From NCBI GenBank assembly GCA_964016885.1, contig OZ024758.1, positions 7,750,001-7,814,000 of the forward strand: a stretch of DNA of 64,000 nt, read 5' to 3'. Below are positions 1 through 64,000 of the stretch, piece by piece; within the stretch, counting starts at the first letter, position 1, and each line of letters begins with the position of its first letter. The translations under genes were made by a program, and so were the position numbers. The notes below the pieces were generated by a model. It saw only the letters and a program-made list of their open reading frames with translations, searched no databases and was not told where the DNA came from. Origin of the DNA: Eledone cirrhosa. Taxonomy: Eukaryota.

Positions 1-594
1 TTATTTATAAAAAGGTTCTTTAGTTCTTAGATTAAAGTCTACAGATTGTGTATGTCTTAGGAATGTATGGTCAAGTAGGTAGTGTGAATTATCAGCTTAC
101 AACCAAAACTCTTTAATCATTTCCTTCATCTAGTTGAAATTCATAATTTGGAAATGGCAACTACTTTAAGTTATGTCAGGGAAAATATGTGTTTCACAGG
201 AAAACAGTTCTGAAAGCCAAGTGGATTGTTATTTATGTTTCATATATATATATCATCATCACCGTTTTACGTCCGTTCTTCCATGCTATATATATATAAA
301 GTACCAAACCCACACCGTAAAGTGGTCATGTGGGCGTCATGACAAAAGGTTCCTAGTCCACACTGTAAAGTAGTCATGTAGGTGTCAAAACAAAAAGCAC
401 CCAGTACTCACTGTAAATGTGGTTGGTGTTAGGAAGGGCATCCAGCCATAGAAACCAAGCCAAATTTAGTTCTGTATAAGCAAAACATGCTCATCTGACC
501 TGGCTTGTATCACAACGGGACAACTCATCTAACCCATGCTAGCATGGAAAATGGACATTAAACGGTAATGATGATGATATACATACATACATAT

Positions 595-920
595 CATCAT
601 CATCATTTCATTTTACGTCTGCTTTTTCCCGGCTTGCAAGGGTGGGACGGGAACCGATTCTGGCTTGATTTCTACAGCTGGATGCCCTTCCTAACACCAA
701 CCTCATTTACAGTGAGTGCTGGGTGCTTTTTTGCCGTGGCGCCTCCACGACCACTTTGCAGTGGAATGATATGAACCCCAGTCCCTATCATCTCATTTCT
801 ACAGCTGAGTAAACTGGAGCAATGTGAAATAAAGTCTCTTGCTCAAGGAAACCACACATCACCCGGTCTGTTTCCTTGAGCAAGACACTTTATTTCACAT
901 TGCTCCAGTTTACTCAGCTG
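595..920 (-). mobile_element. Same SINE, 5'-truncated with an internal fold-back (802-920)
   Basis: Matches 13519-13787, then restarts in the opposite orientation. Tail-only copy at 24968-25168. Confidence 0.8.
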
Positions 921-3716
921 AGGGTGGGCTGAAAAGCTCATAGGCTGACTACGAAAGAGTGATGCTAAAGTTATGAAATCTTGCATGCATTAGTTTCAAC
1001 TTTTCATATTAATAACTGCCTTGTTCCTTTCTAGGGACTATGTTGAAAAATAAACATCATTTGGTTATTCCATGAGAGTATCTTGGTCAGCTTATCAGCA
1101 AACCCTTGTATATACATTTAAACTTCAAAAGAATCTGATGCCATTTCCCATCTACTTGGTGACTGACATCCAGGGGGTATGTGATATGTGAGAATTAAAC
1201 GGGGAAAAAAATGGAAGTTTTTCTTCTTACATAATGTTTGTTTTTCAATTATTATCAATATAATTCATAAAGACTGTTTAAATGTTTTCTTGGTGTATGA
1301 ATTTAAACAACAGATTATAGATTTATTAGGATCTCTGAACTAGTTGCACATTAAATTGCCTATTTCCATTAATATTTTAAATGTTGTGTATATGTGTGAG
1401 TGTGTATGTGAGTGTGCTGTCACTTGGTCTAAAGTGTCAGGGTCAAGAGGGAGCAAGACATTGAAGGAAGTCAAGCTTTTGTTCATTTCCTTTCCATTAA
1501 CCTATGTGTAGCCAGAAATACCAACTTGAAGTTGTCATTTTGTTCTCAGGTTCTTCTTCCTTTGTCATTCAGCCTCCTACCCCCACCCGTATTCACATTT
1601 ACTTAGATTCCATTTAAAGTCAACAAAATTAGGAATATCTTCTATACCATATTCTTCTGTGTATAATGTGGTCCCCTTTTTGACCAGAAAAATGTCTGGA
1701 AAAGCCTAGTTTTGATATATAAACATTTAGTTATGGTGTATACTGTGCATCACCGAAACAAACAAAGAAAAAGTGTAAAACAACTGTGCTGTATAAATGG
1801 GAGAATATGATAGCAGACAAGAAATACTGGTATTATGGGCACAAGTATGGTTGCATGATTAGTTTCATTATAACTGAGGTTTAATGACACTGATCAGAAC
1901 ATTTGACATGCATATCTTATATATGGTTGACCAAAGCCTTGTGAGTGGAAGCCTGATATTTGGTGATCAACTTAATCCATTGACCAGTTTTAACACCTGC
2001 ACCTGCTTCAGTTCTAAGCATTTGAACCAGGTCTGCTTACCTTTTTCTAACAGTTTGCGAGACCCTACAAAAGACCTTTGGTGTTGAAATTCAACCGATG
2101 ATTAGGCCATACTTCTAACCAAAAGTTTTCCTAGTAATTAGTAAACTAATCTTAAATTAATATGTTTATGACTTAATGTTTTATCAACCTGACAGAGAGA
2201 AAATTTCAATAAATTTTTCTCGTTATTAAAAAGTAACTCACATTAACATTCATAAATAAAAGATTCATTAAATTCTGAACAACCATTGAGAAAAGAAGCA
2301 AACTACCTTGAATAATTTATAAAATTGTGGAACCAATAACTCAGAAATCCATTTGGAATTATAAGAGAAATCTAATTAGACATTGATCAATTAATTATAA
2401 GCACTGCAACCTAATCAATAACCACAAGGATCTCATTCAAAATTCTGGTCTCTATTATATATGTAATAGCTGATGTGGACATAGGCATGGCTGAGTGGTT
2501 CAGATGTTTGCTTCACAATCATAAGGTTACAGGTTTAATCCCCCTGCATAGCAGCCATCCTTTACCATAGCCAAGGGCTGACCGCATGGACGTGTGTTAG
2601 ATTGTAGCTGTAATGCAAAGGTCCAGCTTTATAATATATTGTATCACACTGATTGGGTTGGCCATTACTGTACATACTCAAATATAAACTAAGGAATATG
2701 TGACCCCCCAAAAAAATCGATGATAGAGGGGGGTGGTCAGTTTAATCTGGGGTCAATATTTTGATGATTTTCACCAACATCAAATTCTACATAAATAAGG
2801 TTTGGATTTTTGCCCATTTTTCAGACATAAAACAGTGGGGGGTCAGGTTATATTTGAATATATATATGGTACATTAATGGCATGCAAGTCTGTGGTATAC
2901 TCAGCCACGTACATGTTAATTAAATGAGTTACTATATATTTACAGTCGATCGACTTTCGACAAATTGGACTGAGGAAACAATGTTTCTGCTGGTCTTTCC
3001 AATTGCTAATGCTATCTATCGGTCACACTGCCAAGTAGAAGGAGCAATGTGAAATAAAGTGTCTTGCTCAAGGACATAACGCATTGCCCGGTCCAGGAAT
3101 CGAACTCACAACCTCACAATTGCGAATCCAATTCTCTTACCAATCAGCCACGCGCCTTCTTACTATATATACTAGAATATAAGCTGAGAGATATGTAGTG
3201 AAAAGATTGATAGTAGATAGGGGTCAGCATATATTCGGAGTCAATAGGGAAAGATGCGAGAAAAATGTTCTTGCTTTAGATTGCTTTACTAGGAATCTAC
3301 CCTTAGGTGACTTTGTGTAAGTTATTCTATGCGTATATATCGACAGGCGATTGACTTTCATCAAATTGGACCGAGGAAACAATGTTTCCATTGGGCTTTC
3401 CAATTTCTAATACTATCTATCGGTCGCAAATCCAGGTAGAAGGAGCAACGTGAAATAAAGTGTCTTTCTCAATGATACGCCATTCAGTCTGAGAATCGAA
3501 CTCACAACCTCAGGATTGTGAATCCAAATCTCTAACCACTCAACCACATGCCTACCCATACATATATATATAAACATGTATATATAATGCACTGAAACAT
3601 CTGTGATCCGTAGTAAACAACTGATGAAGGGAAAATGTTCATCTCTAGTTGTGTCCCTTTACTTTCTAACACTCGTTATCAGTAACCACACAGCCTCGTC
3701 CCTCTCAACCCATATA

Positions 3717-3747
<31 letters not shown>

Positions 3748-4506
3748 ATGTGTGTATGTGTGCGTGTGTGTGTGTGTATGTATATATATATATGTGTGTG
3801 TGGCATCATTATCATTTTACATCCGCTTTTCCCTGCTTGCAAGGGTTGGACAGATCCTATTCAGCACAGCATCTCTCCACTTGTCATGGTCCTTCGTCAT
3901 CTCCTCCGTGAGCTTCAGCGATCTGTTGTCCGCTCTCACCACCTCCGCCCATGTTTTTCGTGGTCTTCCTCTACCACGTCTTCCGTCTACTGGCATTTCT
4001 TGGCACTTCTTTATGTATATATATATATCATCATCATCATCGTTTAACGTCCATCTTCCACGTTTGCATGGGTTTGGACGGGAATTTTCCCACTTGAGGC
4101 AAGATTGGTTGTCTTGCTCGTATAGGACTGTCTGGCGAGTTTTCTAGATGCCCTTCTTAACACCAACCACGTTTATATATATATATATATATACCCGTCT
4201 AACCCATGCTAGCGTCGAAGATGGACCAAATGTTAATAACCTCAGGTAAGTAAACTAATATATTTCCTCCATGTACTGTGTTGTTTGTTATTTCTGTTTA
4301 CCTTTTACATACATGCATAGATACATACATATATATATGCATAAATATATACATATATATATATATATATATTATGTATCTACCTAAATGTTCTAAATGA
4401 CTAGGATTTTAATCACCGATGATTCCAGACTTACCTCTGGAAGAAACAGTTGTCAGCAAATAAATGTATTAAACTAAGATTTGATTGTTTTAACACTTTG
4501 TATATG

Positions 4507-4538
<32 letters not shown>

Positions 4539-4650
4539 AGCCGAGGCAGCCAACATTGCCCAGGTGCTGAGTATTTAGAAACAATTTTTATTTGTTAAAC
4601 TTAAATTATTTAATTCATAGCGAGGTTTTTATATATTTGCCTATATTATT

Positions 4651-4846
4651 TTAACCCTTTAGCATTCACATTACTCTATATATACTATTGTATTTTCATG
4701 GTAAATGCTTTATCTCACATAATATGAAATTTTGAAAGTATTTATTTTGAGATCAATACCTTAACATCAGTTTGAGCAACCAGTTACAGCCAGTTTCAAC
4801 AGTAGAAGGTAGAGAATTCTGGTCGGTTTGAACATTAAAGGGTTAA
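4651..4846. mobile_element. piggyBac-like MITE (TTAA-CCCTTT...AAAGGG-TTAA), family 1
   Basis: TTAA on both flanks and CCC/GGG termini. Copies at 15426-15641, 26395-26574 and 56231-56435. Confidence 0.75.
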
Positions 4847-5104
4847 TGCAGATACAACTGTAAAGTTCAATTGTTTACAGGCTTTTATGACATGTGAAGA
4901 TTTTGTAAATGTATTTTTATTGTTAATTTAAATTTTGAGATTTTAAAAACAATTACTTTTTTTTTTCAACTTTCTATAGTTTCTTGTAATTTTAAATTGA
5001 TATGCAACACCAGACACTGGAGAAGCACAAAGAAAGAGGCAGCACTTGATGGAAAACTCTAGAACTGATGTCCAATGTGCAAACATGCATAGGATGGACA
5101 GATA

Positions 5105-5450
5105 GACTGACTGATATGTGAGAGAGAGATATGGGAAAGAGATGGGGAGAGAGATGGAGAGATGGAGGGAGAGATGGGAGAGAGAGAATGAGATGGAGGG
5201 AGAGAGAGTGAGAGATGGGAGAGAGAGAGAGAGAGATGGGAGAGAGAGAGAGAGATGGAGGGAGAGAGAGTGAGAGACAAAGAGAGAGAGAGATGGAAGG
5301 AAAGAGACTGAGATGGAGGTAGAGAGAGAGAGATATAGAAAAGAAAGAGAGAGATATAGAAAAGAAAGAGAGAGAGAGTGAGATGGGAAGAGAAAGAGGG
5401 AGAGAGGTGAGAGAGATGGAGAGAGAGAGAAAGGAAAACTTGGAGAGAGA
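5105..5450. repeat. GA-rich polypurine low-complexity tract
   Basis: gagagatggga-type repeats. Confidence 0.9.
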
Positions 5451-6154
5451 AATTTAGTAACTGAAGGAGAAAGGAAAGAGAAGAGCTTGCAAAGATCATT
5501 GGTCTTTCGTCACCCTCCTGCTGCTAAATGAAGAACAAAACAAAATAAAACTAAATCAATAACAAAAATCCTGAGTACATTTTACAGTCATTCAACATTT
5601 GTAAGAGAATGAAAAATTAAATTAATTTTTTTAAAAAGACTAATCCAAGATCGAACCCCCTACCCTAACCACCACCCCACAAATTTACATATTTAATCAT
5701 GACTGGTGAGAAAGTTGATTTTACTAAATACCATCAGATTGTTGATTATTTTCAAAATAAATTTAAACACTGTGTTTTATTAGAAATAAGATAACAAAAG
5801 AATTAAGTAGAGAGCTATAGTCCATGTTATCATGAAATGGTTGGTCATGTAGGTTACATGTAGAGTTACTGATAGAATATTTTGTGGAATAATTGCAGTG
5901 AAAATAGAAAGAATGTTGCATTCAGCAACTATCTTGATTGTTTGCAATTTGTTAGGAGATGCTTGTTGGTAAGCCTTCAAAAAAATTTGACCTAGCATAG
6001 TTACTGATGTTAAGATGAGCTGATGAGAGATTATTCTAGGTGGTTGCTTGACCTGCTAGGAATAGCATCTAAGTAACCTTCAAATACCATCCTACCATCT
6101 TAGAAAAGAATATTAGATAATGTGGTCCTAGGTTCTCTAATCTGGAGCTATAAA

Positions 6155-6412
6155 CAACAAGGTTGTATTGGAAAGATTGACAAAACCTGGTGGCCCTGAG
6201 TGGTTTTCTGACCTAAGGCTAAACAGCATTAACAAGACGGGTGTATTGGAAAGATTGACAAAACCTGGTGGCTCTGAGTGGTTTTCTGACCTAAGGCTAA
6301 ACAGCATTAACAAGACGGGTGTATTGGAAAGATTGACAAAACCTGGTGGCCCTGAGTGGTTTTCTGACCTAAGGCTAAACAGCATTAATAAGGCTGTATT
6401 GGAAAGATTGAA
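6155..6412. repeat. 78-bp tandem repeat, ~3.3 copies
   Basis: gtattggaaagattgacaaaacctggtgg.. recurs at 6165, 6243, 6321 and 6397; a diverged fifth unit lies near 6510-6570. Confidence 0.9.
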
Positions 6413-9256
6413 AAAAAAAACTTGATGGCCCTGCGTTCTCTGCATATACGAAAAAAAAAATGGATTGGTAGTAGCTGAAATATCCTTCATCATACTCTGC
6501 CCTATCAGAGCTGACCTGGGACTAAACAACAGCATCAACAACAAGGCTGTATAGAAAAGATTGACAAAACTTGTATAGATCATAAGGAATTTTATATCTT
6601 GCTTGCATACCAAATGTTTTATTTCTCTTTGGATTGAAAGTTTAATGTGTCTTTCTGTGTTGAGAGAAAAACCACCGAGGGGAAAGTAGTGACTATAATT
6701 GGATTTTTAGTGTGTGAGATTTTGAATGTGACGTAAAATAAGATATTTTCTAATACAGTGGAATCTCAGTTCATGAACATAATTTTATACCATAAGGCTG
6801 TGTCATCCGAAATGTTCATAAACCGAAACTATTTGTTCCATACATAATGTTGAGAAAGAAATACAGTGAGAGAGAATAGACAAATAGATATGACCATAGT
6901 AACTAACTCCACAGCAAATGATGCTTTCCCATTGATACTTCCAGCTTGTCGCCAACCGTTGTTGCCAGCTTGCGTGTTTATTACTCGAGACACTATTTGT
7001 CATTCGAGACGTTTTATGTTCGAAAAAATTGCGAACTGATTTGTTTGTAATGAGAGGTGTTTGTGAACTGATTTGGTCATGATGAGAGGTGTTTGTGATG
7101 AGGTGTTTGTGGACTGAGGTTCATGATGAGAGGTCTTAGACGCCGGGAGATACGGTATATCATATAATCATTTCAAATTCTTTGTTATTTTCTAAATTAT
7201 TTTTATAAATCGTAGGTAATGTATTTCATTAGAAATATGATAACAAAAAGGGTTAAACTCTATTTACATAATGAAAAAGTCCATTATATAAAATCTCTCT
7301 AAATTCTTCATTATTTTAATAAGTCAATAGAAATATGATACCAAGAGGGTTAAACACCATTAATACACGTGAACACACACGTAAATGCACTTACGCATAA
7401 AATAATCTAAGAGAGTAAAATAATCTAAGAAAGAAAAAAAACATATACAAAAAGTACAAAACATACACAAAAAAGTACAGAACTGTCAAGCAATGAATTA
7501 GGAGGAGGAGAGCATTTGTAGTAAGAAGAGGGGCCATATGAGGTCAGTTAGTACACACAGCATGTTACAGTGCTGAAAAAAAAAATAATTGTTGCTTTAG
7601 AATCAGGAATAAATAAAAACTAGCCAGCATAAAAAATAAATGAACATGCCTTATGGAGTTGTCTAATTTAATAGCATTGTTATAGAGTAAACTAATGAGT
7701 GTGATTGTACACATGTAGTTTATGAACAGGTGTATGAACATTCCAAGCTTATGGATACATATGTACCTGCATTTTGATGTTGCTTGGTTTTGTAATAAAT
7801 ATATAAGCTTTACCATCATTAAGAACATGGCTGTACTTAGAACTCTCTAAAAGCATCTGTGGTATTTTTATATTCACTCCACACCACCCCCCTCCTACAG
7901 ATCTCTACATTATTACCTCTAACACTTGTAAATTCTTAAGATTAGACTTTAAAAAAGGGGCTGTCTCCCCTTTGCACCCCTATATATAAGTGTATCTGAC
8001 AGACAGAGAAACAGGTCTTCTTTTATAATATAGATTAGCAGATGAGATATCGTTGATACAATTACTGTTGCTTACTTTTACTTATCACATATACTTGTAT
8101 AAAAGCCGAGAAATATGTGATGGGAAAAAAAAAAGAAAAAAAAAAAAAATCGATGGCAAAATGGGGGTTGACTGATATTCGAGGTCAATGTTTTGCTGAT
8201 TTTCACCAACTTCAAAATCCTATGTAAATGAGGTGATAAAACATTTTCTGCTTTTGAGGTGAATATTACACTGGTTTCGCATTGGAGGTAAATATGAAAC
8301 TGGTTTTACTTTGGAGGTGAATATTACATTGGTTTCAACGTGAAATTTGTATTTCCTACTGTTTTTTTTTTATATCTTTTGAATTAATATAACCTTCAAA
8401 ATGGTCAGAATTTGGTAAAAAATCATTAACTAATGGAGTTGTGAAACAAAAACTACACTCTAAACAACACTTAAACCATTTTAAATATCAAAATATCAAA
8501 ACTTCATAAATATATTCTCCATTCATGAGAATTTCAAAACAGCACTATATCTAAACATAATATGTTGATTAGCTGTCTTGGCTTATAAACGGGATTTGGA
8601 CTTTTGCCTATTTCTCAGACATAAAATAGGGGTTAGCTTATATTCGAGTTTACATGGTAACGCCACATTTTAGACGAACCACATAAAATAGTTATTTTAA
8701 TGTAAATATTAACTAAGAAGTATAAAGTCCTATTAAATGGAACTTATTAAATTACCATAAATATTTGTGATAATTAACTATGTTCAGTAGTTAAAGCAAG
8801 TTGGTTGGTGAAAATGATTTATTAAAGAACAAAACAAGATCAAAGAATTAGCTAAAATGTATGGAATATATCAATAAGCAATCAAAATTAGCAGGAAAGA
8901 AAGAATACTTCCCAGATAGCTAGCAAACTAGAATTCTGAAATATCTTTAATCAATAGCTACTTTAAAGGAAAATTAGCTATTTATAAACAAGTACAAATG
9001 GTGAAACATTTTCAAGTATTAGCTAATAGGAATTTTAAAGAGAAAACGGTTTATTAGATATATTTCCAAAACTGGATGTAGTGAAACATAGTGTTGTTGT
9101 TGTTGTTAATTTTAGTTTATTTTTGCAGATATCAAAAAAGAAATTATTTAAAGTATGAATGACTTGGTAAACTGAATTTTATACAACAGTTTAAAAATGA
9201 ATATCCATATAAACATAATGTTTAGATGAATCAAAATACATATATGTGTGAATATA

Positions 9257-9297
<41 letters not shown>

Positions 9298-10399
9298 ACC
9301 TATCACTGTGTATTTTAAATGACATACATAAAAGTATATATGTGTGAATATACTGATAGCTATACAAACATCTATCACTGTACATAAAAACATATTTGTG
9401 AGAGTATGAATATTGTAATACCACTATTATTTAGAAACCATTACTAAGAATTAAGTTGCTAAAACTTTAACTTAAAACAATACAAATATTAAATTATTAT
9501 ACGAGGATTGCCTGACTACAAAGAAGTGATGTTGTTTTTACATAAAAGAGGAAAAACATCACAGTTGGTTCCAGAATGCCTCTTGCTAGTAATAACTGAA
9601 CCCTTTGGAAATTTTACATTGTATATATGTATATATATATCATCAACATCATCATCATCATCGTTTAACGTCCATATTCCACGCTTGCATGGGTTTGGAT
9701 GGGAGTTTTCCCACTAGAGGCAAGATTGGTTGTCTTGCTCGTATAGGACTGTCTAGCGGGTTTTCTATGGCTGGATGCCCTTCCTAACACCAACCACATT
9801 TACAGTGTGGACTGGGAGGTTTTTACCGTGCTACCTACACGGCCACATTACAGCGTGGACTGTGTGTTTTTTTGTTGTGACACCTACACGACCTCATTTG
9901 TTTCAGACTGGATGTTGTGGTACCAACATAACTTTACATTGAAAGGGGTGGTGTGGATGGGGTGGGGCTAGTGGGACGGGGGTGTATTTTTGTTAGAGGT
10001 GCCTACTGACTGTAGTAGGTTTCACTTTGTACTTAGGTAAGGCGGGTCTTCTGTATTACTGTGTAGCACCAAAGATCTCGGTCCAGTGACATTGTCTTGG
10101 AGAGGTGTAAGTGAGTAATTAGAAAATGTGAAGTAGTTGCAAATGTTAAAGTCCTTTATTGATAAGGCTGTGATACATATTTCAATGACAGTGGCCACAT
10201 AATTCCATGCAACCAGATCCATGATCTCATCAGACAGCTTCATTACATAATAAGGTTACATTCTACAGGCAATCCAAACTAAAACGACAAGGGAACGGAC
10301 AAAGATGATGTTTATGAAGCCTATATATATATATGTGAAATCCATGCAAGCATGGAAAAGTAGTCGTAAAAACGATGATGATGATATTTATATATATAT

Positions 10400-10600
10400 A
10401 TGAGGTTCAGCTTAAAACTTCATAGGCTGACTATGAATGAGTGATGCTAAGGCTGGGAAATCTTGCATGCATTAATTTCAACTCTTCTTATTAATAAATG
10501 CATTGTTTCTTTCCAGGAACTATATTGAAAAATAAACTTCATTTGGTCATTCCATGAGAGTATCTTGGTCAGCCTATGAACTTTTCAACTGACTATCTTA
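10400..10600. mobile_element. Mariner-derived MITE family
   Basis: TIRs ..aaaa[g]ttcataggctgac / gtcagcctatgaacttttc. Copies at 919-1110, 26575-26680, 44965-45122 and 60292-60455. Confidence 0.7.
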
Positions 10601-11776
10601 TATTGAATTAATATGAAGTTTCCAGTTTTCCTCAGCAGCTTAACTCTTAACAATATTTGGAAAAATCCCATTTTACTTGGATTTTTATCCAATTAAGTGA
10701 AGATTTAAAAACGAGAAGGAAACTACTTTAATGATCTGATTTATAATGTTAGCAATTCAATAATGAAAAAAAAAAAAGATGAAAATACCTTCAGTAAACT
10801 CTAAACAATCATTAAATAATAGAGAAACTTATCATATGATTATTCACTTAAAATATATATTTAGAATATACGCCGAAAGTCAAATAGCATCAACTCACTC
10901 CTTGGGGAAAAGCAAACAAAATTCCTCAAACTAATTAATAGCTATATTATCATTACCATAAAGAATATCAAAAATACATTATGAATGAAAGGTGTCATAC
11001 ATATTATTGCAAATCAAATTTATAGTGAGAGTGCAATATTGTATTAACATATATATTGAATTAGAACTTGGAAACACAAAAGCTCAAAAATAAAATGGTG
11101 TAAAAATAGTACACTAGAGTAGACTAGGTATGCAAATTAGCCAATATTTTTATATTTTATTTTTACAAAAGTCAATAAACATCTTATATGATAGTAGACA
11201 GTGACTGAAGAAAATATTAAACTAATTCAGTCTTTCTATTATATTACAGAATAATATTGGTTGTAGACTATTAGAATGATAAAAAGAATTTTAAAAATCC
11301 AAGAAATTAAAAAATTGGTTAAAAACAAAATAAATTTCAGTTTTACGAGTAATTTAGATTTTAGTAGGGGGTTAACTTTTGTCAAAAGAAAGGTTTAGCT
11401 GTGCCATGAAAGAATTACCTTATATAATATTTGTAAAACAGAAATAAAATTTACTATAAAACAAGAGATAGAGCTTTAACCCTTTCATCACTGCATTTCT
11501 GAAGAAATACAATCTATTTTAATTAGTTAAAGAATTTTGAGGTATATACTAAAATTATTAATTATTTCATTACTAAGATAGTAATTTAATGTAAGGTTCT
11601 TATATAAAATTATGTTAGAAGATTTTTATTTTAATTTGAAACTTTTGAAATGGATGGTTTTATTTCATTGAACCAGAGCTGGTTTTGGCTGGGTTGGTAA
11701 CAAAAGGGTCAGAGAGCAGTCAACTAGCGAGCCTTTGCTCTGTCAAATGACCTACTAGAAATAACTACCAAATTTG

Positions 11777-11996
11777 TTAACCCTTTCATGACTGCATTTC
11801 TAATGAAATACACTCTATTTTAATAAGTTAATGAAGAATTTTGAGGTATATACTAAAATTATTAATTATTTCATTACTACAATATATATAAAATTATGTT
11901 GGAAGATTTTGATTTGAATTGGAAACCTGTAAAATAGGTAATTTTATTTCATAGAACCCGAACTGATTCTGGCTGGGTTTGTAACCTAAGGGTTAA
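11777..11996. mobile_element. piggyBac-like MITE, family 2
   Basis: ttaaccctttc...taagggttaa. Copies at 11476-11710, 47683-47916, 61275-61514 and 63037-63140. Confidence 0.7.
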
Positions 11997-12285
11997 CTGA
12001 TTTTTCTGCACATTTGACATGAATTGATCAATTTCCATGAAGAAAAATTAGTTGAACGTGTTTCTTTTATGTATAGGAAACATCTAATTTCCTCTGTAAC
12101 TGTTGACTGAATTAAAAAAGTGACAGTTAAACACCTAGGTTAACCTATTCTAAGGTTTTGTACAAATGGGTGTATATTCCTACCAACTCCTTTTAAATAT
12201 TAATCAGTATTGAACATTTAACATTTCTGGGCTATCAATTTAGTTCTGCCACCACTTAGTGTTCAAAGAGGAAAATCAATTTCCA

Positions 12286-12625
12286 CATGGCTTAGTGGTT
12301 AGAGCATTGGCCTTGCAATCGAAAGGTTGTGAGTTCAATTCTCAGACCGGGTGATGTGTTGTTTCCTTGAGCAAGACACTTTATTTCACATTGCTCCAAT
12401 TTACTCAGCTGTAGAAATGAGATGATAGGACTGGGGTCCCTATCATTCCACTGCAAAGTGGTCGTGAAGGTGCCACGGCAAAAAAGCACCCAGCACTCAC
12501 TGTAAATGAGGTTGGTGTTAGGAAGGGCATCCAGCTGTAGAAATCAAGCCAGAATCAGTTCCCGTCCCACCCTTGCAAGCAGGGAAAAAGCGGACGTAAA
12601 AATGAAATGATGATGAATGATGATA
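12286..12625 (+). mobile_element. Full-length tRNA-derived SINE (A/B boxes, CORE-like centre, RTE-like tail ending in (ATG)n)
   Basis: A box tggcttagtgg 12288-98, B box gagttcaattc 12331-41, ccttgagcaagacacttta core, atgatga tail. Confidence 0.85.
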
Positions 12626-12631
12626 TATAAA

Positions 12632-12980
12632 GGGTAAGGGTAAAGACCCTGTTTGGTCACGAATGACTATGGGATTTGCACCTAGAAAGTTCCCCCCTGA
12701 GGCACAAGTTCACACAGCTGTAGAAATGAGTTGTGATGTCACTAGTACCAAGCTGTATCGGCCACTGCCTTTCCCTTGAACAACATCGATGGCATGGAGA
12801 GGGGGAGACCGGTATGCAAGGGCAACAGCTGGTCTTCCACAAACAACCTAAAGCTGTGTGAACTGAAGCAATGTGAAATAAAGTGTCTTGCTGAAGAACA
12901 CAACACAAAACCTGGTCCGAGAATCGAACTCACAACCTCATGATTGTAAGCCCGACACTCTAACCACTAAGCCTTGTGTC
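12632..12980 (-). mobile_element. tRNA-derived SINE, related subfamily with a different 3' tail
   Basis: gaatcgaactc (reverse B box) and ctaaccactaagcc (reverse A box). Similar copies at 21985-22270 and 48237-48550; head-only copies at 2945-3160, 3345-3555 and 61835-61945. Confidence 0.8.
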
Positions 12981-13518
12981 TTCATATTATATATATAAGA
13001 TAAAACATCATGTCTCTGAGAATGTGTAGTATATATATATATATATAAATATGTACTATACATTCTCAGGGATAATATATATATATATACATATACATTC
13101 TCAGGGACATGATATATATACATATACATTCTCAGGGACATGATGTTTAATCTCCAAATATTTTATAGAATGAGTTGGTATCATGCTCATCAAGTTGGTC
13201 ACAACATCTTTAGCAATAAATATTGGCTTGCTAACATCAGTAATGACAGAAAATATTTAAAAATCAATACATTCCTGTCAGAATTGTGTTCAATACTTTC
13301 ATGGACAAAATTAACTATTTAAAATGTAGCAGAAGATGTCAGAAGATGCTAATGAATTTAGTTAGCAAATAGGACATGGTTTATATTTCATCTTTAGAGC
13401 TTCACATACTCTCAGATCTTGAATAACCCCCCCCCCCCCCACAGCTTATTAATTTTTGCTAACCTATCACCGGTGAAATGTTATTGTAAGTGATTCATAT
13501 TGAGACAGCAGCTGGAGA

Positions 13519-13838
13519 ATCATCATCATTTTACGTCCGCTTTTCCCTGCTTGCAAGGGTGGGACGGGAACTGATTCTGGCTTGATTTCTACAGCTGGAT
13601 GCCCTTCCTAACACCAACCTCATTTACAGTGAGTGCTGGGTGCTTTTTTGCCGTGGCACCTCCACGACCACTTTGCAGTGGAATGATAGGGACCCCAGTC
13701 CCTATCATCTCATTTCTACAGCTGAGTAAACTGGAGCAATGTGAAATAAAGTGTCTTGCTCAAGGAAACAACACATCACCCGGTCTGAGAATTGAACTCA
13801 CAACCTTTCGATTGCAAGGCCAATGCTCTAACCACTAA
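13519..13838 (-). mobile_element. Same SINE, near-identical inverted copy
   Basis: Reverse complement of 12292-12601. Confidence 0.85.
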
Positions 13839-14774
13839 TTTTATTTTACATTAAAAAAAACATTATATATGACAAAGAAAAGAACATTACAAGAAATCCC
13901 ACATTTACGGACATACACTGTACAATTACCGATTCCCCCCAACAATAGGTACTTTAAATGAACATACTGATATCCAAACTGTTGTTAGGAACACATTGTA
14001 ACATTTAGGCTGTACAAATTGCTATAGGTTCAGGTATGGCTGTGTGGTTAAGGAGTTTCACTAGCTACTACATGGGCTTAGGTTGAGTCCCACAATATGG
14101 CACTTTGGGTGAGTGCCTTCTAATATAGCCTTTGTTGACCAATGCTTTGAGTGAAATTTTGTAGGTGAAAATTGTGTGGAAGCCCATGATATGTATGTAT
14201 GTATATATATATAGTAAAAAAGAAAAAAAAAACAGTAGAAAATGCTAAAGGGATTTTCTCTCAGAATAACAGAAAAACATTTATTTACAAAATAAGGAAT
14301 TTCCGCATTTTTCGTACCAGTTTCAGCTTATGGGCTTCTTCATGCGACAGATGAGTATAATGAAATTAAATTGAATATTAATAAGAATATGGGGAAAAAA
14401 CTAACATGGTTTACATATATATCGAGAGAAAAGTTCACATTTTTGTTGTCTTCTGTCTTTCTTGGTGTTGACCTTAGCTGTGTCACTATTAATAGTGTAA
14501 GTAGCAGGGAAGAATCAGTTCGCTCTGTATTTAAGTATATATTTTTCATCATCATCATCATCATCATTTTATGTCCGCTTTTCCCTGCTTGCAAGGGTGG
14601 GACGGGTCTTATTCAGCACAGCATCTCTCCACTCGTCACGGTCCTTCGTCATCTCCACCGTGAGCTTCAATGATCTGAGGTCTGTTCTCACCACCTCCGC
14701 CCATGTTTTTCGTGGTCTACCTCTACCACGTCTTCCTTCAACTAGCATTTCCTGTCTGTTACTTATATATATAT

Positions 14775-14998
14775 ATATACACTTAAATATAAGTTGATCC
14801 GAATATAAACCAGCCCCACTATTTTATGTTTGAGAAAGAGCAAAAATCCAAATCTCATTTATCAGCCAAGGCAACTAATTAACACACTGTTTGGATGGCT
14901 ATATAAGCAGCCCCCCCCCCCCCCCCCCCGCCCCCCTTTACTTTTGATTTTTTTTTGGGTCACATATTTCTCAGCTTATATTCGAGTATATACAGTAA
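14775..14998. mobile_element. Tc1/mariner (pogo-like) MITE
   Basis: TIR ..tatatactcgaatataagctga / tcagcttatattcgagtatatacagta. Relatives at 2667-2872, 8090-8660 and 27446-27646. Confidence 0.6.
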
Positions 14999-16937
14999 AT
15001 GTGAATATATGTGGATGTGTTTATTTATGTCCTCTAACTTAATAGATTCAACAAAAAGAGCTTGATAAAATAAGTAACAGACTTAAAACCAATGTGATTG
15101 ACTAAATCTCTTCAAAGTGGTGTTCCAGCATGACCACAGTCTAATGTTTGAAAGCAATAAAAAAATGTGCAATCTCATCTTGACAAAATGAAAAATAGTT
15201 TCAGCTGCACATCACTAGGTTTCTAATAAACCAGTCTATACAGAAATGAGCTGTTGTTTCACTATCAGAGCTGTTTTTTAAAACTATTATGAATAAATTA
15301 TGTTACAGTTGGAGCTTGGTATTATTTCAAGTTACTATATATACATCATATCTTATAACTGTCAAAAATGCTATGTTGTTAACACCCAGTTTTTAAATAT
15401 TTCACGTTTAAGAAGAAAATCACTTTTAACCCTTTCGCATTTACATTACTCTATATATACTATTGTATTTTTGTAGTAAAGGCTTTACCTCACATAATAT
15501 CGAATCTATGAGATTTTGATATTATTTATTTTGAGAATAACACCTTAACATCAGTATGAGTGGCCAGTTACAGCCAGTTTGAACAGAAAGAGGTGAGAAA
15601 ATTCTGGTCAGATACGGCTGGTTTAAATGTTAAAGGGTTAAAATAGGTGGTTTGGAATATTTTTAAGGTCACTTTTGCTTCATATTTCGTAGATTATTTG
15701 ATAAATAAATGACAATCATCATCATCATCATCATTATGTCTGTTTTTCCATACTTGCCGTGGTTGGATGGGTCATTGTCATCACAGATTCTGCTCTACTC
15801 ATCGCATTCCTTATTAGGAATGAAAGACTAGCATTTGTAATATTATAAAGAAACTAGTAGAAATATTTTGGGTGGTAACAAAACAAAAAAAGCCAAGCAA
15901 GGGAAATATTATCTCTGGAAATCAAGTAGATAAATATCATCTATCAGCACTTTAGCAGAGGATAAGAGTGGATATGGAAGTAAGAAAGTGATGTATAGAC
16001 CAGTCAAACTCTTTTTAAGTGTATTAAAAATTGGCATAGAGACAAACCAATGAATATATATGTTTCTATAATTATTTTCATTAAAAAAACTCTCAACTAA
16101 TCTTTTTGCCAATGACATATCTAAACATTAAAGATTTTAAGAGCCTGAAGTTATTTCTTTGGATTATTTTTAACATTTTTATCTTCATAAGCAACAACAA
16201 CGTTGGCTTTCATATAAAACTACCGTATATACTCATATATAATATGTAGCAATAGATAGTTGTACCTTCTTTGTGTTTATAAAATGTTGACTTTATCCTT
16301 TGGCCTCTACATTGCTTCTTGTAAATGCTATTTGCAACTTAGCTTGCAGCTGTGTTAAAATAAAAGAGAAAATGTTTATCTAAAGTAAACCCAATGACTG
16401 TGAGTAGCGTCTAGCAAAGTCCTGGAACCATAGATATCACAGTAATGTATCTTTATGTCTGAAATAAACAGATTAACCGGTGCTTTTGAATCACCACTCT
16501 TAAATAACTGACAATATATATAGCACCTAATAGGCATTTAAATTACATCCAGCTGATAGAAAATTATGTTTCAAAGAGAGAGAAATTATTTTTGGTTTTG
16601 TTTGAGCTGTCATCAACATACATTTGTTTACAATACTAATATTGATGTACAATAAATATGACTATGCTAGAGTAGAAGCAAATGTAAAATGATGATAGTC
16701 AAAACACCCTACACACTCAATCATTTACCTCTACATGTATGTATGCATGCGCATGTGTGTTAATGTGTGCTGCATATTTCAAGCCTAACCCTAATGTTTG
16801 GTAAACTAGTTACAAGCAACTTTTTGCACTTGATTCCTTTATTAAAAAACACTAAGTTTTCTATGAGTATTTTATAGTATTTGAAAATTGTCAGAAAACT
16901 AATAACAAATAGCAAAATATATTTCGGAAAAAGTTGT

Positions 16938-17172
16938 AACATGTATCATATATCTATCAAACATGTACCATATATCTACCAAACATGTATCATATCTATC
17001 TACCAAACATGTATCATATCTATCTATCAAACATGTATCATATATCTATCAAACATGTACCATATATCTATGAAATATATACCATATATCTATCAAACAT
17101 GTACCATATATCTATATCTATCAAACAAACATGTACCATATTTCTATCAAACATGTATCATATCTATCAAAC
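16938..17172. repeat. ~21-bp minisatellite (tatctatcaaacatgtaYca)
   Basis: Direct inspection. Confidence 0.85.
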
Positions 17173-19079
17173 AACTACTGAAATAAGAAAAATAACAGAA
17201 GTTAAATAAATTAATCTTAATTTAAAATTTCCAAAATATTATTTTTCATTATATTTATTTTATTTGTGTATATAATTTACAACAGATGGTGAGAATATAG
17301 CAATTTACATTTGGTCAAACTTGATACCCACTAACAATGTAAAATAGGTGAAACTAGCTGTCAAGTTAAGCCGGTCCTGAGAGGAGTGACCACCAATAAG
17401 ACTGTCCAAGTCAGAAATCATTTACTGTAGACAAAAAAGCATATTAAATAGCATAACCATCAGAGGGGGACAACGGCAAAGGTCAAAGTTATGTGACTGT
17501 GTTTTGTGAGACATGAAGGGGTTTTAAGGTATGTCTGGGACGTTCCATTATGTAGTGAGAACGGATGTGGGGAGAGGGTGGCACTTATATGGGTATGTGA
17601 TAATTGAATGAGGGGGGAGAGTTCAATCCTTAGCAAAATATGTGTCGAGAAAATATTTTGAATTCAGCCTGCCACACAATACCAATCAGAAGCACATCTA
17701 ACTTCAATGAATATAATAAATCAAGCAACAAACAATTATAGATAAATTTCAGAGAGGTTAATCAACATTAAATTTTGTGAAATTTTACTTGCCAACAAAT
17801 TCCTTAGACATGTCTCAAATTCAATGAAATAATTTTATTTCTTGCACAAAATAAAACAAAAATTACAGATTAACTATATAAGACTAAAGGCTTGGTATCT
17901 TCTTCAAAGCAAGAGCAATGCAAGTGATAAGAAATGTCTATTAGCAAGTATAGAAATAAAGTTGCAGAATAAACTAGTCAGAAATTTACTTCATAATTAT
18001 CTAATATAGCATGTAGTGATTTAGAGCATGGTTTTTTGCTCTAAGGCAAGTCATTTAGAGCACTGATGCATAGATCCTGTTTTTATGCATCACTTGGGTA
18101 CTTTTAATGTCACAGACAGGTAATTATAAACAAATTATTTTCAGTGCAAATAAATAAAATTTGAGCAAATGAAGCTAACATTTGCTACGCCTCTCTGATG
18201 CCAACTTGTATAAGTCTGAGGCAATATGTGAGCAAATTGGAAGCAAGAGAAGACTGTACAGACAACATCTGGTACTGTGACTTAAGGAAAATAGAACATG
18301 ATTTTGGTTTACACACACACACATATCACCATCAACATCGTTTAACGTCTATCTCCTATGCTAGCATGGGTTACAAGGGAATTGTCCCACTTCAGGCAAG
18401 ATTGGTTGGGTGACCGTGTCTCGCTTGTATAGGACTGTATCTGGCAGGTTTTCTACGGCTGGATGCCCTTCCTATCACTACATTTACAGTGTGGACTGGG
18501 AGCCTTTTTACTGTGTCTCCTACACGACCACTTTACAGCATGGACTGAGTGCTTTTTGTTGTGACACCTACATATATATATATATATATATAATCCTGGT
18601 ATGTGTATAAACATTTCTTCTAACTTTAATTTTATACCTAATTGTGTATGGTTGATGGTATATTTAATCGATTTCCACGTGCTGTTGAAATGTTGGGTAA
18701 ATATTCTATGGCGGTTGGTCGCGAAGAGATTACTGTCATTTATTTATCTACTATTTCTTCATAGGTGCCTTTTAATCTTATAGCCTGGTCTAATTGATTT
18801 TTTTGTGTGGTTAATTATGCTAATTGGGAGAGGAAATGATGTATATCTATTATTAAATGATTCTATGGACATACTTTATAGTAAATATATATATATATAT
18901 ATATATTCTAAATAAGGGGCACACAGGACAAAGACAATGGAAAAATACAACAGAAAGATGGACAGTCTTATCTCCTCTGTCAACCTCTGGAAATCACTAT
19001 GGTTCTCGTTATATATGTAAATAATGGGTGGTTTCCCGATGTATATTGGGAGGTGACTACAATTAAAAAAGGTACTCAA

Positions 19080-19230
19080 TATGTTAGGAAAGTATAAGCA
19101 TCTTTATATTATCATAGAAATGATTTCTACAGGACTAGAACTGTTTCATTCATAATAAGAAGACATCAGGATGTTCTGATGAGTTCTTATGAACGGAAGC
19201 TCTAGTCTGTAGAAGTCATTTCTATAATAA
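19080..19230. mobile_element. Family-A fold-back element with a degenerate hammerhead core
   Basis: agaaatgatttctacaggactag...ctagtctgtagaagtcatttct hairpin; homologous to 34409-34540 and 41670-41790. Confidence 0.6.
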
Positions 19231-19251
19231 AATAAATAAATAAATAAATAA

Positions 19252-19284
<33 letters not shown>

Positions 19285-19353
19285 ATATGGTTAAGAGTCT
19301 TAAATAATACATTTATACACAGGAAACAGACAAAAGTGACAGAACTGTCTTTG

Positions 19354-19395
<42 letters not shown>

Positions 19396-19645
19396 TGTCA
19401 ATGTGGTTGGTGTTAGGAAGGGTATCCAACCATAGAAAACCCCCGATATGAGTGAGACACAGTCATCCGACACAACTTGCATCAACATAGGACCCATCTA
19501 TCTCCTGCTAGTGTGGAAAATGAACGTTAATCAATGATATATATATATATCATCATCATCGTTTAACGTCCATTTTCCACGCTAGCATGGGTTAGACGGG
19601 AGTTGTCCCAATTTGAGTCAAGGTCGGTCGGGTGACCGTGCCTCG

Positions 19646-19681
<36 letters not shown>

Positions 19682-20086
19682 GCACACACATGCACAAGTA
19701 TGTATGTACATGATTCTTCACCAACAAGGGGTTTCAGACTTTGCATGTAATTCATAAAAGCCCAACACCAATGCCACTACCACCAACACCACATATCTTA
19801 ATTCAGTTGTTTCTGTTTCTGATTTATACCAACATGTACCCCAAATATTATTGAATTATAGCGACTACCAACTAACAGAAGCAAAAAAAAAAAAGAAAAC
19901 AAGTGTTTTTTTGGTTAGGCGAAGGTGAGAATAATTGCAGAGCCAGAAAGGAAAATAAACTGAAATCTTATTTATATAGCAATAATTAATGGTTAGAACA
20001 TGATGTGTTCTTATTTGACTCTATAACATACTCATGCAGAAACAATAAATATGATGACAACATAAACTAGTTAAATCTCCCTCTCT

Positions 20087-20992
<906 letters not shown>

Positions 20993-21276
20993 TCATCATC
21001 ATCATCTTCGTTTAACGTCCATTTTCCACGCTAGCATGGGTTAGGCGGAATACATACACACACACATACATATATTGGTGTGTGATTGTGCAAATAATGT
21101 ACGTATGTCTATGGGTTTCTGTCTTTGTGAGTATAAACAGTGGAAAATCAACTAGATTTAATTTGTTGGTTTGGTATTTCCGAGTTTAATGACAGGGTTG
21201 GCTGGAGGTCTATAAATACCAGTAATATCTCATAAATAAATAAACAGCAGTAAGAAAATTGTTTTAGACAGAAACA

Positions 21277-21325
<49 letters not shown>

Positions 21326-21576
21326 AAGAGTACATAGACGGCAAATATCAAAGCACACACACATTTATATATATATACACACACACACATTTATATATAT
21401 ATACACACACACATGTATATATGAAGGGTATATAGATGGCAAATATTAAAGCGTACATTTTGTGGCTTACTGATATATAAGGAAATATTGCTGTAAATTG
21501 AATTACTGAATTGATATAGTTAGTGCTAAAAAAAGGTAAAGGAAAGCCGTAGGGAGAAATGAACTATGAAGGGATA

Positions 21577-21628
<52 letters not shown>

Positions 21629-21629
21629 T

Positions 21630-21882
21630 AGTGTGTGCAGGAGAGAAGACTGTGTTGGTATGGACATATGATGCGCATGGAGGATGACCGCTGGGTAAAG
21701 AAGTGCCAAGAAATCCCAGTAGCAGGAATATGCAGCAGAGGAAGACCACAAAAAACATGGGCGGAGGTGGTGAGAGCAGACCTCAGATCACTGACGAATG
21801 GAGAGATGCCGTGCTTAATAAGATCCGTCCCACCCTTGCAAGCAGGGAAAAGCAGACATAAAAGGATGATGATGATGATGAT
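21630..21882 (+). mobile_element. 3' end of an RTE-clade LINE
   Basis: Translates to QERRLCWYGHMMRMEDDRWVKKC...RGRPQKTW, the typical RTE ORF C-terminus; ends in (ATG)n. Similar 3' ends at 3803-4010(-), 14546-14752(-) and 47930-48190(+). Confidence 0.85.
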
Positions 21883-23689
21883 ATATGTATTATATATAGC
21901 CCTACCCATGCTAGCATGGTAGATGGATGTTAAATGATGACGATGATATATATATGTGTGTGTGTGTGTATATATATATTAAAAAAAGACCCTCATCGGT
22001 CATGAGACACCATGGGATTTGCACCTAGAAAGTTTCCCTTTGAGGCACAAGTCTGGGCACGGTTGTTTGTGGAAGACCAGAAGTCACTCATGCATATCAG
22101 CCTACCCTCTCCATGCTACCGATGATGTCAACTCATTTCTACAGCTGAGTAAACTGGAACAGCCTGAAATAAAGTGTCTTGCTCAAGAACACAACACATC
22201 ACCCGGTCCAAGAATCGAACTCAAAACCTTACGATTGCAAGCCCAATGCTCTAACCACTAAGCCATGCGCTTATATATATATATATATGTTTGTATGTAT
22301 TAAACTAGAAGCCATGAAATGATCAATAAATGCAAAAAATATTAGTTATTAACATTTCTTCAAAGTGTCATCAATCCTTTGAATGTCCTTAAAGTCATCA
22401 TTATAATTAAAACTACTAACACAACCTATTGTTTCATGGATAAAGCTATCACCATCATTCCAACATCTACTTTCAATGCTAGCAAAGGTTGAATGCCTCT
22501 ACATAGGCCAACACAGCACTGCAGTGAGCTACTGATCTCACAGACATGCCAAGGATTTGTGTCCTGCTTATGTAGGGTTTCATGTTCTACCAAGTGCAGA
22601 AGAGAGGTTGTCATGACTTTGATACAACTGAGGGTCCTCCCAGCTCTTTGTTTGGGAAGCTTTCCATGGCTGGATGCCCTTCCTGTCACCAACTACTTTA
22701 CAGTATGTACAAGGTGCATTTATCATGTAGATCACCAAAAGTAGGAAGGCTGACAGAAAATTGGTAGAACCGGTTAGACTTTGAACAAAATGCTTCGCAG
22801 TGTTTAACTTGACCTTTCATTCTTCTGGGGTTGGCAAGATAAGCACCAATGAAGTACTGGAGATGAAAAAGAAAGAAAAATACCAACTCCAAAAGATAAA
22901 TACCATTCATAAATGTGGTTGGTCTTAGGAAGGGCATCCAGCTGAAAACAAAACCCAGCCAAAATACAGTTCTGTTTGAGCCATGTATGGCAGGGCCAAC
23001 TGGCCAGACTTGTCACATAACATGGATGATTCACTCAACCCATACAAGCATAAAAAAAATAGATGTTAAACGGTGATGATGATGAAGCAAGGATCTGCTA
23101 CCATTGACACAGTCAGAATAAGAGTTTAAGAGTCAATCTTCAGAAGAGATTTGTGATGCAAAATTATGAGCTAGCTGGTGTAAGTATTTCCTCTCCGACA
23201 TAAATATGAAGGTTTCCACAGGTAATCATCTGATATTATATAAAAATAATCTGCACAAACAAAAACAAGGAAAGGAATAAATAGAAAATAATTGGAGACA
23301 AGTGAACAAGATAGAAATTATCGATAAAAAAAATTAGAAAGGATGTACAGATATGATTAGATATAAAGCACTAAACAATTTTGGATTACTATGCTAAATA
23401 AAATATTGGCGAGAAGTTCTCTCTTTATTCTTGGTATCTCTAATGTATGATTAGATTTAGAAATGTAGATAAAACCAAAAGTGGGAATGAAACACATATT
23501 CTGGCTTGAATACAAGTGCATTACCAATATTTTATCAGCCATTCAATTATTTTCACACACACCAATGTGCGTGTTTACAAATATGTAGGCCACCATTATG
23601 TGCTTATAAAAATCTTAGCAGTTAATTCCTAATTATATATACACACATATAGATATACATATATGAGTTCAGGGAATAACTTAATGCAG

Positions 23690-24759
23690 CCCTGTTTATT
23701 ATAAGCTCTCCATGTCTTTATGGGGAAATGAAGATTGGCTGTCTGTCCAGACTCCTGTTTGCTGATGCCCTTGTTTTAAAAGCCCTATCTATAGAAAATC
23801 TGGAAGAAATTCCAGATGTGGAAGTAAAAATCTAAAATCAAGAGGACTCAAAGTAAACTTATCTAAGATTAAAGTTTCAGTAAGTATTGGGTTTGAAATA
23901 AAGTTCTCATACAACTATATAAACATATTAAAAAAAAGTTGTGCAGGAAGTTTGTTTCCAAACTCAATAGTTCAAAAGACAAGACTTTGTAGCCATCAGG
24001 GAAATGGCCATGCTTGATATGTAGAAAAGGTGTTGGTAGGAATTCTACAAGGTGTACTCAAAGGTGTACTGGGATTGCAGACAGGCTGACAGGTACACAG
24101 CAGTACCCAGTAGAGCACCAGTGAAATATAACATTTCCAATACTTAAGAAGCTTCATAGAAGTAGTTGATAGCTTCTGTTACCCGAATGATCTAATTAGC
24201 AGCGGAAAAGGTTGCTCTGAAAGTGTAGTAGCTAGAATAAGAACAGGGCGAAAAATATTCAGGGAGCTACAATCTCTGTTGACAACAAAGAGATTCTCCA
24301 TCCAAGTAAAGGGTACGCAGATTTTATGATGCCTGTATACATAGTGCGCTGTAGTATTGTAGTGAGGTAGAAACACTGAATGCAGAGGATGTACAAAAGC
24401 TGAAAAACGATGGGTGTATGCAACATTAGTATGCATGTACGATAAAGCAAAGACGGGATGTGAGAAAATCTGGGTATAAATGGAATCAGATGTTGCCTGC
24501 AAGAGAGAAGATTGCATTGGTTTAAACATGCAATGTATGATGAGAGTTGGGTCAAGCTATGAGAGTTGGGTCAAGCTATGTCAGTAGTGGAAAGAAACTG
24601 AGGAAGAGAGAAACCAAAGACAACAATGGTAGAAGTTGTGACAACTGATCTTAGAATGATGAAACTCACAAAAAGAGACTAAAAAATGTAGGACACTGAA
24701 TTGCAGAGGATCCATCCAACTAACTGAGGCATAGAAAAGTGGATGTAAAGTGATGATAG

Positions 24760-24760
<1 letters not shown>
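23690..24760 (+). pseudogene. Decayed RTE-clade LINE reverse transcriptase, 3' part
   Basis: LLFADAL (YADD-like), GLKVNLSKIK and ..RRLHWFKH remnants with frameshifts; gatgat tail. Confidence 0.7.
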
Positions 24761-24806
<46 letters not shown>

Positions 24807-24929
24807 ATGTTTAATATAGAAATGGCTTCTACAGGACTAGAACCGTTTCATTCAAAAGATATCATCATGATACTAATGTATTGAGTATTTTACTAACTGT
24901 GGCTACTCCCAATTGAACCCGGGACTCAA

Positions 24930-24967
<38 letters not shown>

Positions 24968-26099
24968 CACCATCATCATCATCATCATCATCATCATCAT
25001 TTCATTTTACGTCCGCTTTTCCCTGCTTGCAAGGGTGGGACGGGAACTGATTCTGGCATGATTTCTACAGCTGGATGCCCTTCCTAACACCAACCTCATT
25101 TACAGTGAGTGCTGGGTGCTCTTTTGCCATGGCACCTCCACGACCACTTTGCAGTGGAATGATAGGGATATATATATATATATACACTGGTATCCACCTG
25201 TTTATGGTAGGGTTGAAAACACTGTTAGAACTCAACGCAGCCTTGAAGAGATGGTTTCAATGAGATTAGGCAGTGAGTGCTATAGTTTTTGTAGTATGCT
25301 CTCATCGCATAAGGTTCCTTCAAAGATTCTACTTGAGCTACAAAATCATTTATATATATATTACTCAACACCATAGGTTATAAGTCCTAAGCCACATTCT
25401 TCTTCTAACAATCCTAAGTATCCTTAATTCCTCTTTCTGTTTGAAGTGCCATCTTGTACATTTTTCACCATTATACTTTTGAAATGGTAGTTATTGAAAC
25501 AAAATTTCATTATTAAATGCAGTCAAATGAGAAAATAAATCCTTCTTTCAAATGGATTATAATACTTCCATTTGAAGTAATGCCCAAATATATTGCAAAA
25601 GCAGAAAGCACCTTATTAAGTGTCATCAAATGAAAAGAAAAAGATTAACAATTGTTACAGCATAAAACTGTCATTTGATTTTATGTCTACCTCAGTTTGT
25701 ATGTAAAGAAAATATACGAAACAGCTAAGGGGAAAATTCAGTTAGTTTCACTCACCATTCTCACAAATGTTGAGACATTTTCATTTTTTAGTCATTAGCA
25801 CCAAAGGCAGATTCAACCAAGTTTGTTGTTTGAGAAGGAGGGGCTGTAAAATCACTTGTAGCTAATTTGTGGTATTTGGCAAGAAATCAGAGATCCAACA
25901 CCACATGAAATGTTGTTTTAAAGAATGGTTTGGTGTCATGCTGCTGCCATTTTACATGTTTATTATTTCCATGTCAATCTGATCAAATACCATTTTAGAT
26001 GTGCAGTCATTATAAAATGGCTGAAGAGAGGTCCATCTGATTCAAATTCATGAATCTATAACTCTGATCCTCATGAGCTTGTAGGTATATATTGAAATT

Positions 26100-26395
26100 A
26101 TGAGGGTAATCCCAAAAGTAAGGTCTCCAAAGCGATGGGGACGCAGAGAAACTGTTCGTACGGCTGTTGGCAACACTGTTGTGATTGGTGCTTCCTTCAC
26201 TCTCAAACAAGCATGCGTGCGCTTCTCTGGGATGCTCAATCTTGGCTTGGCAGCCGTTGGGAATGGAGCTCCCGTTGAACGCTACCGCCAAGTGTGAATT
26301 TCGCGCAGTTTTTATATAGAGTGCAATCCCGAAAGTAAGGTCTCCTTTCGAGGAAAACATGCGTAAAGATCGGCAGATCACTCTGGATGCTCTCA
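26100..26395 (+). mobile_element. 5' end of a mariner-type transposon with a duplicated TIR-like block
   Basis: ta-tgagggtaatcccaaaagtaaggtctcc TIR, ATG at 26263 giving MELPLNATAKCEFRAV (mariner N-terminus-like), second ..aatcccgaaagtaaggtctcc at ~26316-26345. Confidence 0.65.
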
Positions 26396-27023
26396 GAATT
26401 CTCTCACCTCTTTCTGTTCAAACCAGCTGTAACCAGCCTCTCATGGTGATGTTAAGGTATTGTTCTCAAAATAAACAATATCAAAATCTCATAGATTTGA
26501 TATTATGTGAGGTAAAACCTTTACTGTGAAACTATAAAAGTAAATATAGAGTAGTGTAAATGTTAAAGGGTTAATAACTACATTGTTTCTTTCCAGGGAC
26601 TAGGTTGGAAAATAAACTTCATTTGGTCATTCCATGAGAATATCTTGGTCAGCCTATGAACTTTTTAGCTGACCTTTGTATATCATTGGAAGAAGAGTTT
26701 CCAACATTTTAGACAAAGTCTTCCTTCAAGCAGAGGGGAAAAGCTTTACTTTGTGCAAACATTGGAGTGACATGGTAGGTAAGAAAAAGGGAGAGAATTT
26801 TGGAGAGGCTGAAGCAGGAGATAGAGATAAAATAAGAGCAAGCAAAGGGAGGATATTGCTCAGTTTTAGGCAGGAAGGTGTTTTGTTTTGTTATTGTTGT
26901 CACTGATGGCAGCAAGCAGCTTGTCAACAGTACTGTTCTCATACATGTTCATATACACATACGCATTCAATCAGGCTACTGGATAGAAAATATTCACACA
27001 CATCCACACACACACACACACAC

Positions 27024-27070
<47 letters not shown>

Positions 27071-27651
27071 CCGGTACTTAATTTTCATTGGGTTATATGC
27101 CTCACCTCATTCAGCCTGTTATATATGGGGTTACACATATTGGACACTGGACTACCTGTTCACATGTTTACACATGCACACAAGATCTTGTAGTAATCAA
27201 TACGTATATATATGTATTAGGTTTAAATATAATCAGTGCAGAGATCCAAATACATTGGCATGTGAACAGGTACACATGCCTATCAATAAAAATGACAGGT
27301 AAACCAATTTAAAAATAGAAATACAAAGATATTCTGCATAATGCACATAGATAATAGGTGGAAAAAGTTATTAGGTAGAGAAGAAATGGTTATTGAAACC
27401 TAAGAGTAAGAGAGAGATGTTTGCAGAAATGCTGAAGACTAAAAGGTACCATATATACTTGAATATAAGCTGACTCCCCTATTTTATGCCTGAGAAACAG
27501 GCGAAAATCCAAACCACGTTTATAAACCAAGCCAGCTAATCAACACACTGATTAGATGTATATATAAGTCGATCATTCCCGCCACCTATTTTACCATCGA
27601 TTTTTTAGTCATATATTTCTTGGCTTATATTTGAGTATATACAGTAATTAA

Positions 27652-28788
27652 TAGAGTGGTGAGATGTGAGGAAATGGTGGGTCATAGCTTGGACTGGAGT
27701 GTGTTGCAGATAGAGTGGTGGGTCATAGCTTGGACTGGAGTTTGTTGCAGATAGAGTGGTGGGTCATAGCTTGAACTGGAGTTTGTTGAAGATAGAGTGG
27801 TGAGATGTGAGGAAATGGTGGGTCATAGCTTGGACTGGAGTGTGTTGCAGATAGAGTGGTGAGATGTGAGGAAATGGTGGGTCATAGCTTGGACTGGAGT
27901 GTGTTGCAGATAGAGTGGTGAGATGTGAGGAAATGGTGGGTCATAGCTTGAACTGGAGTGTGTTGAAGATAGAGTGGTGGGTCATAGCTTGAACTGGAGT
28001 TTGTTGAAGATAGAGTGGTGGGTCATAGCTTGAACTGGAGTTTGTTGAAGATAGAGTGGTGGGTCATAGCTTGAACTGGAGTGTGTTGCAGATAGAGTGG
28101 TGAGATGTGAGGAAATGGTGGGTCATAGCTTGGACTGGAGTTTGTTGAAGATAGAGTGGTGGGTCATATCTTGGACTGGAGTTTGTTGAAGATAGAGTGG
28201 TGGGTCATAGCTTGGACTGGAGTTTGTTGAAGATAGAGTGGTGGGTCATAGCTTGAACTGGAGTGTGTCGAAAATAGAGTGGTGGGTCATAGCTTGGACT
28301 GGAGTGTGTCGAAAATAGAGTGGTGGGTCATAGCTTGAACTGGAGTTTGTTGAAGATAGAGTGGTGGGTCATAGCTTGGACTGGAGTGTGTCGAAGATAG
28401 AGTGGTGGGTCATAGCTTGAACTGGAGTGTGTTGAAGATAGAGTGGTGGGTCATAGCTTGAACTGGAGTGTGTCGAAAATAGAGTGGTGGGTCATAGCTT
28501 GAACTGGAGTTTGTTGAAGATAGAGTGGTGAGATGTGAGGAAATGGTGGGTCATAGCTTGAACTGGAGTTTGTTGAAGATAGAGTGGTGGGTCATAGCTT
28601 GGACTGGAGTGTGTTGCAGATAGAGTGGTGGGTCATAGCTTGAACTGGAGTTTGTTGCAGATAGAGTGGTGGGTCATAGCTTGGACTGGAGTGTGTTGAA
28701 GATAGAGTGGTGGGTCATAGCTTGGACTGGAGTGTGTTGCAGATAGAGTGGTGAGATGTGAGGAAATGGTGGTGGGTCATAGCTTGAA
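27652..28788. repeat. 41/59-bp minisatellite
   Basis: Unit gatagagtggtgggtcatagcttgRactggagtKtgttgMa, with an optional 18-bp agatgtgaggaaatggtg insert. Confidence 0.92.
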
Positions 28789-28955
28789 CAAAGGTGCCTG
28801 TGGAATTGACCACTCAGGTAACAATTAGTTGTACCAACATACAGAGCATTGCAGTGTTTGCCTGTGATGTTGTACTTGGCTGATATGCAGCTGAATTTCT
28901 AAATAATTTGGTACTGAGGTAAGGGTGCGAGTGATTGTTGTGGTGTTACTGATGC

Positions 28956-29640
28956 AGGGACAGGTATGGTATATCTGGTGATATAGGGACAGGTATGGTA
29001 TATCTGGTGTAGAGACAGGTATGGTATATCTGGTGATATAGCGACAGGTATGGTATATCTGGTGATATAGGGACAGGTATGGTATATCTGGTGATATAGG
29101 GACAGGTATGGTATATCTGGTGTAGAGACAGGTATGGCATATCTGGTGTAGAAACAGGTATGGTATATCTGGTGTAGAAACAGGTATGGTATATCTAGTG
29201 TAGAAACAGGTATGGTATATCTGGTGTAGGAACACGTATGGTATATCTGGTGTAGGAACACGTATGGTATATCTGGTGTAGGAACAGGTATGGTATATCT
29301 GGTGTAGAAACAGGTATGGTATATCTGGTGTAGGAATAGGTATGGTATATCTGGTGTAGGAATAGGTATGGTATATCTGGTGTAGGAACACGTATGGTAT
29401 ATCTGGTGTAGGAACAGGTATGGTATATCTGGTGTAGGAATAGGTATGGTATATCTGGTGTAGGAATAGGTATGGTATATCTGGTGTAGGAACAGGTATG
29501 GTATATCTGGTGTAGAAACACGTATGGTATATCTGGTGTAGGAACAGGTATGGTATATCTGGTGTAGAGACAGGTATGGTATATCTGGTGTAGGAACAGG
29601 TATGGTATATCTGGTGTAGAGACAGGTATGGTATATCTGG
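28956..29640. repeat. 26/29-bp minisatellite
   Basis: Unit caggtatggtatatctggtgtaggaa. Confidence 0.92.
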
Positions 29641-29920
29641 CAAGTTGGATGTGGCTTGACACAAGGGAGAGGAAATTCATATCTTTTGAAAGAAGGGTGA
29701 TGTGGGAAAGATTAGAATGAGAGTAAAAACTAGAAGTAGTGAATGAAATGAATCTTAACCCTGAGAGGGTAGTTGTGTGGAATGTAGAGGAAGTGGGGTG
29801 CATGTTGAGGGTGGAAGAGTGTGGTACAGTTGATAGGCAGAACTAGGGTTCCAAAATGATCGAAGGGAATTTTTTTATTGAAGTATTTATTGGAAATTAT
29901 TCCCACATCATCATTATCAT

Positions 29921-31223
29921 CGTTTAACGTCTATTTTCTACGCTAACATGGGTTAGACGGATTGTTTAACGTCTATTTTCTACGCTAACATGGGTTAGAC
30001 GGATTGTTTAACGTCTATTTTCTACGCTAACATGGGTTAGACGGATTGTTTTACGTCTATTTTCTACGCTAACATGGGTTAGACGGATTGTTTAACGTCT
30101 ATTTTCTACGCTAACATGGGTTAGACGGATTGTTTAACGTCTATTTTCTACGCTAACATGGGTTAGACGGATTGTTTAACGTCTATTTTCTACGCTAACA
30201 TGGGTTAGACGGATTGTTTAACGTCTATTTTCTACGCTAACATGGGTTAGACGGATTGTTTAACGTCTATTTTCTACGCTAACATGGGTTAGACGGATTG
30301 TTTAACGTCTATTTTCTACGCTAGCATGGGTTAGACGGATTGTTTTACGTCTATTTTCTACGCTAACATGGGTTAGACGGATTGTTTTACGTCTATTTTC
30401 TACGCTAGCATGGGTTAGACGGATTGTTTAACGTCTATTTTCTACGCTAACATGGGTTAGACGGATTGTTTAACGTCTATTTTCTACGCTAACATGGGTT
30501 AGACGGATTGTTTAACGTCTATTTTCTACGCTAGCATGGGTTAGACGGATTGTTTAACGTCTATTTTCTACGCTAGCATGGGTTAGACGGATTGTTTAAC
30601 GTCTATTTTCTACGCTAGCATGGGTTAAACGGATTGTTTAACGTCTATTTTCTACGCTAGCATGGGTTAGACGGATTGTTTAACGTCTATTTTCTACGCT
30701 AGCATGGGTTAGACGGATTGTTTAACGTCTATTTTCTACGCTAGCATGGGTTAGACGGATTGTTTAACGTCTATTTTCTACGCTAGCATGGGTTAGACGG
30801 ATTGTTTAACGTCTATTTTCTACGCTAGCATGGGTTAAACGGATTGTTTAACGTCTATTTTCTACGCTAGCATGGGTTAAACGGATTGTTTAACGTCTAT
30901 TTTCTACGCTAGCATGGGTTAGACGGATTGTTTAACGTCTATTTTCTACGCTAGCATGGGTTAAACGGATTGTTTAACGTCTATTTTCTACGCTAGCATG
31001 GGTTAGACGGATTGTTTAGCGTCTATTTCTACGCTAACATGGGTTAGACGGATTGTTTAACGTCTATTTTCTACGCTAACATGGGTTAGACGGATTGTTT
31101 AACGTCTATTTTCTACGCTAGCATGGGTTAAACGGATTGTTTAACGTCTATTTTCTACGCTAGCATGGGTTAGACGGATTGTTTAACGTCTATTTTCTAC
31201 GCTAGTATGGGTTAGACGGATTG
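29921..31223. repeat. 42-bp tandem array (~31 copies) derived from a retroposon 3' end
   Basis: Unit gtttaacgtctattttctacgctaRcatgggttagacggatt; matches the dispersed tails at 19561, 21010 and 43803. Confidence 0.92.
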
Positions 31224-31398
31224 TCCCGTTTGGAGAGCAAGTCGGGTCGGGTGACCGTGTCTTAAACTTAAGCTGTGCATGCTTCTAATAAATACAATTT
31301 TTGCATATACACACCAGTACAACTGGGACCACGAAGTGGACGGCATATTATGGTATGAGTAGAGGTGACACTCTTCAGATGAAAGGGTTAATAATGCT

Positions 31399-31475
<77 letters not shown>

Positions 31476-31806
31476 TCATATGAATGAAATAATATTTTCC
31501 TAGTTAGACAGTCTAATCTTGTTCATTAAAGGTTCTACTGCTGTCTTTCACTGGTTAACAATATCTCCGTAAACATATAATAAACAAGATTCCAATTTCA
31601 ATTTTCACAGACGAAATGTTAAAATTATTGAGACTGTTTTCGTAGACTTCCTAATAACAATAACATACCATAGTAGTTATTTCTGGTCACCAATATCTTT
31701 TAAAGTAGAACCGTGTGTGAGTACCGACTGAATCGTGGTAAGACTTGTGGATCTTTGCAATTTGGTTAGGAATAGTAGCTATGTTTATAACACGCACGTA
31801 CATGTA

Positions 31807-31889
<83 letters not shown>

Positions 31890-32946
31890 AAAATGATAAA
31901 GATTTGAAAAAAGTAGCTGCGTATAGTACACAAGAAAGAATGTATATATGTACACATACACATATATATATATACACATTGCTTTAAAAATACTTTCTTA
32001 ATTTGAATGGATGCGAATAATTGAAACATCAAATTTACACCATGGAATTATTTAATTTTTATTAAGTATAATCTAATGAAATAAAGAAATAGAGTGAAAA
32101 TGGTATAGGAAGAATATGTTATACTTTTCCATAATACCACAACCGACCACATTGATTACAGGTGTGATCATACAAATATAGGACTAACAGAGACTAGCTA
32201 GTAATAAAATGGAGATAAACCGAGTAGTAAGCATAAACAATGAAAGACAGGTTCTAAAAAAAATATATCTGATAAGCAACGGTTATGAAAGATTGTAGAA
32301 TAGAAAATATTTTATACCCATAAGAATTAGCCAGACCAGGTGATATTTATTCTAAGAGATAGTGTGCAATATCTCACAAAATATTTACCCTAAACTTTAT
32401 AATTGTAAAAATGCAATATATATATATACGAAAAAAAGAAAAAGTTGAAGAAAATTAGTTTTACGTATGGGGAGATTATTTTGCTTAGAGAGAGGTTTAT
32501 TTGCGGTTATTGCATAATTTAATTTCATCGATGATTATATATAAATAATGAATACATCAATGGAATGTAATGTTCGACTGGAAAAGGTCAGAAAACAACA
32601 TTATAGTGAAATTTTATGAAAAGAAATCTATTGAGAGAAGAAAAAAAAAAGAAAAAAAAAAAAAATCGCCAAGATTTGGTTGGCTCTGAAATAGCCTTGA
32701 CATTCTGGGAGAAATCAATAAACTAAACAAATATAAATAAAGAGAACTGACTAGATCAGCAACTATTCAGCTAGGTTGTAGTGCTGCTTCAGAAAGACGC
32801 ATTTCAGAAGAAAGATTAACGAAAATAAAAATGATTGGGGAAAAAAAAATGTATGTAGAAATTGCGAACACGCAACAAGAAAACGAATAGAATCACCGCA
32901 TAACAATGACTAGGACTGGTGAATTTCTGGGTTAAGGTAACAATTG

Positions 32947-32995
<49 letters not shown>

Positions 32996-33984
32996 ATAAT
33001 AATAAATGTGAAGACTAAAATCCGAAGAGGGCTCGATAAGGATAATATATATATATATAAATATTTATAAAAACCGTAGAGCAAATATTTATTAAAGTTT
33101 AGGCAAAGAATCGTTGCTTTCACCCTTATATATATATAATATATATAACAGGCATAAACAAGAGAGAGAGAGAGCTTGAAAATGACTGGAAAAGCTGTTG
33201 TGTTTATATGATTTAATATATTAGAGGAAAGTATAGCGAACGATGTATTGTTGACCATCAAAAATAAACAGCAGGTGCGAGGCAGAAATGAAGGTGGCAA
33301 GCAAAGATAGGGTTAGGGGTAGAGAAGACGAGGAAAAACAAACACAATATGACCTAAATTTGTATGACCGATTAAAGTTTTAAGAAAATGGGAACAATAA
33401 TATAATTGAAATAGATAATATCGTCATGAGATGCCAGGAATTGGTAGGAAAAAAAAAGATCGAGAATAAAAATTCTGAAGATAAATAAAATGTTCCTAGT
33501 TTTACTAAAGGATTTAAGGTTATATCGTTTTAACCTGTTCTCCTAATTTATAATATTAATTATAAACACCTGTCTATACTTGGATACGATTGTGCACAGT
33601 TTTAATATAGCGAATTCTTTCAAATATACAGCAAGAATTGATTTATTAAATAAAAATGAAAACAATTCATATAATCGATATTTAACATAATGCAAAGTAT
33701 CGTCTCGGATGATAGTTGAGAATAGCCGTAATTTAATCGAATTTTAATACGTACTTTCATGAAAATAATACATCTTCAATAACATTCAATAACATTATCA
33801 AACACAACAAACACTCCGTATTGTTATGGAACAACAACAGTCCATTATGGACTATTCTGTTAGGTGTGTGTGTATATATATATATGTGCGTATATATATG
33901 TGCGTGTGTATATATATGTGTGTGTGCATATATATATGTGTGTATGTGTATGTGTGTATATATATATGTGTATGTATGTATGTG

Positions 33985-34025
<41 letters not shown>

Positions 34026-34283
34026 ATTATCAAATAAAGCAACGGAGTAAAGGACTCGCGTTAATCCCTGTAATAAAAAACACGTTCTTTTCGTGTATTC
34101 TCTCCTCTCTCTCTCTCTAGATATATATATGATCTTATATTATATATATGATCTTATATTATATATATATATATATATATATAATATAAGATCATATATA
34201 TACTCCTGTCCTATAAACTGTGGAGTGCTACTTATCCGATATTTGCATTGCTTTATTGTGCTACAATAAAACTCACCTCCTAC

Positions 34284-34333
<50 letters not shown>

Positions 34334-34374
34334 TTTAAGTTTATCCCGAGTTCAATCGGGCGTAACCACAGTAA

Positions 34375-34537
34375 ATAAGGTACTCAATACATAGCAGAGT
34401 ATAAATATTTAATATAGAAATGGCTTCTACAGGACTAGAACTGTTTCATTCGGGAGAAATCACCTGATCGGCCGAATTCCTGATGGTTTCTCCCGAATGG
34501 AATAGTTCTAGTCCTGTAGAAGCCATTTCTATATTAA

Positions 34538-34540
<3 letters not shown>
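34375..34540. mobile_element. Family-A fold-back element
   Basis: ~130-bp inverted repeat aatatagaaatggcttctacaggactagaac...gttctagtcctgtagaagccatttctatatt; cctgatgg..gaatggaa is a mutated core. Confidence 0.65.
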
Positions 34541-34585
<45 letters not shown>

Positions 34586-35106
34586 GTGTGGATGTGTATA
34601 TATGTTTGTGTGTGTCAATGTATGTATATGCATATATATAGATATAGATATATATATATATAATAGGCAAACACTTTCCATTAGAACTACATAAACAATA
34701 AACTTGAATCTAATTACGATGTTAAAGTGAAATCATTTCTGTTTAAGACAAAAGGAAAACTAGATATTAAACAAGACCCAGTTTGAAATTTATATTAGAC
34801 AAACAAGGAACAATAACGATCTATAAACGACTTGAACGTTTAAGACAAAGACGAAGAAGTTAAAATTCAAAGTACACGTGTTAGATTATTAAAATGCTTT
34901 CTATAAAGAGACAACCTAATATTAGTAAAACAATTATTGAAATTCATTACATGACATTCCGAGAAGTATATAACACGGTAGTCTCAAAACACACACACAT
35001 ATATATAGATATATAGATATATATATAGATATATATATAGATAGATAGATAGATATATAGATATATATAGATAGATATATAGATATATATAGATATATAT
35101 ATATAG

Positions 35107-35145
<39 letters not shown>

Positions 35146-35469
35146 TAGATAGAGAGAGAGAGAATTAAATATGTTATATTGTAGGTAATATGTTTGTCTT
35201 TCTATGATTAAACACACATCTCTGTGTATCTGTGTACTTCTCTCTTTATGTTGATTTATAAAGAGCTCGGAATCTATTCCTTGAGCTAATTAAATTATAG
35301 GGGATTAATGTGAGTTTTTAACTCCAATTTGATATATATATATATATATAGGAAAAAGTATGACCCCGACGGCAGAGCTCAAGCCGTTTCGACGGCTATT
35401 TCTGGACTACTCTAAGTATTGAGTACTCTGGTGCGTTATGGTCCATCTGGTTCCTTACCACATTTCCTT

Positions 35470-35519
<50 letters not shown>

Positions 35520-35922
35520 CGTGTGATTTTAACGAAAGCGAGTCCTCAAGTTAAATAATTGTTTCTATTTTAGGCACAAGGCCAGCAATTACCCAGTCCA
35601 TTACTGAAGTTAAATAATACTTATGATCAAGTGTTCACCTATGAGTATACAGGTGAAACTAATGATAATGACTATATATATATATATATATATAAGAATC
35701 GTTTTCCGGAGCGCAACGGAAGGGCATCACAGTTAAATACAGTACTCAATACATATTTATTTCATATAGAAATGACTTCTAAGGGCCTATATAACTATAG
35801 GCCCTTGAATTACTGTTATAGTTTCTTGGGTCCCTTTAAAGGAGACCAATCTGTTGCAAGCAATGGAGCGACGTCTACCTAAAAGGGGTCATTCGCAATA
35901 AACAGTCTTCCTTCCTTTAGTA

Positions 35923-36106
35923 CAGGCATGTCAAACATGCGGCCCTTTACAAGCTCACTTGCGGCCCGCACAAAGGTTTTTTCAGCTCGAGCATGTTTTA
36001 TCTTCGTAATATGAAATAAAAAAAATATGAGTTGCAAAGTGCGCAATTAGTTGCTCTCAGACAACAGATATGTGTCTCTCGGGGGAACCCCAGTTTGACA
36101 TGCCTG
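35923..36106. mobile_element. hAT-type MITE
   Basis: Perfect 14-bp TIR caggcatgtcaaac/gtttgacatgcctg; 8-bp TSD ctttagta at 35915-22 and 36107-14. Confidence 0.9.
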
Positions 36107-36362
36107 CTTTAGTAAACAGCAAATAAAATCACACACACACACACACATATATATATTTTTCAATCACATATATTTTTATTGTTTGACCCGAGTTACTTGG
36201 TCGTTTATTTTGGTTGTGCGGATGATTTGTTTAACCACCATCTCAGTGTGTTTGGCCCTTAATGTATGTTGTACCTCTGATTCATAGGAATCATCGAGCG
36301 CTTACCACACATCTCGGAAGTTGATTTTCGTTAATTCCTGAGCTGAAGTACGATTCTCGCTA

Positions 36363-36411
<49 letters not shown>

Positions 36412-37104
36412 CGAGAAATAAAATTCTAATTTTATTTTATATATTTATATATAGTTTATTCGTGTGTAACTTATTATTATTGGTTCACCAGTTTGAACAC
36501 TCGATGCCTCAGTGGGTCCGGTGGTATTGTACATTTGGTATTTCACCGTAGCCGGTATCCTTATGAAGCAGTGTGCTGTTAATGATAACACTGGTTTCTA
36601 CTTTAAGCACAAGGTCAGCAATTTTGGAGGAGGGGAAAGTTTATTAAATCGACCGCAGGGCATGACTGGTACTTTATTTGATCGATCCCGTAAGGATGAA
36701 AGGCAAAGCTAACCTCGGCGGGATTTGAACTCACAATGTAAAGGACCATAACTAAATACTATCAAGCATCTTGTTAGGCGTACCTTGAGCTGATCGAACG
36801 CGAAACGCGCGTCACACGTGAATAAACACAATGATGCTATGTTGATACCCCGTTCCTACTCATTTTATTATTATTATGATATGTGTCTGTTGGGGGTTAC
36901 AGATCACATCTATGTAGAAGTCCCAGTTCTATTACGAAAAGGTTAACCGCCTCACTGGGAGCAAGTCCATTGCAGGGGTGACACCACCAAGCTGCTGCAA
37001 ATAGTCAGTTTTTGTTTCAGCTTTGTTTTCAGACCGGGGTTACATGAAATATTGCGTCATGCTCAAAGACGCAGTATACTGTCCGTCTCTCTCTCTCTCA
37101 TATA

Positions 37105-37365
37105 TATAATTACATAATAAACAGCACAATATAATTATTCCATTACAAAAGGTTTCGGAAAACTAAACGACCCTTACAGAAACACCCAGCTCGGTCATCA
37201 GATAACTATTTCATTTGATGAACGAGCTGGATGTTTCTGTAAGGATCGTCTAGTTTCCCGAAACCTTTGGTAATGGAATAATTATATTGTGTTGTTTATT
37301 ATATAATTAAATAGCTCTGTACTATATATTGAGCACTCTTCTTTCCTTTACCTTTTCTACGGAAA
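37105..37365. mobile_element. Fold-back family-B hammerhead element (minus copy 37136-37203; plus copy 37207-37280 with a UUGAUGA core variant)
   Basis: Imperfect inverted repeat centred near 37208, homologous to 40055-40209. Confidence 0.7.
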
Positions 37366-37844
37366 TACTTAACATATATAAATATATACACACACACACA
37401 CACACGGCTGAATGTCCTTTGATTCTGGCCACATTAAGAGCTTTCCATTATACCATTAACCTGTATTGTGTTGTCTACCTATTAAAGTTCAATATATATA
37501 TCATCATCATCATCGTTTAACGTCCATCTTCCACGCTAGCATGGGTTTGGACGGTAATTTTCCCACTTGAGGCAAGATTGGTTGTCTTGCTCGTATACGA
37601 CTGTCTGGCAGGTTTTCTACGGCTGGATGCCCTTCCTAACACCAACCAGGTTTACAGTGTGGACTGGGAGGTTTTTACAGTGTTACCTACACGGCCACAT
37701 TACAGCGTGGACTGTGTGTGTGTTTTTTTTTTGTCGTGACACCTACACGACCTCATTTCTTTAGGGCTGGATGTTGTGGTACCACCATATATATATATAT
37801 ATGTATATATTATTCAAAATGAAAAATATTCTCATAATCAAAAT

Positions 37845-37916
37845 ATATACTTTATTATATATATTTCAAAAGTACTGTGTTGTTTTTTCAGTACGTCCTC
37901 ATCAGACAAAATATAT
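37845..37916 (-). ncRNA. Type I hammerhead ribozyme (family C)
   Basis: Minus strand: atatattttgt-CUGAUGA-ggacgtactg..cagtactttt-GAAA-tatata-UA/ataaagtatat; 11-bp stem I (2 wobbles), stem II gtactg/cagtac, palindromic minimal stem III. Confidence 0.75.
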
Positions 37917-38674
37917 GATTTGATATATGACATACCGCTACGGTCTTGATTATTCAATTCCAGTATTGGTAATTAGTTGTCGTGTGTGGCCTTCAGACAA
38001 CAGATACTGCCAATACTGGAATTGAATAATCAAGACCGTAGCGGTGTCATATATATAATAAAGTATATATTTTGATTATGAGAATATTTTTCATTTGTTA
38101 ACATTTTGAATAATATTAAAAACTCCAGGAAAACTTTACAGTTGAGTGCTTCTAATCTATTGTAAAATTGTATTCGTTGAGTAATCAACGAACCATACTA
38201 ATCTTTGGTATATATGTATATGACATAAAATAGCAGCATAAACTCGGCAATAAATTTTTTTTAAACCGTAGAGCGACAAAAGAGAAAAAGGAATGGCGAT
38301 TACGAAGGACATAAAGAAATATAGCCATTATCGGCTCTTTATCAGATATTCTTATAGTTTCGATAGGTTGAGACGGGAATGGTGTATTTGGTGCCAATAG
38401 TGTTTAACACTAGTTTTAAACAGTGCCAGGAAATTGTGTAAACGGAGGTGTGAACAAGTCAAAACAAAGAACATTTCTGAAGAAAGCAGACGTCGAAAAG
38501 GTGACACAAATGTAAATAAATAAACATATAAATACATAAGAGTTATTATACTGAACAGAAATAGGCAGACATCACAATACAGGTTAATGGAAAAGAAGGA
38601 AAGCTCTTAGCGTAGAGTTGAGCTTTTCTCTGAACGTTAAATTGGAGAGAGAGACTCAAAGGACATCCAACAGG

Positions 38675-38709
<35 letters not shown>

Positions 38710-38874
38710 AGAGGTGAGTTTTATTGTAGTACAATAAAACAATGCAGATATCGGATAATAAGCACTCTACAATTTGTAGGACTGGAGTATACATAATATA
38801 TAAGAACAAAAGATAGTATGTTGATTTAAAACTGAACTATCCACAAGTGATTTTTAACCTTCATATCATGTCTT

Positions 38875-38951
38875 CATGTTTTATCTGATGAAAACACAAA
38901 TATTATTGCATGATGATATTTGTTTTTGAAATGCGCATAATAAAATACATG
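38875..38951 (+). ncRNA. Type I hammerhead ribozyme (palindromic tgcgca stem III)
   Basis: catgttttat-CUGAUGA(38885-91)-aaacacaaatattatt..atgatatttgttttt-GAAA(38928-31)-tgcgca-UA/ataaaatacatg; all three stems can form. Confidence 0.75.
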
Positions 38952-39097
38952 GAACTCTTTTAACCATCTTTTGTTCTTATATATTATATATATATATATG
39001 TATATATATATACACACACACACACACACAGTGAATTTCCAACCGATAAGGTAAGATTTTCATGGGTACGTCTCTATATATATTTATAAAACAAACT

Positions 39098-39166
39098 TTT
39101 ATTTTATCTGATGAAAGCGCACCAATGTTGTCTTGGTTGCCCTTGAAATATATATAATAAAATAAA
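39098..39166 (+). ncRNA. Type I hammerhead ribozyme (family D)
   Basis: tttattttat-CUGAUGA(39108-14)-aagcgcaccaa..ttggttgccctt-GAAA(39145-48)-tatata-UA/ataaaataaa; perfect 10-bp stem I. Confidence 0.8.
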
Positions 39167-39298
39167 TATGGTTTTATAAATATAGTTTCCATTTATTCAA
39201 TATCATTGAATATTTACTCCAGTAAACCGTTGAGTGCTCTAAATCAGTTATAAACATTTATGTTTGTCGGACTTCCAACAAATTAAATACAACTTCTA

Positions 39299-39344
<46 letters not shown>

Positions 39345-39524
39345 ACAAAGAAAGTGTGGTAAGATGTCAGGTGGACCATAGTGCACCAGAGTACTCGATA
39401 CTTAGAGTAGTAGAGTGGGTAATAGGAAAAGCGTCAGGACCCCGACGGCTAAGCTCCGGCCGTTTCGACAACTAGCTGTCGAAACGGCCGTAGCTTACCG
39501 TTAGGGTCATGACTCTTTTCCTAT
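39345..39524. mobile_element. Family-E fold-back element (3' half of a hammerhead)
   Basis: Hairpin 39422-39524 around ccgtttcgac..gtcgaaacgg; related copies at 35350-35470, 40240-40372 and 44194-44245. Confidence 0.6.
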
Positions 39525-40135
39525 ATATATGTGTGTGTGCATTGAACAACAAAAATAAAACAGAAGGCGAAGATAGCTTCTTAATTAGTTCATTGTTTTA
39601 CGCTCGTTTCAGAGGGTTGATTGATCATGGTAAATCGATATATTGACTAACAAATAGTGATTATGCCACCATCTATTTTTAGTCTCAATATCCTAGATCC
39701 ATCTCACTTTCTTCAGAAACATTTTGAAGGCTCAAACAGTGTGGAGATTGAAAATAAAGAGAATGTTTTTGCTTTTTACAAAGACTACTCTAACATAGTA
39801 ACAAATATAGTGGAATAAAATCCAAGGTGTAACCCCCTTGTGACAGAAAAAACATACGACATTGGCATGGTTCAATTCAAGCAGAAACTGTTCCCTTTTC
39901 TCCAACTAAAGGGGGTTATATACTAAATAAAAATTTTTTAAAAATCTATATTAAAGTTAATATGCGTTGTAGTAGCCTTTTTAAAAAGCAAAACCTCTCT
40001 CTCTCTATATATACATATATATAAGTGTAGTGTGTGTGTGTTATGTGTTTTTTCCGTAGAAAAGGTAAAGGAAAGAAGAGTGCTCTATATATAGTACAGA
40101 GCTATTTAATTATATAATAAACAACACAGTATAAT

Positions 40136-40209
40136 TATTCCATTACCAAAGGTTTCAGGAGTCTAGACGATCTTTACAGAAACGTCCAGCTCGTTCATCA
40201 GATGAAATA
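40136..40209 (-). ncRNA. Type I hammerhead ribozyme (family B)
   Basis: Minus strand: tatttcat-CUGAUGA-acgagctggacg..cgtctagactcct-GAAA-cctttgg-UA/atggaata; 8-bp stem I, GUA cleavage triplet. Confidence 0.75.
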
Positions 40210-40449
40210 TGCAAATCAAATATATATATATATATATACAGAAATAGCCGGCGAAACGGCTTGAGCTCTGCCGTCGGGGTCATACTTTTTCCTATTTCCC
40301 ACTCTACTACCCTAAGTATTGAGTAGTTTGGTGCGTTATGGTCCATCTGGTTCCTTACCACATTTCCTTTGTTATATATATATATATATTTATTTCGTTT
40401 CTGAATTTGTTTAGCAAGATTCTTTATCTGAAATCGTGTGTTGAAACCG

Positions 40450-40540
40450 ATATTGTTATACTTTGGGAGGGTCATGTTGCCAATAAGAAAGTGCGTGTGT
40501 TTCTTATTGGCAACATGACCCTCCCAAAGTATAACAATAT
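40450..40540. repeat. Hairpin with ~40-bp arms; single-arm homologue at 44030-44082
   Basis: tattgttatactttgggagggtcatgttgccaataagaaa / tttcttattggcaacatgaccctcccaaagtataacaata. Confidence 0.8.
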
Positions 40541-40904
40541 ATATATTTAAAAAACGAAAAACTAATATGTATTAAAATGATAGCATTTAAGATATACAGT
40601 ATATAGCTAAACATGACCTTGATACTAAGAGACAGGTGTTCACCCTGCCTGTACAAGAACAAATATTTCAATGCAGATATTTTAATTTGTAACACCTTAA
40701 ACAAAAGATGTCTCCTAGCTCTACCCAACAACAAAATAAAGAAGACAAAAAGAATACTAACAAGAAACAAGGGAAACAGAATACTCGGTTTCAGCTGTCC
40801 AATATGGGATATTATTTTGCACGCACATTTGCTGCGTATATGTACAAGTTCTTCACGCACCCTCGGATACATCTGCATGTATATACGTATGTATATGTGC
40901 GTGT

Positions 40905-40968
<64 letters not shown>

Positions 40969-41047
40969 AAAGTTATATTTAAAATTGTTGGGTTACAACT
41001 AGTAAATATTTATAACTGATATAAAAGCACTCGACAAATATTTGGAG

Positions 41048-41432
41048 TATATATACAATATTAAATAAATGGAAACTATATTTATAAAACCATATTTATT
41101 TCATTATATATATTTCAGGGATATCATATTAACAATATGCTATGCCTTCCTCAGACAAAATACAATATAAACAGTTTTATAGATAAATAGATTCGACATA
41201 CCGTAACAACATCGACTTGCATTTGAAGAAGTTGATTTGGCAAATCAACCTCTTCAAATGCAAGTCGATGTTGTTACGGTATGTCGAATCTATTTATCTA
41301 TAAAACTGTTTATATTGTATTTTGTCTGAGGAAGGCATAGCATATTGTTAATATGATATCCCTGAAATATATATAATGAAATAAATATGGTTTTATAAAT
41401 ATAGTTTCCATTTATTTAATATTGTATATATA
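41048..41432. mobile_element. ~385-bp near-perfect palindrome with a hammerhead on each strand (+ 41316-41385; - 41095-41164)
   Basis: Centre at 41240, one mismatch seen (41230/41250). tgtattttgt-CUGAGGA-aggcatagcatatt..aatatgatatccct-GAAA-tatata-UA/atgaaata. Confidence 0.8.
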
Positions 41433-41669
41433 TATATATATACACGAAGTTGGCATTAACATCCCAGTCATACTGCATTGTCTAAAAAGTTAAATCAAGT
41501 GATACAGTAGGAATTCTTTCATGTTTGCTTTATGGGATTTGAAAACACCCAAAAGTCTCAGTCTTGGAATTGCAATGATAATATCAGATGAATGATGTTT
41601 TTTTACTCACCATATTTACAAAGTGAGGCTGTATTTACATATATATATATATATTTATTTATTTTATTA

Positions 41670-41892
41670 AAGAAATGACTTCTACAGGACTAGAACTGTT
41701 TCCTTCGTAAAAAAAAAAAAGCCACCAGGAAAGACTTTCCTGTCGGTTTCTTACAAATGAAACAGTTCTAGTCCTGTAGAAGTCATTTCTGTAATATAAT
41801 TATGATGCCTATATTCTACTAACGTATTGAGTACCTCTTTTTTTTAAAATCTATGATCACCTCCCAATATACATTGATAATCCACCTATTGT
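41670..41892. mobile_element. Family-A fold-back element plus 3' tail
   Basis: Hairpin 41670-41790; gactttc-CTG..GAAA-cag-ttctagtc-ctg-UA/gaagtc gives stems I and III; ttgagtacc at 41827. Half copies at 24812-24925 and 46905-47030. Confidence 0.65.
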
Positions 41893-41893
41893 A

Positions 41894-42074
41894 TACAGGT
41901 AAAATTCCATTATAACGAATACCATTAAAACGAATTTTTCAGTATAACATTTTTTTTTTTAATCCCCGAAGTAATAATAAACAAATGCTCGATTTGTTTC
42001 GGTCGAAAGAATTTTTCGTTACAACGAATTTTTTTAATACTGCGTGAAATTCGTTATAACGTAATTTCACTATA
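41894..42074. mobile_element. pogo/Tigger-like MITE
   Basis: tacaggtaaaattccattataacgaat ... attcgttataacgtaatttcacta imperfect TIRs with internal taacgaa repeats. Confidence 0.55.
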
Positions 42075-42855
42075 TTTTTTTTTTTTTTACCTACACAATG
42101 TCAAAAATATGATATATACAGACAGAAGAGCGTCAAATATGTAATATACATTGAAAACTTGTAATTATCTCAAATTATCCTTACAATTAGGAGACAAAAG
42201 TTCAGTGGAGAAGTATTTAAAACAACACCGCCCCCAAAAAGTACCTGTTATTCGAAATATATGTATAATTGTTTCTACTTTTGGCACAAGGACAGCAATT
42301 ATCCTGGTGCATTACTGGTACTTTATTTTATCGATCCTGTAAGTATGAAAGGCAAAGTTGACCTCGGCGGGATTTGAAGTCAGATCATAAAGGGGCGTAA
42401 CTCTATGCTGCAAAGCCTGGTGTCCGACGCTCTACCGATACTGCCAATATAATATAGATGATACAGTTACAAAAGAATGTCTTTAACTTATAACATACTG
42501 TCATGACAAAATAGATAATGTTTAAAAGATGGCTTTGTTTATTGAAATGATTTGAGTGCCTTTACTAGAAGTCAGATTGTTGTGAAAATTGGCAGTATTA
42601 GAGTAAAGACTTTAATTTTTAATTTGATGTTGTCATAGCTCTGTGTTACATTTTTCATATTGCTAATGTGCTTTCATTTAGTACAAGATGTTAAGAGTTA
42701 AAAGCCAGTCGGTAAAAGTGGTTTTACTTGGACCTCCTCGGCAAAACATAACAGTTCAGAAGGCTGTGAGAAAAGCTGACCAAAGCCATCTTGTCAGATG
42801 CTTTAACAATTTCCAGCAACCCAGCATGATGAAATGGTACAAGATATATTGACAC

Positions 42856-43690
<835 letters not shown>

Positions 43691-44654
43691 TAGATGTATT
43701 GACCAAGTGTCCTCAACCGTAGATGTGGATTGAACAATGCCTTGTAATTGAAATTGGCAGACATAAACTACGATGGGGCCTGTTTTATATATCATCATCT
43801 TCGTTTAACGTCCATTTTCCACGCTAACATGGGTTAGACGTGACATATACAACACACGAAAACAAGATGGTGTAGGTCAGAACAAAGGAGAGACACAAAA
43901 TAAAAACCGAGTCACTGAGGATGTCACAGAATGTGTGACGAAAGAGCTTTAACAATATATAAACAGTCATCCGGTTATCGAACCAACCAAACAACCGGAA
44001 ATTCATAATAAATTGAAGTGAAAACCAACAGGTGCGTGTGTTTTTATTGGCAGCATGACCCTCCCAAATTATAACAATATATACCCCCACCCCACTCTCA
44101 AAAGCGTGAGAACCTAATAGACTTTTATTTGTACTGCCTCTCTGTTTTTGTTCTCGTCCATGTTTTCACTATATATATATATATATATATATATAGGAAA
44201 AAGTATGACCCCGACGGCAGAGCTCAAGCCGTTTCGACGGCTATATTGGTGAGTATTGTCTAGTTACTATTGGCTCACCAGTATGAGTACTAAATGCCAA
44301 TATGGGTCTGGTTTCCGATGTGGTATTCCAGGTTTTGTATTACACTGTAGTCAGTATCCTTAAGAAGCAGAGTGATAATAATAATAATAATGAGCAGGCA
44401 TCATTATGTTTATTCACACGTGACATGTGTTTCATGATTGATTGGTTCAACGTATGATTGGTATTGATCACAACCAATAGCTCATTAGACTTGTGGATTC
44501 TCAAATGAATATATATATATATATATAGTTGTATTTAATTTGTTGGAAGTCCAACAAACATAAATGTTTATAACTGATTTAGAGCACTCAACAATTTACT
44601 GGAGTAAATATTCAATGTTATTAAATAAATGGAAACTATATTTATAAAACCATA

Positions 44655-44720
44655 TTTATTTTATTATATATATTTCAAGGGCAACCAAGATAACATTGGT
44701 ACGCTTTCATCAGATAAAAT
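44655..44720 (-). ncRNA. Type I hammerhead ribozyme (family D copy)
   Basis: Near-identical reverse complement of 39098-39166; the element spans ~44525-44787. Confidence 0.75.
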
Positions 44721-45283
44721 GCAAAGTTTGTTTTATAAATAGAGACGTACCCATGAAAATCATATCTTATCGGTTGGAAATTCACTGGATATGTATGTAT
44801 GTATGTATGTATGTATGTGTGTATGTAAGTGTGTGTGTGTGCTTTGTGTCATGGGACTAAGCAGTTAGAAAAGTAGAGATTGATGAAAGAAGTATCAGAC
44901 TTAAAAGTAAGTACAGGGATCGACACGATTAACTGAATCTTTGAAGGTGGTACTCCAAGATGGTCATAGACTGACTGTGAAGGAGTGATGCTAGAGCTGT
45001 GAAATCTAACATACATTAATTTCAACTCTGCTTGTCTATAACTGCATTGTTTGAAAAACAAATCTCATTTGATCATTCTATGAGTATCTTGGTCAGCCTA
45101 TGAACTTTCCAGCTGACCGTCAGACTATATATATCATTATCGTTTAATGTCCATTGTCCACACAAGCATGGGTTAGATGAGCTGTCCCATCATGAGACAA
45201 GCCAGGTCGGAGGACTGTGTTTTGCTCATAGAGAACTGATTTTGGCTTGGTTTCCACAGAGGGATGTCATTCCTAATGGCAAC

Positions 45284-45314
<31 letters not shown>

Positions 45315-45317
<3 letters not shown>

Positions 45318-45487
45318 GGAACGAGTAGGACCCCGACGGCTGAGCTCAAACCGTTTCGACGGCTAATTCTGCCGTCGAAACGGTTTGAGCTCAGCCGTCG
45401 GGGTCCTACTCGTTCCTATTACCCACTCTACTGAGTACTTTGGTGCGTTATGGTCCACCTGGTTCCTTACCACATTTCCTTCGTTAT
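45315..45487. mobile_element. Family-E fold-back element (3' half of a hammerhead)
   Basis: Perfect ~49-bp arms 45315-45419; GAAA-cggt..gccg-UC forms stem III with a GUC triplet. Confidence 0.65.
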
Positions 45488-45784
45488 ATATATATATATA
45501 TATATATATATAGCAATAATAATAAATTTGAAGACTAAAATCCAAAGAGAGCTCGATAAGGATAAATATATATCAAATATATAAGAACCGTAGAGCAAAT
45601 ATGTATTAAAATAACAGATTAAAGTTTAAGCAAAGAATCGCTGCTTTTACCCTTAACGGGATCATCTGAAACTAACCATATATATATATATATAAACAAT
45701 TGTTAGACTGTAAATAAATTCCCCTTTTTGTACTGTTGACCATGTTATTCTTCACATTTATTTCAATTTTATATATATATATAT

Positions 45785-45920
45785 ATATAATAATATATGT
45801 AGTAATAAACAGTAAATCGTGTCTAAAATTACGAGGGTTGAAATACCACATTGGTTTGACGTTGGTTTGACGTAATTTTAGACACGATTTACTGTTTATT
45901 ACTACATATATTATTATATA
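45785..45920. repeat. Inverted repeat with ~45-bp arms next to (TA)n
   Basis: tataataatatatgtagtaataaacagtaaatcgtgtctaaaattacg and its reverse complement. Confidence 0.8.
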
Positions 45921-46006
45921 GTGCTCAGTATTTATACTTTGAGCTTGTTAATTACAGGGTATCAATATGAGTTATTAACTCTGCCTTTTATTTGTGTGTG
46001 TATGTA

Positions 46007-46310
46007 TATATATATATATATAAAATAGAGGTGTGACATACGAGTTGTGATATATTAGTAAAAAGGAAAAGAAAATGCTGACAAATTTTTCCCAGTGAAA
46101 AAATAGTTTAATTAGGAATAAGTATAAATTAGTAATAAGTATTGGTTAGTATTCAGAAACTGAATACTAACCAATACTTATTACTAATTTATACTTATTC
46201 CTAATTAAACTATTTTTCACTGGAAAAAATTTGTCAGCATTTTCTTTTCCTTTTTACTAATATATCACAACTCGTGTGTCACACCTCTATTTTATATATA
46301 TATATATATA
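46007..46310. repeat. ~300-bp near-perfect palindrome between (TA)n tracts
   Basis: Centre attcag-aaa-ctgaat at 46158; a few mismatches/indels between arms. Confidence 0.85.
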
Positions 46311-46333
46311 TATTTGTTAAAATAACAGATTAA

Positions 46334-46384
46334 AGTTTAAGCAAAGAATCGCTGCTTTCACTCTTAACGGGCTCTTCTGAAACT
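46334..46384 (-). ncRNA. Hammerhead-like fold with a variant CAGAAGA core (family F); second copy 45623-45673, partial copy 32992-33128
   Basis: agttt-CAGAAGA-gccc-gttaa-gagt-GAAA-gca..tgc-UU/aaact; stems are formable but core U4 is A in both copies. Confidence 0.45.
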
Positions 46385-46635
46385 AAGGATAAATATATAT
46401 CCTTATCGAGCCCTCTTTGGATTTTAGTCTTCAAATTTATTATTATTACTATATATATATATGTAGAGGTTATATTTAATTTGTTGGATACAACAAGCAA
46501 AATATTTTTATAACTGATATAAAGCACTCAACAAATTAATTGGAGTAAATATACAATATATTAACAAATAGAAACTATATTTAGGTTGCATTTTTCAGGG
46601 TATGTCAATATTTATTTATAAAACTAATCTATATT

Positions 46636-46703
46636 ATATTTTATCTGATGAAAGCGCACCATAATCTGCCTTGGTGGCCTTTGAAATATGTATAATGAAA
46701 TAA
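46636..46703 (+). ncRNA. Type I hammerhead ribozyme (family D variant)
   Basis: atattttat-CUGAUGA(46645-51)-aagcgcacca..tggtggccttt-GAAA(46683-86)-tatgta-UA/atgaaataa. Confidence 0.65.
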
Positions 46704-47204
46704 ATATGGTTTTATAAATATAGTTTCCATTTGTTAATATATTGCATATATATATATATTCCAAAGCAAGGTTTTTTAATATATAACACGCAGGTAAAAA
46801 TATAGGACAAAGAAGATGAAAATGCAATTGGAATCTTTAAGAAGATTGAAAATAAACCTTCTTAAAGACTCCAATTGCATTTTCAACTTTTTCCCACACA
46901 TATCTATATTCCTGATAATATCATACGAATGAAACAGTTCTAGTCCTGTAGAAGCCATTTTAAAGATGCCTATATTCTACCAATATATTCTGTACCATTT
47001 ATAACTGGTTACCCTCGACACAACTTGGTAATATATATATATATATATATATATTCATTTTATTAAGACAAGTTCTTATCTGCTGACCCTGTCCTAAACA
47101 GGCAAAACTCCTGAGTAACACGACTCACTATTCAGCCTTAAAAAAAATGAATATCAAAACTCTATTTTGGTATTGAGTACTCCTCTCTCTCAGCCACCAA
47201 CCAG

Positions 47205-47320
<116 letters not shown>

Positions 47321-48327
47321 ATGGGAAATGGACTCTCCTACAGAAAACAATGTATGAGTGTTCAGTTATTCAATCAACTGAACAACAGAGTTATTAAATT
47401 AGCATGTGAAGTGACTGTATTAGATAGACATGGTATAGCCCAATATATTTCTCAAGTGGAATCAGTGTGAAGCAAGATGTCAACACTGCACCTTCAAATT
47501 ACAGATACAGTCAATCTGACAGGATTCCACATATATTCTGTCTGCCTAATTTAATGTATAGTTGAGGTTGTGATGAAAAATACGACACTTGCTCAAGATT
47601 ACCAAGGGGTGGGCGGTGAAACACCGGAGGAAACATTTTAATCACCAAGCCATGCCTATATGCACTCAATAAATGTATGAGTTTAACCCTTTAGTTACCA
47701 ACCACGGCCAAAACTGGCTCTGCTTCTATGAAATAAAATCACCCATTTTAAAGGTTTCCAATTTAAATTAAAATCTTTCAACATAATTTTATATAAGAAC
47801 CTTACATTAAGTTACTGTCTTAGTAATGAAATAATTTTAGTAAATCTCCCAAAATTCTCCATTAATTTAATAAAATAGAGTGTATTCCTTTAGAAATACG
47901 GTCATGAAAAGGTTAATGTGCATTAACAATGAAATATGGATGAGCTGTGAGAAAAACGGTATAAGAGGAACCAGATGTAGTGATAGTGGGCAAGTGAGAA
48001 GACGACGCTGGTATGGACATGTGATGTGGATTGTTGGGTGAAGAAGTGCCTAGAAATCCCAGTGGAAGGAAGCTATAGTAGGGGCAGGTCAAGGAAGAAG
48101 TGATGAAGGAAAGCAACGAGTGGGGGAAAGCTGCGCTGGAAAAGATACATGCAAACCTGTAAAAATGGATGTAAAAGGATGATGATAATATCAGCAGGAA
48201 TTAAAATATATATATATATATATATATCAATACTAATCACGAATGACCATGGGTTTTGCACCTTGAAAGTTTCCATCTGAGGCACAAGCCCAGGAAAGGT
48301 GTTATTTGTGGACGATAAGCACATCTG

Positions 48328-48367
<40 letters not shown>

Positions 48368-49001
48368 CCACCGATGTTGTCCAAGGGAAATACAAAGGCC
48401 GGTACAGCTTGTCACCAGTGACGGACTGGATTGGTATAACGTAAAATAAAGTTTCTTGCTCAAGGACACAACGCACCGTCTGGCCCGGAAATCGAACTCA
48501 CAATCTCGGGATTGTCAATCCAATGCTCGAACCACTAAGCCATGCACCTCCAAACGCACACACAGATAGATTCACATAAACACCCAAAATATAGACATGC
48601 ATATATATGTATATATACTTATATATATACACATACATATATATAATAATAATTGTTTCTACTTTTGGCACAAGGCCAGCATTTTTCTCCAGTGCATTAC
48701 TGGTACTTTATTTTATCGACCCCGTAAGGATGAAAGGCAAAGTAATGAAATGATTGCGTACAGTTCTCAGGTGCACATACATATATACATTCATATATAT
48801 ATATATATACATAAATATGTGTATATATATATGCCTATGTATGTATGTATGCATATATATGTGTGTGTATTTATGTATATATATTTATCGTTAATTCGTG
48901 AGCTGATTTTCCGATACTCGATTATTCTATTATATATATATATATATATATAAATGTATACATGTTATGTATACAAATAAATGTATTCTGTTATGTGTGA
49001 G

Positions 49002-49053
<52 letters not shown>

Positions 49054-50041
49054 TAACAGTATACATTTATTTAATAATTAAATCAATTTAAATGTCTATA
49101 GAGATTGTAAGCCATGATAAAATTGTATATAAATATATACATAAATATGTGTGTTTATATATATATATATACATATAAACACACATATTTATGTATATAT
49201 TTATATATAGACACACACATATATATATGTGTGTACGTGTGTGTACATATATATGTATATATGAATAATATGTACCCATACGCATGTATGTATATAAATA
49301 TATACACTTAAATACAGATATACACTTAAATACATATGCACCTAAATATTTACCTACACACACGTATATAGTATGATATATTTATAAATATATAAACACA
49401 TACATACAAACATTTATATTTAAATAAAAAATATATTATCTGTGTACAGATATATATATATATATACACGTTCAGTAAATACGGTCGTAAAAATGAGTAC
49501 TCGATACCATAGTAGATTACTGTTATTATCTATATTGGTTTCTTATATAGGCACAAGGTCAGCAATTTGGGGGGGGGGGGGGAGAAAGTCGATTAGATCG
49601 ACCTCAGTGCGTGACAGGTACTTTATTTTATCGACTCCGCAAGGATGAAAGGCAACGTTAACCACTATGTCCCTTTATGATCTGAGTTCAAATCCCGCCG
49701 AGGTTAACTTTGCCTTTCATCCTTACCGGGTCGATAAAATATAGTACCAGTAATGCACTGAGTTATTGCTGGCCTTGTGCCAAAAATAGAAACAATTATT
49801 ATCTATATTAAGGTCGAGCATAAGTCTTTTTTACTGTGGAATTTCCTCTGTACTCACTGTCATCTATATTTATCTATATATACATCTCTCTCTATATGAA
49901 TGTTTATACATGCGTATATATATATATATATATATATTTAGAAGTTATATTTAATTTGTTGAGATACAACAAGCAAATATTTTTATAACTGAAATAAAGC
50001 ACTCAACAAATTTTTGGAGTAAAAATACAATATATTAACAA

Positions 50042-50450
<409 letters not shown>

Positions 50451-50534
50451 CCACGTCACATAAATACGTTGTCGTTAAATGTAAGTATTCATGACACACA
50501 TGCATATATATATCTCCCGATATATTTGGGTACA

Positions 50535-50539
<5 letters not shown>

Positions 50540-50566
<27 letters not shown>

Positions 50567-50593
50567 CACAAATATACAAGTACAGCTTCCGAA

Positions 50594-50631
<38 letters not shown>

Positions 50632-50884
50632 CACACAAATATACAAGTATAGCTTCCGAATATGTGTGTGTGTATATATATATAAATATATCTTCCGAAT
50701 GTGTGTGTGTATATATATATGTATATGTATATATATGTATATATATGTATATGTATATATATGTATATGTGTATATATATGTATATATATACACACACAC
50801 ATATACAAGTATATCTTCCGAATGTGTGTGCGTGTGTGTATATATATACATATATATATATATATACACACACACATATACAAG

Positions 50885-50920
<36 letters not shown>

Positions 50921-50927
50921 TATACAA

Positions 50928-50978
<51 letters not shown>

Positions 50979-50999
50979 TATACAAGTATATCTACCGAA

Positions 51000-51051
<52 letters not shown>

Positions 51052-51110
51052 CATATACAAGTATATATCTTCCGAATGCGTATGTTATATATATATATAT
51101 ATATAAAATA
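50540..51110. repeat. TA/TG compound minisatellite with tacaagta..ttccgaatgtg anchors
   Basis: Direct inspection. Confidence 0.85.
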
Positions 51111-51258
51111 ATAATAATCATATATACATATATATATACAATATTAAATAAATGGAAAACTATATTTATAAAACCATATTTATTTCATTATATATATTTC
51201 GGGGATATCATATTAACCAACAATTGTAACCCAACAATTTTAAATATAACTTTACATG

Positions 51259-51290
<32 letters not shown>

Positions 51291-52229
51291 CATATATACA
51301 CACAAAGGCTTCTATACGAACACAAAGAAAAAGAGTAGGATTTGGGCATGAAAGCAAACTAATCACCTTTGCGAACCCATTTTTCTCACGAAATCTTTTA
51401 TGGAATGTTTTAATATATGATGCAGTACGAAATATTTCCTAATCCTAACCTCCTTTCACCAGTAATTCCAGCTAGCAGGAAATTCAATACTTGCATATGC
51501 TATTCATATTCGAAATATATATAATATGTTTTGAATTCTTATAGGCAGTCAGGTCAGAAAAGTATTCTGATGAGTCTGCAATTTAATCAAATCTAGAAGT
51601 GCTGGCTCGAAAATTATCCTACCCTAGCAATAATGACATAGTTACAGGAAAGTAAGCCCCTATAGAAGAGAGATGATGGGCATAAAGTGTGTGATCAGAC
51701 AAGGTTATCATTTCGTCGGAAAAGTTGTGTAAGGAAGGAAGCAATTATATATTTATATTGTGACAAGTTCCAGTTAAAATTTGAACTCAAATTTAGATTT
51801 TAGTAAAGTTCAACGTTAATGGAGAAACTATAGGAAAACATTTGAGATTTATCTTTTATTTGCCGAGATCTTTTGACAGCTAAACAATCGAAGGGTTAGT
51901 TGTTGTAATGTAAAGTATTTTGCGCGTCAATAATATTATGTGGCAATAAAAATAATAAGATGACAATAAAATACGAGAAACTAAATAAAATAAAAAAAGA
52001 CACCAATAATTTGAAGCGTACAGGTAAGAGTAATAAACATTATCAAATCCCGCCGAGGTTAACTTTGCCTTTCATCCTTACGGGGTCGATAAAATAAAGT
52101 ACCAGTAATGTACTGTGTATTTGCTGGCCTTAGAAACAATTATATACACAATAGTGTATGCTGATGTCGGCAACAAAGGCAAAGAGGAAATAATATTGAG
52201 AAGAGTGAAAAGGGGTGTATAGCACTTAC

Positions 52230-52365
52230 CTAATCTACTCCGAGCTGTATCAAGTCTGGAGATTTCGGATATTAAATGTAGGTATCCTAATGCAGCGACC
52301 AAACCGAGGAATACAAAAATCACCACTTGCCTGCCTTGCATCCCCCTTAACAGCCTAAGTAGCAT
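52230..52365 (-). CDS. HS2ST1: First coding exon of a heparan sulfate 2-O-sulfotransferase (type II Golgi membrane protein): MLLRLLRGMQGRQVVIFVFLGLVAALGYLHLISEISRLDTARSRL+G, phase 1
   Basis: Short basic N-tail, a hydrophobic TM segment, then LHLISEISRLDTARSRL, resembling the vertebrate HS2ST1 N-terminus as I recall it (MGLLRIMMPP...LFLENQIQKLEESRSKLE). Strong donor TTAG|GTAAGT at 52230/52229; vertebrate exon 1 ends at the equivalent place from memory. The catalytic YNRVPKT exon was not found in the window. Confidence 0.8.
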
Positions 52366-52599
52366 TACAACAAAATCCACATTATTAAAAATCTTCTCAG
52401 CAAAATGCAGGTGCTGTAGTCGAGCTATTTTATTTAGCTGCGACCGTTGGGCAAGTTGATCAACTCTAGTGGTTCGGCTGTCACTGATGAGGGATGTAGA
52501 ATTTGGAGACGATGTTGGTTTTATTTGAATCGTTGTTGTAACAGCTGTATAGTCAGTAATAGTAGTTGCAATCTTACTAGTAGGTAAGTTCAGCGAATG

Positions 52600-53936
52600 C
52601 ATTCAACGGTTCCACACATGAAACTCCTTCGCCTATCCAATTATTGGTGGATTTGCTCTCCCTCGTTGCTTGTCTCATTAAAAATAAATAAATAAATAAA
52701 CGCAACAAAATGCGGTCAGCTCAACAATTAAAATACTAATTATTAACTGCAATTTGATACGTTTTTTTTTCTTAAACGCAACTGTTTCCTAATCTTTTCA
52801 CAGCCGCTTATATTTTATCGTTGACGAAGCAGTTTTAATAGGAGACAATCGAACTCATAGTATTTGCCATTTTCTAACTTAGGCTTCTGTTGAAATTATA
52901 ACAGCATTTATTTGGAGATATGTGTTGACAAAATAGTTTCCTGGTGGATGGAATGCAGTGAGCGATATAGACATGCAATTGTAATAATATCAAACAACTG
53001 TTAGAGTTTTATTGATTTAATTAGAAATAGATGTCCATCAGATTTAATAATTGAAAAGGTAATTGAATATTTCCATAACACGAGTAGGTTCCAGTAGTCA
53101 TTGATGTGTGTAGCTGTTTAAGTAATGAAACCACGGTCAGTTAAATCCAGCAGAAAGACAGAATATTAGTTTTCATAATTCAAAACAGATTTTCATTAAC
53201 GATCACATATATGATTCTATTACACGAAGAAAAAAATAATAGATGAAGCGATATAAATATATTCGATTGTTTTTGATATGTTGATTAAAAAGTGTAAGAA
53301 AATAATTGTTTGTGTTTATCAACTTATTTTCTTATCATACTCCGAATCTTGTCTATATAAATTTCTTTAACAATTCGATTACTTTTTTTAAAAACCTAAA
53401 TATATCGACTCCTTCAGTAAAATCGGTATTATATCAGTTTATATATTATATATATTCCTACATGTATAATTCGTTTGTTTTCAATATGTATCGCACTTTT
53501 CGCTTATTCTGCAGTACGTGTTCCTTAGTTAAAAGTAGCTACGACTGCGTGCTGATTTCTAAATCGTGATTACACAAAACAACACTAGTTCTTCCACATG
53601 ATTTCTCTATTGCTTCTTTACAGAGTCTAGTGCAGTCTAAGAGCTGTGACTGCCAGTAATTGATGGAGTCAGACACATTACACTTAGATAGTTCGGATTT
53701 TAATTTAACATTACTTAAAAAGAGAAACAAAAAGATTTTGTTCATAGCAAAATTAATATTTTATTTGATAAATAAATATACATTATAAAAACCTTATATT
53801 TACTTATCGTGAGAAAATGAAAACAATTTATTTACGAGAACGTGGTATATTTATATCATAAAATATGTCAATGTTACAGTAGGAGTTTAGCTTTACTTAA
53901 CCCATATTTTAAAACGAGGTTGTAAATATATGAAAC
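52600..53936. promoter_or_regulatory. Candidate bidirectional promoter region
   Basis: Repeat-poor, relatively CpG-rich interval between two divergent first exons; back-to-back CCAAT/ATTGG (ccaattattgg) at 52637-52647. Confidence 0.45.
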
Positions 53937-53953
53937 ATGGCGGGATCCGTGCG
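53937..53953 (+). CDS. Candidate short first exon of a divergent plus-strand gene (ATG GCG GGA TCC GTG CG|gtaagt; MAGSVR)
   Basis: aaacATGGCG start/YY1-like context in a small GC island, immediately followed by a consensus GTAAGT donor. Product unknown; the ATG could lie in a 5' UTR. Confidence 0.55.
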
Positions 53954-55199
53954 GTAAGTTTAGTTAACATTTTTAATTAAACCATATAACTTATGTTAAA
54001 ATGTAACATGGTATAATTAAAGGAAACGTAATATTTAGATTTTCATAGTTCTTTCTCTCTACTGAAGAAAAACATTGATTTTTTTTCTGACAACCAGTTA
54101 TTCAACCTGGAATGAAATTATTTTAATTGTAATATTTACTTTTGAAAATAATTTATTAATTAAACCCTTCAATTTGAAGTTTTCTGTAATTCTTTACTTA
54201 GTAAATAATAGGAGGTCGATATATAATATTTTTCTTTAAAATGTGGAACACGTGTTTATGCTGTGAAATGTAAATATCAACCGGTAGGTGGTACACGTGT
54301 ATTTATAGAAGTCAGGTTTCAAATCTGTTTCTACGTTAACAAGCAACAGTGTTAATTGTTTACATATAAGAAATGTTTATTGCATGTGTTCATTAACCTA
54401 CTATGCGTCAAACATTCTAAACTGGTGCGAAATAATTTAACACAACTGAAATACTGATTACATGAGAGCTCTCCTGCCCAACATTTGTCTTGAGCATTTT
54501 ACGTTAATATGGGTATACACCTGTCAAATGTATACGAAGTTTGGTACCAAATGTGACATGAGCAATTGTCACTGCCCGATGCAGAACCACAACAGAAGCA
54601 ATCGAATACACAGCTAGTTCAGCCAGATTGAACAAGTAAACAGCGATTTTTATCGACCGTGTAGGTAACCATTTCAGTACCAGTTGACAAATGTGTTTCG
54701 GGGTGTTTAAACCGAGTGTTCGTTATCAGTTTCGCTGTAGCAATGTTTACTAACCCCTCCTCCCATTGATACAACGCCCACCAACTTCGAAATTAACGAG
54801 GATTTGTAAATTGTTTGTGTCTTACTTCTGTGAGTCGCCCGCAATAAGGTGGAGACCCGTGGAGTATGTCCTCAACAATCGGCTGCGGCATTAATGTGAT
54901 TTTGAAAAGTTCATGATTTCATATTGATATTGCACTTTCGTTGGAGTTATGCTTTTCCACAGGTAGTCTCCGACAGCAGACTTACACACATTTGGGATAA
55001 TGTAATCCAGAGAGTAGCGCTTCTTAACATCGAATGTTGACAGTTGTAGTGGAAATACTGATCTATGAAACTGCCAAACATCGAAACAGGTGTGACTTCG
55101 ATTTTTAAGAAGACATACTTGCAGACACGGAGATCAGTGTTACCAGTATCTGCTGGATCCAAGGCCGGATGCACACAGGATTGGATTTTAGGCAAGTAA

Positions 55200-55560
55200 T
55201 TTGAACAGTTGTAATGCCTATAGTGGTGCTAGCTTCACAACCAGGAAGCACGGGGGGAGTTTGTTTGGTGTAGGTGATCAAGTTACTGTTTAGGCTAGTG
55301 AGAGCTGAACTCCATTTTGTCCAGTTTCAGGAATATCAAACCTAGAGGATCCATCCAAAATATTGCAGAATTAAACTGCAGTAACACTGTTATGTACCTT
55401 TAACCTGAACTGATAAACTATTTTAAAGACTTGGATATCATACAAACAGAAGCCATGGCTAAATACAATCTCAAGCATCATTTAGAAGAAGCAACAAAAG
55501 TATTAGGGTTTATCCAATGTAATAAAAAAGATTGGATATCAGGTCCTACAATAGTTAGTA
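55200..55560 (+). pseudogene. Old LINE (RTE/BovB-like) endonuclease-RT linker fragment
   Basis: EATKVLGFIQCNKKDWISGPT resembles the A..VLG...K.WIS..T linker motif. Confidence 0.4.
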
Positions 55561-56659
55561 CTTTGAGAAGTCTAGTCATGCTTAAAATGGAGGATATGGA
55601 CCACTCAGAAGACAGCCTGTCTAAGATGATTGCAATGAATACTGATGCACCATCATTCTAAACATGGAGCATGCATCTTATGTTGGGGATGATACCAACT
55701 TTTCAAATTAACCATGAAGAGTTGTCCTTCAATAAGTGAAACAATTCTTGATCCTCACAGCATAATTATTTCAAACTTGATGACCTCTATCAATGGTGTT
55801 ACCATTTTGAAATTTCTCAACCAGGACTTGTCTTTTGACCAACCTTGCATGAATTTTGCAGAAGCCATTCCCAGCTTATGGAATCAGAATGCAGCAAGGA
55901 AGAGCACAAAACAACCAAAAACTGAGGGATAATGATACCCAGTGGAAAATTGTCTACCTGCCATGATTTTCCAAACTGATCTGTTTGGCTGGTGATCGCT
56001 AATGGTAGAGATGGGCAATGGTGAGAATGAATGATGCCATATATGAGGACTGGGACTTAGGGATAGAAAAATGAAATTATAAAGTTGATGGTAGGTAGGG
56101 ATTGAATATGGATGAGTCTAGTGACAAGCCTTATTACACATGCATGACTTGTTGCAGTGAATAGGAAAGTGAGTGAATGCCAGAGAGGTGGGAGGTCAAT
56201 AAAGAGGTGTGGAGCAACAAGTGAATAAACTTAACCCTTTAGCATTTACATTACTTTATATATACTATCATATTTTCACAGTAAAGGTGTTACTTCATAT
56301 ACTCACATAATATTGAATCTATGTGATTTTGATATTATATATTTTGAGAACAATATCTTAATGTCAGTATGAGCAGCCAGTTACAGCCAGTTTGAACAGA
56401 AAGAGGTGAGAGAATTATGGCTGGTTTAAATCTAAAATGTGGATATGGTATACCTCTCAGCTTCCAGTACTATAACTATTTTAATGTTTGTTTTACCATG
56501 CTTGTACGTGTAGACATGTCTTTTCTAGCATAACATGTCACCAATGATTATTATCCTATAAGAGATATATCAGTTTTGTAAAGTCCAGCATCCTAAGATC
56601 AGTCTTCACCATGTATTCCTCTTTCACAGCTTCTCTTCACTTTATACAGCTGTCACCTT

Positions 56660-58625
56660 CCTTCATCGTCGTTTTGACATCCATTTTTTCCACTCTTGCA
56701 TGAGTTACATAGATCCTTTTCAGCACAGCATCTCTCCATTCACCACGTTCCTTTGTCATCTCCTCTGAGTCTCAACTATTTGAGATCAGTTCTCACCACC
56801 TCTGCTCAGATCTTCTTTAGTCTACTCTACTGTGGTTTCCTTCCACTGGGATCTGCTGGTAACTCTTCCCTCAGCAACTATCATCCATACACATCACATG
56901 TCCATACCAATGCAGTCTTCTCTCTTGCACACTACTTCGGAGTCCTCTTAAACCCATTTTCTCCTTCAGTTCATCCATTTGCATTATACATCTCTATTTC
57001 ACAGTACATTTTACACCTCTTTTATCCAGTTTTTTCCTCGGCTCATTTCTGCTTCATCATTCACGCATGTTCACATTGCACATCCAGGGGAGCATCCTCA
57101 CTTCACTTCAGTGTAGTCTTCATAAATCCTCTGCATTCAAGGCCTACCTTGCTACCATGCATGACAACAGCTTCTACACAAGCATCATACAATTTGCTTT
57201 TCACTCTGAGAAATGTGCCCTATATTACTAGCAGCAATTTTTCCAACCTGGTCTTATTATAACACTCATATCAACAGCTCATTAGGTTATCTAGGTAATG
57301 AATGTGGTTGATTACTTCTAGGGAGTGGCCTTAGCATTTGAGAAAATCTATTTCACAAGTGTTTCTAGTTCTTACTAATCTTGTATAACTATCATATATA
57401 AAGTCTACCTTCTCCATTAGCCTGCTTGTGCATCCATAGTTTACACTGGGTGGACTGTATAGAATTTCTGTATTTGAAGCAAGGTCATCTTGATGCTATC
57501 AAGGTCTTGTCTTCTTTATTAAGTGTACTTTCAAGCTTTTTAGTTAAAGGTTTTGCTTTGACGTTTAAAATTTTGCTTCTAAGAATTCTACAGATTTGAC
57601 TATGCAAATTAGGTCGTCATCATATGGGAGGAGTTCCACTGGACTGTAAGTTTTAAACTCCTCTGTTATGGCCTGGAGGACTGTGATACACAGCAACAGA
57701 CTGAAGGTTTAGCCCCAGTGGATTCCTACCTGCACACTTAATTCATTGCTAAACTCATTGCAAAATTTCACCTTCCTGATTGTACCTTTGCACTTGGCTT
57801 GTATGGCTATTACAGACCATTCATTTACTCCTAATTTCCTTGGTAACTACTAGACTGAGTGACTCTGGCAAAGGCTTTCTCTCTAGGTCGATGTATGTTA
57901 GATGCAGAAGTTTACTCATAGCTAAGTTTCTTCACAAGTTAAAAGACATTAATAGTACCTCTTATTGACCCAAAGATAACTATATTGCATCTAGGTTAAT
58001 TCTGTTCCTAATTAGCAACTTTAATGACCTGGTCCATCTACATGAAGCTTCTATAGTTACCTCTCTCTCTCTAATGCATCTCCTTTGCCCTTGTAGCAGT
58101 TCACCATGATATTACTATGCTAGTCATTGGGTATGACACCATTCTTTACTGCCTCATTAATTGTGCAACTGACTTGCATGTAATCTAACATAGATATTTT
58201 TAGCATCTTGGCAACTTTACCTGATGATCAAGCCATCTTCCCTACCTCCATATCCTTCAACGTGTTATCTACCATACTGCTGTCAACTTTGATGATTGGT
58301 CCTTCTGTTAGGTCTGCTTGAGATAAGCATTCTTTCTTATGCATTTTCCTCATCCAACACTCTCTCCTAACACTTCCATGCTTCTTTCTTTTAGCATCAG
58401 TAAGGGCAGTTGTGAAGCTATCATTCCAGACACACTTTCTCCCAACATTTGAGTTTTCTCTTGTATACAGGCTTGTAATCCAGAATACTTCACACCTTTC
58501 ATCCTCATTATACAGAACATATGTGAACTTACTTTTTGCTTCTTCTTCAGCTAAGTAAACCTAATACCTAGCTTCTGTTCCAGCAATTAAACATTGCTCT
58601 CTGCCACCTCCATTTTTCCAGTTGC
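56660..58625 (-). pseudogene. Decayed RTE-clade LINE (~2 kb)
   Basis: Minus-strand remnants RGNYRSFM*MDQVIK, WNSSHMMTT/YDDDL-like region and VQERRLHWYGHVM. Confidence 0.7.
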
Positions 58626-58732
58626 TCCTTGAAGAGCAACTCTATCTAGATTTTATCTGCTCTGTTCTCATGCATCTTTCAGGCCTACAGATGCACTGCA
58701 CTTGCTGCATGAGAACAGAGCCAATATAATCT

Positions 58733-59090
58733 GGATATTCTGTGGTACCAACATAACTTTACAGAGAAAGGATGGTGTGGGAGGTTGGAGGGTGGTGTGG
58801 GGTTAGGTGTTTATTGGGTTAAGAGATGACTACTGACTAGGTTTAAGTTTGTATGCAAGCGAAGGCGGGTCTTCTGTATTACTTCATAGTGCCAAAGATC
58901 TCGATCCAGTGACATTGTCTTAGAGAGGTGTAAGTGTGCAAGGTCAGATTTTATCATCTCTTCGAGGTTTTTCTGGGTCTACCTACTCCGGAGCTTCCAT
59001 CCATTTTGATCGCACTGCATTTTTTTATACAACTCTTGTCCTTCATATGCATCACGTGACCATACCAATGTAATATTATTTCTATGGAGT
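58733..59090 (-). mobile_element. RTE-like LINE 3' fragment; homologous segment at 9905-10115
   Basis: WYGHVMHMKDKSCIKKC..GRPRKT on the minus strand; shared ccaaagatctcg.tccagtgacattgtctt block. Confidence 0.65.
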
Positions 59091-60057
59091 CTTCCTGAGA
59101 TGTTAACTAATTTATTTCACTGGGACTCTCACTAATGGCTAGTCTTGAAATTTTCATGAGTGGAGAATATATTTATGAAGTTTTAGTATTTAATTTGGTG
59201 TTCATAATCACCGTCAACTATGGTCATGAATCTTGAGTAATAGTAATAACTGGAAGAATATGATCACGAATACAAGAGGCCAAAATATGATTCCTCTGAA
59301 GGGTCTTTGGTGTAACATTACTCAGAGATCTCAGTCACTCCAGGTAGAGCCGCTACCTCTTCAAATTGAGAGGTTACAGCTCTGATATTACAGACATGTG
59401 GTTAGAATGTCTCAGGAAAAAATTGCTGGACAGATTTTATGGGCAAAACCAGCCAGCACTTTCTCAAATTTTTTGTTTATTTCTGGCTACTTATATGCTG
59501 GGAGTAATTTGGTTTGCTTGTTTGTTTGTTTTTAGCAGACATGAGCACCATCTCCTGAATGTAAGAGATGTTTATTTATAAAGTACACATCGAATGAAAT
59601 GAATGCCTTAAAAAACTTGGAAACCATTCGGAATTACCTCCATCTATTGCTCTTCATTCACTTAACTAAAAATCAAATAATTGTCTGGCCAGTCTGCTGA
59701 TATGCAAATCTGGCTGATCAGTGGATCTGCTAATATGCAGATCTGACTGATCAGCCAGTCTGCTAATATGCAAATCAGGCCGATCAGTCACTGTATTTTT
59801 GAAAATAGCATATATTTTCACAGTTTGGCAGGTGAACAGTGAGCTGTACTGATGAAGGGTGATACCCAGAAACATTAGTGTCTGCAGTTCTGTTCTCATG
59901 CCAACACAAGAGCAAGAATGAAGTGTTCATTCTACTGACATGGCTATAAAATTGAGGCTTGTTTGCAAAATTACAAACGGATGAAATGTTATTATTAATA
60001 TTCGAAAAACTCAGATTACATTTATTGTATTCAGCCATGTAGAGTGAAATTTTCTTT

Positions 60058-60092
<35 letters not shown>

Positions 60093-60097
<5 letters not shown>

Positions 60098-60271
60098 GTT
60101 TCTACTTTTGGCACAAGGCCAGCAATTATCCAGTGCATTACTGGTACTTTATTTTATCGACCCCGTAAGGATGAAAGGCAAAGTTAACCTCGGCGGGATT
60201 TGAACTCAGATCGCAAAGGGACGTAACTATGCTGGAAAGCATGGTGTCCGACCCTCTACTGATACTGCCAA
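60093..60271 (-). mobile_element. tRNA-derived SINE with a Meta-domain-like centre
   Basis: Reverse strand reads gagttcaaatcccgccgaggttaactttgcctttcatccttacggggtcgataaaataaagtaccag. Copies at 36590-36785, 42265-42450, 48650-48745, 49530-49800 (inverted pair) and 52045-52142. Confidence 0.75.
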
Positions 60272-63200
60272 TCGACCATATATATATAATAAACCTCATT
60301 TGGTCATACGCTGACCAAATGAGGTTTATTTTTCAACATAGTCCCTGGAAAGAAACAATACAGTTGTTAATAAGAAGAGTTGAAATTAATGCATGCAAGA
60401 TTTCACAGCTCTATCATCAATTCTTCATAGTCAGCTTTATGAACTTTTCAGCCTATATATATATATATATATGCATATATAATGTAAAATTTCCAAAGGA
60501 TCAGTCATTACATTAACCAGTAAAAGACATTCTGGAACCAACTGTGGAGATGTTTTTCTTCTCTTATGTAAAAACTTCATAATCTTAAAGGCATCTTTAC
60601 TTCGGCTTTTATGTCTTTTATGTGAAATACACATATTATTCGACGGAAACTTTAAGAGAATCAAGAAAAAGGCTTATTCCAAAGACTTGCAAGTAGAAAT
60701 ATTACAAAGTGTAGTTGGTTTGTTTTTTTAAGTTGTTACTTCCATTTTTATGAAAAATAGGATTATATAAGAAACATGTTATAATGATGTTTTGTATTTT
60801 TATTATTATTGAAAACTTGAAAGCACCATATGCCAGTAAGCATTCTTATGTTTTATTTACTCAGGAAATCTTTCTATATTTCAAATTTTTTACGATGGAA
60901 TAAAGTGAGGAAAAAAACCTAGTATAAATCACTCTTGATAAAACTGAAGGAATTAGAAAACTAACCCCCAAAATACTTAACCACTACAATGTTAGACTAT
61001 TTTGTTTGCTAAACTGCAAACTATAGTAAATGGACAACATAAGACTGATATATGATGAATGTGTAACAATATATCTAAAATATAACTTTGAAGCATGTAA
61101 AGTGCAAATGATAGACATAAATCTTGTGTTTACATTCTAACCACAGAATGCTTGTAAACAGTTTTACTTTACTATGGAAAGTGAAGAAAAGCAACAGGCT
61201 TCTGCAGAGAATATACATTTTTACTAAAATTAAATAATACTAAATAAGCCATCTACTATGTTGGTGTTTATTAATTACCCCTTTAGTTACCAATTTGACC
61301 AAAACCAGCTCTGGTTCTATGAAATAAAACCACCAATTTTAAAAGCTTCTAATTTAAAATAAAATCTTCCAACATAATTTTATATAAGAACTTTACATTA
61401 AGTTACTATCTTACTGATGAAATAATTAATAATTTTATTAAATCCCTCAAAATTCTTCATTGATTAATTAAAATAGACTATATTTCATTAGAAATGTGGT
61501 GATGAAAAAGTTAAACAAATTTTTTGTTTTTATTTTTCAAACACTAAAAACAAATGTATTGGTTTTACATAAAACCATTGAAGTTATATATTTTATTGTA
61601 GACAAGTGATATTTCTAATGAAGAATGTTGTTTGAAACATTCTAATTTATATGTTATAATTCTCCCCAAGGTACATAAATGGATATTTTGACACTTAAAG
61701 TTGCTTATATTGCTTAATATAGTATTTTACTGGCTGTGACAAAATAGGAGCATTAACTCCATAAATGGTAAAATGTTATTCAATAAATCACTATACTGAA
61801 TTATAATGACATTTGGTATTTACTTTCACATGTGAAGGCATGTAGCCTAGTGGTTAGGGTATTGAATTCATGAGGTCATGGTTTTAATTCCCAGGCTGAA
61901 CAATATGTTGAGTTGTTCAGCAATGCACTTCATTTCTTGTTGCTTTTCATATGACTGGGGCCCCCCCATCACCTGAGAAATTTCCTATGAGATACAGCTT
62001 TGAAAGAGGACAGATAAACATCCATAAGATTATTCTATGATTTTAGAATTTGTTTTTTGCTAACAGTGTTATATGTCCCTCTCTGAATCTGTGTGTGTGT
62101 GTAAAGTTGGTGACAGTTCTTTGATATAAACAGAACTGATTGTTAATTGTAGAGACACTTACACATAGTATTGTTAAAGTTTAGTCAAGAAACCTAATAC
62201 TCTTTATTCTGGCCTTAAAAACATTGGATTAAGTTGTAATATTTAGTAATGTCAAGGACAGCAACTAACTCATAATTTTACAATAACAATGGTGTAGTAG
62301 TTGAGTGTATGTGTGTGTGACGTCGTAACGAGTATTCTCCACCTACAACTACCTTATCCTCCACCTGTTGGCCCAACAGGATGGAGAATATATGGCCCTG
62401 GAGGACGGCACTTATTAGGACGTCACACACTCTCAACCACACTGTTTATTTACTTATGAAAGGTTCTTACATGAAATTATATAGAACCATGAGCTCAGTT
62501 CTTTATATATCTATAACAAATCTCACTCTAGTGGCCTGTTGACCGTTTTACGCTAGCATGGGTTAGACGGGTTGTCCTGTTGTGGGCAAACTATTAAGGT
62601 CATTAATATTTATTAAGCACTATTCCAAAGATTCACCCCAACTTCTTTCCATAACATGTAACTGGTAAATTATAACACACATAACCCTATCAGTGAAGCC
62701 CATTAGTATAGGTAAACTAACAGAAAATTGTATTACGGTTACTAAAAAAATTCTAAATAAGTCTACAAGATAAAATTAAAAAATGGTCAAAGCGAGCCAC
62801 TCTCACTGTGGCCTGTGCGCTGCCTGTTGCACGTCCATGGTTTAGATTGTCTAAAATAAACAAAGATTTTTTAAGTCATCCATGTAAACATAGAAAAATG
62901 GACGTAAAAACAATAACATTTATTTAAAACCATCTTACATTATTATTGGCTTGCACTTTATCAGATTGAAACCAAAAGATATACATTCAATGGATTTTAA
63001 TCAATTTTATTAATGGCAAATACTTTCTTAGTGTATTTAATCCTTTAGTTACCATTCCGACCAAAACTGACTCTGGTTCTGTGAAACAAAACCTCCAATT
63101 TTAAAGGTTTCCAATGTAAATAAAAATCTTCCAACATAATTACAGAGGAGTAATCTGATGCAGAAAGAAATTCACAAGAACCGAGATTGTGAAAGTTAGA

Positions 63201-63388
63201 ATTCGTAGCAACTTTGAAGGTTTTAAATACATGTTGTCCAATACTAGAAAGGGCAAGGTATGACACTTGCTAGTAGGGACAGAAGAGTGTAAATGATGAT
63301 GATGATGATGACGAAATTGTTGTTTTTCCACAAATTGTCTATTATCATTTAGAAAATTTTTGATTTTACGGGCAAAACCAGCCTGCAG

Positions 63389-63530
63389 GAAACCCAGGAG
63401 TAGACCCTGAGCAAGATGGTTGGATAACATCTATAGGAAACCCAGGAGTAGACCCTGAGCAAGATGGTTGGATAACATCTATAGGAAACCCAGGAGTAGA
63501 CCCTGAGCAAGATGGTTGGATAACATCTAT
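63389..63530. repeat. 48-bp tandem repeat, 3 copies
   Basis: gaaacccaggagtagaccctgagcaagatggttggataacatctatag. Confidence 0.9.
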
Positions 63531-64000
63531 GAGCTTGGCTTGTCTTTGCTTGAACATCTAACTGAATCAGTTGGAGACGGTGGCTTCTGACAGGACCTGT
63601 TGGCAGGAGTGTTTGAGGACTCTGCCACCCACGACCCTCTCAGGAATAAGTGGGTGAATAAAAAGAGTTAAAATTCTACAAGAAACTTTGCCTTAGATTT
63701 GCAACCAGCAGCTAAATATAGCCATTGATAATTTTCTTGTCTTTTACAAACAATTTTGTGTTCTCTCTTTCTCTCTCTCCCTCACACACACACACACACA
63801 CATGTAAATGGAATGACTTCAATTTTTAAAGAAAAGAAATTATTCTTATAATAGAGTTATATCTCTTGTCTTCATGTCATTGACACCTGCCATTATGAAA
63901 AATTGATGAAGAGCTGTGCATTGAAGCCAAATGCAGTATGTATCTTAATAAAATTTTAATTTCCTGTACTTTTTTTTTCACTTTTTATAATATATATAGT

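What the first reader, a model, noticed from the sequence alone, without database searches (positions are those of the whole stretch)
37845..39166. Palindromic minimal stem III (tatata vs tgcgca) implies dimer-dependent cleavage
Seen: three neighbouring hammerheads have only 6 nt between GAAA and the UA cleavage site, and all are self-complementary (TATATA, TGCGCA, TATATA), a compensatory change that preserves palindromy. Established: such minimal hammerheads (newt satellite 2, Penelope type) cleave efficiently as dimers. Inference: copies of different families sharing TATATA could cross-activate as heterodimers.
Basis: partly seen in the sequence, partly recalled or inferred. Interest (0 to 1): 0.75.

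Follow-up and report, generated by a model that had tools for sequence, protein, structure and literature searches.

The report
Penelope hammerheads with self-pairing loops
The three self-cutting RNA motifs are leftover ends of three related Penelope-type jumping genes, and across tens of thousands of genomic copies their short third stem stays able to pair with itself, so they likely cut as pairs, as already published for this kind of element; cross-talk between families remains untested.

Summary
Observation confirmed: three type I hammerhead motifs with loops TATATA, TGCGCA and TATATA. They are 5'-truncated 3' ends (pseudo-LTRs) of three related Penelope-like retroelement families with Hydra-clade motifs, inserted in (TA)n. 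Fuller copies elsewhere carry an RT plus GIY-YIG-type ORF upstream.

Genome-wide, 71,195 of 74,390 pattern matches of this clade (95.7%) carry one of four self-complementary hexamers. Only 60% are strict palindromes. The commonest, TATGTA (26,449), pairs through G·U; its strand mirror TACATA, which cannot pair, has 107. One older subfamily holds both TGCGCA and TACGTA, a real double change. This supports selection for two-copy pairing. The natural partner is likely the second identical hammerhead 3.5-4 kb away in full-length elements.

Dimer cleavage of such hammerheads is published, and this scan found the same system before on other DNA of this genome. The heterodimer idea is weak at this locus: the two TATATA copies lie on opposite strands, and the same-strand pair has mismatched loops. 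Heterodimers also need compatible stem I. Cleavage was not tested. New member of a known kind.

The parts
37787..37810 (.). (TA)n microsatellite at the short 3' end of the family C insertion
   Evidence: sequence; alignment to L213
37817..37969 (-). Family C (my label, motif #1): sense arm of a 5'-truncated Penelope-like pseudo-LTR, short 3' end
   Evidence: 97% identical to L213:4972-5124, which lies downstream of an RT/EN ORF at L213:1816-3750
37856..37905 (-). Hammerhead #1; hexamer TATATA at 37858-37863; predicted cut between 37856 and 37855
   Evidence: the cut site follows from the hammerhead consensus
38006..38221 (+). Inverted second arm of the family C insertion, with the long (tail) end; the hammerhead core is deleted in this arm
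38705..38817 (-). Inverted tail-bearing arm of the family D insertion, after a (TA)n tract; it has no hammerhead core
   Evidence: 95% identical to L194:2780-2892
38817..38992 (+). Family D (motif #2): sense arm of a 5'-truncated pseudo-LTR, ending in (TA)n
   Evidence: 97% identical to both pLTRs of full-length copy L194; 99-100% identical to the best genomic matches
38885..38939 (+). Hammerhead #2; hexamer TGCGCA at 38932-38937; predicted cut after 38939
39029..39301 (+). Family E (motif #3): 5'-truncated pseudo-LTR with tail, between (CA)n and (TA)n
   Evidence: 94% identical to L209:6845-7112, downstream of RT/EN remnants at L209:4752-5834
39108..39156 (+). Hammerhead #3; hexamer TATATA at 39149-39154; predicted cut after 39156
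40144..40201 (-). Neighbouring hammerhead with non-palindromic 7-nt loop CCTTTGG (3-bp helix III); serves as an internal contrast
37215..37272 (+). Neighbouring CCTTTGG-type hammerhead with a changed first core base (TTGATGA), in a fold-back insertion

Best explanation
The three motifs are hammerheads in the truncated 3' pseudo-LTRs of three related Penelope-like retrotransposon families, and their self-complementary stem III is likely kept by selection because the source elements are predicted to cut as a two-copy (double) hammerhead. Shown: the motifs, their families, the upstream RT/endonuclease ORFs, the (TA)n targets, the inverted arms and the genome-wide loop spectrum. Inferred: in a pLTR-ORF-pLTR transcript the two identical hammerheads, 3.5-4 kb apart, pair their A-N6-U segments into an 8-bp helix III and swap stem I strands. 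Both sites are then cut and a unit-length RNA is released, while a single copy mostly escapes cutting. The window copies have no compatible same-strand partner nearby and are most likely inert by-products of retrotransposition.
For: ORF link: 30 of 30 loci chosen by the family D endonuclease carry the D hammerhead downstream, and 33 of 35 of these hammerheads read TGCGCA. A 799-aa ORF has YRDD, DKT and CxCx5C. Families C and E have related ORFs upstream, 39-54% identical over the matched stretches. 4 of 12 long-ORF loci have a second same-strand hammerhead upstream of the ORF. Loop spectrum among 74,390 matches: TATGTA 26,449, TATATA 23,836, TGCGCA 20,280, TACGTA 630, TACATA 107. TATGTA and TACATA are reverse complements, so DNA mutation makes them equally often; only the G·U-compatible one spread (247:1), at two adjacent positions that cannot pair inside one hairpin. 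Controls: in an older subfamily decay is strand-symmetric (TGTGCA 5 vs TGCACA 4; TATGTA 3 vs TACATA 4), while two palindromes dominate (TGCGCA 49, TACGTA 25, single intermediates 1 and 1; hand tally of the first 100 of 342 matches). There is no sense-strand A>G excess in family D copies (singletons A>G 53, T>C 101). TACGTA falls in two clades and TATGTA in several places of a tree built without the hexamer. Folding: the active monomer fold lies 6.4-9.8 kcal/mol above the ensemble, P(A15.1-U16.1) 0.0003-0.0016; homodimers gain 12.6-19.9 kcal/mol over two active monomers. Contrast: the CC-NNN-GG class (14,942 matches) folds actively as a monomer (P 0.48) and its loop varies without complementarity (TTT, TCT, ACT, ATT). 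Published dimer model: PMC4209133, review PMC6765202, PMC3088659 Fig. S8 legend.
Against: No cleavage or expression data. Copies are not independent: the 247:1 ratio rests on a handful of subfamily-level fixations, and the tree is noisy (13 of 28 inner branches open). The count pattern fixes the flanks and the outer T and A of the hexamer and does not match the exact subfamily of motif #1; for that family 22 of 22 distinct copies chosen by likeness read TATATA. TGTATA would pair as well as TATATA (-3.2 kcal/mol) yet is 1 of the first 100 listed, so pairing alone does not predict which variant spreads. Hammerheads with a 2-bp helix III plus tetraloop cleave from single-copy constructs in invertebrates (PMC7229834). 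All three motifs lack the G10.1-C11.1 pair. Even homodimers are only about level with the inactive monomer ensembles (-0.3 to +1.8 kcal/mol for C, D, E). 8 of 12 long-ORF loci lack a direct upstream pLTR copy. In an anole Penelope element, hammerhead cleavage was not needed for insertion in vitro (PMC11167929, passages).
Confidence: 0.72

Rival explanations
1. The hammerheads cut adequately as monomers (2-bp helix III plus tetraloop, helped by long stems I and II or by proteins). Dimerisation only adds to the rate, and the loop spectrum reflects loop stability plus ancestry.
For: Mussel and coral retrozyme hammerheads cleave from single-copy constructs, and axolotl HHR_Amex2 with the same helix III size gives 22% in 1 h (PMC7229834). 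TGTATA is rare although it would pair. The number of independent loop changes is small.
Against: The central dinucleotide is TA, TG or CG at subfamily level and CA only as scattered decay, and adjacent bases cannot pair in a monomer. Predicted occupancy of the active monomer fold is about 0.1%. The monomer-competent 7-nt class does not keep complementarity.
Confidence: 0.18
2. One reading: copies of different families with the same or compatible loops activate each other as heterodimers in vivo, including the copies at this locus.
For: C and E stems I are cross-compatible, 8 bp each way. The predicted E x F and E x G heterodimers are about as good as homodimers (+0.8 and +1.8 kcal/mol against monomer ensembles). 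TATATA and TATGTA loops pair with each other (-3.2). About 50,000 compatible copies exist, and nested same-strand neighbours occur, e.g. L071 at 457 nt.
Against: At this locus #1 and #3 are on opposite strands and point away from each other. C x E is 4.5-6 kcal/mol worse than either homodimer; C x D and D x E are 14-16 kcal/mol above the monomer ensembles. An unrelated TATATA family cannot swap stem I. Pairing in trans needs two rare transcripts to meet and to open 8-11 bp of stem I.
Confidence: 0.08
3. The palindromes are a by-product of AT-rich, TA-microsatellite-prone DNA or of A-to-I editing of the transcripts, with no pairing constraint.
For: TATATA is common in this DNA, and TATATA to TATGTA is a sense-strand A>G change.
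Against: TGCGCA, TACGTA, CCATGG, CGATTG, CAATTG, CTAG and CGCG loops occur in other families. There is no A>G excess on the sense strand. A double change with rare intermediates is seen in one subfamily.
Confidence: 0.02

Closest known systems
Hammerheads in pLTRs of metazoan Penelope-like elements (Cervera and de la Pena 2014, PMC4209133, parts 1-2 of 4 read; Lunse, Weinberg and Breaker 2016, seen only as a reference and through review PMC6765202)
   Same: Type I hammerhead in the pLTR; short palindromic helix III; long helix II; mostly solo truncated copies and opposite-strand pairs 100-700 bp apart; dimer model.
   Different: Helix I is 8-11 bp, not 4-5. There is no G10.1-C11.1 pair. The loop is six nucleotides rather than none or two. 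Here a genome-wide loop spectrum with a strand-mirror control is available.
Hydra clade of C-terminal EN+ Penelope-like elements (Craig et al. 2021; bioRxiv 10.1101/2021.04.23.441226 section 11 read; PMC8557442 passages)
   Same: DKT motif, CxCx5C linker, C-terminal GIY-YIG-type domain, hammerhead present, insertion into (TA)n, inverted 5'-truncated arms, tail at one end.
   Different: The unit is about 3.5 kb (the paper says generally under 3 kb). The two 3' ends of family D lie about 83 nt apart (L194 2809 and 2892) against the 30-40 bp tail described for PLEs. Tree placement was not tested.
Metazoan non-LTR retrozymes, above all axolotl HHR_Amex2 and newt satellite 2 (PMC7229834, sections 14-15 read; bioRxiv 10.64898/2026.07.22.740005, part 1 of 5 read)
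   Same: Type I hammerhead. HHR_Amex2 has the same 2-bp helix III plus tetraloop and cleaves better as a dimer.
   Different: These three families are dispersed ends of ORF-bearing elements, not 170-400 nt tandem repeats. The newt-type helix III is 1 bp plus tetraloop.

Membership tests
Type I hammerhead ribozyme | CUGANGA, GAAA and UH core with stems I and II | tested here: met
Type I hammerhead ribozyme | G10.1-C11.1 pair closing stem II | tested here: not met
   the closing pair next to GAAA is A-U or G-U in all three motifs (sequences)
Type I hammerhead ribozyme | Match to an Rfam hammerhead model | tested here: not met
   no hammerhead family at gathering score or among 38 matches at E up to 10
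Type I hammerhead ribozyme | Self-cleavage at UH | not testable with these tools
   needs in vitro transcription or raw RNA reads
PLE dimer-type hammerheads (Cervera 2014) | Palindromic 15.2-16.2 positions and loop 3 | tested here: met
   95.7% self-complementary with G·U allowed, 60.2% strict
PLE dimer-type hammerheads (Cervera 2014) | Located in pLTRs flanking a PLE ORF | tested here: met
   L194 is pLTR-ORF-pLTR; L213 and L209 for families C and E
PLE dimer-type hammerheads (Cervera 2014) | Short helix I (4-5 bp) of the min-HHR consensus | tested here: not met
   8-11 bp; these are not min-HHRs in the strict sense
PLE dimer-type hammerheads (Cervera 2014) | Faster cleavage as a dimer than as a monomer | not testable with these tools
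   only nearest-neighbour energies
Hydra clade of PLEs | DKG modified to DKT | tested here: met
   P0002 residue 123; seen for family D only
Hydra clade of PLEs | CxCx5C linker before the endonuclease | tested here: met
   families D, C and E
Hydra clade of PLEs | Single ORF with RT and C-terminal GIY-YIG endonuclease | tested here: met
   799 aa, YRDD at 357, LIY...YFG at about 678-694. Pfam gives no significant hit for P0002, so the domain call rests on motifs and on 13 homologues at 33-38% identity
Hydra clade of PLEs | CCHH motif absent from the endonuclease | tested here: inconclusive
   no CxxC between the two halves of the GIY-YIG motif, but no alignment to reference PLE proteins; my notebook entry 2 wrote CCHH without a test
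Hydra clade of PLEs | Insertion into (TA)n | tested here: met
Hydra clade of PLEs | Placement in the Hydra clade on an RT tree | not tested
Non-LTR retrozymes | Tandem 170-400 nt repeats without an ORF | tested here: not met
   dispersed copies downstream of ORFs; no tandem array at this locus

The most novel reading that the evidence does not exclude
Stem III plus stem I form a self-recognition code for paired cleavage. About 50,000 TATATA/TATGTA hammerheads of many subfamilies make one cross-reacting pool whose transcripts can cut each other in trans or in nested read-through RNAs, and the young TGCGCA family escaped that pool by a stepwise compensatory walk through TACGTA, which insulated its processing and helped its recent burst.
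Probability: 0.12. Interest if true: 0.65.

Novelty: new member of a known kind. Interest (0 to 1): 0.3.

Why it matters
The dimer model for Penelope hammerheads rests on in vitro constructs with low activity and on noting that loops are palindromic. This genome offers a natural test set. It has tens of thousands of copies, a strand-mirror pair (TATGTA against TACATA) that separates RNA pairing from DNA mutation, a compensatory pair inside one subfamily, and a monomer-competent sister class as contrast. That gives ready mutant and rescue pairs for a bench test of whether pairing of two pLTR copies gates processing. The mechanism itself is published, and the three window copies are probably inert.

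Tried and rejected
Rfam scans gave no hammerhead match; the miRNA-like hits below threshold are fold-backs and microsatellites. Pfam and PDB gave nothing significant for the 799-aa ORF; only a neighbouring element's fragment had a weak GIY-YIG match (E 0.01). No PLE ORF lies in the window. RNA evidence: no RNA holder listed; the three runs laid were contigs and cannot show cleavage ends. The GAAA-CGGCCG-TA stretch near 39482 looked like a fourth palindromic hammerhead, but none of its listed relatives has a CUGANGA core upstream and most read CGGCTT; rejected. A-to-I editing as the source of TATGTA was rejected. Lunse et al. 2016 is not held, so I could not check whether it tested heterodimers or G·U loops; its text and the supplements of the other papers, which I did not open, may bear on novelty. 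Literature searches: hammerhead, Penelope, dimer, palindromic: 7 papers; hammerhead ribozyme plus octopus, a host guess from recalled repeat likeness: 5 papers, 4 listed, none by title about these families; hammerhead, heterodimer, Penelope: none of the 20 listed holds all three terms.

Full report
Observation. The three motifs are present as described: 37856-37905 on the minus strand with loop TATATA, 38885-38939 with TGCGCA and 39108-39156 with TATATA on the plus strand. Each has the CUGANGA, GAAA and UA core, a stem I of 8-11 bp and a 30-36 nt stem II hairpin. A descriptor with free loop length finds 9 motifs in the window against a mean of 0.02 in 200 block shuffles. In 600 kb taken at even steps from twelve contigs it found 14, with 0 in the reversed control and 0-2 in five shuffles. 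Two further neighbours within 1 kb of the finding have the non-palindromic loop CCTTTGG. Rfam does not detect any of them. I label the families C (#1), D (#2) and E (#3); these labels are mine.

What the motifs belong to. The window lies in a 3.0-Gb genome. All three motifs are repeated: the first look gave 450, 2,554 and 105 candidates for D, E and C (lower bounds). Fuller D copies continue upstream through a long 3' untranslated region into an ORF. [quoted passage not shown] Of 30 loci chosen by the endonuclease region alone, 30 carry the D hammerhead downstream, and 33 of 35 hammerheads there read TGCGCA. Families C and E also follow related ORFs, in L213 and L209, with the CxCx5C linker. 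Insertions end in (TA)n, often have an inverted truncated arm, and use two alternative 3' ends. These are the features given for Penelope-like elements and, for DKT, CxCx5C and (TA)n, for the Hydra clade. The Hydra lead came from an earlier scan note and I tested the motifs myself. The window holds no such ORF, so the three copies are 5'-truncated ends.

Is the palindrome under selection? One flank pattern with a free inner tetranucleotide matches 74,390 places, with 0 for the reversed control. TATGTA has 26,449, TATATA 23,836, TGCGCA 20,280 and TACGTA 630. Together that is 71,195, or 95.7%; the strict palindromes are 44,746, or 60.2%. TACATA, the reverse complement of TATGTA, has 107, scattered over many stem II types. 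DNA mutation cannot prefer one of the two, but RNA pairing can, since G·U pairs and C·A does not (self-duplex -2.2 against +2.6 kcal/mol). The two positions are adjacent, so they can pair only with a second copy. Two controls hold. In an older D-like subfamily, decay products are symmetric (TGTGCA 5, TGCACA 4, TATGTA 3, TACATA 4), while TGCGCA (49) and TACGTA (25) dominate and the single intermediates number 1 and 1; this is my hand tally of the first 100 of 342 matches, with 8 others. Family D copies show no sense-strand A>G excess. A tree of 31 cluster representatives built without the hexamer puts TACGTA in two clades and TATGTA in several places, but it is noisy because truncated copies bring unrelated flanks. 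Limits: copies are not events, the pattern fixes the outer T and A and misses the exact subfamily of #1, and TGTATA would pair but is 1 of the first 100 listed.

Internal contrast. A second class, GAAA-CC-NNN-GG-TA, has 14,942 matches, a few counted twice. Its active fold is the predicted monomer minimum (P of the A15.1-U16.1 pair 0.48), against 0.0003-0.0016 for the five six-nucleotide motifs folded. Its loop varies among ACT, TTT, TCT and ATT without keeping complementarity. So self-complementarity is kept where helix III is weak and relaxed where it is stable. Palindromy is therefore not universal in this genome.

Likely mechanism. In the double-hammerhead fold each core uses the UH and the stem I 3' strand of the other copy (established model: PMC4209133; review passage). 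Homodimers of C, D and E gain 12.6-19.9 kcal/mol over two active monomers and come level with the inactive ensembles (-0.3 to +1.8; nearest-neighbour energies at standard state, no tertiary contacts). The natural partner is built in: 4 of 12 long-ORF loci have a second same-strand hammerhead upstream of the ORF, 3,555 nt away in L194. Paired cutting would release a unit-length RNA. This step is inferred. Against strict dependence, PMC7229834 reports good single-copy cleavage for invertebrate retrozyme hammerheads and 22% in one hour for axolotl HHR_Amex2, which has the same helix III size and improves as a dimer. PMC11167929 found cleavage dispensable for insertion in vitro. The three motifs also lack the G10.1-C11.1 pair.

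Heterodimers. The two TATATA copies lie on opposite strands and cannot share a transcript. The same-strand pair D and E, 223 nt apart, has incompatible loops (+5.7 kcal/mol; whole dimer 14.2 above the monomer ensembles). C x E is possible on paper, with 8 bp of cross stem I each way, but at +6.3 it is worse than either homodimer. Closer subfamilies, E with the copies at 41326 and 46645, are predicted about as good as homodimers (+0.8, +1.8). An unrelated TATATA family cannot swap stem I. So a shared hexamer is neither sufficient nor shown to act; cross-cutting within the TATATA/TATGTA clade stays open.

Comparison and verdict. The system works like the published dimer-type hammerheads of Penelope pLTRs and meets the tested motif features of the Hydra clade; tree placement was not tested. 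It is not a retrozyme array. Palindromic helix III as a sign of dimer action is in print. Lunse et al. 2016 could not be read. My searches listed no paper on these families or on cross-family heterodimers, which does not show that none exists. Earlier notes of this scan describe the same system elsewhere in this genome; a word search for the TATGTA/TACATA test found no note. New member of a known kind; interest 0.3.

Noticed in passing
window 37100-50400: The window is rich in hammerheads: 9 in 64 kb by a strict descriptor against 14 in 600 kb sampled elsewhere by a similar one. Several families are nested in each other's (TA)n tracts.
   Followed up: partly
window 41048-41432: Near-perfect 192-bp fold-back (99%, 1 nt between arms) with a TATATA hammerhead in each arm, probably a very recent two-armed insertion. 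A similar pair lies at 50078-50315, with TATATA in one arm and TATGTA in the other.
   Followed up: partly
window 39422-39524, 35342-35517, 40239-40393, 44187-44244, 45300-45512: Another abundant (TA)n-associated repeat end with fold-back arms and a GAAACGGC stretch; no hammerhead core upstream in the copies listed. Family not identified.
   Followed up: partly
window 59849-59882 (+) and 10172-10233 (-): Hammerheads of unrelated families with G·U-self-complementary loops CATTAGTG and TATGTA and a UC cut site; the second is an independent TATGTA case.
   Followed up: partly
L194:2810-2892: The family D tail between the two 3' ends is about 83 nt, longer than the 30-40 bp described for PLEs. In the full-length copy it runs on into the leader of the ORF.
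   Followed up: partly
window 36790-36815 (+): CTGATCGA-ACGC-GAAA-CGCGCG-TC resembles a collapsed hammerhead with a palindromic hexamer but has no stem II and no stem I pairing by eye.
   Followed up: no
window 29922-31224: 31 copies of a 42-bp unit, 98% alike, matching the start of a short dispersed repeat such as the one at 37512-37547.
   Followed up: no
window 63387-63530: Three perfect copies of a 48-bp unit, a multiple of three in length; possibly a coding repeat.
   Followed up: no
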